From Candidatus Avimonoglobus intestinipullorum (GTDB lineage Bacteria > Bacillota > Clostridia > UBA1381): DNA of 51,030 bases. A program made the translations under genes and the position numbers. The notes beneath the pieces were generated by a model, which searched no databases, was not told where the DNA came from, and was given only the letters and a program-made list of their open reading frames with translations. Positions 1 through 51,030 of this stretch are shown one piece after another (the stretch's first letter is position 1; each line of letters opens with the position of its first letter). The stretch is from contig DVND01000019.1 in NCBI GenBank assembly GCA_018714645.1, positions 1 through 51,030 of the forward strand, read 5' to 3'.

Positions 1-101
1 GACTAAATACATAAAATAGAGACCTCCTTTTTGGAGCCCGATATTTATTTCGTTTTCATCACAAACCTATCATATCATAAAAAAATATATAATGCAAGAA
101 T

Positions 102-128
102 AAAAAAAGTGCGCTTTCGCGCACTTTT
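102..128 (-). terminator. intrinsic terminator downstream of adhE (symmetric, possibly bidirectional)
   Basis: Hairpin GTGCGC-TTTC-GCGCAC (109-124) flanked by A7 (102-108) and a T-run (125-130), directly after the adhE stop codon on the minus strand. Confidence 0.7.
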
Positions 129-2711
129 TTATTTATAAGCCTTCTTCATGATGTCTTCAATTTCCGTTACCAGCGGCAGCCGCGGATTCGCTGTGGTGCA
201 CTGGTCTTCAAACGCCTTGTTAGCAATGTCATGCAGCTTCTCCATATATTCCTTTTCATCAACGCCGCATTCCGCAAATGTCATTGGCATATCCATGCTC
301 TTCATCAAATCGCGGATCGCTTTCAAGAGGCTCTGGACGCCCTCTTCGGTTGTCTTTGCCGGCAGGCCCAGATATTTCGCAATTTCCGCATACTTTTTGT
401 CCGCGACCCACTTTCCATATTTCGGGAAGGACACAAACTTAGACGGCTCTGTCGCATTGTATTCAATGACATGCGGCAGCAATACGGCATTTGCACGGCC
501 ATGGGGCACATGGTACTCCCCGCCGATCTTATGGGCGATGGAGTGGTTCAAGCCCAGGAATGCATTGGTGAACGCCATACCTGCGATACAGCTTGCATTG
601 TGCATCTTTTCCCGCGCCAGGCTGTCCTTCGCACCATCCTTATAAGCGCGCGGCAGATATTCAAATACCAGCTGGATCGCTTTCATTGCAAGGCCGTCCG
701 TATAGTCGGACGCCATGACGGAAACATATGCTTCAATCGCATGGGTCAATACGTCCATGCCGGTGTCCGCCGTGACACGCTGCGGCACTGTCATTACGAA
801 CTGCGGGTCAATAATTGCAACGTCCGGCGTCAGCTCATAGTCCGCCAACGGGTATTTCATGTTGTTCTTCTTATCGGAAATGACGGCAAAGCTCGTCACC
901 TCGCTGCCCGTACCGCTGGTGGTCGGGATTGCAACCAGTTTTGCCTGTTTGCCCATCTTCGGGAATTTATAAGCACGCTTCCGGATATCCAGGAACCGCA
1001 GGCGCAGCGCGTTGAAGTTCTCCTCCGGATATTCATAGTACAGCCACATGCCCTTCGCCGCGTCCATGGCGCTGCCGCCGCCCAGGGCGATAATCACGTC
1101 CGGCTTAAAGGTCTTCATCATCTCCGCGCCCTTTTGCACGGTTTCAATGGACGGGTCAGGCTCTACCTCTGAGAAGATTTCGCAGTGGACATGCTCCGTG
1201 CGTTTTCTCAAATAGTACAAAATTTTATCAACATATCCCAATGTGACCATACCGGGGTCTGTTACGATAAATGCCCTTGAAATATTCGGCATTTTTTCCA
1301 GATACTGAATGGAATTGTTTTCAAAATAGATTCTGTCAGGCACCTTGAACCACTGCATATTGACCCTCCTCTTTGCCACTCTCTTCCTGTTGATCAGGTT
1401 TGAGGTTGTGATATTGCCGCTGACAGAGTTGCCGCCGTAGCTGCCGCAGCCCAGTGTCAAGGACGGCATATTTGTGTTGTATATATCACCAATTGCCCCG
1501 TGGGAGGATGGCGCGTTCACAATCAAACGGCTCGCCTTCATCGCATTGGAGTACCGTTGAATCAACTCCTCATCCTTCGCATGAATGACCGCAGAGTGCC
1601 CCAAACCGTGGAATTCCAGCATCTGTTCCGCACGTTCAATTGCCATATCTTCGCTGTCAACCACGAAATAAGCCAGGACAGGGCTCAGCTTTTCCCTTGA
1701 AAGCGGATATTTGGGGCCAACGCCATCCAGCTTTGCAATCAAAATCTTTGTCCCCGCCGGCACGCTGATGCCTGCCTGCTCTGCAATCCATGTGGCGGAT
1801 TTCCCAACAATGGCAGGATTTACTGCGCCTTTTTCGCTGTTGATGCAGTAATCACTCAGCGCTTTGATGTCTTTTTTATTTACAAAATAGCAGCCATGCT
1901 TTGTCATCAGCTTCTCAAAATCAGCCGCGATTTCCTTGTCGACAATCGCCGCCTGCTCGGAAGCACAAATCATACCGTTGTCAAAGCTCTTGGACAGGAT
2001 CAGGTCCGTGACAGCCTGCTCCAAATCCGCGCTCTTATGAATGTAGCAGGGCACGTTCCCGGGGCCGACGCCCAAGGCCGGTTTCCCTGTGGAATACGCC
2101 GCTTTTACCATACCGCTGCCGCCTGTTGCCAATACCAGCGCCACGCCCGGATGGTTCATCAGCGCATTGGTCGCCTCGATAGACGGATATTCAATCCATT
2201 GGATACAATTTTCGGGCGCACCGGCTTTTACCGCCGCTTCATATACGATCCGCGCCGCTTCCACAGAACATTTCTGCGCATTCGGATGGAAGCCAAAGAT
2301 GATCGGGTTGCGCGCCTTTACAGAGATGATGGATTTAAACAGCGTTGTAGACGTCGGGTTTGTTACAGGAGTAACGCCGCAAACGACGCCCACCGGCTCC
2401 GCGATTACTTCATAATCCTCCAAATCGCTCGATTCAATAACGCCTACCGTCTTTTCATATTTGATGGAGTGGTACACATATTCTGTGGCGAACATGTTTT
2501 TTGTGATTTTGTCCTCATAAACGCCGCGGCCTGTTTCGTCAACAGCCATTTTTGCAAGCTCCATGTGCTTATCAAGGCCCGCCAGGGTCATTGCCTGCAC
2601 GATGTCGTCAACCTGCTGCTGGTCCAGTTTCATGAACTCGTTCAATGCGACCTGCGCTTTTTCCACGAGCTCATCGATCATTTTGTTTACGTCGATTTTC
2701 TTTTCCGGCAT
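129..2711 (-). CDS. adhE: bifunctional acetaldehyde-CoA / alcohol dehydrogenase
   Basis: The 868-aa ORF has an N-terminal aldehyde dehydrogenase half and a C-terminal iron-type alcohol dehydrogenase half (IALGGGSAMDAAK, GLNHSIAHKIGG). Start placed at the ATG at 2711 (MPEKKIDVNKM...) because GGAGGAG (2718-2724) lies 6 nt upstream; the ORF-track start at 2735 has no RBS. Confidence 0.95.
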   Translation of the reverse strand: MPEKKIDVNKMIDELVEKAQVALNEFMKLDQQQVDDIVQAMTLAGLDKHMELAKMAVDETGRGVYEDKITKNMFATEYVYHSIKYEKTVGVIESSDLEDYEVIAEPVGVVCGVTPVTNPTSTTLFKSIISVKARNPIIFGFHPNAQKCSVEAARIVYEAAVKAGAPENCIQWIEYPSIEATNALMNHPGVALVLATGGSGMVKAAYSTGKPALGVGPGNVPCYIHKSADLEQAVTDLILSKSFDNGMICASEQAAIVDKEIAADFEKLMTKHGCYFVNKKDIKALSDYCINSEKGAVNPAIVGKSATWIAEQAGISVPAGTKILIAKLDGVGPKYPLSREKLSPVLAYFVVDSEDMAIERAEQMLEFHGLGHSAVIHAKDEELIQRYSNAMKASRLIVNAPSSHGAIGDIYNTNMPSLTLGCGSYGGNSVSGNITTSNLINRKRVAKRRVNMQWFKVPDRIYFENNSIQYLEKMPNISRAFIVTDPGMVTLGYVDKILYYLRKRTEHVHCEIFSEVEPDPSIETVQKGAEMMKTFKPDVIIALGGGSAMDAAKGMWLYYEYPEENFNALRLRFLDIRKRAYKFPKMGKQAKLVAIPTTSGTGSEVTSFAVISDKKNNMKYPLADYELTPDVAIIDPQFVMTVPQRVTADTGMDVLTHAIEAYVSVMASDYTDGLAMKAIQLVFEYLPRAYKDGAKDSLAREKMHNASCIAGMAFTNAFLGLNHSIAHKIGGEYHVPHGRANAVLLPHVIEYNATEPSKFVSFPKYGKWVADKKYAEIAKYLGLPAKTTEEGVQSLLKAIRDLMKSMDMPMTFAECGVDEKEYMEKLHDIANKAFEDQCTTANPRLPLVTEIEDIMKKAYK

Positions 2712-2742
2712 AATTTGCTCCTCCTTTAATATCAAACCCAGA

Positions 2743-2760
2743 TTGTTAATTATTTATCAA
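2743..2760. promoter_or_regulatory. Rex-box-like operator 1 (TTGTTAA-N4-TTATCAA)
   Basis: TTGTTAATTATTTATCAA has one mismatch to the clostridial Rex consensus TTGTTAA-N4-TTAACAA. It lies in the adhE 5-prime UTR; adhE is a classic Rex target. Confidence 0.45.
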
Positions 2761-2806
2761 TCTCTATATACATTATACGCGATTCCCCGCGAAATGTCAA
2801 TAGAGA

Positions 2807-2824
2807 TTGTTAAAATTTTATCAC
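2807..2824. promoter_or_regulatory. Rex-box-like operator 2 (TTGTTAA-N4-TTATCAC)
   Basis: TTGTTAAAATTTTATCAC is a second copy of the same half-site arrangement, with two mismatches in the right half. It lies just downstream of the predicted adhE promoter. Confidence 0.35.
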
Positions 2825-2849
2825 ACATTTATTCCTTTTCCTATTGTCC

Positions 2850-2878
2850 ATTTTATATAATTTGACCAAAAATGTCAA
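2850..2878 (-). promoter_or_regulatory. candidate sigma-A promoter of adhE
   Basis: On the minus strand, TTGACA (2873-2878), a 17-nt spacer and TAAAAT (2850-2855). Confidence 0.4.
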
Positions 2879-2949
2879 TAGTTTAGAAATAAGGTAAGAT
2901 TTATAGTTATTATAGACAATTTTACAAATCCTATTATATTTTTTCAAAT

Positions 2950-2977
2950 AAAAACAGGGGCTTTGGCCCCTGTTTTT
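2950..2977 (-). terminator. intrinsic terminator downstream of pheT
   Basis: CAGGGGC-TTTG-GCCCCTG hairpin (2955-2972) with flanking A and T runs, immediately after the pheT stop. Confidence 0.7.
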
Positions 2978-5360
2978 ATTGCCGCAGCTGCGCGCCCAAA
3001 TCGCTTTCCAAATTTTTTACGATTTTTTCCATAACCGCGTTTACTTCCTCGCCTGTCAGGCTCCGGTCCGCCGCGCGGAAGGAAATTGCGTATGCCACAC
3101 TCTTCTTGTCCGCGGGGATCCGGTCGCCTTCGTAAACGTCGAATAACTGTATCGTATCCAGCAGTTTGCCCGCGCGCTTCTTCATAACGTCCTCCAGCGC
3201 GGCCACCGGGACCGCCTTATCCACCAATACCGCGATGTCCCGCGTCACTGCCGGGAACTTCGGCAGATGCTTATATTTAATCTCATGCCCCATATGGGCG
3301 TACAGCGCATCAAAGCTGATCTCCGCCACATAGCACGGGACGCCGATTTCAAAATTCTTGCACACGTTCGGATGAATTTCGCCCACAATCCCCAGTTCCG
3401 CGCCGCCGGCTGTAATTTTTGCCGTGCGGCCCGGATGGAACGACGGGTTATCGGAAACCGCCGCATAGCGCACATCCTGCACCCGCAAATGCTGGAACAG
3501 CGCCTCCAGCGCGCCCTTTATATCGTAAAAATCCACATTGCCATACATCCCCAGCGTCAGCACTTCCGGCTCCTCCGGCAGCTTGCCCGGCTCTGTAGGG
3601 ACATAATTTTTTCCAATTTCAAACAGCTTCGCTTCTTCATTGCGGTGGTTGAAATTGTGCGCCAAGATTTCCAGCATGCCGCCGATGGTTGTCGTCCGCA
3701 TGACGGAGGTGTCCTCGCCCAGCGGATTGGTAATTTTCACCACCTGCCGCAGCGGGCTGTCCGCAGGGACGTACAGCTTGTCAAACATGGCGGGGCTGAC
3801 AAAGGTGTACGTGCAGATTTCATGCATCCCCTGCGCCGCCAGCAGGCTGTTGATCTGCGCCCGCGCCCGCTGCCGCGGCGAACGGCCTCCCTGCGTGGTC
3901 TCCCCCTTGATCAATGTGGTCGGGATGTTCTCATATCCGTATATCCGCGCCACCTCTTCCGCCACATCCGCCTCGCACTGGATATCCGGGCGGAAGGACG
4001 GCGCTGTGACCATCTGCTGTTCCGGATCCACTTCAAATTCCAAAGCTTCTAAATAAGAACTCATATCCGCCGCCGGGATATCCGTGCCCAAAAATGCATT
4101 GATATACTCCGGCCGGAAGGCAAGCGGCTTTGGATCCTGTATATTGCCCTTCACGTCAATGATGCCGCCGACGACCTCGCCGCAGCCCAGCAGCTCCACC
4201 AGTTCACACGCCCGCTCTGCCGCAGGCACGGTGTTGTTGGGGTCAAGCCCCTTTTCATACCGGGAGGAGGCTTCTGTCCGCAGGCCCACCCGCTGGGCCG
4301 TCAGGCGTACGCTGGCCCCGTCAAAGGTGGCGGATTCAAATACCACGGTGGTGGTATCGTCCTTGACCTCCGAATTGAAACCGCCCATCACGCCTGCGAT
4401 GGCCACCGCTTTTTTGCCGTCTGCGATCACCAAATCGTTTGCGGTCAGCGTCCTGTCCTGCTCATCCAGCGTTTTGATCACTTCGCCATCCGCCGCATCG
4501 CGCACCACGATTTTCTGCCCCTCCAAATCACGCAGGTCAAAGGCGTGCATGGGCTGGCCGTATTCCAGCAGGATGTAGTTGGTGATATCCACAATATTGT
4601 TAATGGAACGAATGCCGCAGGCCCGCAGGCGGGCGGACAGCCACTTGGGCGACGGCCCGATTTTCACATTTTTCACCATCTTGGCGCAATACCGCAGGCA
4701 TTTTTCCGGATTTTGCACCTCGACAGACAACGTATCGCTGATGTTTTCGCCATTCTCATGGAACTGCGGCTTTGGCACGTTGAACGGCTTTTTAAACGTC
4801 ACCGCCGTCTCGCGGGCCAGGCCGATCACGCTGAAGCAATCCGGGCGGTTGGAGGTGATCTCAAACTCCACCACTTCTTCGTTCAAACCGAACACATCCC
4901 GGATGTCCATCCCGATTTCCGTATCCTCCGGCAGGATTAAAATCCCATATTCCGGCTCATACCCCAAATCCGCCGCAGTCAGCCCCAGTTCCTCGTGGGA
5001 GCAGAGCATCCCGTTGGATTCCACGCCCCGCAGCTTGCCCTTTTTAATGGTCACGCCGCCCGGCAGCCTGGACTGATGCTTCGCCACCGGCACGATCTGC
5101 CCCGGCTTCACATTGGGTGCGCCCGTGACGATCTGCAGCGTTTCGCCGCCCACGTCCACCTGGCAAATCACCAGATGGTCGGAATCCTCGTGGGGCTTTA
5201 TCTCCAATATTTTCCCAGTGACAACATTTTCAATCTCTTTCCCAAGATGCTCCACGCCCTCGACCTTAGAGCCCGTCATCGTCAGCGCGTGGGCATATTC
5301 ATGGGGCGTGACCCCTGTGATATCCGTATAATCATTGAACCAACTCATTGGCACTTTCAT
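2976..5360 (-). CDS. pheT: phenylalanine--tRNA ligase beta subunit
   Basis: 794 aa. Typical PheT N-terminus MKVPMSWFNDY..., tRNA-binding domain, B3/4 and B5 domains and C-terminal FDX-ACB domain. The ATG overlaps the upstream gene's stop by 4 nt. Confidence 0.95.
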   Translation of the reverse strand: MKVPMSWFNDYTDITGVTPHEYAHALTMTGSKVEGVEHLGKEIENVVTGKILEIKPHEDSDHLVICQVDVGGETLQIVTGAPNVKPGQIVPVAKHQSRLPGGVTIKKGKLRGVESNGMLCSHEELGLTAADLGYEPEYGILILPEDTEIGMDIRDVFGLNEEVVEFEITSNRPDCFSVIGLARETAVTFKKPFNVPKPQFHENGENISDTLSVEVQNPEKCLRYCAKMVKNVKIGPSPKWLSARLRACGIRSINNIVDITNYILLEYGQPMHAFDLRDLEGQKIVVRDAADGEVIKTLDEQDRTLTANDLVIADGKKAVAIAGVMGGFNSEVKDDTTTVVFESATFDGASVRLTAQRVGLRTEASSRYEKGLDPNNTVPAAERACELVELLGCGEVVGGIIDVKGNIQDPKPLAFRPEYINAFLGTDIPAADMSSYLEALEFEVDPEQQMVTAPSFRPDIQCEADVAEEVARIYGYENIPTTLIKGETTQGGRSPRQRARAQINSLLAAQGMHEICTYTFVSPAMFDKLYVPADSPLRQVVKITNPLGEDTSVMRTTTIGGMLEILAHNFNHRNEEAKLFEIGKNYVPTEPGKLPEEPEVLTLGMYGNVDFYDIKGALEALFQHLRVQDVRYAAVSDNPSFHPGRTAKITAGGAELGIVGEIHPNVCKNFEIGVPCYVAEISFDALYAHMGHEIKYKHLPKFPAVTRDIAVLVDKAVPVAALEDVMKKRAGKLLDTIQLFDVYEGDRIPADKKSVAYAISFRAADRSLTGEEVNAVMEKIVKNLESDLGAQLRQ

Positions 5361-5878
5361 TGCTTCTCATTCCTCTCTGCTTGTTTTAAAAAATGTTCCA
5401 CCTGCCGCGGGCAATGAAAAATATAGACCCGCTTCTTTTTAAGGCCCGCAAGTTCCCTGTAAAACTGCTTTCGCCTCTTCCGGCCTTCCAACAGCACCCA
5501 TTTTGCAAACTCCAAATCCAGCTTTTCATGGCAGCCCGCGCCCATATCGGGGCGGGTTTTACGATGGTACATCCACCGCCGCTTCACCACCCGGTAAAAG
5601 CATAAAAACCGGTTGAAATCCAGAAAAATTAAAGTGTCGCATTGCTCCATCCGCTCCCGGTACAGCATTTTTCTATAGGCGCCTTCAACGATCCAGCGCT
5701 CCTGCGCCAGTACCGGCCGCAGCTTGGCATTGACCTCCTCCACGGTGCTCTCCACCCAATTGGGCTTCCAAAATAATGCATCCATGTGGATGGGTTCTAT
5801 GGAGAGCAGCTCCCCAAGCTTTCGCGCCAGCGTGGATTTCCCCGCGCCGGAAAAACCGACGATCATAATCTTATCCAT
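5357..5878 (-). CDS. adenylate-kinase-like P-loop NTPase (topology-modulation-protein FlaR-like)
   Basis: 173 aa with Walker A IVGFSGAGKSTLA at the N-terminus. Overall similarity, from memory, to the small AAA/adenylate-kinase-like family annotated as DNA topology modulation protein. Wedged between pheS and pheT with a 1-nt gap and a 4-nt overlap. Confidence 0.7.
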   Translation of the reverse strand: MDKIMIVGFSGAGKSTLARKLGELLSIEPIHMDALFWKPNWVESTVEEVNAKLRPVLAQERWIVEGAYRKMLYRERMEQCDTLIFLDFNRFLCFYRVVKRRWMYHRKTRPDMGAGCHEKLDLEFAKWVLLEGRKRRKQFYRELAGLKKKRVYIFHCPRQVEHFLKQAERNEKQ

Positions 5879-5879
5879 T

Positions 5880-6899
5880 TCAGAATTGCTTCAAAAACCG
5901 CAAATCGTTCTCGAAGAACAACCGCAGGTCATCGATGTCATACCGCCGCATGGCAATGCGTTCCAGCCCCACGCCAAACGCGAACCCGGAATAGACCTCC
6001 GGGTCGATGCCGCAGTTGGCCAGCACCTTTGGGTGCACCATGCCGCAGCCGAGGATCTCGATCCAGCCCTCGCCCTTGCAGACCCGGCAGCCTTCGCCCC
6101 CGCAGACAAAGCAGGAGATATCCATCTCCGCTGATGGCTCTGTGAATGGGAAATGATGCGGGCGGAACCGCACCTTGGCCTCCCCGCCGTAGAGCGATTT
6201 CGCAAAGACCTCCAGCGTCCCCTTTAAGTCAGCCATGGTGACGCCCTTATCCACCACCAAGCCCTCGATCTGGTGGAACACAGGGGAATGGGTTGCGTCC
6301 ACCGCATCGCTGCGGTACACCCTGCCCGGCGCGATGACGCGGATGGGCGGCTTCTGCTGCTCCATCACCCGCACCTGCATCGACGAGGTCTGCGTCCGCA
6401 GCACGATGTCTTCTTCTATATAAAAGGTGTCCTGCGTGTCCCGCGCAGGATGGTTTTTCGGGATATTCAGCGCCTCGAAGTTGTAATAATCGTACTCCAC
6501 TTCCGGCCCTTCTGCAATCTGAAAGCCCATGCCGATAAAGATGTCCTGTACCTCGTTCATGACCTGCGTCAATGGATGGAGGCTGCCTGCGGCCCGCTTC
6601 CGGCCCGGCATCGTCACATCCAGCACCTCCTGCTGCAGCTTTTCAGCCTGCAGCTGCGCTTCCAGTTCCGCTTTTTTCGCATCCAGCGCACTGCCGAGGA
6701 AATCCCGGATTTCATTTGCCAGCGCGCCGATAACCGGCCGCTCCTCCGCCGAAAGCTTCCCCATGCCCTTTAACACCGCCGTCAGCTCGCCCTTTTTCCC
6801 CAGATACTGGATGCGGATGCGCTCCAGTTCTTCCGGCGATGCGGCCTTTTGCAGTAATTCCTCCACATTAGCCTTAATAGCCTGTAATTGTTCTTTCAT
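5880..6899 (-). CDS. pheS: phenylalanine--tRNA ligase alpha subunit
   Basis: Class II aaRS motifs ([30 protein letters not shown]). ORF maximum is 6908, but the ATG at 6899 (MKEQLQAIK...) has GAAAGGA about 8 nt upstream, whereas 6908 directly abuts the SD. Confidence 0.93.
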
Positions 6900-6922
6900 G
6901 TGCTTCATCCTTTCTTAAACCT

Positions 6923-7183
6923 AAAAAAACCGTCCCTTGCCATGCAAGGGACGGAACATTCCGCGGTACCACCCAAATTCCCGCCGAAAGCGGGCGCTCT
7001 TTTAACGGTTTACGGACGCCGCCGGCACCGACTACCCATCCATACGGACTTCCCCGGTGCAGCTCCGAAACGAAGGTTCAGCCATCCTCATTAAACCGCG
7101 CCGGCTCCCAGCCGCTGACCAGCGCTCTCTATTCGGCGAATTGATGGCCTACTGGATTTCATCATCGCTTTTCTATGAAATTT
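6923..7183 (-). promoter_or_regulatory. T-box riboswitch leader, Phe-specific (candidate UUC specifier)
   Basis: The minus strand reads AAUUUGGGUGGUACCGCGG (plus 6961-6979), which is the conserved T-box sequence. It is followed by the terminator CCGUCCCUUGCAUGGCAAGGGACGG + U7 (6923-6954). An AGAGAG stem-I motif is present. A UUC triplet at 7072-7074 (GAACCUUCG) is the candidate specifier. UGGU in the T-box bulge matches a discriminator A. Confidence 0.85.
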
Positions 7184-7189
7184 GAAAGT

Positions 7190-7218
7190 ATCATATCACA
7201 CTTTTTTCAGAAAGTCAA
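7190..7218 (-). promoter_or_regulatory. candidate sigma-A promoter of the T-box/pheS operon
   Basis: On the minus strand, TTGACT (7213-7218), a 17-nt spacer and TATGAT (7190-7195). Confidence 0.5.
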
Positions 7219-7252
7219 CTATTAATATGTACTTTTTTATGGCGGGATTTAT

Positions 7253-7281
7253 TTGCATTTCCATGCAAAATGTATTATAAT
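7253..7281 (+). promoter_or_regulatory. candidate sigma-A promoter of birA
   Basis: TTGCAT (7253-7258), a 17-nt spacer and TATAAT (7276-7281), followed by GGAGG and the ATG at 7296. Confidence 0.5.
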
Positions 7282-7295
7282 GCCATCGGAGGCTT

Positions 7296-8273
7296 ATGAC
7301 TATGAAATCTGAAATTCTTTCTATATTAAAAGCGGCGGACGGGTTCGTCTCGGGCGAGAAAATCAGCGAAACGCTGCACGTCTCCCGGGCGGCGGTGTGG
7401 AAAGGCATCACCAAGCTGCGCAGCGAGGGTTACCGCATCACCTCCGTCACCAACCGGGGGTATCTGCTGGAGCAGACGCCGGACGTGGTGACGGAGGCGG
7501 AGCTTGCCGATGGATTAGAGACGGTATGCATCGGCAAAACCATCCATTTTGAGGAAGAGACGGACTCCACCAACAATCTGGCGAAACGGCACGCGGATAT
7601 GCCGGATGGGACGCTATTCATCGCCGAGCGGCAGACCGCGGGCAAGGGGCGGCGGGGCAACGGCTGGGCTTCCCCCAAAGGCACGGGCATCTGGATGAGC
7701 CTGCTGCTAAAACCAGACCTGCCGCCGGAACGGGTTTGCGAAATCACGCTGGTGGCGGGGCTGGCGGTGTGCAACGGGCTGAACCGCTTTTTAGACGGCG
7801 CCCCCGCCATGATTAAATGGCCCAACGACATCGTGGTGGGCGGGCGGAAAATCTGCGGGATTTTGACGGAACTGTCCGCCCAGATTGAGGCGGTGGAGTA
7901 CGTGGTGACGGGTATCGGCATCAATGTGAACATGGAACACTTTGACGATGCGCTTTCAGAAAAAGCCACCTCGCTGTACATTGAAACCGGCAGTGCCCAT
8001 CCGCGGGCAGCCATCGTACAGGCGGTACTGTTGGAATTTGAAACGCTCTACGAAAAATTCCTGCAGGGCGGTTTTGAAGCAATCCGCACGGATTACAAAG
8101 CCGCTTGTGTCACATTGCATAAGGAAGTCAAAATCATTAAAAAGGGAGAGACACTCCTGGCGGAAGCCACAGACATTGCCCCGGATGGCGCACTGGTCAT
8201 CCAACGGGACGGGCAGCTGGAAACCGTCCAGTCGGGCGAGGTATCGGTACGCGGGATTTATGGATATGTGTAA
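7296..8273 (+). CDS. birA: bifunctional biotin--[acetyl-CoA-carboxylase] ligase / biotin operon repressor (class II BirA)
   Basis: 325 aa with an N-terminal winged-HTH (ISETLHVSRAAVWKGITKLRSEGY), the catalytic core with GRGRRGN-type motif (QTAGKGRRGNGW), and a C-terminal SH3-like domain. Confidence 0.93.
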   Translation: MTMKSEILSILKAADGFVSGEKISETLHVSRAAVWKGITKLRSEGYRITSVTNRGYLLEQTPDVVTEAELADGLETVCIGKTIHFEEETDSTNNLAKRHADMPDGTLFIAERQTAGKGRRGNGWASPKGTGIWMSLLLKPDLPPERVCEITLVAGLAVCNGLNRFLDGAPAMIKWPNDIVVGGRKICGILTELSAQIEAVEYVVTGIGINVNMEHFDDALSEKATSLYIETGSAHPRAAIVQAVLLEFETLYEKFLQGGFEAIRTDYKAACVTLHKEVKIIKKGETLLAEATDIAPDGALVIQRDGQLETVQSGEVSVRGIYGYV

Positions 8274-8294
8274 TTTGTGAATATTCTGTAAAAA

Positions 8295-8321
8295 TTAGCA
8301 CTCTTTTGTGAAGAGTGCTAA
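8295..8321. promoter_or_regulatory. CIRCE element (HrcA operator), perfect consensus
   Basis: TTAGCACTC-TTTTGTGAA-GAGTGCTAA is an exact match to TTAGCACTC-N9-GAGTGCTAA. It lies 7 nt upstream of the htpG -35 box. Flanked by A5 and T5, it can also fold as a terminator hairpin for birA. Confidence 0.85.
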
Positions 8322-8328
8322 TTTTTGG

Positions 8329-8357
8329 TTGACAAATGCGCCCGGGAAGATTACAAT
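8329..8357 (+). promoter_or_regulatory. candidate sigma-A promoter of htpG
   Basis: TTGACA (8329-8334), a 17-nt spacer and TACAAT (8352-8357). Confidence 0.55.
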
Positions 8358-8414
8358 AAGGGATGAAGTATAAAAGGGGGCGCGTTTTCCCCTTGCACAT
8401 GAGGAGATGGAAAT

Positions 8415-10259
8415 ATGGCAAAAGGCACAATTTCAGTCAGCTCGGAGAATATTTTCCCGATTATCAAAAAATGGCTGTATTCAGACAAGGATATCTTCCT
8501 GCGGGAACTGGTATCCAACGGGTGCGACGCAATCACCAAGCTGAAAAAATTAGCGGGCATCGGCGAGGCAACGCTATCAGGCGACGAGCAGTTCCGCGTG
8601 GACGTCATTGTGGATAAGGAACACAAGACCCTGACCATTGAGGACAACGGCATCGGCATGACGGCGGAGGAGATCGACAAGTACATCACACAGATCGCGT
8701 TTTCGGGCGCCAGCGATTTTCTGGAAAAATACAAGGACGAGGACAACAAGGACGGCGGCATCATCGGGCACTTCGGGCTTGGCTTTTATTCGGCGTTCAT
8801 GCCGGCAGACCGCGTGGAAATCGATTCCCTGTCCTATCAGGAGGGGGCGAAACCAGCAAAATGGAGCTGCGACGGCAGCATGGAATACGACCTGTCCGAA
8901 GGGACGCGGCAAACCCGCGGCACCACCATCACCCTGCACATCGCCGATGACAGCGCGGAGTTTTTGGAGGAATACACCGTCCGGCAGATTCTGAACAAAT
9001 ACTGTTCCTTCCTGCCGACGGAAATCTATTTGACAATTGTGGGCAAGGAGGAGCCAAAGCCGGAGGACGGCAAGGAACCGGAGCCACCAAAACCCATCAA
9101 TGACACCACGCCCCTCTGGATGAAACCTCCAAAAGACTGCACCGACGAGGAATACAAGCAATTTTATACCAAGGTATTTATGGATTTCAATGAACCGCTG
9201 TTCTGGATCCACCTGAACGTGGATTTCCCGTTCAACCTGAAAGGCATCCTGTACTTCCCCAAATTCAACCACGAATTTGCGGCGAACGAAGGGCAAATTA
9301 AATTGTACAATAATCAGGTATTTGTGGCGGACAATGTAAAAGAAGTGATACCGGAATTTTTGATGCTGTTAAAGGGCGTCATCGACTGCCCGGATTTGCC
9401 GCTGAATGTCTCCAGAAGCTTTTTACAAAACGACGGCTATGTGAAAAAGATTTCCTCCCATATCACCAAAAAGGTGGCGGATAAGCTGTCCGAGCTGTTT
9501 AAGAAGGAGCGGGAGCGTTACAATCAATATTGGGATGACATCAACATCTTCATCAAATACGGCTGCATCCGCGACGAAAAATTCTATGACCGCGTCAAGG
9601 ATATTATGATCTATAAGGATTTGGACGGGAATTACATCACGCTCGCCGATTATCTGGACGGGAAAGACAACAAGGACGTGTATTATGTATCCGATGAAAC
9701 CCAGCAAGCACAATATATCAACCTGTTCCGCGAACAAGGGCTGAATGCGGTGATCCTGCCCACCATGATGGACACGCACTATATCTCTTTCCTGGAAACG
9801 AAAGAGGAAGGCGTGAAATTCAAGCGCATCGACTCCAACATCTCCGACAGCCTGACGGAAGCGCATGAGAAAAATGAAGAGCAGGAAAAAGCGCTTTCGG
9901 AGCTGTTCAAAAAGATGCTGGGCAAAGAGGATTTGAAGATAGAGGTGCAATCGCTGAAAAATACCGGCATCCCCGCCGTGATGCTCTTAAGCGAGGAATC
10001 CCGCAGGATGCAGGAGCTGTACAAATCCTACGGGCAGCAGTTCGCAGGCATGAGCGGCATGTTCCAGGACGATTTCACCCTGGTATTGAACGACCAGAAC
10101 AGCCTGATTCAAAAGCTGGGTTCCCTGCCGGAGGATGACCAGAAGCTGGTCTGCGAACACGTATATGACCTGGCGATGCTCAGCAACAAGCCGCTGGGCG
10201 CAGAACAAATGACGAAATTCATTGAACGGAGCAACCTGCTGCTGGCAAAGGTCTTGTAA
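8415..10259 (+). CDS. htpG: molecular chaperone HtpG (Hsp90)
   Basis: 614 aa with the GHKL ATPase N-terminus (LRELVSNGCDA, IEDNGIGMT, GHFGLGFYSAFM) plus the middle and C-terminal dimerisation domains. Confidence 0.95.
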   Translation: MAKGTISVSSENIFPIIKKWLYSDKDIFLRELVSNGCDAITKLKKLAGIGEATLSGDEQFRVDVIVDKEHKTLTIEDNGIGMTAEEIDKYITQIAFSGASDFLEKYKDEDNKDGGIIGHFGLGFYSAFMPADRVEIDSLSYQEGAKPAKWSCDGSMEYDLSEGTRQTRGTTITLHIADDSAEFLEEYTVRQILNKYCSFLPTEIYLTIVGKEEPKPEDGKEPEPPKPINDTTPLWMKPPKDCTDEEYKQFYTKVFMDFNEPLFWIHLNVDFPFNLKGILYFPKFNHEFAANEGQIKLYNNQVFVADNVKEVIPEFLMLLKGVIDCPDLPLNVSRSFLQNDGYVKKISSHITKKVADKLSELFKKERERYNQYWDDINIFIKYGCIRDEKFYDRVKDIMIYKDLDGNYITLADYLDGKDNKDVYYVSDETQQAQYINLFREQGLNAVILPTMMDTHYISFLETKEEGVKFKRIDSNISDSLTEAHEKNEEQEKALSELFKKMLGKEDLKIEVQSLKNTGIPAVMLLSEESRRMQELYKSYGQQFAGMSGMFQDDFTLVLNDQNSLIQKLGSLPEDDQKLVCEHVYDLAMLSNKPLGAEQMTKFIERSNLLLAKVL

Positions 10260-10292
10260 ATAACGGTATATCCATTGGCTCCGGATGTGATA

Positions 10293-10333
10293 GTAAAAGA
10301 GCGGTGCTGTTGGCAAAGCGACCGCTCTTTTAC
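10293..10333. terminator. putative bidirectional terminator between convergent htpG and corA-like gene
   Basis: 13-bp stem GTAAAAGAGCGGT / ACCGCTCTTTTAC with a 15-nt loop. Confidence 0.55.
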
Positions 10334-10341
10334 TATATCCG

Positions 10342-11205
10342 TTAAAACCATTTTTTCCGTTTGAAAAACAAAATAAGGGCCGTAATGATTACAACACTGG
10401 CGATAACGACCGCAGGATATCCGAACTTCCAGTGCAGTTCGGGCATCTCTGTAAAATTCATTCCGTACCATCCGGCGATGAGTGTCAGCGGAAGGAATAA
10501 AACCGTAACGATCGTAAATACCCGCATCAGGTCATTTTGCTGGATGGAAAGCTGCGATTGATATTCTTCGCGCATCTGGTTGACAATCTCCTGCAAATTC
10601 CGCACAGCGTTCAAATAGCGGCCGGTTCTCGCGCCAAGAATGGCAATACGCTTTATGAACTGCCCGGAAAGCAGCCTATTATCGTTGGCGTCCATTTCGT
10701 CAAAAATGGAATCTAGTTGCTCGTAATACCGTTTCAGGCGCAGCAACTCCTTCCGCCAGCTGCAAATCTGCACGATGGCATCGCGCTGCCTGCCGGAAAG
10801 GATTTTTGCTTCTTCGTCGTTGATTTGCGTCTCAAACCGGTTCAAGTAATCCATATCCCCTTGCAGCAATTTTACGAAAAAGGCATAAAACAATTGCTCA
10901 TTATTAATGGGGCTGTTCCCTGTCAGCTCTTGCACAATATTACCCACACACAGCTCCGCAGCCTGATCCCTGCAAAAGAAAAACAAATGTTCTTTATCCA
11001 TATAAATCAAAATTTTGGAACTTGCAGTCCGTTCGCTGCGTATATCATAATAATCAAAAGCCAGCAGATCAAAAGTTTCATGGCTTTCAAAACTCTCGCT
11101 TTGCCATCCGCTGATATAGCCCAGCACTTTATTATCCATGCAGGCCGCCGCTTCGCCAATTTGCGCAAAAGTGAAAATTTTCTGCACGTCCTTTTCCCCC
11201 CTCAT
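10342..11205 (-). CDS. CorA-family divalent-cation (Mg/Co) transporter
   Basis: 287 aa with a C-terminal two-TM region carrying the signature GWYGMNF. The N-terminal cytoplasmic domain is shorter than in canonical CorA. Confidence 0.8.
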   Translation of the reverse strand: MRGEKDVQKIFTFAQIGEAAACMDNKVLGYISGWQSESFESHETFDLLAFDYYDIRSERTASSKILIYMDKEHLFFFCRDQAAELCVGNIVQELTGNSPINNEQLFYAFFVKLLQGDMDYLNRFETQINDEEAKILSGRQRDAIVQICSWRKELLRLKRYYEQLDSIFDEMDANDNRLLSGQFIKRIAILGARTGRYLNAVRNLQEIVNQMREEYQSQLSIQQNDLMRVFTIVTVLFLPLTLIAGWYGMNFTEMPELHWKFGYPAVVIASVVIITALILFFKRKKWF

Positions 11206-11241
11206 CTTTATCCAATCCCGGCGGCGCCAGCGTTTGGCGTC

Positions 11242-11928
11242 CTAATTATTGGTCCTCACTGGAATATACGGGATGATCCGGCTCGCAAATTTGGGAAGGT
11301 TGATGGTCTGCAAATAGACCTTGCCCGGCCCTTCCAAGGTGGTCAGGAACAGGCCCTCGCCGCCGAACAAAATATTTTTAAAGCCTTTGACCGTCTCCAC
11401 AGAATATCCCACAGAGGCTTCAAACATCGCCACGTTGCCGGTGTCCACCTTGATTTTCTCCCCGGCTGCCAGCGTCAGCTCCTTGATGCTGCCATCCAAT
11501 TCCACAAACGCCATCCCATTCCCATGCAGGCGCTGGAGCACAAAGCCTTCACCGCCGAACAGCCCGCCGGTCATGCCCTTCGTCACAAATGCCGACAGTT
11601 CCACACTCTCTTGGGCGCACAAAAACGCACTTTTTTGGCAGATGTATTCCTTGCCGTCCCCAATTTCCAGGCATGCAATGCTGCCGGGGAACGAAGATGC
11701 GATTGTAATGCTCTGATTGGGTTTCTGCGCCGTGTAGGTCGCCATAAACAGCGAATCCCCCGACATCATCCTGCCCAGACCCTTCAAAAAACCGCCTCTC
11801 ATATTGGTTTCCATCCCGATGCTATCGCTCATCCAGCTCATGCCGCCGGATTGGGTATAAATGCGCTCCCCCTCTTCCAGATTGATTGTCACCGCCGGCA
11901 GATTCCCGCCGAAAATTTCATAATTCAT
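11242..11928 (-). CDS. AIM24 / TIGR00266-family protein (DUF124)
   Basis: 228 aa. The N-terminus MNYEIFGG...LEEGE.IY.QSGGM.WM and repeated GGEG.. segments are typical of the family, recalled from memory. Confidence 0.7.
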   Translation of the reverse strand: MNYEIFGGNLPAVTINLEEGERIYTQSGGMSWMSDSIGMETNMRGGFLKGLGRMMSGDSLFMATYTAQKPNQSITIASSFPGSIACLEIGDGKEYICQKSAFLCAQESVELSAFVTKGMTGGLFGGEGFVLQRLHGNGMAFVELDGSIKELTLAAGEKIKVDTGNVAMFEASVGYSVETVKGFKNILFGGEGLFLTTLEGPGKVYLQTINLPKFASRIIPYIPVRTNN

Positions 11929-12034
11929 ATTGCCACCCCGTTTTTATATTTATACTTTTACAGTATAACAGAAAACAAAGACGAATGCAATCAAATTTTG
12001 GTAAAATGTGCAGGACGGAAAAATCCCGCCCCGC

Positions 12035-12063
12035 TTGACAAACCGCGCAAAAAGCATTATACT
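12035..12063 (+). promoter_or_regulatory. candidate sigma-A promoter of the DAHP synthase-argS-GNAT operon
   Basis: TTGACA (12035-12040), a 17-nt spacer and TATACT (12058-12063). Confidence 0.5.
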
Positions 12064-12150
12064 TTTAGGCGTAGTATAGTAACATTGCAGTAATAAAAAC
12101 AAGGATTTAGGCACAGCCTAAGAGTAGCACGGCAGAAAGGAAGGATTCAC

Positions 12151-13161
12151 ATGATTGTAATTCTAAAACCAAACGCAACCAAAACACAAACGGACAACCT
12201 GCTCAGCGATCTGCAGGGGATGGGCTTCACCTACCACTACAGCGAAGGGGCGCAGTCCACGATCATTGGTATCATCGGGGACACCTCGGTGATTGATACC
12301 GACATGCTCAAAGCCAACGACATCGTGGCGGACGTGAAACGGGTTTCGGAGCCGTACAAGCTGGCAAACCGCAAATTCCACCCCACGGACAGCGTCTTTG
12401 AAATCGCCGGGCGGCTGGTGGGGGAAGGGCATTTCAGCGTCATCGCCGGACCCTGCTCCATCGAGACGGAGGAGCAGATCACGGAAGTGGCGCAGGCCGT
12501 CAAAAAGAGCGGCGCCGCTTTTTTGCGCGGCGGCGCGTTCAAGCCGCGGACGTCCCCGTATGCATTTCAGGGCCTGAAGGGCGAAGGGCTGGATTTGCTG
12601 GTCAAAGCAAAAAAGGCCACCGGGCTGCCGATTGTGACGGAAATCATGAACCAGCACCATCTGGATATGTTCAGCGATGTGGACGTGATCCAGGTCGGCG
12701 CGCGGAACATGCAGAATTTTGAATTGTTAAAAGAATTAGGGCATTGCGACAAGCCCATTTTATTAAAACGCGGGCTTTCCAACACCATCGAGGAATGGCT
12801 CATGAGCGCGGAATACATCATGGCGGGCGGCAACGAGCGCGTAATTTTCTGCGAGCGCGGCATCCGCACCTATGAGACCTTCACGCGCAATACGCTGGAT
12901 TTATCCGCGATCCCCGCGCTGAAAGCGGTGTCGCACCTGCCGGTCATCGTCGACCCCAGCCATGCCACGGGGCTGCCGTGGATGGTGGAGCCGCTGACAA
13001 AAGCGGCCATCGCCGTGGGCGCAGACGGCGTGATGATCGAGGTGCACAACAATCCCAAAAAGGCGCTTTGCGACGGCGCCCAGTCCCTGACGCCGGAACA
13101 GTTTGACAGCGTGATGGGGCAAGTTAAGGCGTTGGCGGCCTTTGAACACAAAAAACTATAG
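12151..13161 (+). CDS. aroF: 3-deoxy-7-phosphoheptulonate (DAHP) synthase, type I-beta with N-terminal ferredoxin-like regulatory domain
   Basis: 336 aa. The first 70 or so aa (MIVILKPN...) resemble the regulatory domain of the Thermotoga-type enzyme. The core carries GPCSIE, KPRTSPY.FQG and DPSHA motifs. Confidence 0.9.
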   Translation: MIVILKPNATKTQTDNLLSDLQGMGFTYHYSEGAQSTIIGIIGDTSVIDTDMLKANDIVADVKRVSEPYKLANRKFHPTDSVFEIAGRLVGEGHFSVIAGPCSIETEEQITEVAQAVKKSGAAFLRGGAFKPRTSPYAFQGLKGEGLDLLVKAKKATGLPIVTEIMNQHHLDMFSDVDVIQVGARNMQNFELLKELGHCDKPILLKRGLSNTIEEWLMSAEYIMAGGNERVIFCERGIRTYETFTRNTLDLSAIPALKAVSHLPVIVDPSHATGLPWMVEPLTKAAIAVGADGVMIEVHNNPKKALCDGAQSLTPEQFDSVMGQVKALAAFEHKKL

Positions 13162-13174
13162 AAGAGGTTGAATT

Positions 13175-14872
13175 ATGGATTTTAAAGCATATGTGGCAGA
13201 CAAATTGGCGGGCCTTACAGGCCTCACGCGGGACGCGCTGGCAGGCGCGCTGGAAACGCCGCCCGAACAAAAGCTGGGCGATTTGGCGTTCCCCTGCTTT
13301 GTATTGGCGAAAACGCTGCGCAAGGCGCCGCCGGCAATTGCAAAGGAACTGGCGGAGCAGTTTGGCACAGATGCATACATCGCCCGGGCGGAAGCCGTGG
13401 GCGGTTATTTAAACTTTTTCTTTGACCGCACGGCGTTCACAAAGGATGTGGTACAGGCCATCCGGACGGCCGGCGGCGATTACGGACGGTCCGATATAGG
13501 CAAGGGAAAAACCGTGCTGGTGGAATTTTCCTCCCCCAACATCGCTAAACCCTTCCACATCGGACATCTGTTCTCCACCGCGGTGGGGAACTCCCTGGAG
13601 CACATTTACAATTATTTAGGCTATACTACAGTGAAAATCAACCACCTTGGCGATTGGGGCACCCAATTCGGGAAGCTGATTTCCGCATACAAGCGCTGGG
13701 GGGACAAGGCGGTCATTGAACAGGACCCGATTAACGAATTGCTAAAAATCTATGTGAAATTTCACGAAGAGGCGGAAAAGGATCCCGCCCTGGAGGAAGA
13801 AGCGCGGGATTACTTCAAGAAATTGGAGGACGGCGACCCTGAAACCACGGCCCTGTGGCAGTATTTCAGGGACGTCAGCCTCTTAGAGTTCAACCGCGTC
13901 TACGACCGGCTGGGCGTCAGCTTTGACTCCTACGCCGGCGAGAGCTTCTACAGCGATAAGATGCAGGAGGTGGTGGACATCCTGTCCGAAAAGCAACTGC
14001 TCACGGACAGCGACGGCGCAAAAGTCGTGAGACTGGATGAGTTGAACATCCCGCCGTGCATCATCCTCAAATCCGACGGCGCGACCATCTATGCCACCCG
14101 CGACATCGCCGCGGCGCTGTACCGGAAGCGTACATATGACTTTTACAAGAATATCTATGTGGTCGGGACGCCCCAGGCGCTCCATTTTAAACAGATTTTC
14201 GCCGTCATTGAAAAGGCGGGCTTCTCCTGGGCGAAAGACTGCGTGCATGTGGGCTTCGGGCTGGTAAAATTCCCTGACAAAAAATTATCCACCCGCCACG
14301 GCGACGTAGTGTTCCTGGAGGACGTGTTGAATGAATCCGTCCAGAAAACGCTGGAGATTATCACAAATAATAACCCTGATTTGGAACAGAAAGAGGAAGT
14401 GGCGGAAAAAGTGGGGATCGGTGCAGTCCTTTACACCTTCCTCAAAAACAGCCGCGAAAAGGACATCGTCTTTTCCTGGGACAATATGCTGGATTTCGAA
14501 GGCGAATCTGCGCCGTATGTGCAGTACACCTATGCCCGCGGCAGGAGCATCCTGCGCAAAGCGGATATGGATTACAGCGGCGCTGATTTTTCCAAAGCCA
14601 CTTCAGACGATGAATACGCGCTGATTGCGCAGCTTGCCGCATTCGGGGACGCGGTTGTGGATGCAGCAGAGAAGAATGAGCCGTTTTATGTCAACCGCTA
14701 TGTGACCAATCTGGCGCGGTGCTTCAATAAATTTTACAACAATTATCCGATCCTGAGAAGCGATGTGGACACGGAGACGAAAAAGGCGCGCCTGGCCATC
14801 GTGGATGTGACAACACAGGTCATTCAATCGGCGCTGGGGCTTTTGGGTATCCAAACAGTAGAAAGCATGTAA
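13175..14872 (+). CDS. argS: arginine--tRNA ligase
   Basis: 565 aa class I aaRS with the HIGH-type motif (SSPNIAKPFHIGH), an N-terminal Arg-tRNA synthetase additional domain and a DALR anticodon-binding C-terminus. Confidence 0.95.
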   Translation: MDFKAYVADKLAGLTGLTRDALAGALETPPEQKLGDLAFPCFVLAKTLRKAPPAIAKELAEQFGTDAYIARAEAVGGYLNFFFDRTAFTKDVVQAIRTAGGDYGRSDIGKGKTVLVEFSSPNIAKPFHIGHLFSTAVGNSLEHIYNYLGYTTVKINHLGDWGTQFGKLISAYKRWGDKAVIEQDPINELLKIYVKFHEEAEKDPALEEEARDYFKKLEDGDPETTALWQYFRDVSLLEFNRVYDRLGVSFDSYAGESFYSDKMQEVVDILSEKQLLTDSDGAKVVRLDELNIPPCIILKSDGATIYATRDIAAALYRKRTYDFYKNIYVVGTPQALHFKQIFAVIEKAGFSWAKDCVHVGFGLVKFPDKKLSTRHGDVVFLEDVLNESVQKTLEIITNNNPDLEQKEEVAEKVGIGAVLYTFLKNSREKDIVFSWDNMLDFEGESAPYVQYTYARGRSILRKADMDYSGADFSKATSDDEYALIAQLAAFGDAVVDAAEKNEPFYVNRYVTNLARCFNKFYNNYPILRSDVDTETKKARLAIVDVTTQVIQSALGLLGIQTVESM

Positions 14873-14885
14873 AGGAGTCTTGAAC

Positions 14886-15368
14886 TTGCATATCAGAGCA
14901 TATACGGGACAGGATTTACCGGAAATGGCCGCCATCTGGAACGCGGTTGTTGAAGCCGCGGACGCGTTCCCGCAGTCAGAACCGCTGCCGGAGACGGAGG
15001 CTGCTGCGTTTTTTGCTGGCCAGAGCTATACGGGCGTGGCAGAGGATGCATCCGGCGCCATCGTGGGGCTGTACATCCTGCATCCCAATAACGTGGGGCG
15101 GTGCGGGCATATTGCAAACGCTTCGTTTGCGGTGGACGCGGCGCGGCGTGGGGAACACATCGGGGAGGCACTGGTGCGGGACTGCCTGGCACAAGGAAAA
15201 AGGCTGGGGTTCCGGATTTTGCAGTTTAATGCGGTCGTTGCTGCCAATACCGCCGCCATCCGGCTTTATGAAAAGCTGGGGTTCCATAAAATCGGCACGG
15301 TCAAGGATGGATTTATGAAAAAAGACGGTGCGTATACGGATATTATTTTATTCTATAAGGAACTGTAA
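14886..15368 (+). CDS. GNAT-family N-acetyltransferase
   Basis: Acetyl-CoA binding motif (RRGEHIGEALV...GFRILQFNAVVAANTAAIRLYEKLGF). The ORF-track start TTG at 14880 is only 2 nt from AGGAG (14873-14877); TTG at 14886 has 8-nt spacing. Confidence 0.8.
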   Translation: MHIRAYTGQDLPEMAAIWNAVVEAADAFPQSEPLPETEAAAFFAGQSYTGVAEDASGAIVGLYILHPNNVGRCGHIANASFAVDAARRGEHIGEALVRDCLAQGKRLGFRILQFNAVVAANTAAIRLYEKLGFHKIGTVKDGFMKKDGAYTDIILFYKEL

Positions 15369-15401
15369 AAAAGAAGATGTGCACAGCACATCTTCTTTTT
15401 T
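15367..15401. terminator. bidirectional intrinsic terminator
   Basis: 12-bp stem AAGAAGATGTGC / GCACATCTTCTT with loop ACA, flanked by A4 and T5. Sits between the convergent GNAT and XRE genes. Confidence 0.8.
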
Positions 15402-15642
15402 ACTTTATTTCCTGTTCCAAATCATCAAATTCACTGGTGGAGAAAAACACCCCCAATGTAATACCCAATCCATCGCAAAATTTTTTAATCGTCCTGATAG
15501 AAATATCCCTGCGGGTCCTGTCCATCATGCTGTACGCCGTTGAGGGCGTCACGCCTGACAGCGTTGCCAGTTCATTGATTTTAATATTCCGCTGTCTGCA
15601 TAATTCCAAAAACCGGTTCGTGACTGCATCTTTTACATCCAT
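15400..15642 (-). CDS. XRE-family helix-turn-helix transcriptional regulator
   Basis: 80 aa with the HTH_3-like segment INELATLSGVTPSTAYSMM. Confidence 0.8.
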   Translation of the reverse strand: MDVKDAVTNRFLELCRQRNIKINELATLSGVTPSTAYSMMDRTRRDISIRTIKKFCDGLGITLGVFFSTSEFDDLEQEIK

Positions 15643-15677
15643 ATGTTCTTCACCTCAAAAAATATTGTAAAATATTC

Positions 15678-15705
15678 TACGCTTTTGCGTATACGCACTT
15701 GCGTA
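15678..15705. promoter_or_regulatory. two abutting 14-bp palindromes TACGC-N4-GCGTA (candidate XRE operator)
   Basis: TACGCttttGCGTA (15678-15691) is immediately followed by TACGCacttGCGTA (15692-15705). The junction forms the perfect 10-mer GCGTATACGC. It overlaps a candidate -35 (TTGCGT, 15699-15704) for an extended -10 TGtTATAAT (15719-15727). Confidence 0.5.
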
Positions 15706-15776
15706 TTTTTGAAAGATATGTTATAATCTATTTGATTATTTCAACAATCATATTATAAAAATTGGAGGGATCTTAC

Positions 15777-16460
15777 GTGAAAGAACGATTACAAGGGCTT
15801 GCCGCCGGAATTTTAATTGGTGGATTGGGGATCGGCGGGGTCGCCTATGCCATCTCCTCGACAGAATACATCGAGGTGGTTTATGACAACATCAAGGTCT
15901 ATAAAGACAATGTGCTGTGCAATCTGCGGGATGCTAATGGATCTGTTATTGAACCGTTTATTTACAATGGGACAACCTATCTTCCTGTGCGCGGCACCGC
16001 AGAGCTTGCAGGCTTGGGGGTCTCCTGGGATGGTGCGACAAAAAGCGTATATTTATGGGATGAAACGTCCGCCGGGGATACATATTTGGTTGACGTCTGC
16101 CCGCCTTATGATGGTTTTCGCTTTACAACAGATAACTTTTATATGGCAAATGAGCAGTATGAAGGCTTTACGCTATGGGGAAACAAAGATGCTTATGCAC
16201 TTGTCAATCTAAATGGAAAATACGACACTGCCACGATGTACATTGGTCCCGTGGATGGTTCTGCCGGTGCATATGAAGAAAAACCTGCCATTGTCAACTT
16301 TTATCTTGATGGTAAAAAAGTGGATTCTTACGAAATAAGTGAAGCCACTTATCCTTTTAAAATAGAACTCCCTTTAAACGGTGCACTACAACTAAAAGTT
16401 GAATTAAAAGCCATTTCAAATTCTTCCGAGATTGGTTTTGGTACTATTCGCTTACAATAG
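15777..16460 (+). CDS. membrane-anchored protein with copper-amine-oxidase-N-terminal-like (stalk) domain and C-terminal beta-sandwich module
   Basis: GTG start at 15777, 7 nt after GGAGGG. N-terminal TM helix (LAAGILIGGLGIGGVAYAI). Stalk-domain signature (NGTTYLPVRGTAELAGLGVSWDGATKSVYLWD). The C-terminal 120 or so aa are beta-rich (NPCBM/NEW2-like, by impression only). Confidence 0.65.
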   Translation: MKERLQGLAAGILIGGLGIGGVAYAISSTEYIEVVYDNIKVYKDNVLCNLRDANGSVIEPFIYNGTTYLPVRGTAELAGLGVSWDGATKSVYLWDETSAGDTYLVDVCPPYDGFRFTTDNFYMANEQYEGFTLWGNKDAYALVNLNGKYDTATMYIGPVDGSAGAYEEKPAIVNFYLDGKKVDSYEISEATYPFKIELPLNGALQLKVELKAISNSSEIGFGTIRLQ

Positions 16461-16461
16461 C

Positions 16462-16492
16462 AAACAGGCAGAACATATGATTCTGCCTGTTT
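16462..16492. terminator. bidirectional intrinsic terminator
   Basis: AAACAGGCAGAA-catatga-TTCTGCCTGTTT between the convergent stalk-domain gene and mglC. Confidence 0.8.
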
Positions 16493-16495
16493 ATT

Positions 16496-17536
16496 TTACT
16501 TCTTCGCCAGATATTTCCGCACGTCAATGGACACCGCTAAAATGATAATCAAGCCCTTGATGATATACTGCAAATAGGGATTGACACCCAGGAAATTCAG
16601 GCTGTAATTAATCGCCTGTAAAATCACCACGCCGATCACCACGCCCGGGATCGTCCCAACGCCGCCGGAAAACGACACGCCCCCAATGACGCAGCCGGAA
16701 ATCGCATCCAAGTCATAGTTCAGCCCCGTCCCCGTGTTGACAGACTGGATCCGCCCCGCCTCCAGGAACGCCGCAATCCCGTACAAAATCCCGCCGACAA
16801 TATAAATGCCCATGATATTCCGGGCGATGTTGATGCCTGAAACTGCCGCGGCTTCCTTATTGCCGCCGATGGCAAACATGTTTTTCCCCAGCGTCGTCTT
16901 ATTCCAGACAACCCACATCACCACCGCTGCCAGTGCAAAATAACAAATCAAATACGGCAGGCGAAACCCGAAAATATTAAACGAGCCGTTCACAAAATTT
17001 AAAAACGTTTCGTTAAAGGTTGAAATTGCTTGCGCACCGCCCTTTTGGGAGTTGATATAAATACACGTCACACCGAACGCGATGAGCTGCGTCCCCAAGC
17101 TGACGATAAACGCATGCAAATTCAATTTTGCCACGCCAAAGCCGTTGAGCATACTGAACAGCACCGCCACAATAATACTTACCAGCAGCGGGACTATAAT
17201 CGGCAAATCCTGCACAATCTGCGGATACATACGGGAAGCATAGTTCACCGACTGCACCAGGGAGGCGGAAATCGCGGCACAGGTACCGACAATCCGCCCG
17301 GCGGACAGGTCCGTCCCCGCAAGGACGATCATCCCCGCCACACCCAGGGCCAGGATGCCCCTTGTGGAGGCCTGCGTTAAAATGTTTGTAAAATTATTGA
17401 CGGACAGGAAGCTGGGGTCAATGATGATGACAATTAAAATCAACAGTCCCAGTATAATATAAAGGGCGTAATTCAACAAAAATGTATTGACCCGTTCCCT
17501 GTCTATCCTCTTGCTTTTATTTTCTGTCTTTTCCAC
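16496..17536 (-). CDS. mglC: galactose/methyl-galactoside ABC transporter permease
   Basis: 346 aa. Collinear with E. coli MglC as I recall it (NILTQ...LGVAG.IV..GTDLSAGR, FAIGGN.EAA.VSG.N, ELDAI..CVIGGVSFSGGVGT). Confidence 0.9.
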   Translation of the reverse strand: MEKTENKSKRIDRERVNTFLLNYALYIILGLLILIVIIIDPSFLSVNNFTNILTQASTRGILALGVAGMIVLAGTDLSAGRIVGTCAAISASLVQSVNYASRMYPQIVQDLPIIVPLLVSIIVAVLFSMLNGFGVAKLNLHAFIVSLGTQLIAFGVTCIYINSQKGGAQAISTFNETFLNFVNGSFNIFGFRLPYLICYFALAAVVMWVVWNKTTLGKNMFAIGGNKEAAAVSGINIARNIMGIYIVGGILYGIAAFLEAGRIQSVNTGTGLNYDLDAISGCVIGGVSFSGGVGTIPGVVIGVVILQAINYSLNFLGVNPYLQYIIKGLIIILAVSIDVRKYLAKK

Positions 17537-17551
17537 GTTCGCACCTCTCTA

Positions 17552-19060
17552 TTATACATATTTCGCCGCAAGGCGCATGATCTCTTCCTGGACATCCTGG
17601 CCCTGCTGCGCGCGCATATCAACAATACCCGCAAGCCTGCCGCCGCTCATCACCATGATCCGGTCACAAATCCCGATCAGTTCCGGCATCTCCGACGACA
17701 CCACAATGACCCCTTTCCCATTATTGGCCAAATCGATAATCAATTGATAGATGTCGTATTTTGCCCCCACGTCGATGCCGCGGGTGGGTTCATCCAAGAG
17801 CAGCACTTCCGGCTTTGTCAGGAGCCAGCGCCCGATAATCACCTTTTGCTGGTTCCCGCCGGACAGGGACTTTATATGGGTTTTACTGGTCGGTGTTTTT
17901 ACACGCATACTGCTGATAACCCATTGCGCATCATGCTCCATCCGCCTGCCCGAAAGCAGGCCCAGGTTCAAATAGGCTCTGAAATTCGCCATGGCCGAAT
18001 TGAACGTAATGCTTTGCAGCGGGATGATCCCCGTTGCACGCCGCTCCTCCGTCAGCATGGCAAACCCATTTTTGATGGCCTGCTTGGGGTTGTCGTTCCG
18101 GATTTCTTTCCCGTGGAGATAAATCTTCCCTTCGCTCTTTTTTGCCAGCCCAAAAAGCGTCTCCAACACCTCGGTACGCCGGGATCCCACCAGCCCCGCA
18201 ACCCCCAAAATCTCGCCTTTGCGCAGTTCGAAGGACACATCCCTACAAGCCGGCTCAAACCGCCCTGTCAAATGCTCCACCTTCAGCAGCACCTCCGCCG
18301 GGGTGTTGGTTTTCGGCGGGAACCGCTCCTGCAAATCCCGCCCGACCATCAGCTTGATAATTTCATCCGTCGTTAAATCCGCCGCACGCTTCGTAGCAAT
18401 CCACTTGCCGTCGCGCATGATGGTGACGTCGTCGGAAATCCGCAGGATTTCCTCCATTTTATGCGAAATATAGATCATCCCTACACCGCGTTTTTTCAGT
18501 TTTTCGATGATGCGGAACAGGTGCTCCACCTCCTGGCTGGTCAAGCTGGACGTGGGTTCATCCAGCACCAGGATTTTCGCGTCATACGACACCGCCTTTG
18601 CAATCTCCACCATCTGCCGCTGCGATACGGATAAGTTGCCGATAATTTGCCGCGGGTCGATATTGATTTCCAATTCCTTAAAAATTTCCTGCGTATCGTG
18701 ATACATTTTTTTGTGGTCAATCAGGCCCGCTTTTTTGGGGAACCGGCCCAGCCAGACGTTTTCCATGACGCTCCGGCGCAAAACCTGATTCAATTCCTGA
18801 TGCACCATGGCAACGCCGTTATCCAGCGCCTGCTTTGGATTATTGAACCGGACGGGTATGCCTTCAATCCGGATTTCTCCCGCATCCTCAATATAAACGC
18901 CAAACAGGCATTTCATCAGCGTGCTTTTTCCCGCGCCGTTTTCACCCATCAACGCGTTCACAGTCCCCCGCCGCAGCACGATCCGCGCCTTGTCCAGCGC
19001 CTTCACGCCCGGAAACTGCTTTTCTATATCTATCATTTCCAGTAGGATATCCTCTGCCAT
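17552..19060 (-). CDS. mglA: galactose/methyl-galactoside ABC transporter ATP-binding protein (duplicated NBD)
   Basis: 502 aa. Near-collinear with E. coli MglA from memory ([57 protein letters not shown]). Confidence 0.93.
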
Positions 19061-19092
19061 TGCTCTGTCACCACGCTTCTCAAACTGTGTTA

Positions 19093-20136
19093 CTACTCTG
19101 CTGTAAACGGCACATACGGGATACGGATGGATACGCCGTCCGCGGCAATCTCATAATCGGTCCCTTCCGTGTAATCCTTTCCCTGGGCCGCATTTGTGGC
19201 AATTTCAACAATCGCCTTTCCCATCGCGTCGCCGTCCTGCTTGACCGTCGCCGCCATTTTCCCCGCATTGATTGCCGCAACGCCGGCCTCTGTGGCGTCC
19301 ACGCCGATGACGGGAATCCAATTTTCGGAATTCCGGTCCAGGTTATACCCCTCACTGTTCAAGGCTGCGATGACGCCCAGCGCCATATCGTCATTGTTGC
19401 AGAATACCGCTTCGATTTTCCCTTTATTTGCCGCCAACATTGCCTCCATCTGGGTCTGCGCCTGGTCTGTGGCCCAATTGGATACCAGCGCCCCGCCGGC
19501 ATTTATATTCTCCATCTTCATTCCGCGGGCTTCCGCCTGTTTCACGCTGTAAGTCGTGCGCGCCTCCGCTTCCGGATTCCCCGGCTCGCCCTTAAATACC
19601 AGATATTGGCACACGCCATCGCCGTTTAAATCCAGCGCCGGATTTTTTCCCCACAAATCCGCCAGCAAGTCGCCCTGCATTGTCCCGGCTTCCGAAGCAG
19701 TGGTGCCGATGAAGATGCCCCCGCAGGATTCCATTACGGATTTATCCGGCTCCCGGTTGAAAAAGATCGCCGGGATCTGCGCCGCCTTTGCCTTGTCTGC
19801 CAACCCTTGAGCGGAGCCTGCGTCCACCGCATTGATCAGTAGCACGTCCACATTTTTATTAATCAATACATCCAACTGGTCGTTCTGCTTCGCCTGGTCG
19901 CCCTGGGCGTCCTGCATGTCCAGCTTGATGCTGACATTGGATTTTTCCGCATAATCCTGGATGGCCTGGCGCACCGTTGAGATATAGGTGTCGTCAAATT
20001 TATAAATCAGTACGCCAAAGCGCAGTGTATCCTGCTCCCCGCCGGCCGTGCCATTTTCCCCGCCAGTCCTATTCCCGCAGCCGTACAGACCCAGCATCAG
20101 GGATACGGCCAACACATAATAAATCATTTTTTTCAT
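19093..20136 (-). CDS. mglB: galactose/glucose ABC transporter substrate-binding lipoprotein
   Basis: Periplasmic-binding-protein type I fold. Start moved to the ATG at 20136 ([20 protein letters not shown], with lipobox LYGC), which has AGGAGGAT just upstream. The ORF-track start at 20280 adds 48 implausible residues. Confidence 0.88.
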
Positions 20137-20300
20137 GGTAATCCTCCTGTTTCTTGTTTCATCTTTTATAAGATTTACAACTTTCGTGAAAAATATTACA
20201 GAAACAAGCATCTTAAACAGAAATATTAAAATTTCCAGAAATAACATAAAATTTATCTTCCGAAATTGAATAAATTTCAAGCTGTAAACCGCTTGGATAC

Positions 20301-20329
20301 TTGAAAAAATTTTTAAAAAGTGGTATAAT
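20301..20329 (+). promoter_or_regulatory. candidate sigma-A promoter of recJ-relA
   Basis: TTGAAA (20301-20306), a 17-nt spacer and TATAAT (20324-20329). Confidence 0.5.
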
Positions 20330-20359
20330 AATTTATAAAATCATTTTTTGGAGCGGCCT

Positions 20360-22075
20360 ATGCAGAATAAGATTTGGAGATATAAAAACAGCGGCTTGAC
20401 AACTGAAAAAATCAGCGCGTTCGCGCAGCAGAACCATGTGCCGCACGTCATTGCCGCAATCCTCCTAAACCGTGGTATCCAAACGGAGGCGCAAGTCAAA
20501 GCGTATCTTCAAAAATCCCTGGAATGTGTGCACAACCCCAACCTGTTGAATGACATGGAACAAGCTGCCGCACGGATTCTGACGGCGATCAACAATCATG
20601 AGAAAATTGTGATCTACGGCGATTATGACGTGGACGGCATCACCTCTACCGCGCTGCTATACAAATTCCTGAAAAAAGAAGGGGCGGACGTGGAATACTA
20701 TATCCCTGACCGGCTGTCGGAGGGGTACGGCATCAACATCATGGCAATCAACAAAATTTCCCGCTCCGGCGCAAAATTGCTCATCACCGTAGACTGCGGC
20801 ATCACCGCCGTAGGGGAAATTGAATTGGCAAAAGCGCAGAAGATGGACGTGATCGTCACCGACCATCACACCTGCAAGGAAAAGCTCCCGGACGCCACCG
20901 CCGTCATCAATCCAAAGCGCCCGGATTCGACATATCCGTTTGATGCGTTGGCAGGCGTGGGCGTGGCTTTTAAGCTGGCGCTGGCGGTTACCATGGCTTT
21001 GGGGAAAAGTACAAAGGCCTGCTTTGACGAGTACGTGGAACTGGCGGCAATCGGCACCATTGCAGACGTCGTCACGCTGCTGGATGAAAACCGCGTGATT
21101 GTTGACCGGGGGCTGAAACAACTGCAGCATACGGGCAATGTGGGCATCAAAGCCCTGATAGACGTAGCGGGCGTCAAGAACATTGATGCTTCTGCTGTGG
21201 CGTTTTTCCTATCGCCGCGGCTCAATGCCGCCGGGCGGCTGGGCGCGGCGCAGTCCGCCGTACAGCTATTGCTGTGTGAGGATGCGCAGGAGGCATATTT
21301 AGCCGCGCAGAACCTGAACGAGGAAAACCGCCAGCGGCAGATGACAGAGCAAAAAATTTTAGAAGAAGCCCAGGCCATGATCGCAGGCGACCCGAATTTT
21401 GAACTAAAAAAAGTGATCGTCCTGGCAAAAGAAGGCTGGCACCACGGCGTGATCGGCATCGTCGCCTCACGCTTGTGCGAGAAATTCACAAAGCCCTGCA
21501 TTTTATTGGCCTGCGAAAACGGCGTTGCAAAAGGCTCCGGGCGTTCTGTGGGCAGCTTTAACCTGTTTGAAGCGCTTTCCGCCTGCGAAGACCTGCTCAC
21601 CAACTTCGGCGGACATGCCATGGCGGCGGGCGTGGGATTGAACACAACGGAGTTAGACGCCTTTGCGGCAAAAATCAATAAATATGCAGATGCACATATG
21701 GCGCCGGAGGATTTGGTGAAACAAATTGATATTGACTGCTCCATTTCCCCCTCCAGCATCACGCTGGAAAACGCCAGGCTGCTGCTCCATTTGGAACCAT
21801 TCGGCATGGGGAACGAAAAGCCGGTCTTTGCATCCAGAGGATTGCGCATCCATGCAATCAACACCATGGGGATCGACAACAAGCATTTGCGGGTACGGCT
21901 GTCCCACAAAAATAAAAACATCCAGGCCGTCGGCTTTCATATGGGCGCATACAGCGCCGGTTTCAAAGAAGGCGATCTGGTGGACATTGTCTACACCATG
22001 GACATCAATTCCTATCAGGGGAATGAACAGGTCCAGTTATTACTGAAGGATATCAAACACAGCGGAAGGGGGTGA
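20360..22075 (+). CDS. recJ: single-stranded-DNA-specific exonuclease RecJ
   Basis: DHH and DHHA1 motifs (IYGDYDVDGITS, ITVDCG, VIVTDHH, GGHAMAAG). The ATG at 20360 is 6 nt after GGAG; the ORF track starts at TTG 20348. Confidence 0.92.
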   Translation: MQNKIWRYKNSGLTTEKISAFAQQNHVPHVIAAILLNRGIQTEAQVKAYLQKSLECVHNPNLLNDMEQAAARILTAINNHEKIVIYGDYDVDGITSTALLYKFLKKEGADVEYYIPDRLSEGYGINIMAINKISRSGAKLLITVDCGITAVGEIELAKAQKMDVIVTDHHTCKEKLPDATAVINPKRPDSTYPFDALAGVGVAFKLALAVTMALGKSTKACFDEYVELAAIGTIADVVTLLDENRVIVDRGLKQLQHTGNVGIKALIDVAGVKNIDASAVAFFLSPRLNAAGRLGAAQSAVQLLLCEDAQEAYLAAQNLNEENRQRQMTEQKILEEAQAMIAGDPNFELKKVIVLAKEGWHHGVIGIVASRLCEKFTKPCILLACENGVAKGSGRSVGSFNLFEALSACEDLLTNFGGHAMAAGVGLNTTELDAFAAKINKYADAHMAPEDLVKQIDIDCSISPSSITLENARLLLHLEPFGMGNEKPVFASRGLRIHAINTMGIDNKHLRVRLSHKNKNIQAVGFHMGAYSAGFKEGDLVDIVYTMDINSYQGNEQVQLLLKDIKHSGRG

Positions 22076-22076
22076 C

Positions 22077-24308
22077 ATGATGGCGGAAAAAGAATTGATT
22101 TTAGCGCCTGATAAAATTCCAAATATTGCAGAGGACACTGACGCAATTATCGCCAAGGTCATTGCGCTGGTCAAGGGCTACAGCCCCAACGCGAACACAG
22201 ATATGATCGAAGTGGCCTACCGCCTGGCAAAGGCGGCCCATAAAAATCAATTCCGCCGTTCCGGGGAGCCCTATATCGACCACCCGGTACAAATTGCCTA
22301 CATCGCCGCGGAGCTCTCCATGGACGCGGTGGCCATCACCGCCGCCCTGCTGCACGACGTCATTGAGGATACCCCCTATACCTTTTCGGACATCAAAACG
22401 CTGTTCGGCAGCAGCGTGGCGGAAATCGTGGACGGCGTCACGAAGCTGACAAAAATCCAATACAATACCCACGAGGAACAACAGGTGGAAAATCTGCGCA
22501 AAATGTTCCTCGCCATGGCGAAAGACATCCGCGTCGTCATCATCAAGCTCATCGACCGTCTGCACAATATGCGGACACTAAAATTCATGACCCCGGAAAA
22601 GCAGCTGGAAAAAGCAAAGGAAACGCTGGAGGTCTACTCCCCGCTGGCGCATCGTCTCGGTATGTCCAAAATCAAATCCGAGCTGGAAGATTTATCCCTG
22701 AAATACCTGGACCCGGTGGCATATGAAGAAATCCGCACCAGCATCAGCCAGAAAAAAAGCGAGCGGGAACAATACGTTGCCGATATCATTGACACACTGC
22801 AAAAAAAATTGGATCAAATCGGCATCAAGGGGCAAATCACAGGCCGGGCAAAGCATTTTTACAGCATCTTCCGTAAGATGTATGCCCAGAATAAAACCAT
22901 TGATGAAATCTACGATCTGTTCGCCGTGCGCGTGATTGTGGATACCGTGGCGGATTGCTATGCGGTGCTGGGCATGGTACACGAAATGTACACCCCCATC
23001 CCCATGCGGTTTAAAGACTATATCGCCATGCCGAAACCGAACATGTACCAGTCGCTGCACACGACGGTGGTCGGCCCCAACGGCACGCCTTTTGAAATCC
23101 AAATCCGCACCTGGGAAATGCACAAGGTGGCGGAGGAAGGCATTGCGGCGCACTGGAAATATAAAGAGGGCATCAACGGCGAGACCAGCATGGATTCCAA
23201 GCTGGAATGGGTGCGGCAGCTATTGGAAAACCAGGTGGATATCATCGACACGGATGACTTTTTGAACACCATTAAGCTGGATTTGTTCAACGACGAGGTG
23301 TTCGTCTTTACGCCCAACGGCAAGGTGCTCTCCCTGCCCAGCGGCAGCACCGTCATCGATTTTGCATTCGCAATCCACACCCAGGTGGGCTGCAGGATGA
23401 GCGGAGCAAAGGTAAATAATAAAATCGTGCCCCATGACTACAAATTGAAAAACGGCGATATTGTCGAGATTTTGACCTCTTCCTCTGTAAAAGGCCCCAG
23501 CCGGGACTGGCTGAAGATTGTCAAGACCTCGCAGGCGAAAAATAAAATCAACCAATGGCTGAAACGGGAGTGCCGCGATGAAAACATCATCCACGGCAAG
23601 GAACTGATTGACCGCGAGCTGCGCCGCATCAACATTCCGCAATCCCAACTGTTCCGGGACGAGTGGCTCGCGCCGCTGTTCCGCAAATACTCGTTTAATT
23701 CCATTGACGACCTGTACGCCAGCGTGGGCTATGGCGGCCTGACGGCGCAGAAAGTGGTCATGCGCCTGCGGGAGGAATACATCCGCGACAAAAAGGACTC
23801 CCCCCAGGAGGAGCCCCCGAAGCCGACGGAACCGAAAAAACGCAGGAACCACACAAGCGGCATCAATGTAGTGGGTATTGACAATTGCCTGGTGCGCCTT
23901 GCAAAGTGCTGCAATCCCGTACCGGGGGATGACATCATAGGCTTTATCACCAAGGGGCGCGGCGTTTCCGTCCATCGGGCGGACTGCCCGAATATGCAGC
24001 CCGGCGCCCTCTCGGAAGAAGACCGCCAGCGGTTCATTGAAGTCCATTGGGCGGAAGAAAAGCAGGCCAGCTATATCGCCACCCTGGAAGTCCATGCGGA
24101 AAACCGGCCGGGGATGATGATGGCGGTATCCGCCGCCATGGCGGACATGAAAATCAATTGCGCCTCCATCACCGCCCGCGTGACCAAACAGGGCGACGCC
24201 GTGATGACGTTCGGGCTGGAAATTTCCAACACGGCCGACGTGAAAAAGGCCATGAACAAAATCCGCCAGATTGTGGGCGTTATTTCGGTCAGCCGGACAA
24301 CCAACTAG
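22077..24308 (+). CDS. relA: bifunctional (p)ppGpp synthetase/hydrolase (RelA/SpoT homologue, Rel)
   Basis: 743 aa with an HD hydrolase domain (HPVQIAYIAAEL...LLHDVIEDT), synthetase domain (GRAKHFYSIFRKM, DLFAVRVIV), and TGS and ACT C-terminal domains. Confidence 0.95.
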   Translation: MMAEKELILAPDKIPNIAEDTDAIIAKVIALVKGYSPNANTDMIEVAYRLAKAAHKNQFRRSGEPYIDHPVQIAYIAAELSMDAVAITAALLHDVIEDTPYTFSDIKTLFGSSVAEIVDGVTKLTKIQYNTHEEQQVENLRKMFLAMAKDIRVVIIKLIDRLHNMRTLKFMTPEKQLEKAKETLEVYSPLAHRLGMSKIKSELEDLSLKYLDPVAYEEIRTSISQKKSEREQYVADIIDTLQKKLDQIGIKGQITGRAKHFYSIFRKMYAQNKTIDEIYDLFAVRVIVDTVADCYAVLGMVHEMYTPIPMRFKDYIAMPKPNMYQSLHTTVVGPNGTPFEIQIRTWEMHKVAEEGIAAHWKYKEGINGETSMDSKLEWVRQLLENQVDIIDTDDFLNTIKLDLFNDEVFVFTPNGKVLSLPSGSTVIDFAFAIHTQVGCRMSGAKVNNKIVPHDYKLKNGDIVEILTSSSVKGPSRDWLKIVKTSQAKNKINQWLKRECRDENIIHGKELIDRELRRINIPQSQLFRDEWLAPLFRKYSFNSIDDLYASVGYGGLTAQKVVMRLREEYIRDKKDSPQEEPPKPTEPKKRRNHTSGINVVGIDNCLVRLAKCCNPVPGDDIIGFITKGRGVSVHRADCPNMQPGALSEEDRQRFIEVHWAEEKQASYIATLEVHAENRPGMMMAVSAAMADMKINCASITARVTKQGDAVMTFGLEISNTADVKKAMNKIRQIVGVISVSRTTN

Positions 24309-24323
24309 GGAAAGAGGTTCAAT

Positions 24324-24548
24324 ATGCAGACACAACAACTCAAAATCTCCACAGAATTTATCAAGCTGGATCAGCTTTTGAAATTTGCAGGGATTGCCGA
24401 GAGCGGCACAGACGCAAAGGATATGATCCTGGACGGGATCGTGCTGGTCAACGGCGCCGTCTGCACCATGCGGGGCAAAAAGCTGCGCCCCGGCGATCAG
24501 GTGCTGCTGCATTTTGAGGACGGGCAATATCAGATCATAGTGGAATAA
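24324..24548 (+). CDS. yaaA: S4-domain RNA-binding protein YaaA
   Basis: 74 aa ([32 protein letters not shown]) in the conserved position directly upstream of recF. Confidence 0.85.
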
Positions 24549-24549
24549 G

Positions 24550-25647
24550 ATGTTTATTAAATCATTATCAGTCGCGAATTTCAGGAATTACGACATAGAA
24601 TTTATTACGTTTTCCCCCAACACCAACATCATCTACGGCAATAACGCCCAGGGGAAAACAAACCTGCTGGAAGCGGTTTATCTCTTTTCCCACGGCAGGA
24701 GCCACCGCGCCAAATCCGATACGGAAATGATCCGTTTCGGCAAGCCCTTTATGAAGCTGTCGCTGGAATTTTCCGACAGCGTGCGGGACTATAACGCGGC
24801 GATGCAGCTTTCCTCCAACGGGAAGAAGCAAATCCAGATCAACAACGTGCCCATCACCAAATTGTCCATGCTGATGAATTATTTGAACGTGGTGATGTTC
24901 TCGCCGGAGGATTTGGAGCTGGTAAAGGGCAGCCCTTCTGTGCGGCGCAGGTTTATGGACGAGGCCGTCAGCCAGCTCTACCCTAACTATTTAAGCCATT
25001 TAATCAGCTACCATAAGGCGCTGGCACAGAAAAACAGCCTGCTGAAAGCCCTGCGGCTGACCGGGGCGCATACCGACGCCTCCCTTTCCGTCTGGAATGA
25101 ACAGCTGGCGGGGCATGCTGCGGTGATTATGCGCTTCCGGCAAGAATTCCTGGCGGCAATGGACGGTTTGGCCGCGCCTGTACACGCCCAGATCAGCCGG
25201 GAAAATTTGAAACTGCTCTATACACCAAACCTGGATTGTGGTATAATAGAAGAAGAGGGCTTTGCGGCGGCAATATATGAAAAGCTTGAACAACGGCAGG
25301 CGCGGGAAATTGATGCAGGGAGCGCACAATACGGCCCCCAGCGGGATGATTTCAGGCTGCTGATCAATGAAAATGACGCAAAAACCTACGGTTCCCAGGG
25401 CCAGCAGCGCACAGCAGTCCTTTCGCTGAAAATCGCTGAGACCGAGTACATCCGGCATGTGAAGGAGGAATACCCGGTGCTGCTGCTGGACGATATCATG
25501 AGCGAGTTGGATGTCAACCGCCGGATGTTCCTGGCTGAAAAAATCAAAAATAAGCAGGTGCTTCTGACCTGCACGGACAGCGACTTGCCGGCGGGCACCG
25601 AAAACGCCAGCCTTTTTTATGTGGAAGGCGGGAAAATCAAACGGTAA
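24550..25647 (+). CDS. recF: DNA replication and repair protein RecF
   Basis: 365 aa with Walker A GNNAQGKTNLLEA, signature SQGQQRT and Walker B LLLDDIMSELD. Confidence 0.95.
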   Translation: MFIKSLSVANFRNYDIEFITFSPNTNIIYGNNAQGKTNLLEAVYLFSHGRSHRAKSDTEMIRFGKPFMKLSLEFSDSVRDYNAAMQLSSNGKKQIQINNVPITKLSMLMNYLNVVMFSPEDLELVKGSPSVRRRFMDEAVSQLYPNYLSHLISYHKALAQKNSLLKALRLTGAHTDASLSVWNEQLAGHAAVIMRFRQEFLAAMDGLAAPVHAQISRENLKLLYTPNLDCGIIEEEGFAAAIYEKLEQRQAREIDAGSAQYGPQRDDFRLLINENDAKTYGSQGQQRTAVLSLKIAETEYIRHVKEEYPVLLLDDIMSELDVNRRMFLAEKIKNKQVLLTCTDSDLPAGTENASLFYVEGGKIKR

Positions 25648-25661
25648 AAGGAGGATGGGGC

Positions 25662-25919
25662 ATGTTCCTGCATTTGGGGAATGACGCGGTGGTGAATACA
25701 AAGGATATCGTCGCCATTTTCGATATGGACAATACGACGGTTTCCAAGAACAGCCGGAAATTTCTGGCTCAGGCGCAAAAAAACGGGCAGGTCGTCGACA
25801 CCTCCGAGGATTTGCCAAAATCCTATATCGTTGCCAACACAAACGGCAAAACAAAGGTCTATATCTCTTCCGTTTCCTCGCAAACGCTGCTGAAACGGTC
25901 AAGAGAAATATTATATTAG
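25662..25919 (+). CDS. remB: DUF370-family protein (RemB/YaaB-like)
   Basis: 85 aa. MFLHLGNDAVVNTKDIVAIFD resembles B. subtilis YaaB/RemB. In the conserved position between recF and gyrB. Confidence 0.8.
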   Translation: MFLHLGNDAVVNTKDIVAIFDMDNTTVSKNSRKFLAQAQKNGQVVDTSEDLPKSYIVANTNGKTKVYISSVSSQTLLKRSREILY

Positions 25920-27860
<1,941 letters not shown>

Positions 27861-27870
27861 TAATACGCAT

Positions 27871-27906
27871 AAAAAGATGGCGGACAAAGCAGTCCGCCAT
27901 CTTTTT
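27871..27906. terminator. bidirectional intrinsic terminator
   Basis: AAAAAGATGGCGGAC-aaagca-GTCCGCCATCTTTTT between convergent gyrB and the radical SAM gene. Confidence 0.85.
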
Positions 27907-28510
27907 ATTCTGAATAATTCCGGACCCGGAACTGTACGCCAATATCCTCTGCAATGTGCCGGCAGGCTTCGATGTCCTCCGGCGAAATGACGTCCACAAT
28001 GCTCAAAATCACATTGGGCACATGCGCCTTCGCTTTTTCGGCAAAATCCAGCATCGCGTCAAAGCCTTTTTCGCCATAGTCGCAGATGCACAGCTCATTG
28101 TACTCCCGCGCATTTTTCGCATTCAGGCTGATGGAAAGGGTGTCGATCACGCCCTCCATCTCGGGCGTGATATCGCGCCCATTATAAATATTCCCGTGCC
28201 CGTTCGTATTGATACGGATGAGCGCAGCGCTGGTATCCTTAATAAACTTTGCAGCCTGCAGGCACACATCCGCCCGCAGCAACGGCTCACCGTAGCCGCA
28301 AAAAATGATGTGTTCATACCGCTTGTAATCCGCTTTTTGCAGCGCTTCCACCACTTCTTCATAGCTTGGCTCATGCTCCAGCCAAAGATCAATCCCGTCC
28401 ACGCCGGAGGGCGTAAAACGGATGCAGAACTTGCAGCGGTTCGTACAGCGGTTCGTCAAATTGACATAGAGCTGGTTTTGGTATTGATAAACAACATTCA
28501 TGGCGCTCAT
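27905..28510 (-). CDS. TatD-associated radical SAM protein (TIGR04038-like)
   Basis: 201 aa. CxxxCxxC cluster motif in LTNRCTNRCKFCIR. Small half-barrel size. Lies 3 nt downstream of a tatD-family gene, which defines the family as I recall it. Confidence 0.75.
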   Translation of the reverse strand: MSAMNVVYQYQNQLYVNLTNRCTNRCKFCIRFTPSGVDGIDLWLEHEPSYEEVVEALQKADYKRYEHIIFCGYGEPLLRADVCLQAAKFIKDTSAALIRINTNGHGNIYNGRDITPEMEGVIDTLSISLNAKNAREYNELCICDYGEKGFDAMLDFAEKAKAHVPNVILSIVDVISPEDIEACRHIAEDIGVQFRVRNYSE

Positions 28511-28513
28511 GGC

Positions 28514-29284
28514 CTAACCCTCGATTCTAAAACATTTTTTTGCATTTTCACAAGTCTGTGCAGCAATTTTTTCCACAGATACGCCTTTTATCTCCGCCAG
28601 TTTTTCAGCGACATAATGGATGTACAAGGAACTGTTCCGCTTGCCGCGATGCGGCTCCGGCGTCAGATAGGGGCAGTCCGTTTCAATCAAAATCCGGTCC
28701 AGCGGCACATACGCCGCCACCTCCGCAGGGCGCACTGCTTTTTTAAAGGTCAGCGACCCGCCGAATGCAATGTACATGCCCCAATCCAAAACCTCCCGCG
28801 CCATCTCGACACTGCCTGCATAACAATGGAACACGCCTCCAACATCGCGCACCCCGTGTGCGCGCAGAATGTCCATGGTGTCCTGATGCGCGTCGCGGTC
28901 ATGGATAATGACAGGCATATCCAGTTCCTTTGCCGCCTCCACCTGCGCCGCAAACCACTTTTTCTGCACGTCCCTGGGGGAAAAATCGTAATAGTAATCC
29001 AGCCCGATTTCACCAATCGCTTTTACCTTCGGCAACGCTGCATATTTTTTCAGTTCCTCCAAATCAGCCTGCCGCATGTGCGCCGCCTCATGCGGATGTA
29101 CACCCACGGCGGCATAAATAAACGGATACCGTTCCGTCAGCGGCAGAATATCCTGCATTTCACACAAATCCGAGCAGGCATTCATGATATAGGATACATG
29201 GTTTTCCTGCATTTGGGACAATAACGCATCCCTGTCCGCTTCAAACCGTTCATCATTATAATGCGCATGGGAATCAAAAAACAT
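28514..29284 (-). CDS. tatD: TatD-family metal-dependent hydrolase/DNase
   Basis: 256 aa with MFFDSHAHY, AIGEIGLDYYY, IHDRDAH, VFHCY.GS and ETDCPYL motifs. Confidence 0.92.
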   Translation of the reverse strand: MFFDSHAHYNDERFEADRDALLSQMQENHVSYIMNACSDLCEMQDILPLTERYPFIYAAVGVHPHEAAHMRQADLEELKKYAALPKVKAIGEIGLDYYYDFSPRDVQKKWFAAQVEAAKELDMPVIIHDRDAHQDTMDILRAHGVRDVGGVFHCYAGSVEMAREVLDWGMYIAFGGSLTFKKAVRPAEVAAYVPLDRILIETDCPYLTPEPHRGKRNSSLYIHYVAEKLAEIKGVSVEKIAAQTCENAKKCFRIEG

Positions 29285-29295
29285 CCAACCGCCTC

Positions 29296-30204
29296 CTAAA
29301 ACCCGCTCTGACTAAAATAGTTCATCCAATCGCCCGATACAATCCAGTTGATCATGACCGCGCCATTGAAAAGAACCACCAGCGCCAAAAATAAAATCGA
29401 TCCCACGGAAACACCTATCTTCGCAGCTCCCGGGGCAGTGACCGCCACGCGCCAAAGCCCGTTCTCCGTTTTGAAATACCGCCACAGCAAAACCGGCGCA
29501 AGCGCTGCAAGCGCCACCGTGAAAAACACGCTCAGTCCATCCACCCATACGGCTTGTAACTCATACAACAGCATCGTCAACAAGCTCACCCCGTTAAACA
29601 CGGCGTGCATGATGATGCATGCAAGCAATGAGCCGGAGCTATACCGTACAAGGCCAAACAGTATGCCGAGAAAAAAAATCGGGGCCATGGACCGGATGTC
29701 CATGTGCATCATGGTAAAAATCAGCGCGCTGATAAAAATCGCCGCCAGTGCCCCATAGGGCTCTAACAGCTTCATCATCACACCCCTGCACAGCAATTCC
29801 TCCAGCACAGGCGCGGCAATACAAAGCACCGCAAACGCCAGCAAAATATCCCCTGCCGTCTGCATCCCCATAAACTCGTCCGGCTGTGGGCCAAACAACA
29901 AATTCAGCAACGCATTGAGCGGGACCATCGCCAATATGATAAACCGCGAAACGGCCAGCGGCAGGACTATATAATACCCCGTCCTGCTTTTGTCAAAACA
30001 GCACTCCACTGCCAGCGGCGTTCCATTGGTGTACAACAGCAGCATTCCAATACCGATGGGCACAAACAAAAAACACTCCCCAACCAATGAAGCCAGGTAC
30101 GTATTGATCAGCGGATACAGCAGCATCAGCAGTGCCGGCGGGATCTGGATCAGAACCACCGCCAGCAGCGCCAGCCACCACGCGATTTGATATCCCCTAT
30201 TCAC
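29296..30204 (-). CDS. CPBP-family intramembrane glutamic endopeptidase (CAAX protease/Abi)
   Basis: 302 aa and polytopic, with motif 1 EELLCRG, motif 2 FTMMH and motif 3 HAVFNG. Confidence 0.85.
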   Translation of the reverse strand: MNRGYQIAWWLALLAVVLIQIPPALLMLLYPLINTYLASLVGECFLFVPIGIGMLLLYTNGTPLAVECCFDKSRTGYYIVLPLAVSRFIILAMVPLNALLNLLFGPQPDEFMGMQTAGDILLAFAVLCIAAPVLEELLCRGVMMKLLEPYGALAAIFISALIFTMMHMDIRSMAPIFFLGILFGLVRYSSGSLLACIIMHAVFNGVSLLTMLLYELQAVWVDGLSVFFTVALAALAPVLLWRYFKTENGLWRVAVTAPGAAKIGVSVGSILFLALVVLFNGAVMINWIVSGDWMNYFSQSGF

Positions 30205-30754
30205 AACACACCAGCTCCCCTTCTGTGATAATATAATCCATTTTCACGTCATGCGCCTGGGCATGCACATCAGAGACGATTTGAAAGCTGTACGCCAGCG
30301 CAATTTTCGGCGCCCGCACCTGCTCCAAAAACCGGTCGTAATACCCTTTTCCGAACCCAATCCTGCCGCCGCGCCGATCAAACGCAAGCCCCGGCACCAA
30401 AATCAAGTCCAATGCATCCATATGGGCCGGCGCAATTACCGCCGGCTCCGGGATCCCATAAGCCCCCGGCGCCAATTCCGCGGCAGAAGCGATATAGGAT
30501 GGCCGGATGGTATGGCTCTCCCTGATACTGACAGGCACAACCACCTTTTTCCCCGCTGCAAAAGCGTGTTCCATAATCCCGGTTGTTTCCACCTCACCGA
30601 AGGCGGACAGGTAGACCATCACCGTGCGTGCATGCCGATACTGCGCCGTCCGGAACAGCCTCTCCCCGATCGCAGCGCTTTTACACTGCCGCTCCTGCTC
30701 CGTCAAACCGCGCCGCTTCTGCTTCATGGCGGCGCGGATCGCATCTTTATTCAA
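30197..30754 (-). CDS. 5-formyltetrahydrofolate cyclo-ligase
   Basis: 185 aa. LVPGLAFDRRGGRIGFGKGYYDRFL is the family signature. 8-nt overlap with the downstream CPBP gene. Confidence 0.9.
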   Translation of the reverse strand: MNKDAIRAAMKQKRRGLTEQERQCKSAAIGERLFRTAQYRHARTVMVYLSAFGEVETTGIMEHAFAAGKKVVVPVSIRESHTIRPSYIASAAELAPGAYGIPEPAVIAPAHMDALDLILVPGLAFDRRGGRIGFGKGYYDRFLEQVRAPKIALAYSFQIVSDVHAQAHDVKMDYIITEGELVCCE

Positions 30755-31284
30755 TACTGCATCATTCCTCTGATTTTTTCCGCTGTTTCTCGCCCTTTTA
30801 GCAGTTCGACAATTTTAAACCCAAACGCCGCCGCGGCGCCCGCACCCTTGCCTGTGATAAACGGCGCGTCAAACACAACGGCGTCGGGTTGCACCGCCGC
30901 GCCTGCAAGCGTCTCTTCATAACCCGGGAAACAGGTGGCCGCTTTTCCCTGCAGCAGGCCTTTTTTCCCCAAAATCGACGGTGCGGCGCAAATTGCCGCG
31001 ATGTATATCCCGTTTTCATAGGCATAATCAATCAACGCCTGCACACCCCCGTCCGCGTCCAGGCTTTGATGCCCCGGGCCACCCGGCAGCACCAGCACTT
31101 CCATTTCCTCTTTTTTCACCGCGTCCATGGCAATATCCGCCTCCACCCGGATCCCATGCGCCCCGACGACGCTCCCGGATACAACGCCCACCGTCCGGGC
31201 CTCTACGCCTGCACGCCGCAGGATATCCAGCGGTTCCAGCGCCTCTATTTCTTCAAATCCATCAACCAGCATGATATAGACCAT
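30751..31284 (-). CDS. DJ-1/PfpI-family protein
   Basis: The nucleophile-elbow motif AAICAAP is present. Start placed at the ATG at 31284 (MVYIMLVDGFEE), preceded by GAGGAGGAAG; the ORF-track start at 31305 overlaps the upstream gene. Confidence 0.85.
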   Translation of the reverse strand: MVYIMLVDGFEEIEALEPLDILRRAGVEARTVGVVSGSVVGAHGIRVEADIAMDAVKKEEMEVLVLPGGPGHQSLDADGGVQALIDYAYENGIYIAAICAAPSILGKKGLLQGKAATCFPGYEETLAGAAVQPDAVVFDAPFITGKGAGAAAAFGFKIVELLKGRETAEKIRGMMQY

Positions 31285-31295
31285 CGTCTTCCTCC

Positions 31296-32441
31296 TCAAT
31301 AACACAACATATTGATATAATTCACGCCCTTTTGGAAGAACGCGTCCACCAGTTCCGCCTTCCCGCTGAGCATGTTCATCCGCACAGCCTCCTCCGGGCT
31401 GATATAGCCCAGCGCCAGCTGCGTAAACGTGCCGATATCCGTAACCACATCCGCAGTCCCGTCTACGGCGGAAACCGCTTGCCCGTCCACGGCAAAAGTC
31501 CGGTTATTCCCCTCCATGAGGCGGTCTATAATCTGCAGCCGGAATTGGCCGGCAAACCCCTCCGCCAACAGCTCCAGCATCTTCTGCACATCATTGACCC
31601 GCGCCATAGCAAACGGGCATATGGAAACCGCATTCCGATTGTCGCAAAAATCCAAGTAAGTCAAATCATTTTCGGGCACCTTCATCGTAACGGTACCCAC
31701 CTGCGTATCATGGGCCTTGATATATCCCAACAGGCTCTCATAGGCAGCCCGGTTCGTATAGGCAAATTCATAGACGCCCATCCTACCATCATGGATGATG
31801 TACAGTAAATATCCAACAGCCTGCCCCGCTTCGTCCTGCAGCAAGGCACAGGTGCCGCCAAAATTCGTGAACAAATCATCCAAAATCAGCTTCCAGGCCG
31901 CTTCGTCCCGCACGGTATATGCGTTCAGGCTATGGGCAAATTGCCCGTAAACCGATTGCAGCGCAGCGATGGCGTCCGCATTCTTCCCACACCGCACAAT
32001 GCGCCCCCGGATCTGATACGCCGGGATGTCCGCCGCGGTAATAGTGTACTGTTTATAATTATAGGCTGTCCGCCAGCCGTACCGTTCGTAAAATTTATAA
32101 TTATAGGGGATTAAAAGGCTGACAAGCTCGCCCCGTTCCGCCGCAATCTGTGTAACGTCGCAGGCCAGCTTGCGCTCCAGCTCCTGGCTCCGCCATTCCG
32201 GCAGCGCGCCGATTGCCGTAATATACGCGGCCTGGACGGGCTTATTCCGCACCACAATCTGCTGCGGCAGGAGGTTTGCACTGGCAATCACCGCGTCCCC
32301 TTCGGTGACGACCATCGTATTCTGCGGGCGGTATGCCTGCTCAAAATACCAATCCATAAAACTCCTGCTGTAATTAAACGCCTGTTCCCATACGGTTTTC
32401 ACCGCGTGAAAGTCCTTTTTCTCCGCCTGCCTTGTGTTCAA
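31296..32441 (-). CDS. Eis-like GNAT acetyltransferase with C-terminal SCP2-like domain
   Basis: 381 aa with an N-terminal GNAT fold (ITAIGALPEWRSQELERKL), a central second GNAT-like domain and a C-terminal sterol-carrier-like region. The architecture recalls the Eis family. Confidence 0.65.
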   Translation of the reverse strand: MNTRQAEKKDFHAVKTVWEQAFNYSRSFMDWYFEQAYRPQNTMVVTEGDAVIASANLLPQQIVVRNKPVQAAYITAIGALPEWRSQELERKLACDVTQIAAERGELVSLLIPYNYKFYERYGWRTAYNYKQYTITAADIPAYQIRGRIVRCGKNADAIAALQSVYGQFAHSLNAYTVRDEAAWKLILDDLFTNFGGTCALLQDEAGQAVGYLLYIIHDGRMGVYEFAYTNRAAYESLLGYIKAHDTQVGTVTMKVPENDLTYLDFCDNRNAVSICPFAMARVNDVQKMLELLAEGFAGQFRLQIIDRLMEGNNRTFAVDGQAVSAVDGTADVVTDIGTFTQLALGYISPEEAVRMNMLSGKAELVDAFFQKGVNYINMLCY

Positions 32442-32470
32442 TGTTCAACATCCCTTTCTCTTGTAAAACG

Positions 32471-33331
32471 CTATTCCATCAACCATTTTAATTTCTGCGC
32501 CGACGCCCGCCGCATGATCTGCTCCAGCCCGTCCCGGTCGCCCGCCGCAAGGGCGTCGGCAATCTCCTGCAAGCCCGCCTGCATCTCAGTGATCCGCGCC
32601 GCCAGCTGCTCCCGGTTCTCCAAAAACAGCTCGCTCCACATCGTCTCGTTGATTACCGCCACGCGGGTACAGTCGCGCAGACTGCCCGCACTGAAAAACG
32701 TAGAGCGCTCAATCATCGGATTGTTACACAGCGCCACCGCCACCACGTGCATCAGCTGCGACGTATACGCAACCACCGCGTCATGCTCCTCCGGCGTGGT
32801 CGCCACCACGTGCTTGCAGCCGATATAAGCCGCCAGCTCCCGCACCAGCGCCACGTTTTCCGGCTTGTTCCGCTTCGTCGGCGTAATCAAATAGGACGCG
32901 CCCTCGAACAGCGTATCCGTGGAGCTTTGATACCCGCCGACCTCCCGCCCCGCCATGGGGTGCCCGCCGACGAAATCCGCCCCCGGCGGCAAAATCTCCT
33001 CCATTTCCCGGAGCACATAGCCCTTCACGCCGGACACATCCGTCAGCACCGCACCGGCCTTGATGCGGTCCCGGTTGGCCCGCACAAATTCAATGTTTGC
33101 CTGCGGATACAGGCACAAAAGAATCAAATCCACACGGCCGATCTGTGCGCCGTCGGCATAGGCCTCGTCAACCACGCCGTCTGCAAGCGCCAACCTCCGC
33201 GTCTGGGCGTCCCTGTCCACGCCAAGGATCCGCCCCGCGCGGAAGCCCCGGAGCCGCCGGGCGATGGAGCCGCCAATCAGCCCCAGCCCCACGACCATCA
33301 TATCCATGTTCTTATTTTCCGCGGCGCTCAT
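32471..33331 (-). CDS. tyrA: prephenate dehydrogenase
   Basis: 286 aa with the Rossmann motif VVGLGLIGGSIARRL and the conserved GGHPMAG active-site segment. Confidence 0.9.
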   Translation of the reverse strand: MSAAENKNMDMMVVGLGLIGGSIARRLRGFRAGRILGVDRDAQTRRLALADGVVDEAYADGAQIGRVDLILLCLYPQANIEFVRANRDRIKAGAVLTDVSGVKGYVLREMEEILPPGADFVGGHPMAGREVGGYQSSTDTLFEGASYLITPTKRNKPENVALVRELAAYIGCKHVVATTPEEHDAVVAYTSQLMHVVAVALCNNPMIERSTFFSAGSLRDCTRVAVINETMWSELFLENREQLAARITEMQAGLQEIADALAAGDRDGLEQIMRRASAQKLKWLME

Positions 33332-33431
33332 AAGCTTCCCCTTCCTCCCGCGCCCGCCGGCGCATACTTTTCATTCCTCATTATACCACAGCCGGCAGGA
33401 AATTACAACAAAAATCAGCGGCGCGGGATAC

Positions 33432-33467
33432 AAAAAAAGACGGAGACTTCCGTCTCCGCCTTTTTTT
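33432..33467. terminator. bidirectional intrinsic terminator
   Basis: A7 - CGGAGAC-ttcc-GTCTCCG - T7. Ends the minus-strand three-gene secreted operon and insulates it from tyrA. Confidence 0.8.
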
Positions 33468-33505
33468 AATTCAATCAATTTTCAAAATTAGATTGAAGAA
33501 CAAAC

Positions 33506-33667
33506 TTACCATTCGTATGAAATACCCATATCGCCGCTGTTCCCGGTGATATCGCTGACATCGTTCAAATTTTCCATGTCAACAACAGGTTCTTCGCCGC
33601 TGACTGTGATGATGTCTTCAACTTCGAACTTTTTGATTTCGATTGATGGCTTTTCATATATTTTCAT
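33506..33667 (-). CDS. 53-aa acidic, cysteine-free small peptide of unknown function
   Basis: The ATG at 33667 is preceded by AAAGGTGG at about 8 nt, and lies 19 nt after the stop of the upstream gene. Product: MKIYEKPSIEIKKFEVEDIITVSGEEPVVDMENLNDVSDITGNSGDMGISYEW. There is no signal peptide or TM segment. The ORF-track start at 33739 overlaps the upstream gene and lacks an RBS. Confidence 0.6.
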   Translation of the reverse strand: MKIYEKPSIEIKKFEVEDIITVSGEEPVVDMENLNDVSDITGNSGDMGISYEW

Positions 33668-33686
33668 AACCTTATACCACCTTTCT

Positions 33687-34919
33687 TTACTGTGCCGCCG
33701 GGAATGCCACGGCCGCAGAATCTGTCGCCGCACCAACACCGGTTGTTACGTTAGAAGTGCCTGTATAGTCACCGGCAATATCCGTCAGGATACCGATGAT
33801 GAAGGACAGTTCGCCCTGGATGTCACCGTAGTTGATAACCTTGAACGTCACTTCTTTGCCTTCGCCGTCTGCCGTCGGGCCAGCAACAACAACGTTTGCA
33901 TCCGTGATGGATTCGCCGTTGCCGTTCATGGTAACGTCAAAGTATACGCCGCCCGTACCGTTGTTCGCTGTGATATCGGTTGTCGGCTGCTGCGGCTGCG
34001 GAGCTTCCTTCTTAGGAACAGTTACAGTCGCTGTGCCGGATACACTGTCGTCAGCATCAGAAGTAGCTGTGATTGTGATCGTCTGATCTTCATCTGTAGC
34101 AGCAGGAGCTGTGAATACGCCCTCTTCTGTGATTGTACCAGCAGTTGCGCTCCATGTTACATTCTGATCTGAATACGGATTGTCATCAGAACCGATAACT
34201 TCCGCTGTGAAGGTCTCCTGCGCTTCGCCTGCAACTGTTGCAGTTGCCGGTGTAACGTTTACAGATTTAACTGTGATTGCCGGAGGAGTGGGTTCTGTAT
34301 AAATGTATTCAGCCGTAATGGTGTCAAAATTACCATTTCCATCGCTTCTATACGTGGTGTTGTTGATCAATTGTCCAAGAGAAACACCACTAACTTCATA
34401 TATTTGTGAAGAAGCAATTAAATTGTCAAAACTCTTAACCAGATTATATTTTTGCACATCTTCTAATGTCATATCAGAATCCTGTAAAGTACAATTTAAT
34501 CTAAATAAGGCATCCCCATTTTGAGCAAACTCATATGGATTAGATACACCAAACGCATATGTTACACTCTTTCCATCAACAGTTACCGGTTGGCCTACAA
34601 TAGCCATACCATTAATAGCACTAAACAAAGTGTCTACTTCATCACTTAAAGTAAGATTAACCTGAATAGTGTTAAATCCACTTGCTGTTGCGCCTGAATA
34701 TTCGCCCCAATCGTTATCATACTGTACACCATACTCAGCGTCAGATGATATTGAGAACTCTACAATAGCCCTACCACTCCGAACTTCTGTAACCTGTCCT
34801 GTAATTTTAGGATTAACAGATTCTGCTTCCGGAGTTGCGGCACTAACACTGCTGACAAAAGTCAACATCATGCTGCAGGATATAGCAACTGACAGCAAAG
34901 ATGAAACAATCTTTTTCAT
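33687..34919 (-). CDS. secreted multidomain protein: N-terminal cohesin-like beta module, Big_2 Ig-like domain, C-terminal beta module
   Basis: 410 aa. Signal peptide MKKIVSSLLSVAISCSMMLTFVSSVSA. A clear Big_2-type segment (VKSVNVTPATATVAGEAQETFTAEVIG...VTWSATAGTITEEGVFTA...ITITATSDADDSVSGTATVTV). The N-terminal 175 or so aa are beta-rich, and the cohesin-like call rests on size and pattern only. Confidence 0.7.
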   Translation of the reverse strand: MKKIVSSLLSVAISCSMMLTFVSSVSAATPEAESVNPKITGQVTEVRSGRAIVEFSISSDAEYGVQYDNDWGEYSGATASGFNTIQVNLTLSDEVDTLFSAINGMAIVGQPVTVDGKSVTYAFGVSNPYEFAQNGDALFRLNCTLQDSDMTLEDVQKYNLVKSFDNLIASSQIYEVSGVSLGQLINNTTYRSDGNGNFDTITAEYIYTEPTPPAITVKSVNVTPATATVAGEAQETFTAEVIGSDDNPYSDQNVTWSATAGTITEEGVFTAPAATDEDQTITITATSDADDSVSGTATVTVPKKEAPQPQQPTTDITANNGTGGVYFDVTMNGNGESITDANVVVAGPTADGEGKEVTFKVINYGDIQGELSFIIGILTDIAGDYTGTSNVTTGVGAATDSAAVAFPAAQ

Positions 34920-34940
34920 GCATTTTCCCTCATTTCTAAA

Positions 34941-35561
34941 TTAATTTACAGTCGTTGTTCCCAACGATGATTGTCCCAAGATATGTCCAAACACTGCAGC
35001 AACATCACCGACATCTATACCTTTAATGCCGTCACAATCTGCCGCAATAAGATTGTTGCCTTCTAACGGAATTGTATTCAAAATCTGGCCAAAAATAGCC
35101 GCAACGTCGCCAACGTCAATTCCTGGTATTCCATCACAATCACCTAACTGAATCGTGATTCCTCCGCCTTCACCAACAGCAACCTCACCGACTAATATAC
35201 CATCGGCATCAATGTTTTCCCCACCGATTTTCACAACGTAGGTTTTACCCTCCTGCAAGCCGCCCTTTAAGCCCATGCCCGCAAACGTCGTCGTATTCGT
35301 TGCGTCATCCTGGTTAATGTACAGGATATCGTCAGCCGTCAACTCAGCCGGATTTGCCACAGCTTTGTCATAAATCAAGATTGTGGTCTGGCCGGACAAA
35401 CTTTCAAAAACTGTACCGGCAACAGTAACTGTTCCCGCAGCCTGGTCATATGTAAGGCTGCCATCCGGGAAAGCCGCTGCAAACGCTGAGGTCGCCAATG
35501 CCAGCGACACAGCGGCGGTTGCCGTGCACGCCAACACAAAGTTTCTCAAAGATTTTTTCAT
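34941..35561 (-). CDS. secreted protein with C-terminal duplicated dockerin-like segments
   Basis: Start at the ATG at 35561 (MKKSLRNFVLACTATAAVSLALATSAFA signal peptide), preceded by GAAAGGAGAA. The C-terminus carries two 22-residue segments, GDCDGIPGIDVGDVAAIFGQIL and ADCDGIKGIDVGDVAAVFGHIL, separated by 12 residues. Confidence 0.7.
   Translation of the reverse strand: MKKSLRNFVLACTATAAVSLALATSAFAAAFPDGSLTYDQAAGTVTVAGTVFESLSGQTTILIYDKAVANPAELTADDILYINQDDATNTTTFAGMGLKGGLQEGKTYVVKIGGENIDADGILVGEVAVGEGGGITIQLGDCDGIPGIDVGDVAAIFGQILNTIPLEGNNLIAADCDGIKGIDVGDVAAVFGHILGQSSLGTTTVN
34977..35144 (-). repeat. tandem duplicated 66-nt coding segments (dockerin-like 22-residue repeats)
   Basis: Segment 1 is 35079-35144 and segment 2 is 34977-35042, offset 102 nt. 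18 of 22 residues are identical, with many synonymous differences at the DNA level, indicating an old duplication. Confidence 0.75.
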
Positions 35562-35617
35562 GTTTGTTCTCCTTTCTAATTTTTGTTCTATGCCACGCCG
35601 CAAGCCGCCTCTCATCC

Positions 35618-35651
35618 GCCGCCCCGGAACTTACCCCACATCCGGCGCGGC
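35618..35651 (-). other. strong GC-rich hairpin in the 5-prime leader of the secreted operon
   Basis: On the minus strand, GCCGCGCCGGA (35641-35651) pairs with UCCGGGGCGGC (35618-35628): 11 positions with one G-G mismatch and a 12-nt loop UGUGGGGUAAGU. No U-run follows, so it is not a classical terminator. Confidence 0.5.
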
Positions 35652-35690
35652 CCCCCGGCCCCGCACAACATATTACATTCACATACCTAC

Positions 35691-35719
35691 ATTATAAACC
35701 CCTCTGCCATGAATTTCAA
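35691..35719 (-). promoter_or_regulatory. candidate sigma-A promoter of the dockerin-like/cohesin-like/peptide operon
   Basis: On the minus strand, TTGAAA (35714-35719), a 17-nt spacer and TATAAT (35691-35696). Confidence 0.55.
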
Positions 35720-35862
35720 TCGGTTTTTGTAAATTTTCTATAAATTTGTTAACAACGTTGCATGGGTTTTTGCATTTTTGTGCAACATTGACAACCCTTT
35801 TTCCAGAATGATGCAAGGCTTTGCAAAAAGCGCCAAAATACCGCTTTTGTGCGCCCCGGCGG

Positions 35863-38346
35863 CTATTTTTGGATGGAGACGGTCCGGTTCTCCCCGTCCC
35901 AATCCACGTTGTATCCGAGCCCTTCCGCCAGCACGCGCACCGGCACCAGCACGCGCCCATCGATCAGCCGCGCCGGCACGTCCAGGGCATATTCCTGCCC
36001 GTTCACCTGTGCGGCGGCGCTGTCCACCGTGAAGGAGCAGCTCTGCCCGCCGCCCGCGGCGGCTGCCGTTTGGGTTTCCTGATCCCATTCCACCTGCATG
36101 CCCAGCTGTTCAAAAATCAGCCGCATGGGCACCAGCGTCCGCCCGTTCTCCACCACCGGCAGGCTGTCAAAGCCCAGCGCCGTCCCGCCGGCGAACACCA
36201 GCACGCTGCCCTCCCCTTGCGGCAGCTCCAGCGCCTCCCGGCCGTTGATTACGAGATACCCGTCTACGTACTGCACGGTCTCAACCGGCCCGCCCACCGT
36301 ATAAGGCGACCAGTACACGCCGTCCCGGGAGGTGTAGAGGGTATCCCCCTCCGTGTAATAATACACGCCGCCCAGGGCTTCGATATAGCCGGGCGCGGCC
36401 CCCTGGTATTCCACCGGCAGGAAGGTCTCGCCGTCCGGGGTGAGGTATTCCGCGCCGTCCGCCACCACCGCCGCAAAGACGCCGCCGTTGTCCCGGGGGA
36501 GCTGCTTCCCCTCATAGGGCTGCCATTGCGCCCCGTCCGCCGACCAGTGCGCCGCCCCGTCCGCCGTGCGCACATAGTACCGGCCGCGGGCATAGCTTGC
36601 CTCCAGCGTCAGCGCCGGGAACAGGTATTGGCTTTGGATGTTCAGCTCCTTGTCCAGGAACACCACCGCCCCCGCCAGCTCCCGGTAGGGGGAATAGTAT
36701 CCCGGGAGGCCGTCCCACATGCGCCAGCGGGCCATATAGCCGTCCCCGGTTTCAATAAATTCGTAGTTGTTTTCGTTCCCGGCAAAAAACGTCTGCGTCT
36801 GGGGCGGCGCGTCCTTCAGCCGGACCGCAACATCGCCCCCAACGAGTTTCCTGGGGATTTGCTCCCGCTCCTCCGCCGCAAATTCCAGCTCCCGGGGGGT
36901 GTCGGAGATATACATGGAATTGCGGATGCCGCCGAACTGGTTGACCGGCAGGATGACCGTCAGCTCCACCTCCGTGACCTGCATGGGCAAAAGCTCCACG
37001 CAGGCCATCATGTCCGAGACCATGTCGTCCGTGGCGCCCTTGGAGACCACCGGCTGCAGGAGGTTCCCCTCCCCGTCCCGCACAATGACGATGGCATTGG
37101 AGGCGGAGCGCATGTTGTACTTCCAGTAGCGGGTCATGTAGCTGTTGTTGTTAATGGAAATGTGGTACGTCGTAGCCACGCCGAAATTGCCCACGCTGCA
37201 GGAAAAGCCGGTGTTATCGCGCTCTGTGGAGAGGGGGTAATTGGGCAGGTAGTCCGCCTCCTCCAAGCCCGTCACCAGGCCGTCGTAACCGATGGTGTCG
37301 CTGTGGTACGCGTCAAAGACCCACACGTCGTCCCGTTCCTCTTCGGGGATGTTGGGGCCGTAGTACAGGAGCTTGGAAGCGTCCTTATATTTGAATACCA
37401 TCAAATCCGACTCTGCGGCGTATTTCCCGTAAGAACCGTCAGCCTGGGGGTTTAAGTGCGTCACCCATTCCGTCATCTGATAGCCGTCGGGATTATATTG
37501 GTTGTAAATTTTCACAGGCAGGTACGTCCCCTCGGGGTTGTACTGGTCGACCTCGTATTCCAGCCAGGTATCCACGATGGGGAGATTGTCGGCGACGCCT
37601 TTGAACATCCTGTCCCGGACGTATTCCCCGAAGGCGGGCTCCGCCGCCATATGGCTGCGGTCGCCCACCGTGCCCGTGGAGCGCAGGGCGGCGATATTCA
37701 TATCCACCACGCCCGTCTGCACCTCAACCTCCCCCGCCAGGAACATGGTCCGGCGGAAGACGACGGGGCTGTAGTTTTCCACGAAGCTGCTGAGCCATAC
37801 GGTCTCCCCTTTTTTCAGCTCCACCGTCACAGGTTCCTGCGGCTCCCCCGCCTCGTAGACGATGGCGCTTTTGAGCTGGTAAATATCTTCGCCCAGCATC
37901 CGGGCGCAGGCGTTTAAGTGGGCGTAGCTGTCCTCCTCGGCGGTGAGGACGCCGTCATCCAGGTAATTGTGCAGCTGGGGCGTTTCAAACGCCGTCTTAT
38001 GGACGACAAACGTAGCGTCCTCCTTTGCGGTGATCTGCACATCCACCTCGATGTCGAAGCCCTTGTCCAGCAGCGTATACATCTCCCGCGGGCCGGTGTG
38101 GTTGATGACCGAGATGTAGAGGCTGTAGTAATCCGGGCCTAAATCTTCATTGTTCATCAGATATTTGGGGTTCTCATTGGAGGTGTCGGCCAGCCATTCG
38201 TTGGTAATGGCCTCCGGGTTGTTGAAGTAGATGAATTTCCCGCCGGCGCGGGGCGTAAAAACCAGGTCGCAGGGCTGCTGCGTAACAGCCTGGGCCGGCG
38301 CGGCGGACAGGAGTATCAAAAACAGCGCGATGATGTATTTTTTCAT
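35863..38346 (-). CDS. large secreted protein: unknown ~560-aa N-terminal region, Asp-box (BNR-like) repeats, two C-terminal stalk (copper-amine-oxidase-N-like) domains
   Basis: 827 aa. Signal peptide MKKYIIALFLILLSAAPAQA. Asp-box-like S/T-x-D-G-x-x-W/F motifs (SADGAQW, SRDGVYW, TPDGETF). The C-terminus has two stalk-type segments (RTLVPMRLIFEQLGMQVEWD and RVLVPVRVLAEGLGYNVDWDGENRTVSI). Confidence 0.75.
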   Translation of the reverse strand: MKKYIIALFLILLSAAPAQAVTQQPCDLVFTPRAGGKFIYFNNPEAITNEWLADTSNENPKYLMNNEDLGPDYYSLYISVINHTGPREMYTLLDKGFDIEVDVQITAKEDATFVVHKTAFETPQLHNYLDDGVLTAEEDSYAHLNACARMLGEDIYQLKSAIVYEAGEPQEPVTVELKKGETVWLSSFVENYSPVVFRRTMFLAGEVEVQTGVVDMNIAALRSTGTVGDRSHMAAEPAFGEYVRDRMFKGVADNLPIVDTWLEYEVDQYNPEGTYLPVKIYNQYNPDGYQMTEWVTHLNPQADGSYGKYAAESDLMVFKYKDASKLLYYGPNIPEEERDDVWVFDAYHSDTIGYDGLVTGLEEADYLPNYPLSTERDNTGFSCSVGNFGVATTYHISINNNSYMTRYWKYNMRSASNAIVIVRDGEGNLLQPVVSKGATDDMVSDMMACVELLPMQVTEVELTVILPVNQFGGIRNSMYISDTPRELEFAAEEREQIPRKLVGGDVAVRLKDAPPQTQTFFAGNENNYEFIETGDGYMARWRMWDGLPGYYSPYRELAGAVVFLDKELNIQSQYLFPALTLEASYARGRYYVRTADGAAHWSADGAQWQPYEGKQLPRDNGGVFAAVVADGAEYLTPDGETFLPVEYQGAAPGYIEALGGVYYYTEGDTLYTSRDGVYWSPYTVGGPVETVQYVDGYLVINGREALELPQGEGSVLVFAGGTALGFDSLPVVENGRTLVPMRLIFEQLGMQVEWDQETQTAAAAGGGQSCSFTVDSAAAQVNGQEYALDVPARLIDGRVLVPVRVLAEGLGYNVDWDGENRTVSIQK

Positions 38347-38380
38347 AGGTATCCTCTCAAAAGTTCAGTATAGTGGCTTT

Positions 38381-38409
38381 ATTGTATCATATCGCCCGCG
38401 GCGGCGCAA
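38381..38409 (-). promoter_or_regulatory. candidate promoter of the 827-aa protein gene
   Basis: On the minus strand, TTGCGC (38404-38409), a 17-nt spacer and TACAAT (38381-38386). Confidence 0.4.
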
Positions 38410-38431
38410 GATTTTTCCCGCATTTTTGCAA

Positions 38432-38460
38432 TTGCTTTTTGCCGGGAACTGTATTATAAT
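38432..38460 (+). promoter_or_regulatory. candidate promoter of the ABC ATPase/membrane protein pair
   Basis: TTGCTT (38432-38437), a 17-nt spacer and TATAAT (38455-38460). Confidence 0.45.
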
Positions 38461-38489
38461 AGGAACAACTACATATCGGGAGGGCATTT

Positions 38490-39191
38490 ATGAACGTTGT
38501 AATTGAGCATTTATCCAAACGCTTCGGGGAAAAACCCGTCCTGCGGGACGTGGGGTTTACCTTTGAAAGCGGCAAGATTTACGGCCTCTTGGGCCGGAAC
38601 GGGGCCGGCAAAACCACCCTGTTCAACTGCCTGAACCGGGATATCAATGCCGACGGCGGCAGCTTTTATCTGGAGGAGGGCGGCGTGCGCCGGGCCGTAC
38701 AGGCCGGGGATATCGGCTACGTCCTCTCCACGCCGGCGGTGCCGGAATTCCTGACCGGGCGGGAATTTTTAAAATTCTTCCTGGACATCAACCCGCCGCA
38801 GGAGCCAAAATCCATCGACGGCTATTTCGACGATATGCGCATCGCCCCGGACGACCGGGACAAGCTGTTAAAGGACTATTCCCACGGCATGAAAAACAAA
38901 ATGCAGATGCTGGTGAACATCATCGCCGAACCCAACATCCTGCTGCTGGATGAACCGCTGACGTCGCTGGACGTGGTGGTGGCGGAAGAGATGAAGCAGC
39001 TGCTGCGCACGCTGAAAAACGGGCGGATCACTATTTTTTCCACGCATCTTCTGGACCTGGCGCTGGATTTGTGCGATGAAATCGTGCTCCTGAACCACGG
39101 TGTGCTGGAGCAGGTGGACAAGAGCAATCTGGACAGCCGCGAATTTAAGGAAAAAATCCTGGCGGCGCTGCAGGAGGACAGCCATGAATAA
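38490..39191 (+). CDS. ABC transporter ATP-binding protein
   Basis: 233 aa with Walker A GLLGRNGAGKTTL, a variant signature YSHGMKNK and Walker B LLLDEPLTSLD. Confidence 0.9.
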   Translation: MNVVIEHLSKRFGEKPVLRDVGFTFESGKIYGLLGRNGAGKTTLFNCLNRDINADGGSFYLEEGGVRRAVQAGDIGYVLSTPAVPEFLTGREFLKFFLDINPPQEPKSIDGYFDDMRIAPDDRDKLLKDYSHGMKNKMQMLVNIIAEPNILLLDEPLTSLDVVVAEEMKQLLRTLKNGRITIFSTHLLDLALDLCDEIVLLNHGVLEQVDKSNLDSREFKEKILAALQEDSHE

Positions 39192-40755
39192 GACACTGCG
39201 TATTTCATTTGCCCTCAGGAACACGTACCGGGTCAACAGCATTTTATATGCGCTCAAGCAGATCCCGCTGGTGAAGCGGCTGCTGCCGGACACGCTGTAT
39301 CAGGTGCGGGGGCTGAAGGTGTTTGCCAATGTGCTGTCGGTTCTTTGGGAAATCATCTCCGCCTTTCTGGGGAAGCTGGTATATCTTGCCGTGATGGTTT
39401 TCGGCGCGGGAATGCTTTACACAACCGCGCCGCGGGAACAGGTATTCCTGCACCTTCTGGTGCTTCTGACCATCCTCGGCGCGTTTGTGAACACGTTTAT
39501 GTTCAACCCGTCCAAAGACAAATATTACGCCATGATCCTCATGCGCATGGATGCGAAGGACTACACATTGGTCAATTATGGCTATGCCATTTTAAAGGTG
39601 CTGGCGGGCTTTCTTCCCTTCTGCATCCTGCTCGGCACGGCCGCCGGCGTACCGTTATGGATTTGCCTGCTGATCCCGTTTTTTGTCGCCGGGCTGAAAA
39701 TGACGGTTGCGGCATTCTCCCTTTGGGATTACGAAAAACACGGGACCATCCGGAACGAAAATGGGTTGGACAGGCTCGTCTGGGCGGCTGTCGCCATCCT
39801 GCTGGCGCTGGCCTATGGGCTGCCAGCTTTTGGGATCGTGCTCCCCGTCCCCGTTTGTGTGGGGTTCATGGCGCTGTGTATCCTGTCCGGCGCGGCGTCT
39901 GTCCGCAGGATATTGGCCTTTGGCCGCTACCGGGAACTGTACCAGCAGGTTCTCGCCGGTTCCGTAAATCAGATGGATGCCGCCAAACAGCGTTCATTGG
40001 AAGCGAGTCAAAAATTCATCTCCGCCGACGCCGGCATCACCAGCCGGAAAAAGGGGTTTGAATACCTGAACGACTTGTTCATAAAGCGGCACAAAAAAAT
40101 CCTCTGGAAGGCCTCCCAAAGCGTCGCAATCGTATGCGTTGTTTTGATAATTGCCGTTTTGACGGCATTCCAATTCCTTCCGGAATTTAAGGAAAAAACC
40201 AACGAATTGCTGATGGTATTCCTGCCGTATTTCGTGTTCATCATGTACGCCATCAACCGCGGGACGGGCTTCACGCGGGCGCTGTTTATGAACTGCGACC
40301 ACAGCCTGCTGACCTATCCCTTTTATAAACAGCCCAAAATGGTATTGAAACTGTTTGGTATCCGGCTGCGGGAGATCATCAAAATCAACCTGCTGCCGGC
40401 GGCGGTGATCGGCGCGGGGCTTGCGTTGCTGCTCTGGGCCTCCGGCGGGACGGACAACCCCGTCAATTACGCAGTGCTGTTTATTTCCATCATCTGTATG
40501 AGCATCTTCTTTTCCGTGCACTATCTGATGATTTATTACCTGCTGCAGCCCTACAACGCCGCAACAGAGATGAAAAACGCAACTTATCAAATTGTGCTGA
40601 CCGCCACGTATCTGGTATGCTTCTACATGATGCGGCTGCGGATGCCCACGCTGGTATTCGGGCTGCTGACCATTATTTTCTGCGTGCTGTACTGTGTCGT
40701 TGCGTGCATTTTGGTTTACCGCCTGGCGCCAAAAACATTTCGGCTGCGAAATTAA
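39184..40755 (+). CDS. polytopic membrane protein, putative ABC exporter permease component
   Basis: The ATG at 39184 (MNKTLRISFALRN...) overlaps the ATPase stop by 8 nt, suggesting translational coupling. 523 aa with two blocks of about 5-6 hydrophobic helices separated by a roughly 90-aa soluble linker. It resembles the Firmicute family called putative ABC exporter, recalled from memory and not verified. Confidence 0.65.
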   Translation: MNKTLRISFALRNTYRVNSILYALKQIPLVKRLLPDTLYQVRGLKVFANVLSVLWEIISAFLGKLVYLAVMVFGAGMLYTTAPREQVFLHLLVLLTILGAFVNTFMFNPSKDKYYAMILMRMDAKDYTLVNYGYAILKVLAGFLPFCILLGTAAGVPLWICLLIPFFVAGLKMTVAAFSLWDYEKHGTIRNENGLDRLVWAAVAILLALAYGLPAFGIVLPVPVCVGFMALCILSGAASVRRILAFGRYRELYQQVLAGSVNQMDAAKQRSLEASQKFISADAGITSRKKGFEYLNDLFIKRHKKILWKASQSVAIVCVVLIIAVLTAFQFLPEFKEKTNELLMVFLPYFVFIMYAINRGTGFTRALFMNCDHSLLTYPFYKQPKMVLKLFGIRLREIIKINLLPAAVIGAGLALLLWASGGTDNPVNYAVLFISIICMSIFFSVHYLMIYYLLQPYNAATEMKNATYQIVLTATYLVCFYMMRLRMPTLVFGLLTIIFCVLYCVVACILVYRLAPKTFRLRN

Positions 40756-40787
40756 GCTGCCGATGCCGGGCGGCTGCAGAAACCCAT

Positions 40788-40817
40788 AAAAAAAGGAGCC
40801 CGTTGCAGCTCCTTTTT
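40788..40817. terminator. bidirectional intrinsic terminator
   Basis: AAAAAAAGGAGC-ccgttgca-GCTCCTTTTT between the convergent membrane-protein and P-II-like genes. A second small GC hairpin, GGCGGC-ccg-GCCGCC, lies at 40828-40842. Confidence 0.75.
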
Positions 40818-40846
40818 GTTTGGCAAAGGCGGCCCGGCCGCCCGGT

Positions 40847-41566
40847 TTACTCTTCCAATCCAATTGCGTCATCCACCGGCAGGGATATAACAGTGCCGTG
40901 CGCAGGCGTGCGCAATCCGCATGCATTGCAGATTGCGGACATAATTTCCCCTTTTTTTGCCCTGGGGGCCACAATCATCACAAAATCCTGCTCATCCTGC
41001 ATGGGAATGCCAAGATGCTGGCTCACGTGCTCCGAATTTTGGCGCCTGCCGCGCAGGATGGTCCCGCCTTTCGCGCCGGCGGCCCTCGCCGTATCGATCA
41101 CCTGATCGCTGTATCCGGCCGCGACAGAAACCCAAATCACATTATATTCTGACTTCTCATGTATTTCAGCCATGTCTCCTTCGATCCTTTCATTGATTCG
41201 TTTTTCTACGATGGCGCGGGATTCATCGTTTAACATGTGATACAGCGGGCTTTGCAGCCCGGTTATCGGAATTGTGATAACGATTCCGCCGCCCCTTTGA
41301 TAAAAAGATAATTGCCGCCCTGCTTTTTCAAACAGCTCCTTCACAGCGAATTTGGGCAGCAGCCCGATTGTGACCAGCCGGGTCGTCCCCCCGAATCCAA
41401 AGATGTCCATAATCTCCGACGGGGCGGTACCCTGCCCCCGGCATTGGTAAAATATCGGGATGTGCATGGAATCAAAAATCCCTTCGATCTTTTTTTCATC
41501 CTCTGCGTGCATGATAAAAATCACCATGCGCGGCGCAGAAAGTTTTCCTTCCCTTGGAATACTCAT
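40847..41566 (-). CDS. tandem P-II-like signal-transduction protein (two P-II folds in one chain)
   Basis: 239 aa. Each half begins with a beta-strand plus helix typical of P-II (MVIFIMHAEDEKKIEGIFDSMHIP... and NVIWVSVAAGYSDQVIDTARAAGAKGGTILRGRR...). The ATG overlaps the stop of the upstream DUF1538 gene (ATGA). Confidence 0.7.
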   Translation of the reverse strand: MSIPREGKLSAPRMVIFIMHAEDEKKIEGIFDSMHIPIFYQCRGQGTAPSEIMDIFGFGGTTRLVTIGLLPKFAVKELFEKAGRQLSFYQRGGGIVITIPITGLQSPLYHMLNDESRAIVEKRINERIEGDMAEIHEKSEYNVIWVSVAAGYSDQVIDTARAAGAKGGTILRGRRQNSEHVSQHLGIPMQDEQDFVMIVAPRAKKGEIMSAICNACGLRTPAHGTVISLPVDDAIGLEE

Positions 41567-43080
41567 TCAAAATCCTCCTCAAAGTCAACGACAGTTTCAT
41601 CCGGCAGCGCCTCTGCGGGCTGCGGAACAGCCTTCGCCTTGCGCACATAGATGAGCCCCATAATTTGAATTGCAAGCAGCGGCGCCATGGCAACCAAAGC
41701 CACAACGCCAAATGCGTCCGTCACCACAGTGCCCCCCGCCGCCACACAGGCGCCCATTGCCAGCGGCAGTAAAAAGGTCGAGGTCATTGGGCCGCTGGCA
41801 ACGCCGCCGGAGTCAAACGCGATCCCGGCGAAAACAGGCGGTACAAGACGGCTGAGCACAAGAGAAATGATATAACCCGGTATAATCACCCAATAAATAT
41901 TGATCCCTGTCAAAACTCTTACCATCGCAAGCGCCACCGCACAGGCGACGCCAATGGAAAGCGCTGTATTCATCATTTTGTGCGATATCGTGCCGCCGGT
42001 CAAATCCTCTACCTGTTCGTTGAGGATTTGCACGGCGGGTTCCGCCTTGACAATATAATACCCGATTATGATCCCAATGGGAACCAGCAGCCATTTGAAC
42101 GGGCTTCCCCCCAAGCCGCTTCCCAACAAGCTTCCCACAGGGGCAAATCCAACGTTTACGCCCGTGAGGAATAGAATTAGCCCCAGCACGGTGTACACGA
42201 ACCCCACAACCATCCTTAAAACCTGCCGCTTATGATAATTCCGCGCAATCAGCTGGAATATGGCAAACACGCCCGCGACAGGCAAAATGCTGAGTGCAAC
42301 CTCTTTTCCATAGCGGGGGAGTTCGTAGACAAATTGTTTCATGACGTCACGTGTTGTGATAATGCTGGGGACTTCCGTCGCAGTATAGGCCGCATCCGTA
42401 GGATTGTAAAAAATCCCAAGCAATAACACCATCATGATCGGCCCCACGCTGCACAAAGCGACAAGCCCGAAGCTGTCGCTGGTCCCATCCCGGTCGCTCC
42501 GGGCGGCCGACAGGCCGACCCCCAGCGCCATGATGAACGGGACCGTCATCGGCCCGGTCGTAACCCCGCCGGAATCAAATGCCACGGCGGTAAAAGAATC
42601 GGGCGAGAAGAAAGACAGCACAAACAGCAATATATAGAATATCAGCAGCATGTTTGAAAGGCTGATATGAAACAGGATCCGCAAAACAGCCACCACAAGA
42701 AACACTCCTACCCCTACTGCCACCGTCCAGATCAAAACCCGGTTCGGAATAGAAGCCACTTGATTTGCCAGCACCTGGAGGTCCGGTTCCGCAATCGTAA
42801 TGATAACCCCCATTAAAAAGCTGACCAGCACAATCAGGATAATCCGTTTGCTTTTGATTAAGCGTCCGCCTACGCCCTGCCCCAAAGGCGTCATCGCCAT
42901 CTCCGCCCCGAGCTGAAAAAAACCCATGCCGACAATCAGCAATACCGCCCCGGCAAGAAACAGGGCAAGCGTTCCAATTTCCATGGGCACAAGCGTGATG
43001 CTTAAAAATAAAACAATGATGGTAATGGGGAGGACGCTGGATAACGATTCTTTAATTTTCTCTTTTAATTTTTCATTCAC
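41563..43080 (-). CDS. membrane protein with two fused DUF1538 repeats
   Basis: 505 aa and polytopic. An internal duplication is visible (ITIAEPDLQVLANQV vs IVKAEPAVQILNEQV; AFDSGGVTTGPMTVPFIMALGVG vs AFDSGGVASGPMTSTFLLPLAMG). GTG start at 43080, about 13 nt after AGGAGG. Confidence 0.75.
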   Translation of the reverse strand: MNEKLKEKIKESLSSVLPITIIVLFLSITLVPMEIGTLALFLAGAVLLIVGMGFFQLGAEMAMTPLGQGVGGRLIKSKRIILIVLVSFLMGVIITIAEPDLQVLANQVASIPNRVLIWTVAVGVGVFLVVAVLRILFHISLSNMLLIFYILLFVLSFFSPDSFTAVAFDSGGVTTGPMTVPFIMALGVGLSAARSDRDGTSDSFGLVALCSVGPIMMVLLLGIFYNPTDAAYTATEVPSIITTRDVMKQFVYELPRYGKEVALSILPVAGVFAIFQLIARNYHKRQVLRMVVGFVYTVLGLILFLTGVNVGFAPVGSLLGSGLGGSPFKWLLVPIGIIIGYYIVKAEPAVQILNEQVEDLTGGTISHKMMNTALSIGVACAVALAMVRVLTGINIYWVIIPGYIISLVLSRLVPPVFAGIAFDSGGVASGPMTSTFLLPLAMGACVAAGGTVVTDAFGVVALVAMAPLLAIQIMGLIYVRKAKAVPQPAEALPDETVVDFEEDFE

Positions 43081-43275
43081 AACAGTTAAAAGACCTCCTT
43101 TATTACAAAGGACATCTTAAAACATCCTTTGGATTTGAATAATCAGAATGCATCCATGCCGTATCACAGACAGGCCCAACGTCTATGTCCCCAATTTTAT
43201 GTACCATGATATTCATATACAGTAGAACCTTCTGCCGCTCACGTCCTTAAACATTCTTTCTAATTATATATTAAT

Positions 43276-43304
43276 ATTATACACTTTTTCGGAAAGTAAT
43301 TCAA
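43276..43304 (-). promoter_or_regulatory. candidate sigma-A promoter of the DUF1538/P-II operon
   Basis: On the minus strand, TTGAAT (43299-43304), a 17-nt spacer and TATAAT (43276-43281). This implies a roughly 190-nt 5-prime UTR. Confidence 0.45.
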
Positions 43305-43556
43305 TATGCAATGTTTATTTTGATTGCAAACAACATTCTTAGAGATACAGATACCCCCCCTTTGCAATATTTTTTTATCCAACCTTTGGCACGCCGGTCT
43401 TTCATCTTTATCCCCCGGGGAGGTTCTTTTTTGCATCCTCCACACGCTTTGCGTAAACAACGCCAATCACTAGGTATTGTCAGGCCGAATCCGTCCCTTT
43501 GTGTAAGATGACGAGGATGGGGGCAAATTCCCGGAAAATTATGGGTAAAAATCTCC

Positions 43557-43586
43557 TTGACAGGGATTCTGCTTCCGGCGTATAAT
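43557..43586 (+). promoter_or_regulatory. candidate sigma-A promoter of marR-ABC exporter operon
   Basis: TTGACA (43557-43562), an 18-nt spacer and TATAAT (43581-43586). Confidence 0.55.
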
Positions 43587-43601
43587 TGACACGTCAATTA
43601 T
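43582..43601. promoter_or_regulatory. perfect 20-bp palindrome, candidate MarR operator
   Basis: ATAATTGAC-AC-GTCAATTAT overlaps the -10 box and the predicted transcription start of the marR operon. Confidence 0.6.
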
Positions 43602-43627
43602 TGATATATCAAGGAGTGATTACAAAG

Positions 43628-44074
43628 GTGGAACGGACATTCCATATGTTATTATACCGGGTATCCCATGCGCAGCGCAGCTATCTGCGCCCCTACGCTG
43701 CGGAAATCGGCCTTGGCACCGGGCAGCCGAAGCTGGTTTCCTATCTGGCGGAGCACGGCCCCTGCCGCCAACGGGAACTTGCGGATTATTTTGAGATTGA
43801 CCCCGCCGCCGTCAGCCGGATGCTGGACAATATGCGCAAGGCCGGTTTTGTCACCTGCCGCGCGGATGAACGCAACCGAAGGTCGGACGTTGTGGAGCTT
43901 ACCGAAAAAGGCCGCACGGCATACGGGAATTGGCGGGCGCATTGCAGGGAAATGGAGGGCATTATGCTGCAGGGATTCTCAGAAGAAGAACGGGCAGCTT
44001 TTGCACAGTATCTTTCCCGGGCTTATAACAACTTTAAAGTACGGCAAGGCGAAAGGGGGGGCAGCAGGACATGA
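43628..44074 (+). CDS. MarR-family transcriptional regulator
   Basis: Winged-HTH (CRQRELADYFEIDPAAVSRMLDNMRKAGFVTCRADERNRRSDVVELTEKG). Start uncertain: GTG at 43628 lies 11 nt after AAGGAG, while the ORF-track TTG at 43586 lies inside the promoter/operator. The stop overlaps the next gene by 4 nt. Confidence 0.85.
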   Translation: MERTFHMLLYRVSHAQRSYLRPYAAEIGLGTGQPKLVSYLAEHGPCRQRELADYFEIDPAAVSRMLDNMRKAGFVTCRADERNRRSDVVELTEKGRTAYGNWRAHCREMEGIMLQGFSEEERAAFAQYLSRAYNNFKVRQGERGGSRT

Positions 44075-45822
44075 ATGACTTGAAGCGTCTATTCCGTTAT
44101 TTAGGCAGTTACCGCAAGGATTTGATATTGGGTGCTTTGTTCATCATTGTAGAAACAGGGTTTGAACTGGTGATTCCCGTCCTGATGGCGGATATTATCG
44201 ACATCGGGGTGGCAAACCGCGATACGGCGTTTATCTGCCTGAAAGGGGCGGAAATGGGCGTTTGCGCGGTTTTGTCGCTGATAACCGGATTGCTGTACGC
44301 CAGATATGCGGCGCGGGCCTCTTACGGCTTCGGGGCGCAGATCCGGGAAGCGCAGTATGAACAGGTACAGAAGTATTCGTTTGCAAACCTGGATCGCTTT
44401 GAAACTTCCTCTCTCGTCACCCGGATGACCACCGACGTCACCGTCCTGCAAAATTCCATCAACGGCGGCTTCCGCCCGATGGTACGCGGCCCGGTGATGC
44501 TGGTGATGGGCATTGGACTGTCCTTCATGATGAACGCGAAACTTTCCCTTGTCTTTTTTGTCAGCACACCGCTCCTTGCAGTCATTTTATACCTGATTGT
44601 GCGGAAGGTTGCGCCCATGTACGGGCGGCTGCAAAAGGCAGTGGACCATCTGAACAACGTCGTGCAGGAAGGCCTGACCGCCATCCGCGCAGTAAAGGCG
44701 TTCGTCCGCGGGGAATATGAAGCGGAAAAATTTGAAAGCGTCAACCAGGAGCTGATGCAGGCCAGCCAGAAAACCTTCCAGTATGCGGTTTTGAATCAGC
44801 CCGCCTTTCAATTGATTATGTATACTGCCGTTGTACTCATCATGTGGTTCGGGGGCAATATGATTTTGCAGCGCAACTTGCAGGTGGGCGCCCTGACCGG
44901 ATTTTTGAGCTATGTGATGCAGGTAATGAATTCCCTGATGATGATTTCCAATGTTTTTTTACTGATGACCCGTTCGCTGGCAAGCGCAAAACGGATCATT
45001 GAAGTGCTGAACGAACGGCCAACCCTTTTCTCCGCCGCAGGGGCGGAGACAGAAATCCCGGACGGGAGCGTCGATTTTGAAAACGTGTCGTTCAAATATA
45101 AGAAAGCGGCACAGGAATTTGCCCTTTCCGGGGTAACTCTGCATATCCCCGCCGGGCAGACAGTCGGTATCTTGGGCGGCACGGGGTCGGCAAAAACCAC
45201 ACTGGTACAGCTCATCCCGCGCCTATATGACGTGTCGGAGGGCAAGGTCTGCGTGGGCGGCAGGGATGTGCGGGACTATGATTTGACCGCCCTGCGCGAT
45301 GCGGTGGGCATCGTCCTGCAAAAAAATGTGCTCTTCTCCGGCACGGTGCGGGAAAATCTGCTTTGGGGCAACCGGGATGCGGACGATGCGGCCATTTGGC
45401 GCGCTTGCCGGGACGCCTGCGCGGATGAATTCCTCAGCAGGATGCCCCAGGGTCTGGAAACGGATTTGGGCCAGGGGGGCGTAAATGTTTCCGGCGGCCA
45501 GAAACAGCGTCTGTGTATTGCGCGGGCGCTGCTTAAACAGCCGAAAATATTGATTATGGATGATTCGACCAGCGCGGTGGATACGGCTACCGAGGCAAAA
45601 ATCCGCAGTTCCCTGGCGAGATTGAAGGACGTAACCAAAATCATCATTGCCCAGCGGGTCACTTCGGTGATGGATACCGACCAGATTATCATTCTGGACG
45701 ACGGTAAAGTCCATGCCTGCGGTACCCACGCGGAACTGCTGAGAAGCAATTCCATTTATCAGGAAATCTACTATTCCCAAATGAAAGGAGACGGAGCAGA
45801 TGGCGCAGAAGCCTGCCGGTAA
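44071..45822 (+). CDS. ABC exporter half-transporter (TMD-NBD), degenerate-site subunit
   Basis: 583 aa. Walker A GGTGSAKTT (Ala replaces the usual Gly), Walker B ILIMDD followed by S (the catalytic Glu is replaced by Asp), and a canonical VSGGQKQR signature. Confidence 0.9.
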   Translation: MNDLKRLFRYLGSYRKDLILGALFIIVETGFELVIPVLMADIIDIGVANRDTAFICLKGAEMGVCAVLSLITGLLYARYAARASYGFGAQIREAQYEQVQKYSFANLDRFETSSLVTRMTTDVTVLQNSINGGFRPMVRGPVMLVMGIGLSFMMNAKLSLVFFVSTPLLAVILYLIVRKVAPMYGRLQKAVDHLNNVVQEGLTAIRAVKAFVRGEYEAEKFESVNQELMQASQKTFQYAVLNQPAFQLIMYTAVVLIMWFGGNMILQRNLQVGALTGFLSYVMQVMNSLMMISNVFLLMTRSLASAKRIIEVLNERPTLFSAAGAETEIPDGSVDFENVSFKYKKAAQEFALSGVTLHIPAGQTVGILGGTGSAKTTLVQLIPRLYDVSEGKVCVGGRDVRDYDLTALRDAVGIVLQKNVLFSGTVRENLLWGNRDADDAAIWRACRDACADEFLSRMPQGLETDLGQGGVNVSGGQKQRLCIARALLKQPKILIMDDSTSAVDTATEAKIRSSLARLKDVTKIIIAQRVTSVMDTDQIIILDDGKVHACGTHAELLRSNSIYQEIYYSQMKGDGADGAEACR

Positions 45823-47641
45823 ACGGCCTCAAAATCTGTGGTTTACGGTGCGTACCTTGTTTTCCTATATGGGACGCCATAAATTTCTGCTTTTGATTGT
45901 GGCGGTGTTGGTGACGGCCAGCGCGCTTGCCAACCTGTTCGGTACCTATATGATCCGCCCGGTGGTCAACCATCTGGCCTCCGGGGATGTAAAGGCGCTG
46001 GTTGCCGGAGTGGCGGCCACCGCCGCCATTTTCGGGCTGGGCGTCCTGTCCGCTTATGGCTATACCCAGACCATGGTCCGGGCAGCGCAAAAGATTTTGT
46101 ATGATATCCGGCGGGACTTGTTTGCGCACATGCAAAAGCTGCCTTTGCGTTTTTTCGACACCCATCGCCATGGGGATGTTATGAGCTATTACACCAACGA
46201 TGTTGACACCATTTCGGATGCGCTCAACAACAGCTTTGCAATGGTGATACAGAGCTTTATTCAAATGATGGGGACCATCGTACTGCTGTTCGTCCTGAAC
46301 TGGCAGCTTTCGCTGATTGTGCTGGTATGCTACATTGCAATGTTTCTGTATATCCAATACAGCGGCAAACGCAGCAAAGCGTATTATAGCCGCCAGCAGG
46401 CTGCACTGGGGGAGCTGGACGGGTACATTGAGGAGATGGTCAACGGCCAGAAGGTGGTCAAGGTCTTTAACCATGAGGCGGAGAACCTGCGGCTGTTCCG
46501 CAAAAAAAACGAAAAACTCCGCCTGGCGGGGACCGGGGCGCAAAGCTATGCCGCCACCATGGTCCCGGCGGTGGTCAGTATCTCCTATATCAACTATGCA
46601 ATTGTTGCGGCGCTGGGCGGCATCATGGCCATGCAGGGCAAAACGGACGTCGGCAGCCTCGCCAGTTATCTGGTTTTTGTCCGGCAGGCTGCTTTGCCCA
46701 TCAACCAATTTACCCAGCAGAGCAATTTCCTGCTTGCCGCTCTCGCCGGGGCGGAGCGGGTTTTTACAGTCGTGCACCGCCCACCGGAGGTTGATGAAGG
46801 GGAAACAGAACTGGTAAATGTCCGGGAGGAAAATGGGACCCTTGCCGCATGCCGGGAATTTACCGGCAGCTGGGCCTGGCAGAACGCACAGGGACAACTG
46901 ATCCCTTTGCGGGGGGACGTCCATTTTCAAAATGTCAGTTTCGGGTATGACAGCAGCCACATGATCCTGCATGACGTCAGTCTTTATGCCAAACCGGGGC
47001 AGAAAATTGCCTTTGTCGGCTCCACCGGGGCGGGTAAAACCACCATTACCAACCTGATCAACCGGTTTTATGATGTACAGCAAGGCAGCATCGTCTACGA
47101 CGGCATCGATGTACGGGAGATCCGCAAGGATTCCCTGCGCCGTTCCTTGGGCATCGTTTTACAGGATACCCATCTGTTTACCGGGACCATTGCGGACAAT
47201 ATCCGGTTCGGCAAGCTGGATGCAAGCGATGAGGAAGTCCTACAGGCCGCAAAAATTGCGAATGCGCATTCTTTTATCCGCCGGCTGCCCGAAGGGTACC
47301 ATACCATGGTGACTGCGGACGGCGCCAATCTGTCGCAGGGGCAGCGGCAGCTGCTGGCGATTGCACGCGCGGCGGTAGCAAATCCCCCCGTTTTGATTTT
47401 GGACGAAGCGACCAGCAGCATCGATACCCGTACCGAAGCGTTGATCGAAAAGGGGATGGACCGTCTGATGGAGGGGCGCACGGTTTTTGTCATTGCACAC
47501 AGGCTTTCCACCGTCCGCAATGCGGACGCTATTATGGTGCTGGAGCACGGGCGCATTATTGAGCGCGGCAGCCATGAGGAACTGCTTGCCCAAAAAGGCG
47601 TATACTATCAGCTGTATCACGGCATGTTCGAATTATCGTAA
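45800..47641 (+). CDS. ABC exporter half-transporter (TMD-NBD), consensus-site subunit
   Basis: 613 aa. Walker A GSTGAGKTT, Walker B VLILDEATS (canonical D-E), and a deviant signature LSQGQRQ. 23-nt overlap with the upstream partner. Confidence 0.9.
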   Translation: MAQKPAGKRPQNLWFTVRTLFSYMGRHKFLLLIVAVLVTASALANLFGTYMIRPVVNHLASGDVKALVAGVAATAAIFGLGVLSAYGYTQTMVRAAQKILYDIRRDLFAHMQKLPLRFFDTHRHGDVMSYYTNDVDTISDALNNSFAMVIQSFIQMMGTIVLLFVLNWQLSLIVLVCYIAMFLYIQYSGKRSKAYYSRQQAALGELDGYIEEMVNGQKVVKVFNHEAENLRLFRKKNEKLRLAGTGAQSYAATMVPAVVSISYINYAIVAALGGIMAMQGKTDVGSLASYLVFVRQAALPINQFTQQSNFLLAALAGAERVFTVVHRPPEVDEGETELVNVREENGTLAACREFTGSWAWQNAQGQLIPLRGDVHFQNVSFGYDSSHMILHDVSLYAKPGQKIAFVGSTGAGKTTITNLINRFYDVQQGSIVYDGIDVREIRKDSLRRSLGIVLQDTHLFTGTIADNIRFGKLDASDEEVLQAAKIANAHSFIRRLPEGYHTMVTADGANLSQGQRQLLAIARAAVANPPVLILDEATSSIDTRTEALIEKGMDRLMEGRTVFVIAHRLSTVRNADAIMVLEHGRIIERGSHEELLAQKGVYYQLYHGMFELS

Positions 47642-47693
47642 TACCCATAAAATCGCCTTGAATCACGATACCCTGTGAGCTGGAGGTTTTTCC

Positions 47694-47730
47694 AAAAAAC
47701 AGTCTGCGGCATACGCCGCAGACTGTTTTT
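47694..47730. terminator. bidirectional intrinsic terminator
   Basis: AAAAAACAGTCTGCGGC-atac-GCCGCAGACTGTTTTT between the convergent ABC exporter and GH3 genes. Confidence 0.85.
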
Positions 47731-47747
47731 ATAATTTCTCTTTTTTA

Positions 47748-49643
47748 TCAAAATTCCACCCGAATCGTTTCACCTGTCCGGATATGTACCCGCTGAAACC
47801 CGCAAAGATTTTTATGGGGAATATATTCAAACCGCAGGATGGTATAATCCGTATCCATACCGCCCCTGTTTATAACCTCTGCCGTTTTTTCATCGATCCA
47901 CCGTTCCTGTATATCTGCATAGGTCAAGCCATGGCCAAACGGATAGACCACGGGACCCTTGAAAAACTTATAGGTCCGGTTTTCCATGGAATAATCCCTA
48001 AAATCCGGAAGGTCGTCCGCAGAGCGGTAAAATGTCACCGGCAGGCGGCCGCTGGGGCTGTATGCTCCAAATAAAATTTCCGCCAGGGCCCGGCCGCCCT
48101 CAGCGCCGGGATAAAAGCACTGCAAAACAGCGTTGCACTGCTGATCCTGTTCCCAAAGATTTACACAACTGCCGCTGACATTTACAAATACCACCGGTTT
48201 ATTGAGTTTCATAATTTCTTTATAAAGGATTTGTTGCGGCAAAGGCAATTCCAAATCTTTTTTATCGCCACTGTAACTGCCGTTATTCACTTCTCCTTCT
48301 TCGCCCTCCAGGCAAGGCTGCAACCCCATACACAGCACAACCACATCTGCATTCCGGGCGGCAATGACTGCTTCCCGCTCCGGATGCTCATCCCATGCGC
48401 CAATAATTTTCCCGGCAACATGGCACCCGTAAGCATAACGCACATTGCCCCCGTTGTATTCCTGAATCCCCCGCAGGATCGTACAATATTCGGACGGCGT
48501 GCCGTTATAATTTGCCAGCAGGACAGATTTATCATCCGCATTCGGCCCAATCACTGCTATCTTACATCCCTTTTTCAAGGGCAGTATCCCGTCATTTTTC
48601 AACAAAACAATGCTTTCCCGCGCCATTTTCCGGTTCAGCTGCTTATGTTCCTCACATTCCACAACATCCAGCGAAATACGGTTATAGGGACAGTCCTCAT
48701 CAAACATCCCCAGCCGAAACCGGGCCGTAAAGAGTTTCTCCACAGCCGCCGTTACCGTTTCCTCATCCAAAAGCCCCATCGCCACGGCAGTTTTCAGCCA
48801 TTTATAAGCGTCCCCGCAGTTGAGCTGACAGCCATTATTCACTGCCAGCGCCGCGCTTTCCGCCGGCGTTTGCGTCAGCTTATGATGCTCGTTAATGTCG
48901 CAAATTGCCCCGCAGTCCGAAACCACATATCCTTCAAACCCAAATTCCTGATACAAAATCTTCTTCAAATACGTGGGGCTGGCGCAGGCCGCCTCGCCGT
49001 TGATCCGGTTATATGCGCCCATGACCGCAGAAGGATGCGCATGTTCGATACAGTAACGGAATGCCCATAAATAGGTTTCATACAGGTCTTTTTCATCCAC
49101 TCTTGCGTCAAATTCATGCCGCTCGCTTTCCGGGCCGCTGTGAACAGCGTAATGCTTTAACGTGGCGTCGACTTTTCTGTACTGTTCATCATACCCTTGC
49201 AACCCCTTTACAAAAGCGGCACCCATATGGCCGGTCAGATATGGATCTTCACCGTAAGTTTCATGGCCCCGCCCCCAGCGCGGGTCCCGGAAAATATTGA
49301 TGTTGGGCGACCACATGGTCAGCCCCTGGTAAATCTGCGTATCTCCAAATTCCCGGTACGCGTTGTATTTTGCCCGGGCCTCTTCAGAAATAGCGCCGGC
49401 AACAGTCTCCAGCAGCGCCGGGTCAAAGCTGGCCGCCATCCCGATTGCCTGCGGGAAAACGGTTGCGCAGCCGGAACGGGCCACGCCGTGCAGGCACTCG
49501 TTCCACCAGTTATAAGCGGGGATCCCCAGCCGCTCAATGGCCGGCGCTTCATACCGCATTTGCGCCAGCTTTTCTGCAAGCGTCATCTTCCCTACCAGTT
49601 CTTTTGCGCGCTGTCTATGTAGTGCCTCATAATCCATATTCAC
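47748..49643 (-). CDS. glycoside hydrolase family 3 (cytoplasmic beta-xylosidase/beta-glucosidase type)
   Basis: 631 aa with no signal peptide. GH3 N-terminal domain ([17 protein letters not shown]), nucleophile region GYVVSDCGA, and a C-terminal fibronectin-like domain. The ATG overlaps the xylA stop (ATGA). Confidence 0.88.
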
Positions 49644-50962
49644 ACCCCAGCAAACATAATCTCATTAATCACTGCCTCCAGGTATTCCTGCTTTCCGCTG
49701 GCCTGCTCCTGCACATCACCCCTCTCCAGCACATATTGCTCCAGTTCCTCTAAATTAGTGCTGCCTTCCTTGATTTTTGCGCCGATGCCTGCGGAGAAGC
49801 TGGCGTACCGATTCTTGATAAATTCGTCGATGCGGCCATCCCGGATCAGTTTATCCGCCACCTTCAGTCCCAGTGCAAACGCGTCCATGCCGGCAATGTA
49901 AGCCAGGAAAATGTCCTCATCCGTCATGGAGCCCCGGCGCACCTTGGCGTCAAAATTCAGGCCGCCATTGGTAAAGCCCCCGGCCTTGAGCACTTCATAC
50001 ATACAAAGAGCTGTATCGTAAATATTCGTGGGGAATTGGTCTGTATCCCAACCCAGAAGCAGATCGCCCTGATTTGCGTCAATAGAGCCAAACGCGCCGT
50101 TTATACGGGCAACCCGCAGCTCATGCTGGAACGTATGCATCGCCAGCGTAGCATGGTTGGCTTCAATGTTCATTTTAAAATCTTGATCGAGCCCGTATTT
50201 CCGTAAAAATCCCAACACCGTGGATACGTCAAAATCATACTGATGCTTCGTGGGTTCCTTCGGCTTGGGCTCAATATAGAAATCGCCCGTAAAACCGATT
50301 TTCCGCGCATATTCCACCGCCATCCGCATCAGCCGGGCCATGTTGTCCTGTTCGAGCCCCATATCTGTGTTCAACAAGGTTTCGTAGCCTTCCCTGCCGC
50401 CCCAGAACACTTATCCCTGCCCGCCTAATGCAACCGTCGTTTCAATTGCTTTTTTGATCTGTGCCGCAGCATACGCAAACACATCTGCATTGCACGCTGT
50501 TCCTGCCCCATGCACATAACGCGGATGGTTAAAACAATTTGCCGTACCCCATAACAGCTTTTTCCCATATTTCTCCATCAATTCCTGCAGCAGCGGCACA
50601 ATTCTGTCCAGGTTGGCGTTGCATTCCGCCAAAGTATCCCCTTCCGGCGCGATATCGCGGTCATGAAAGCAAAAATACTCCAACTGGAGCTTATCCATCA
50701 GCTCAAACGCCGCATACGCTTTATTCTCATAAATTTCCACAGCTGTTTTTCCGCCAAATGTTTTGTCAATCGTCCCCCGGCCGAACATATCGGTCCCGTC
50801 GCCGCAAAGGGTGTGCCAGTAACTCATTGCAAATTTTAACTGCTCCCGCATGGGCTTGCCCGCTACAATCTGTTCCGGATTGTAATGTTTAAAAGCAAAG
50901 GGCGTTTTAGATACCGGGCCTTCGTATTGGATCTTCGGTACAGTTTTAAAATATTCGTTCAT
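49640..50962 (-). pseudogene. xylA: xylose isomerase interrupted by a single in-frame TAA
   Basis: Two ORFs in the same frame (50411-50968 and 49640-50410) together give a full-length class II XylA of about 440 codons ([46 protein letters not shown]). The only defect is TAA at 50411-50413, at the position of the conserved Tyr in ...[12 protein letters not shown]. The ATG at 50962 (MNEYFK...) has GGGAG 7 nt upstream. Confidence 0.85.
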
Positions 50963-51030
50963 ATGCAAACTCCCGCCTTTTATATTTTTGTTTTATTTTA
51001 CTATATTGGACTTGAAAAATCTATCTTTTT

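Follow-up and report, generated by a model that had tools for sequence, protein, structure and literature searches.

A predicted dockerin and the neighbouring variable module form one replaceable cassette in a three-gene locus of gut Clostridia

The dockerin of one secreted protein (G1) and the N-terminal module (N-module) of a second secreted protein encoded next to it (G2) were found to constitute one contiguous, replaceable cassette of foreign composition. The cassette lies in a three-gene operon of the 51,030-nucleotide stretch of DNA analysed here (the window); it is the main feature of the locus and was overlooked in the preliminary description of this DNA. Dockerin type follows N-module type and not phylogeny. 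The best explanation of the locus as a whole, which we hold with slightly better than even confidence, is that its operon provides a self-contained extracellular assembly of two proteins, without enzymatic activity, in which G1 and G2 are most likely connected by a dockerin-cohesin-type joint; for the allele carried by the window this joint is putative.

The genes for G1 (206 aa), G2 (410 aa) and G3 (53 aa) are located on the minus strand, with a near-consensus promoter at one end and a bidirectional terminator at the other (Table 1), and each is preceded by a GGAG/GGTGG-type ribosome-binding site. The preliminary description had reported a sigma-A promoter at 35691-35719, a structured leader of about 125 nt, three tightly spaced genes and a strong bidirectional terminator, and each of these features was borne out. 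The promoter agreed with the consensus at 11 of 12 positions and its region was approximately 100% identical among loci of the same species; the leader was approximately 123 nt long and more stable than its shuffled counterparts (z = -2.58; 0 of 200 shuffles equally stable); the gaps were 21 nt between G1 and G2 and 19 nt between G2 and G3; and the hairpin at 33436-33458 was present on both strands. The leader matched no family in Rfam, and across lineages no conservation was found in it beyond the context of the ribosome-binding site, TTAGAAAGGAG. The arms of an imperfect inverted repeat enclose the coding region precisely from the start of G1 to the stop of G3; this repeat was confined to the loci of this species and was absent from other lineages.

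Table 1. Positions of the features of the G1-G2-G3 locus within the window.
Feature	Position	Strand	Basis or remark
Sigma-70-type promoter-like site	35691-35719	-	TTGAAA-17-TATAAT, 11/12 consensus positions
5' leader, ~123 nt, GC-rich, moderately structured	35562-35690	-	MFE -40.7 kcal/mol
Imperfect inverted repeat, 22 nt, two arms	33484-33505 and 35562-35583		86% complementary
G1, secreted, 206 aa, starts MKKSL	34941-35561	-	ORF; family alignment; AF2 model
G1 signal peptide, residues 1-28	35478-35561	-	Sec-type; ends SAFA, before A
G1 conserved beta-sandwich N-domain, residues 29-134	35160-35477	-	generic fn3/Ig-like fold matches only
G1 predicted dockerin, residues 135-206	34944-35159	-	orthology and predicted fold
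Non-canonical dockerin core, G140-L161 and A174-L195	34977-35144 (35079-35144; 34977-35042)	-	loop D-C-D-G-I-x-G-I-D-x-G-D, then helix
Minimal replaceable cassette (dockerin, intergenic region, G2 signal peptide, N-module)	34286-35156	-	blastn breakpoints
G2, secreted, 410 aa	33687-34919	-	ORF; family alignment; domain matches
G2 signal peptide, residues 1-27	34839-34919	-	ends VSA, before A
G2 variable type-A N-module, residues 28-208	34296-34838	-	beta module, ends in invariant YR-x-DGNG
G2 Ig-like (Big_2-type) domain and PQ linker, residues 209-313	33981-34295	-	homology to Ig repeats
G2 family-specific C-domain, residues 314-410	33690-33980	-	alignment; without PDB relative
G3, acidic, 53 aa	33506-33667	-	in every complete triad; alignment; purifying selection
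Intrinsic terminator hairpin, bidirectional	33436-33458	both	7-9 bp stems, then T runs

In blastn comparisons with loci of the same species, homology to the window stopped at 35140-35302 and resumed either at 34285 (L001, L014) or at 34022 (L002, L003, L011, L024); the larger block replaced in other alleles, 34023-35215, takes in the Ig-like domain. The breakpoints recur at domain linkers. The flanks of the cassette were 95-99% identical among same-species loci, and at least seven alleles were found at this single locus, between near-identical flanks, in strains of one gut bacterium. Third-position GC content was 32% in the dockerin, 26% in the N-module and 33% in the Ig-like domain, compared to 52-61% in the rest of the operon and 68-83% in neighbouring host genes. 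The DNA of L022 could be aligned to the window solely in the cassette part.

The two ends of the cassette were coupled in type. All six DCDGI-type G1 proteins with a known neighbour (window, L004, L021, L022, L005 and L007) were encoded beside a type-A N-module, and no canonical-dockerin G1 with a known neighbour was. Across 13 triads, dockerin distances were correlated with those of the N-module (Mantel r = 0.73, p = 2e-4) and not with those of the G1 N-domain (r = 0.05), and the DCDGI/type-A pairing was kept where identity in the conserved domain of G1 was 45-50%. The Ig-like type assorted independently of the N-module, since P0033 and P0042 have the same N-module and different Ig types. Because the dockerin and the N-module are contiguous in the DNA, co-inheritance alone could yield such coupling without interaction.

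The 206-aa G1 protein carries the signal peptide that had been ascribed to it, with cleavage between SAFA and A, and by orthology and predicted fold its C-terminal module is a divergent dockerin. The duplication, segment length and spacing on which a dockerin architecture had been proposed are present: two segments of 22 residues each, beginning at residues 140 and 174, lie 12 residues apart and are identical at 18 of 22 positions. An EF-hand-like calcium loop has its acidic or amide ligands at positions 1, 3, 5, 9 and 12; both loops have D1, D3, D9 and D12, with Ile rather than Asp or Asn at position 5 and Cys at position 2, which confirmed the earlier report of a non-canonical calcium loop with one Cys per segment. 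The Pfam check that had been suggested gave a divided result. The window protein had no match at E≤10, PF00404 included, and likewise none in NCBIfam, but PF00404 (Dockerin_1) was matched by 14 of the 20 aligned orthologues, from a family of 29 members, that were used for this count (best E = 2e-12); the six that did not match were exactly the DCDGI variants. The AF2 model of the dockerin region (pLDDT 91-96) has helices at residues 150-160, 168-174 and 184-194 and was superposed by Foldseek on solved dockerins with TM scores of 0.76-0.86 and an rmsd of 1.2-2.0 Å (2ccl_B, TMt 0.86, 1.2 Å; 5m2o_B, 0.84, 1.4 Å; 4uyq_B, 0.78, 1.5 Å; 5lxv_B, 0.78, 2.0 Å; probability 1.00 each). Taken together, the Dockerin_1 matches of the orthologues and the superposition of the model indicate that DCDGIxGIDxGD marks a recurrent non-canonical dockerin subtype. 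Because the canonical ligand is missing at position 5, it is uncertain whether this loop binds calcium and hence whether the module works as a dockerin.

Across the family the two dockerin repeats were 80% identical within a protein, compared to 32% between proteins, and the most variable helix positions (10, 11, 14, 18 and 20) were the same in both repeats in 85-100% of cases. That the repeats evolve in concert at the exposed positions of their helices implies that selection acts on a surface used for recognition, and the pattern is that expected of symmetric cohesin-recognition surfaces.

For G2, the claimed length of 410 aa and the signal peptide also held (cleavage between VSA and A). Its N-module had been described as cohesin-like, a claim that stood for sister alleles rather than for the window module. 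Isolated N-modules of P0045 and P0044 scored 31.9 and 27.8 bits against PF00963, above the cut-off of 24.1, with L023 (22.7 bits) and L001 (19.6 bits) below it, and L024, at the same syntenic locus, combines a P0045-type cohesin with a G1 carrying a canonical dockerin motif (its Dockerin_1 match is weak and precomputed). On these matches, the N-module position is a cohesin slot at family level. Many other N-module allele types had no cohesin match. The window module had no Cohesin match in Pfam, whether the whole of G2 or the isolated module was searched, and no match among PDB profiles; hhalign against the profiles of cohesin-positive alleles gave a probability of 0.5-0.9%. Its AF2 model (pLDDT 85, pTM 0.82) is nearly all beta, with approximately 9-10 main strands; the beta jelly roll of cohesins has nine. 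The third-ranked Foldseek match was the ScaC cohesin of Ruminococcus flavefaciens, 5lxv_A (E = 1.2e-4, TM 0.40), which was solved in complex with a dockerin; also among the top matches was 2jh2, a cohesin-like module of glycoside-hydrolase toxins of Clostridium perfringens. Resemblance to cohesins was at TM 0.3-0.4 with an rmsd above 9 Å, a level at which AP-2 mu-homology domains score equally.

The assignment of an unambiguous Big_2 domain to G2 did not stand as worded, since the window protein scored 12.8 bits against Big_2 (cut-off 22.8) and 23.4 bits against Big_1 (cut-off 34.9). That G2 contains an Ig-like domain is nevertheless clear from its homologues: residues 213-307 shared 45-62% identity with Ig repeats from many proteins, several of which are annotated as Big_2, and 13 of 18 G2 orthologues matched Big_2 at E≤1 (best 1.4e-7), these being E-values and not gathering scores.

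The third gene is equally part of the unit. G3 has 13 D/E and 4 K/R residues, and the earlier account of it as an acidic 53-aa peptide without an export signal was correct, the calculated pI being 4.05 and no hydrophobic export signal being found; an extracellular role for it is therefore unexplained. The window peptide had no match in Pfam or NCBIfam, and just three further representatives were found among 1.84 billion proteins. Its first 23 aa are conserved (MK-Y--P------F---D-IT-S), the middle varies, and the Trp at the C-terminus is invariant. Across lineages, the first 23 codons showed 107 synonymous and 102 non-synonymous codon differences, which indicates that G3 is a real gene under purifying selection. 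G3 may be an accessory peptide that acts with the conserved domains of G1 and G2.

G1-G2-G3 is a conserved unit across lineages. When the conservation of the gene neighbourhood was checked, as the preliminary description had advised, the three genes co-occurred across lineages; unrelated genomic contexts with the triad numbered at least eight, each of them including G3, and among these neighbourhoods were those of L005, L007, L009, L017, L018, L019 and L023. The absence of a glycoside hydrolase (GH), scaffoldin, SLH, sortase or LPXTG context also proved correct, in the window and near the triads: no LPXTG motif or second dockerin motif was found in the 51-kb window, no GH, SLH or sortase genes within approximately 8 kb in syntenic loci, and no GH, SLH or scaffoldin genes near any triad. 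No catalytic or carbohydrate-binding domain was detected in G1 or G2. With no enzyme domain, no scaffoldin, SLH or sortase near the triads and no other dockerin motif in the window, the locus was not assigned to a cellulosome or amylosome. The proteins contain no anchoring motif (SLH, LPXTG, lipobox at the proper distance or transmembrane segment), so their display at the surface is conjecture.

We propose that G1 and G2 are exported by Sec and that the G1 dockerin binds the G2 N-module, which would join both proteins. The coding sequences of the two modules predicted to interact adjoin each other, that of the dockerin lying at the 3' end of G1 and that of the N-module at the 5' end of G2, and would be replaced together via homologous recombination at linker sequences that are conserved. 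As a consequence of this joint replacement, strains within one species would hold different, mutually matched joint alleles. The business ends (the G1 N-domain and the G2 C-domain) and G3 would remain conserved. The window carries the DCDGI allele, with Cys at position 2 and no acidic ligand at position 5, which always accompanies the divergent type-A module. G2 may be the holder and G1 its displayed, adhesin-like cargo, and the allelic diversity may reflect diversifying selection, for instance because strains keep a secreted partner private or evade phage or antibody.

It is unlikely that the two modules are linked without interacting, as a hypervariable exposed stretch that is swapped as a block under phage or antibody pressure and in which the type-A module is no cohesin. 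Such a reading would account for the single contiguous block of variable DNA, for the lack of a cohesin sequence signal and the weak fold match of the type-A module, and for the missing cohesin match in many other allele types. It sits less well with the several alleles that have true Pfam cohesins in the same slot, paired with true dockerins, or with the concerted dockerin repeats, whose helix surface implies selection for recognition. Furthermore, in this sample the N-module is uncoupled from the Ig-like block in some cases but from the dockerin in none, and the DCDGI/type-A pairing persists at the G1-domain divergence given above. A bolder reading, which we consider rather unlikely, makes the locus a strain-specific extracellular lock and key, in which G1 is captured by the G2 of the same allele only and cassettes are traded between species ready-matched. 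Privatisation or kin recognition would then operate via cohesin-dockerin specificity, DCDGI/type-A would be a new interface class, in which the dockerin has lost one calcium ligand and acquired a Cys and the invariant D-G-N-G acidic loop of the partner could complete the metal site across the interface, and G3, with its leader-like N-terminus and hydrophobic-x-Trp C-terminus, would be an indispensable third component, of a hitherto undescribed kind.

Dockerins usually work in multi-component systems, and in L020 a dockerin protein resembling the G1 N-domain adjoins a separate protein with a canonical cohesin and Cu_amine_oxidN1. On these grounds G1 might dock on a scaffoldin encoded elsewhere, and G2 recruit other dockerin proteins, within a larger cellulosome- or amylosome-like assembly; given the lack of a further dockerin motif in the window and of GH, SLH or scaffoldin genes near any triad, and since the pair moves intact into unrelated contexts and its joint is exchanged as one piece, this is quite improbable. 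We regard as very improbable a system centred on the peptide, in which G3 would be a ribosomally made, leader-bearing, pheromone- or RiPP-like precursor, with processing after the region of the invariant Ser23 and with binding or presentation outside the cell by G1 and G2. With its Y-x-x-P-x-[IV] motif and a Thr at position -2 relative to Ser23, the conserved 23-aa N-terminus of G3 is similar to leaders recognised by an RRE, those of lasso peptides and PqqA for example; the middle of G3 is variable, its C-terminal Trp is invariant, and it is strictly co-inherited with G1 and G2; one homologue also gave weak NCBIfam matches to a thiopeptide precursor (E = 0.043) and a lasso leader (0.19). These scores are far below the cut-offs, however, G3 has no double-glycine site, and the conserved neighbours of the triads include no maturase, RRE protein, peptidase-domain exporter or radical-SAM partner. 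A lasso fold for G3 was excluded, as Cys is absent from the core and Asp/Glu does not occur consistently at its positions 7-9; this acceptor is present in some homologues and missing from most.

In cellulosomes, cohesin-dockerin pairs serve as the classic connectors of high affinity, and synthetic biology makes wide use of them. Accounts of their specificity normally compare species, or paralogues of one genome. On the preferred reading of a dockerin-cohesin-type joint, the present case is one small, enzyme-free locus of gut Clostridia with many matched dockerin/cohesin alleles, imported as low-GC cassettes. If binding is cognate only, these alleles would amount to a natural library of orthogonal connector pairs, would include a new dockerin subtype missed by current HMMs, and would offer a tractable case of why a commensal diversifies an extracellular protein-protein interface (privatisation, phage or antibody). 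The strictly associated 53-aa G3, near-absent elsewhere among 1.8 billion representative proteins, is worth an experiment.

Adams et al. in 2008 reportedly described non-cellulosomal cohesin and dockerin modules in glycoside-hydrolase toxins of C. perfringens. As in those toxins, the pairing proposed here would lie outside plant cell-wall degradation; unlike the triad modules, those of C. perfringens sit on large enzymes. We know of no allelic cassette exchange or associated peptide for them. At the level of population genetics, the locus resembles the hypervariable cassettes that define specificity groups in Staphylococcus aureus agr (agrB 3' end, agrD, agrC 5' end) and the S-layer of Clostridioides difficile, which likewise show a hypervariable block over adjacent genes, conserved flanks and discrete types within a species. 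Those blocks encode mutually interacting or exposed parts, as is proposed for the triad cassette, but the proteins and functions are entirely different and the likeness is one of analogy, not homology.

The best structural matches included R. flavefaciens pairs, namely 5lxv_A for the N-module and, for the dockerin, 5m2o_B, which is a group 1 dockerin, and 5lxv_B from the ScaC complex. This organism belongs to a related clostridial group, and its dockerins likewise fall into many divergent sequence groups (PMC2930009); those groups are paralogues in one genome that serve one large enzyme complex, whereas here the types are alleles of a single locus across strains. The text of PMC2930009, as distinct from its sequence figures, mentions neither cysteine nor isoleucine. 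Among the closest known arrangements is ClcC/ClcD of Cellulosilyticum lentocellum, a minimal adjacent pair of one cohesin and one dockerin described in 2026, whose complex enhances cellulase activity (PMC13487519). The earlier statement that the present combination is not a described system must therefore be qualified, in that a minimal pair is known, and holds to the extent that the known pair carries cellulase activity. As in the triad, ClcC and ClcD are encoded by adjacent genes, one for a single-cohesin and one for a single-dockerin protein, without a large scaffoldin, and they form a heterodimer. The triad differs in having no detectable enzyme domain, in a joint that is allelic and swapped between strains, in the constant presence of G3, and in a window allele that is non-canonical on both sides.

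The three minus-strand genes of the operon, referred to as the triad, encode a dockerin protein (G1), a protein consisting of an N-terminal module, an Ig-like domain and a C-terminal domain (G2), and an acidic peptide (G3). Re-analysis showed that the preliminary description of the genes, gaps, promoter, leader, terminator, signal peptides and acidic third product was accurate. The G1/G2 and G2/G3 intergenic gaps were 21 and 19 nt, respectively, and all three genes had a good ribosome-binding site. The leader, of approximately 123 nt, had a more stable fold than shuffled controls (z=-2.6). It belonged to no Rfam family, a permissive-E Rfam search yielding chance hits on the terminator only, and no leader conservation beyond the ribosome-binding site context was found in other lineages; on these grounds a riboswitch or known RNA was rejected.

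Features of the window in and around the triad
Feature	Position	Strand	Description
G1	34941-35561	minus	ORF, 206 aa, ordinary Sec signal peptide
G2	33687-34919	minus	ORF, 410 aa, ordinary Sec signal peptide
G3	33506-33667	minus	ORF, 53 aa
Promoter match	35719-35691	minus	sigma-70-type, 11/12 consensus positions, upstream of G1
Terminator	33436-33458	both strands score	hairpin, downstream of G3
Inverted repeat arms	33484-33505 and 35562-35583		22 nt, imperfect, 86% complementary
Cys12 of G1	35526-35528		in signal peptide, context L-x-C
Y-R-x-D-G-N-G motif	34322-34342		G2 residues ~193-199
Upstream neighbour	35863-38346	minus	827-aa secreted protein with C-terminal Cu_amine_oxidN1 domain
Antisense ORF (example)	35821-37455	plus	long ORF opposite a real gene

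The inverted repeat enclosed exactly the three-gene coding block, one arm abutting the G3 stop codon and the other the G1 start codon, including its ribosome-binding site. It was identical in same-species loci and absent from other lineages; it could represent 5'-3' mRNA pairing, an insertion relic or chance, and its absence from other lineages spoke against an invertible element or TIR. Long ORFs antisense to real genes, opposite the GC-rich 827-aa and PDH genes, were taken to be high-GC artefacts and not genes.

Conservation of the gene neighbourhood, which had been proposed as a check, was found both within the species and beyond it. Close relatives (loci L001, L002/3, L004, L011, L014/15 and L024) had the three genes together, in the same order, at a site syntenic with the window, and other lineages (L005/6, L007/8, L009/10, L017, L018, L019, L021 and L023) had them, again together and in that order, in unrelated neighbourhoods. 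The relatives carrying the triad were MAGs labelled Oscillospiraceae (L018) or Clostridia, and a JGI metagenome scan added one locus only. The 827-aa upstream neighbour was kept beside the triad in the window's species only; its Cu_amine_oxidN1 domain (PF07833) was seen in its syntenic orthologues, and its large N-terminal part had no other family match. A related but different arrangement was observed in locus L020 (3630-5693), where a canonical Pfam cohesin is fused to Cu_amine_oxidN1 (370 aa) and the gene directly downstream encodes a protein of 294 aa that combines a G1-like N-domain with an additional beta domain and a canonical dockerin; no G3-like ORF was seen downstream.

The dockerin reading of G1 was borne out, even though the window protein itself had no match in Pfam or NCBIfam. 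G1 belongs to a small family, which accounts for 29 of 5.8 billion clusters. Of its 20 aligned members, 14 matched Dockerin_1 (best E 2e-12), and the remaining six were exactly those with the loop D-C-D-G-I-x-G-I-D-x-G-D, hereafter DCDGI. In the AlphaFold model the dockerin region formed three helices (pLDDT 91-96) that superposed on the solved dockerins 2ccl_B, 5m2o_B, 4uyq_B and 5lxv_B with TM 0.76-0.86 and rmsd 1.2-2.0 Å. Four of the five canonical calcium-ligand positions (1, 3, 9 and 12) were kept in the window protein, with Ile at loop position 5 and Cys at position 2 in both repeats. Across the 20 family members the repeats were 80% identical within one protein and 32% identical between proteins, and at the helix positions that varied most (10, 11, 14, 18 and 20) the two repeats of one protein nearly always agreed; such concerted evolution would be expected of a symmetric recognition surface. 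We conclude that the C-terminus of window G1 is a true dockerin and represents a recurring non-canonical subtype, one that current HMMs fail to detect.

A G1 homologue of 175 aa with a single dockerin repeat was present in locus L019 (4965-5492; Dockerin_1 E 0.005 over half of the model). Cys12 in the G1 signal peptide was invariant in the G1 family alignment and absent in L018 and L019. Lipoprotein anchoring through this lipobox-like residue is unlikely, since it lies 12 residues from the N-terminus, within the h-region of an otherwise normal signal peptide with an A-x-A cleavage site, and those two loci lack it.

The proposal that the G2 N-terminal module is cohesin-like held for its position in the family, and for the window allele it received no support from sequence. 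Residues 28-208 gave a confident, nearly all-beta model (pLDDT 85, pTM 0.82) with weak PDB fold matches (TM 0.3-0.4). AP-2 mu-homology domains ranked level with two other matches: the ScaC cohesin of R. flavefaciens, from a structure with its dockerin (5lxv_A, rank 3, E 1.2e-4), and 2jh2, a cohesin-like module of C. perfringens. The window module had no match in Pfam, even when isolated, or in a profile search against the PDB, and a search for homologues with the module alone returned nothing useful. Comparison with cohesin profiles by hhalign gave a probability of <1%, against a reference that included two C. thermocellum CipA cohesins, whose identity as cohesins rests on Pfam (134.6 and 142 bits) and not on their exact sequences. 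The L020 cohesin likewise had no match when searched against the PDB by phmmer.

Alignment of the G2 orthologues revealed a highly conserved C-terminal region of about 95 aa, two versions of the Ig-like domain and N-modules of many types that were barely related to one another. Two isolated N-modules exceeded the Pfam Cohesin gathering score of 24.1 bits (proteins P0045, 31.9, and P0044, 27.8), and those of L023 (22.7) and L001 (19.6) came close to it. Furthermore, in L024, which is syntenic with the window, a G1 dockerin of canonical motif (weak precomputed Dockerin_1 hit) stands beside a P0045-type cohesin. Because of these Pfam matches and this pairing, the N-module position in G2 is a cohesin slot at the family level; the window-type module that occupies it, designated type A, may be either a cohesin that has diverged very far or another fold that has taken its place.

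Type-A modules end in the motif Y-R-x-D-G-N-G, of which six of seven residues (all but x) were invariant across the window, L004, L005, L007 and L021; it resembles half of the calcium loop of an EF-hand or a dockerin, and the module carrying it neighbours the dockerin subtype that lacks the position-5 ligand. A 510-aa JGI protein named 'ketosteroid isomerase-like protein' in its source (P0052) aligned to G2 residues 8-304 with 31% identity; its N-module is thus a relative of type A and precedes Ig-like repeats, and its C-terminus is unlike that of G2.

The Ig-like domain had been called an unambiguous Big_2. The repeat was clear by similarity to many proteins, and Big_2 matches among G2 orthologues reached E 1.4e-7, but the window protein fell under the Pfam cut-offs. 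This domain is dispensable: L017 has two copies, L023 has a PT linker in its place, and L018 and L019 lack it.

The type of dockerin and the type of N-module were coupled. All DCDGI G1 proteins whose neighbour is known (window, L004, L021, L022, L005 and L007) stood beside a type-A module, including in lineages whose conserved G1 domain was 35-56% identical to that of the window, and no type-A module was found beside a canonical-dockerin G1. In Mantel tests on 13 triads, dockerin distance correlated with N-module distance (r=0.73, p=2e-4) and showed r=0.05 with distance in the G1 N-domain. The G1 N-domain, G2 C-domain and G3 tracked one another, as indicated by the correlations of G1 N-domain with G2 C-domain (r=0.82) and of G2 C-domain with G3 (r=0.92). 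Pure DNA linkage, rather than interaction, could produce the dockerin/N-module coupling, the two being adjacent in the DNA; however, the next block, the Ig-like domain, assorted independently of the N-module, and the dockerin repeats evolve in concert in the style of a recognition surface.

Comparison with same-species loci delimited the exchanged DNA. The flanks were 95-99% identical, homology stopped at window 35140-35302, and it resumed at 34285 in L001 and L014 or at 34022 in L002, L003, L011 and L024. These breakpoints fall at the linker that precedes the dockerin, at the N-module/Ig junction and at the PQ-rich linker that follows the Ig-like domain, so that the minimal swapped block, or cassette, runs from the dockerin through the intergenic region and the G2 signal peptide to the end of the N-module. 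At least seven alleles had verified flanks (A1 in the window, A2 in L004, and those of L001, L002, L011, L014 and L024), and P0037, P0039 and P0044, from short contigs, probably represent further alleles.

GC3 was 32% in the dockerin, 26% in the N-module and 33% in the Ig-like domain, compared to 51-61% in the rest of the operon and 68-83% in neighbouring host genes. In L022, from a distant lineage, DNA could be aligned to the window in the cassette part only. This limited alignment and the low cassette GC3 show that the cassettes are foreign and shared between lineages. Since the conserved operon parts also fell below the host genes in GC3, the whole triad may be a relatively recent acquisition of this host. 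A phage, plasmid or defence origin was rejected, as blastn of phage and plasmid collections gave no match, PADLOC returned nothing and PHROGs gave weak Ig-domain hits only.

G3 was found in every complete triad and was under purifying selection. The peptide is acidic (pI 4.05) and has no hydrophobic segment; the C-terminal Trp is invariant, as are M1, K2, Y4, P7, F14, D18 and S23. When 1.84 billion representative proteins were searched exhaustively, three further relatives only came to light. At the N-terminus G3 is similar to leader peptides of the RRE type (Y-x-x-P-x-[IV] ... T-x-S), and its C-terminal end is hydrophobic-x-Trp. No conserved maturase or exporter was found near the triads, and G3 had no lasso or lanthipeptide hallmarks. 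A lasso peptide was rejected due to the lack of a consistent acceptor residue and of a cyclase or RRE neighbour.

In the mechanism that we propose, G1 and G2 would both be exported and the G1 dockerin would bind the G2 N-module, with function carried by the conserved G2 C-domain and the conserved G1 beta-sandwich. In the favoured arrangement, a holder would display an adhesin-like cargo, but the analysis detected no anchor motif. Cassette exchange would diversify the joint between G1 and G2, and G3 would be an accessory.

Literature searches found no published description of the triad, and searching the text of one R. flavefaciens dockerin survey (PMC2930009) did not bring up a Cys/Ile-type calcium loop. 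We classify the triad as a putative pair of cohesin and dockerin, non-enzymatic and self-contained, whose interface cassette is allelic and traded horizontally; its dockerin subtype is new, and it includes a small peptide as an obligatory part. The closest described system is ClcC/ClcD of C. lentocellum, which is an adjacent single-cohesin/single-dockerin pair; in contrast to the non-enzymatic, allelic triad, that pair has cellulase activity and is not reported as allelic (PMC13487519).

Follow-up and report, generated by a model that had tools for sequence, protein, structure and literature searches.

A small gene with a leader-like head directly behind a surface-protein gene in Candidatus Avimonoglobus intestinipullorum, from an unnamed peptide family of gut Clostridia

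Gene organization of the locus

The window analysed here is the 51,030-nt stretch (positions 1 to 51,030) of contig DVND01000019.1 from the genome of Candidatus Avimonoglobus intestinipullorum (GCA_018714645.1; this genome is called G000 below, and contigs are given as C numbers). A three-gene operon on the minus strand encodes a dockerin-like secreted protein, a signal-peptide surface protein and a small peptide of 53 residues, MKIYEKPSIEIKKFEVEDIITVSGEEPVVDMENLNDVSDITGNSGDMGISYEW, and the positions of these features are collected in Table 1. The peptide gene is separated from the preceding stop codon by a 19-nt spacer, AGAAAGGTGGTATAAGGTT, which carries its own Shine-Dalgarno sequence, and it is followed by a hairpin and T-run which mark the end of the operon. 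The peptide is Cys-free, with a pI of 4.05 and a net charge of -9. The surface protein has no LPXTG motif and no C-terminal TM segment. Its last 105 codons form a C-terminal domain (CTD), which was modelled by AF2 as an Ig-like, 7-stranded beta-sandwich with pLDDT of 85.9 and pTM of 0.77, and for which Foldseek found only generic Ig-like matches with TM <= 0.57. The first gene of the operon is 75% identical to an orthologue that hits Pfam Dockerin_1, and the same triad of dockerin, cohesin/CTD and peptide genes recurs three times in one related locus (L063) and again in the related loci L064 and L065.

Table 1. Positions of the features of the peptide operon in the window and of the candidate machinery genes elsewhere in the genome
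Location	Position	Strand	Feature
Window	27905-28510		201-aa radical SAM gene next to TatD, about 5 kb from the peptide gene
Window	33436-33457	-	Intrinsic terminator hairpin followed by a T-run
Window	33506-33667	-	Peptide gene, 53 codons plus stop
Window	33599-33667	-	Codons 1-23, MKIYEKPSIEIKKFEVEDIITVS, conserved head with the YxxPx[ILV] RRE-type motif and the invariant Ser23
Window	33509-33598	-	Codons 24-53, variable acidic tail (putative core), ending in G-I-S-Y-E-W-COOH
Window	33677-33684	-	Shine-Dalgarno AAAGGTGG, 9 nt before the ATG
Window	33687-33689	-	Stop codon TAA of the preceding gene
Window	33687-34919	-	410-aa signal-peptide surface protein with a Big-like Ig domain
Window	33690-34004	-	Last 105 codons of the 410-aa protein, predicted Ig-like CTD
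Window	34941-35615	-	Dockerin-like secreted protein, likely start at the internal MKKSLRNF
Window	35691-35719	-	Sigma-70-like promoter match, 11 of 12 (TTGAAA-17-TATAAT), consensus match only
C180	5747-6130		PqqD-type RRE gene
C180	5762-5953		PqqD profile match, 67 bits, above the cut-off
C180	5260-5763		S24/S26 SpI-like peptidase ORF (candidate), directly behind the RRE
C97	2328-3050		HprK-like kinase gene
C97	2331-3023		Match to the kinase profile of the three relatives
C178	175-1818		MsbA-like ABC exporter (candidate)

The peptide gene is real and under selection

The initial annotation described an acidic, Cys-free small ORF with its own Shine-Dalgarno sequence, and this observation was confirmed in both coordinates and product. 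Orthologues keep the reading frame despite in-frame indels, with an invariant N-terminus and a G[IV]x[YF]EW end. The dN/dS over codons 1-23 was 0-0.17 at dS of 0.3-3, whereas the tail evolves fast with dN/dS of 0.1-0.86, although its C-terminal G[IV]x[YF][EQ]W is kept. Over 39 paralogues and homologues the codon-position entropy was 0.90, 0.90 and 1.48 bits for positions 1, 2 and 3, and the invariant Ser uses both TCN and AGY codons; a DNA-level function of the conserved 70 nt was rejected on these two grounds. Programmed read-through or frameshifting that would join the two genes was also rejected, because the relative frame varies between loci (gaps of 13, 14, 17, 18, 19, 20 and 23 nt, or overlap), the peptide of the window has its own Shine-Dalgarno sequence, and the initiating Met-Lys is nearly invariant across the family. 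The suggestion that the gene may be missed by automated gene callers did not hold, since it is called in public assemblies and its exact sequence is indexed in 49 blocks of the sequence collection searched.

An unannotated family of acidic peptides

The peptide belongs to a large family with at least 866 clusters at 50% identity, and profile searches gave hits in 49 of 399 sampled Clostridia genomes (about 12%), with up to 16 copies per genome and seven in this one. Pfam and NCBIfam scans of the peptide gave nothing even at E <= 1, and sequence searches of the PDB returned only chance hits. Among 548 clusters at 90% identity none had a Pfam domain, and the few that carry a name are called 'hypothetical protein'. 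Searches of the text and supplements of papers for family sequence strings gave no relevant hit, and there was no match in plasmid and phage collections. Family members share a conserved 23-aa head, [Y/F]xxPx[ILVM]..F..(E)D.IT.S, and a variable acidic tail which ends in a class-specific aromatic motif (YEW in the present peptide). Among 254 members, of 29-87 aa and mostly low-complexity, 99.6% were net negative, 241 had no Cys and 13 contained it, and 75 ended in W; the peptide of the window has no signal peptide or TM segment.

Association with an Ig-like C-terminal domain

About 50 of 54 copies lie 0-23 nt behind a gene for a signal-peptide surface protein that ends in the Ig-like CTD. All seven copies in this genome follow signal-peptide proteins, as do 20 of 20 in two relatives (G015 and G024) and most of the other loci, but some copies stand alone without an upstream secreted-protein gene (loci L055-L058). 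The CTD profile hit exactly the seven peptide-preceding proteins of this genome, and in five genomes that contributed nothing to the profile, four of them from other taxonomic families, 10 of 12 CTD hits were followed by a peptide hit. The passenger domains of these proteins are very different (LRR, beta-helix, CBM, Big, cohesin). Tail class follows CTD class: between genomes, tail similarity was z = 3.75 when the CTDs were related and 0.27 when they were not, and in a Mantel test 0 of 500 permutations reached the observed value. All listed peptide hits lie in open frames of 36-115 aa, so the peptide is never fused to the CTD protein in any of them. Apart from the upstream gene, no recurring neighbour family was found, with at most 2 of 59 neighbours.

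In loci L045, L064 and L065 the CTD gene and the peptide are in frame and separated only by TAA and TAG. An AF2 model of this natural read-through fusion gave no confident docking, with mean pLDDT of 60 and the CTD part near 50, but only three sequences covered the CTD in that alignment; alignments with unfused CTD rows were left out because MAFFT dragged those rows onto the peptide region. Profile-profile comparison of peptide against CTD found no similarity, so the peptide is not a detached CTD strand by sequence.

Leader-like head and LPP-type genes in the carrier genomes

Across the 254 members the start of the head reads Y 234 or F 20, then xxPx, then I 95, L 62, V 38, M 34, F 13 or A 11, and the present peptide has Y4-E-K-P7-S-I9. 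This is the RRE-binding consensus [Y/W]xxPx[L/V/I/A/F/Y] quoted for lasso and linear polyphosphorylated peptide (LPP) leaders (PMC13381572). At the level of the published logo only, similarity to the LppA leaders is partial: the LppA logo YxxPxVLxHQxIxFETxxS (PMC13381572) shares with the family the Y, the P, a hydrophobic residue at +5, and a later F, an acidic residue, T and an invariant S, while the H-Q is missing and the spacing, including that of F-E-T, differs by one or two residues.

No maturase gene is adjacent to the peptide gene, either here or in about 50 related loci, but genes of LPP type lie elsewhere in the same genomes. A discrete PqqD-type RRE is encoded in this genome (Table 1), and its orthologue in the same-genus relative G002 hits PqqD at E = 7.7e-19. 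The ORF directly behind it is 40-43% identical (E of 1e-25 to 5e-27) to proteins that hit Peptidase_S24/S26, but this copy has no Pfam hit of its own and TIGR02228 matches were below the cut-off; adjacency of RRE and peptidase was seen in at least nine relatives. The HprK-like kinase matches the profile of the three relatives at E = 7.4e-73 and has a Walker-type SGVGKTTH motif, although its Pfam Hpr_kinase_C hit is weak (E = 0.0099), and the kinase is adjacent to the RRE in many relatives. An NTP_transf_5 nucleotidyltransferase was not found in this 82%-complete MAG but is present in G002. The exporter homologue (ABC_membrane plus ABC_tran, 33% identity, E = 2e-97) is only a candidate, because exporters of this type are common.

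In relatives, parts of this gene set are clustered. Contig C38 of G015 has kinase, PqqD and NTP_transf_5 genes, with an SpI-like match in the uncalled gap between the last two and capsule genes next to the cluster by eye, and contig C60 of G015 has kinase, PqqD and ABC exporter genes; no precursor was called beside these G015 clusters. Contig C31 of G002 has a CTD protein, a peptide, an SLH protein, a kinase and an S24/S26 peptidase. This is the only one of about 55 loci where a peptide lies next to the kinase and the peptidase, and about 50 of 54 peptides are not next to any machinery.

Within the taxonomic family the kinase occurs in 15/15 peptide-positive versus 3/10 negative genomes (Fisher p = 2.5e-4), NTP_transf_5 in 13/15 versus 3/10, and PqqD in 14/15 versus 5/10, a correlation which is not corrected for shared ancestry. 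None of the seven genomes lacking the kinase has the peptide. The machinery also occurs in genomes where the profile finds no peptide, namely 3 of 10 in the same family and most genomes of the neighbouring families, and therefore it may serve other substrates.

Interpretation

The initial annotation compared the N-terminus with leaders of radical-SAM-modified precursors and offered a signalling or adaptor peptide, an unmodified partner of the two secreted proteins, or a precursor matured in trans, and this interpretation was partly supported. The leader-like N-terminus and the lack of an adjacent maturase held, and both maturation in trans and partnership with a secreted protein gained evidence. 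The partner is, more specifically, the Ig-like CTD of the immediately upstream protein and not both secreted proteins, whereas the radical-SAM flavour was not supported.

Our best, still tentative, reading is an LPP-like precursor matured in trans whose core serves the CTD of the upstream protein. In this view residues 1-23 form a leader of the [Y/W]xxPx[hydrophobic] type, a type which docks as a beta-strand onto a discrete PqqD-type RiPP recognition element (RRE), and which here most resembles the LppA leaders. The RRE would bind the leader, the tail would be modified, probably by phosphorylation on Ser/Thr, the leader would be cut off near the invariant T-x-S, and the acidic core would be exported. 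The core, whose last residues are specific for the class of CTD carried by the upstream protein, would then bind that domain outside the cell and serve its anchoring or assembly, in this operon together with a dockerin/cohesin-like pair. What our analysis establishes is that the gene is real and under selection, that the family has head/tail modularity, that the link to CTD proteins is near-obligate with tail class varying with CTD class, that the peptide co-occurs with the LPP-type genes, and that in one relative a peptide shares an operon with the kinase and the peptidase; RRE binding, modification including phosphorylation, leader cleavage, export and CTD binding are inferred from sequence and gene context alone. 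The lack of fusion to the adjacent CTD protein would also fit a peptide that stays in the cytoplasm.

A less likely alternative is an unmodified cytoplasmic escort or adaptor, which would bind the CTD of its cognate Sec substrate through the class-specific tail and keep it export-competent or correctly targeted, with the conserved head as a handle for a common cellular factor. The strong acidity, the lack of a signal peptide or TM segment, the tight spacing or overlap of the genes, which fits stoichiometric co-expression, the absence of fusion even where only two stop codons separate the frames, and the match of tail class to CTD class would all agree with this. Heads are slightly more alike within a genome across CTD classes (identity of 0.53 versus 0.48, p = 2.5e-5), but this effect is small and decides nothing. 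However, this view does not explain why the head matches an RRE-binding motif, why the family occurs in genomes with the RRE, kinase and nucleotidyltransferase set, or why one member sits in an operon with the kinase and the peptidase; some copies have no upstream secreted-protein gene, and private chaperones of 30-60 aa for Sec substrates are not known in Gram-positives.

It is more doubtful that the peptide is a free-standing RiPP, for example a signal, antimicrobial or matrix component, whose position reflects only shared regulation or hitch-hiking. The leader/core architecture, the in-trans machinery, the few copies that stand alone, and the unknown biological role of LPPs, whose clusters sit in capsule loci (PMC13381572), would allow it, but the association is with one particular domain across very different passengers and taxonomic families, tail motifs are conserved per CTD class between genomes, and up to 16 different cores per genome, each tied to its own surface protein, are hard to explain by co-regulation alone. 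An immunity-like antidote against the variable CTD is improbable: a variable domain with a co-varying small gene directly downstream does recall polymorphic toxin/immunity pairs, but the CTD is predicted to be a plain Ig-like sandwich with no toxin-like match, all the peptides share one conserved head, which immunity proteins of different classes do not, and they are very small and mostly low-complexity. The classical radical-SAM, lasso or double-glycine (PCAT-exported) peptides are largely refuted, in spite of the YxxP motif shared with lasso peptides, the Thr that would sit at position -2 as in lasso leaders if the core began at the invariant Ser, and the radical SAM gene 5 kb away, because the lasso B2 protease family PF13471 had no match above the cut-off in any of 41 relatives, an acceptor Asp/Glu at core positions 7-9 was not consistently present by eye, radical SAM genes were near only 2 of 59 neighbours, of which the one identified by sequence (locus L031) resembles the TatD-adjacent gene of the window, nearly all members lack Cys, the C39 peptidase family PF03412 was absent from G000, its genus (G001 and G002), G015 and most other carriers, and the head/tail junction is S followed by G, S, N, V or A, which is not a GG-type site.

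A wider possibility, which we consider unlikely but which is compatible with the data, is that gut Clostridia use a peptide-based surface-display code, in which dozens of different surface proteins (adhesins, lectins, cohesin scaffolds) end in one Ig-like sorting domain and each is paired with its own leader-bearing peptide. A single shared LPP-type pathway (RRE, kinase, nucleotidyltransferase, SpI-like peptidase, exporter) would modify and export these peptides, and the phosphorylated or nucleotidylated acidic core would act as the class-specific ligand or wall anchor for that domain. This would be a RiPP acting as a structural partner of a protein, and it would give the enigmatic LPP family its first biological role.

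If the favoured reading holds, it would link the LPP-type RiPPs, which were described only in 2026 and have no known function, to the assembly of cell-surface proteins. It would also reveal a new C-terminal sorting or anchoring domain for surface proteins of abundant but uncultured gut and rumen Clostridia that lack LPXTG or other known anchors, and it would show that RiPP precursors can be dispersed through a genome, one behind each client gene, where cluster-based genome mining cannot find them. Since the family is large and entirely unannotated, a curated model alone would improve the annotation of thousands of MAGs.

Comparison with known systems

The LPPs of Bacilli (PMC13381572) also have a small precursor with a conserved N-terminal region and a highly variable C-terminus, a YxxPx[V/I/L] RRE-binding motif followed by F, an acidic residue, T and S, a set of enzyme families of which members or candidates are present in the carrier genomes, and a link to cell-surface loci. 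In contrast, the present precursors are scattered at the 3' ends of surface-protein genes rather than inside the biosynthetic cluster, the leader logo differs, the machinery is split over several loci, phosphorylation is only inferred, and the hosts are uncultured gut Clostridia, which that paper does not mention. Paeninodin-type lasso peptide systems of Bacillota share a [Y/W]xxP leader recognised by a discrete PqqD-type RRE, and an HprK-like kinase and a nucleotidyltransferase as tailoring enzymes (PMC13381572), but here there is no B2 protease, no cyclase context and no consistent acceptor residue. As in the cohesin-dockerin surface assembly of Ruminococcaceae and Clostridia, this operon and several relatives encode a dockerin protein and a cohesin-like protein, here together with the peptide, and the idea of a class-specific tag binding a beta-sandwich module outside the cell is the same; however, the peptide is a separate, signal-less, leader-bearing gene product and not a domain of a secreted protein, and the CTD is not a cohesin according to Pfam or Foldseek. 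The cargo-specific acidic chaperones and adaptors of specialised secretion systems, such as T3SS class I chaperones and T7SS Lap-type partners, are likewise small, acidic, encoded next to the cargo gene and specific for the cargo, whereas the cargo here has an ordinary Sec signal peptide, and the peptides are much smaller and all share an RRE-type leader.

Structure and selection of the peptide gene

The open frame of 53 codons was confirmed at the position described in the initial annotation, and its translation gives MKIYEKPSIEIKKFEVEDIITVSGEEPVVDMENLNDVSDITGNSGDMGISYEW. The stop codon of the upstream gene is followed by a 19-nt spacer (AGAAAGGTGGTATAAGGTT), which holds the SD sequence AAAGGTGG, and the peptide has no Cys, a pI of 4.05 and a net charge of -9. 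The factual statements of the initial annotation were all correct except one, namely that gene callers may miss this ORF because of its size; they do find it, and the exact sequence is indexed in 49 blocks of the public collection. Its interpretation of the N-terminus as RiPP-leader-like, with maturation in trans as one of several options, was partly supported. The coordinates of the features discussed here are collected in the table below.

Features in the window, in its genome and in related loci (L, loci carrying family members; C, contigs of the genome of the window)
Feature	Location	Strand	Remarks
Peptide ORF	window 33506-33667	minus	53 codons
TAA of the upstream gene	window 33687-33689
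SD AAAGGTGG	window 33677-33684		9 nt before the ATG
Hairpin with a T-run	window 33457-33436		follows the stop of the peptide gene
Promoter match	window 35719-35691		11/12, ahead of the three-gene unit
Big-like/CTD protein	window 33687-34919		410 aa
Dockerin-like protein	window 34941-35615
Cu_amine_oxidN1 protein	window 35863-38346		827 aa, precedes the unit
ABC ATPase (233 aa) and membrane protein (523-551 aa)	window 38490-40755		transcribed in the opposite direction, upstream of the 827-aa gene
Radical SAM gene	window 27905-28510		201 aa, next to TatD
TatD	window 28514-29284
Counterpart of Rce1-like gene	window 29296-30204		302 aa, 3.3 kb from the peptide
Radical SAM look-alike	L031:9075-9677		2 kb from a family member
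Three dockerin, cohesin-like/CTD, peptide cassettes	L063:1026-7153		GCA_045603225.1
Dockerin, cohesin-like/CTD, peptide cassette	L064:2332-4365
In-frame junction of CTD gene and peptide	L045:5980-6000; L064:4186-4206; L065:4186-4206		two stop codons
Proteins with or resembling Cu_amine_oxidN1	L003:1712-2209; L010:1666-2133; L048:6147-6584; L049:5446-5889		145-165 aa, directly behind the peptide
405-aa genes	L057:4562-5779; L058:4560-5777		L058, Rce1-like (CPBP)
Unit in an apparent integrative element	L061:7250-7969 and L062
PqqD	C180, 5747-6130
S24/S26-like ORF	C180, 5260-5763		directly follows PqqD
HprK-like kinase	C97, 2328-3050
MsbA-like exporter	C178, 175-1818

The gene is under protein-level selection. 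Five orthologous clusters keep MKIYEKPS[IV]EIKKFEVEDIITVS unchanged, whereas the middle varies with in-frame indels and G[IV]x[YF]EW is kept at the very end. Against orthologous DNA, codons 1-23 showed dN/dS of 0-0.17 at dS 0.3-3, for example 8.5 synonymous against 3.5 non-synonymous changes to the orthologous locus L045, and the tail was much freer, with dN/dS of 0.1-0.86, partly saturated. Over 39 homologous heads, the entropy at codon positions 1, 2 and 3 was 0.90, 0.90 and 1.48 bits, respectively, and the invariant Ser is written with both TCN and AGY codons, which excludes a purely DNA-level function.

Distribution of the peptide family

A profile of the first 11 sequences found 866 representatives (50%-identity clusters) at E <= 1e-3 among 1.84 billion proteins, almost all of which were 29-87 aa. 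A second search found 548 clusters at 90% identity, none with a Pfam domain, and the few that carry a name are called 'hypothetical protein'; these come from MAGs labelled Clostridia, Ruminococcaceae and Oscillospiraceae, and loci from GTDB genomes add Acutalibacteraceae, Lachnospiraceae and one Acholeplasmatales MAG. In an even sample of the class, 49 of 399 genomes were positive, spread over many taxonomic families with up to 16 copies per genome, and all listed hits lie in open frames of 36-115 aa; the peptide is therefore never part of a larger protein. The genome of the window has 7 copies. Most of the paralogous copies lie at contig ends or on very short contigs (C1 at its end, C122 at its start, C175 of 2.5 kb, C42 and C161), and the near-identical CTD and peptide sequences, for example C175 versus C122 and C148, apparently break the assembly, so the copy number in MAGs is probably underestimated.

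The consensus is M-K-x-Y-x-K-P-x-h-E-h-x-x-F-x-V-E-D-I-I-T-x-S-(G), in which Ser23 is invariant. The tails are acidic, with a median net charge of -5 and 99.6% negative, they are low in Cys (13 of 254 members) and have no membrane-like stretch, and they often end in an aromatic motif, 75 of 254 ending in Trp. Searches of Pfam, NCBIfam and PDB sequences gave no match.

Association with the C-terminal domain of the upstream protein

In the genome of the window all seven copies lie just behind a gene for a signal-peptide protein of 292 to 777 aa. The same holds for 20 of 20 copies fetched from two relatives with many copies, where the gaps are 3-22 nt after correction of the starts, and for the further loci examined, with overlapping ATGA in loci L049 and L052. 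The exceptions are few: L055/L056 and L057/L058 stand alone, L050 has a larger gap, and L051 and L053 carry two peptides in tandem. The stand-alone copy of L058 lies head-to-head with a 405-aa Rce1-like (CPBP) intramembrane protease gene, L057 has an orthologous 405-aa gene in the same position, and a 302-aa gene in the window corresponds to the Rce1-like gene of the orthologous loci. CPBP proteases process some Gram-positive peptides, but this arrangement may be chance.

The upstream proteins carry unrelated passenger modules, including BspA-type LRR, Listeria-Bacteroides repeats, Big_1/Big_2, beta-helix, CBMs and F5/8-type C, and they have no LPXTG and no hydrophobic C-terminus. What they share is the last 100 or so residues, which fall into several BLAST classes but align with a common pattern ending in ..FGhxhxNhP.. 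followed by one or two strands. AF2 with this 43-sequence alignment predicted the window's copy as a 7-stranded beta-sandwich, with pLDDT 85.9 and pTM 0.77, and Foldseek found only generic Ig-like neighbours (best E 1.1e-3, TM <= 0.57). An HMM of this C-terminal domain (CTD) hit exactly the seven peptide-preceding proteins of the genome and nothing else, two of which were not in the seed. In five genomes that contributed nothing to the CTD profile, four from other taxonomic families and one from the same, 10 of 12 CTD hits are followed within about 70-120 nt, on the same strand, by a peptide hit.

Tail and CTD diversify together. Between genomes, tail similarity averaged z = 3.75 for pairs whose CTDs are related (n = 35) and 0.27 otherwise (n = 783), and in a Mantel test 0 of 500 permutations reached the observed value. 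The class signatures, identified by eye from these pairs, are [DE]WxxxW with the 'FGTYILP' CTD class, G[VI]x[FY][EQ]W-COOH with the class of the window, VD[FY]xx[IV]F[KA] with cohesin-CTD proteins and DFGxQxFS[IV]F with a fourth class. Co-inheritance of the gene pair explains part of this, but the retention of only the short terminal motif across genera points to a constraint imposed by the CTD.

In L045, L064 and L065, which are orthologous operons, the CTD gene and the peptide are in the same frame and separated by only TAA-GAA-AGG-TGG-TAG-ACA-GAT, so that two stop codons are all that prevents a fusion, yet no fusion was seen among the hits listed from 399 genomes. This natural read-through was used as a single chain for AF2, which gave a mean pLDDT of 60 with the CTD part near 50, a model too weak for any conclusion.

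Gene context of the unit

The unit in the window has three genes, the dockerin-like protein, which is 75% identical to an orthologue that hits Dockerin_1, the 410-aa Big-like/CTD protein and the peptide. The same triad of a small dockerin protein, a cohesin-like plus CTD protein and a 48-52-aa peptide occurs three times side by side on one contig of an NCBI MAG (L063), with weak Pfam Cohesin hits, and again in L064 and L065. Proteins with a Cu_amine_oxidN1 domain, or resembling one by eye, recur next to these units: an 827-aa one precedes the unit in the window, and short proteins that start in the same Cu_amine_oxidN1-like way lie behind the peptide in L003, L010, L048, L049 and L052, two of them confirmed by Pfam and the rest judged by eye. 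The ABC ATPase and the membrane protein, which has no Pfam match, lie upstream of the 827-aa gene and are conserved in the orthologous loci. The 201-aa radical SAM gene next to TatD has a look-alike near a family member in a different genus (L031, in the relative G015), which may reflect either conserved housekeeping synteny or a link to the peptide. In L061 and L062 a family member and its Big_2-rich upstream protein sit in what looks like an integrative element (integrases, resolvase, ImmA-like peptidase, eCIS core), and the gene behind the peptide carries a precomputed Pfam label PF27840 (ScmC), which was not reproduced with the local Pfam copy.

The leader-like head and the candidate machinery

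The Y-E-K-P-S-I of the head resembles lasso-type leaders, but the classical options failed. The lasso B2 protease family is absent from all 41 relatives, C39 transporters are absent from this genus and from copy-rich genomes, and no enzyme family recurs among 59 further neighbours (at most 2 of 59). On this evidence alone a cytoplasmic escort was favoured. The linear polyphosphorylated peptides (LPP), described in Nat Commun 2026 (PMC13381572), offered another lead. According to that paper, LppA precursors have a conserved N-terminus, YxxPxVLxHQxIxFETxxS, and variable C-termini, the YxxP part binds a discrete RRE (LppB), an HprK-like kinase (LppK) phosphorylates the core, and a SipW/SpI-like peptidase (LppS) removes the leader with the help of the RRE; the clusters sit in capsule loci of Bacilli, and their biological role is unknown.

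Over 254 members the head reads [Y 234 / F 20]xxPx[I 95, L 62, V 38, M 34, F 13, A 11], which fits the published RRE consensus, although the rest of the LppA logo is only partly shared (F, an acidic residue, T, S). Among relatives, contig C38 of G015 has an HprK-like kinase (246 aa), PqqD (86 aa) and NTP_transf_5 (433 aa), with an uncalled gap between the last two that holds an SpI-like match, and its flanking genes look like polysaccharide-synthesis genes by eye from the N-terminal sequences. Contig C60 of G015 has a cluster of a kinase (233 aa), PqqD (88 aa) and an ABC exporter (542 aa), preceded by a Cu_amine_oxidN1 protein, and no precursor-like ORF was called beside the G015 clusters. Contig C31 of G002, a genome of the same genus as the window, has a CTD-type protein (722 aa), a 52-aa family member, an SLH protein, a kinase (236 aa), an S24/S26 peptidase (156 aa) and a large secreted protein. 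The genome of the window has PqqD, followed directly by an S24/S26-like ORF with G-T-S-M-L-P-M-L, a kinase and an MsbA-like exporter, whereas NTP_transf_5 was not found in this 82%-complete MAG. The S24/S26-like ORF is 40-43% identical to the Pfam-positive ones but has no Pfam hit of its own, and the Pfam assignment of the kinase is weak (E = 0.0099).

Occurrence of the candidate machinery within the taxonomic family, not corrected for phylogeny
Gene family	Peptide-positive genomes	Peptide-negative genomes	Fisher p
HprK-like kinase	15/15	3/10	2.5e-4
NTP_transf_5	13/15	3/10	0.009
PqqD	14/15	5/10	0.023

None of the seven genomes without the kinase has the peptide. The kinase and RRE are adjacent in many of these genomes, and RRE and S24/S26-like ORFs are adjacent in at least nine. 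The machinery also exists in genomes where our profile finds no peptide: kinase, RRE, S24/S26 peptidase and NTP_transf_5 are present in three genomes (G004, G012 and G022) and in most genomes of two further taxonomic families (f3 and f4), which may hold diverged precursor families of the same pathway.

Discussion

Two independent lines of evidence now stand. The peptide is tied to the Ig-like CTD of the protein encoded just upstream, and we consider it likely that this reflects a functional partnership. That its head is a leader for an LPP-type pathway encoded in trans is, in our view, only somewhat more probable than not. In the most economical model combining both, the shared set of RRE, kinase, (nucleotidyltransferase) and peptidase would process all the scattered precursors, the leader would be removed near the invariant T-x-S, the modified acidic core would be exported, and the core would then meet the CTD of its cognate surface protein through its class-specific terminal motif, for anchoring or assembly. 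This combined model is tentative, and we hold it at slightly less than even; selection on the gene, its link to the CTD genes and the co-occurrence with the machinery are what our results show, whereas binding, modification, cleavage and export are inferred. The main rival, an unmodified cytoplasmic escort, appears unlikely; it is favoured by the complete absence of peptide-CTD fusions, but it does not explain the leader motif or the co-occurrence with the machinery.

The family and its CTD partner are absent from the Pfam, NCBIfam and PDB copies and from the literature searched. On present evidence the peptide is not a demonstrated LPP member, because the feature of a precursor inside the biosynthetic cluster is not fulfilled and the chemistry is inferred only. 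The LPP class is the nearest described system, and the peptides described here differ from it in having dispersed precursors hard-wired to client surface-protein genes, split machinery and a different leader logo.
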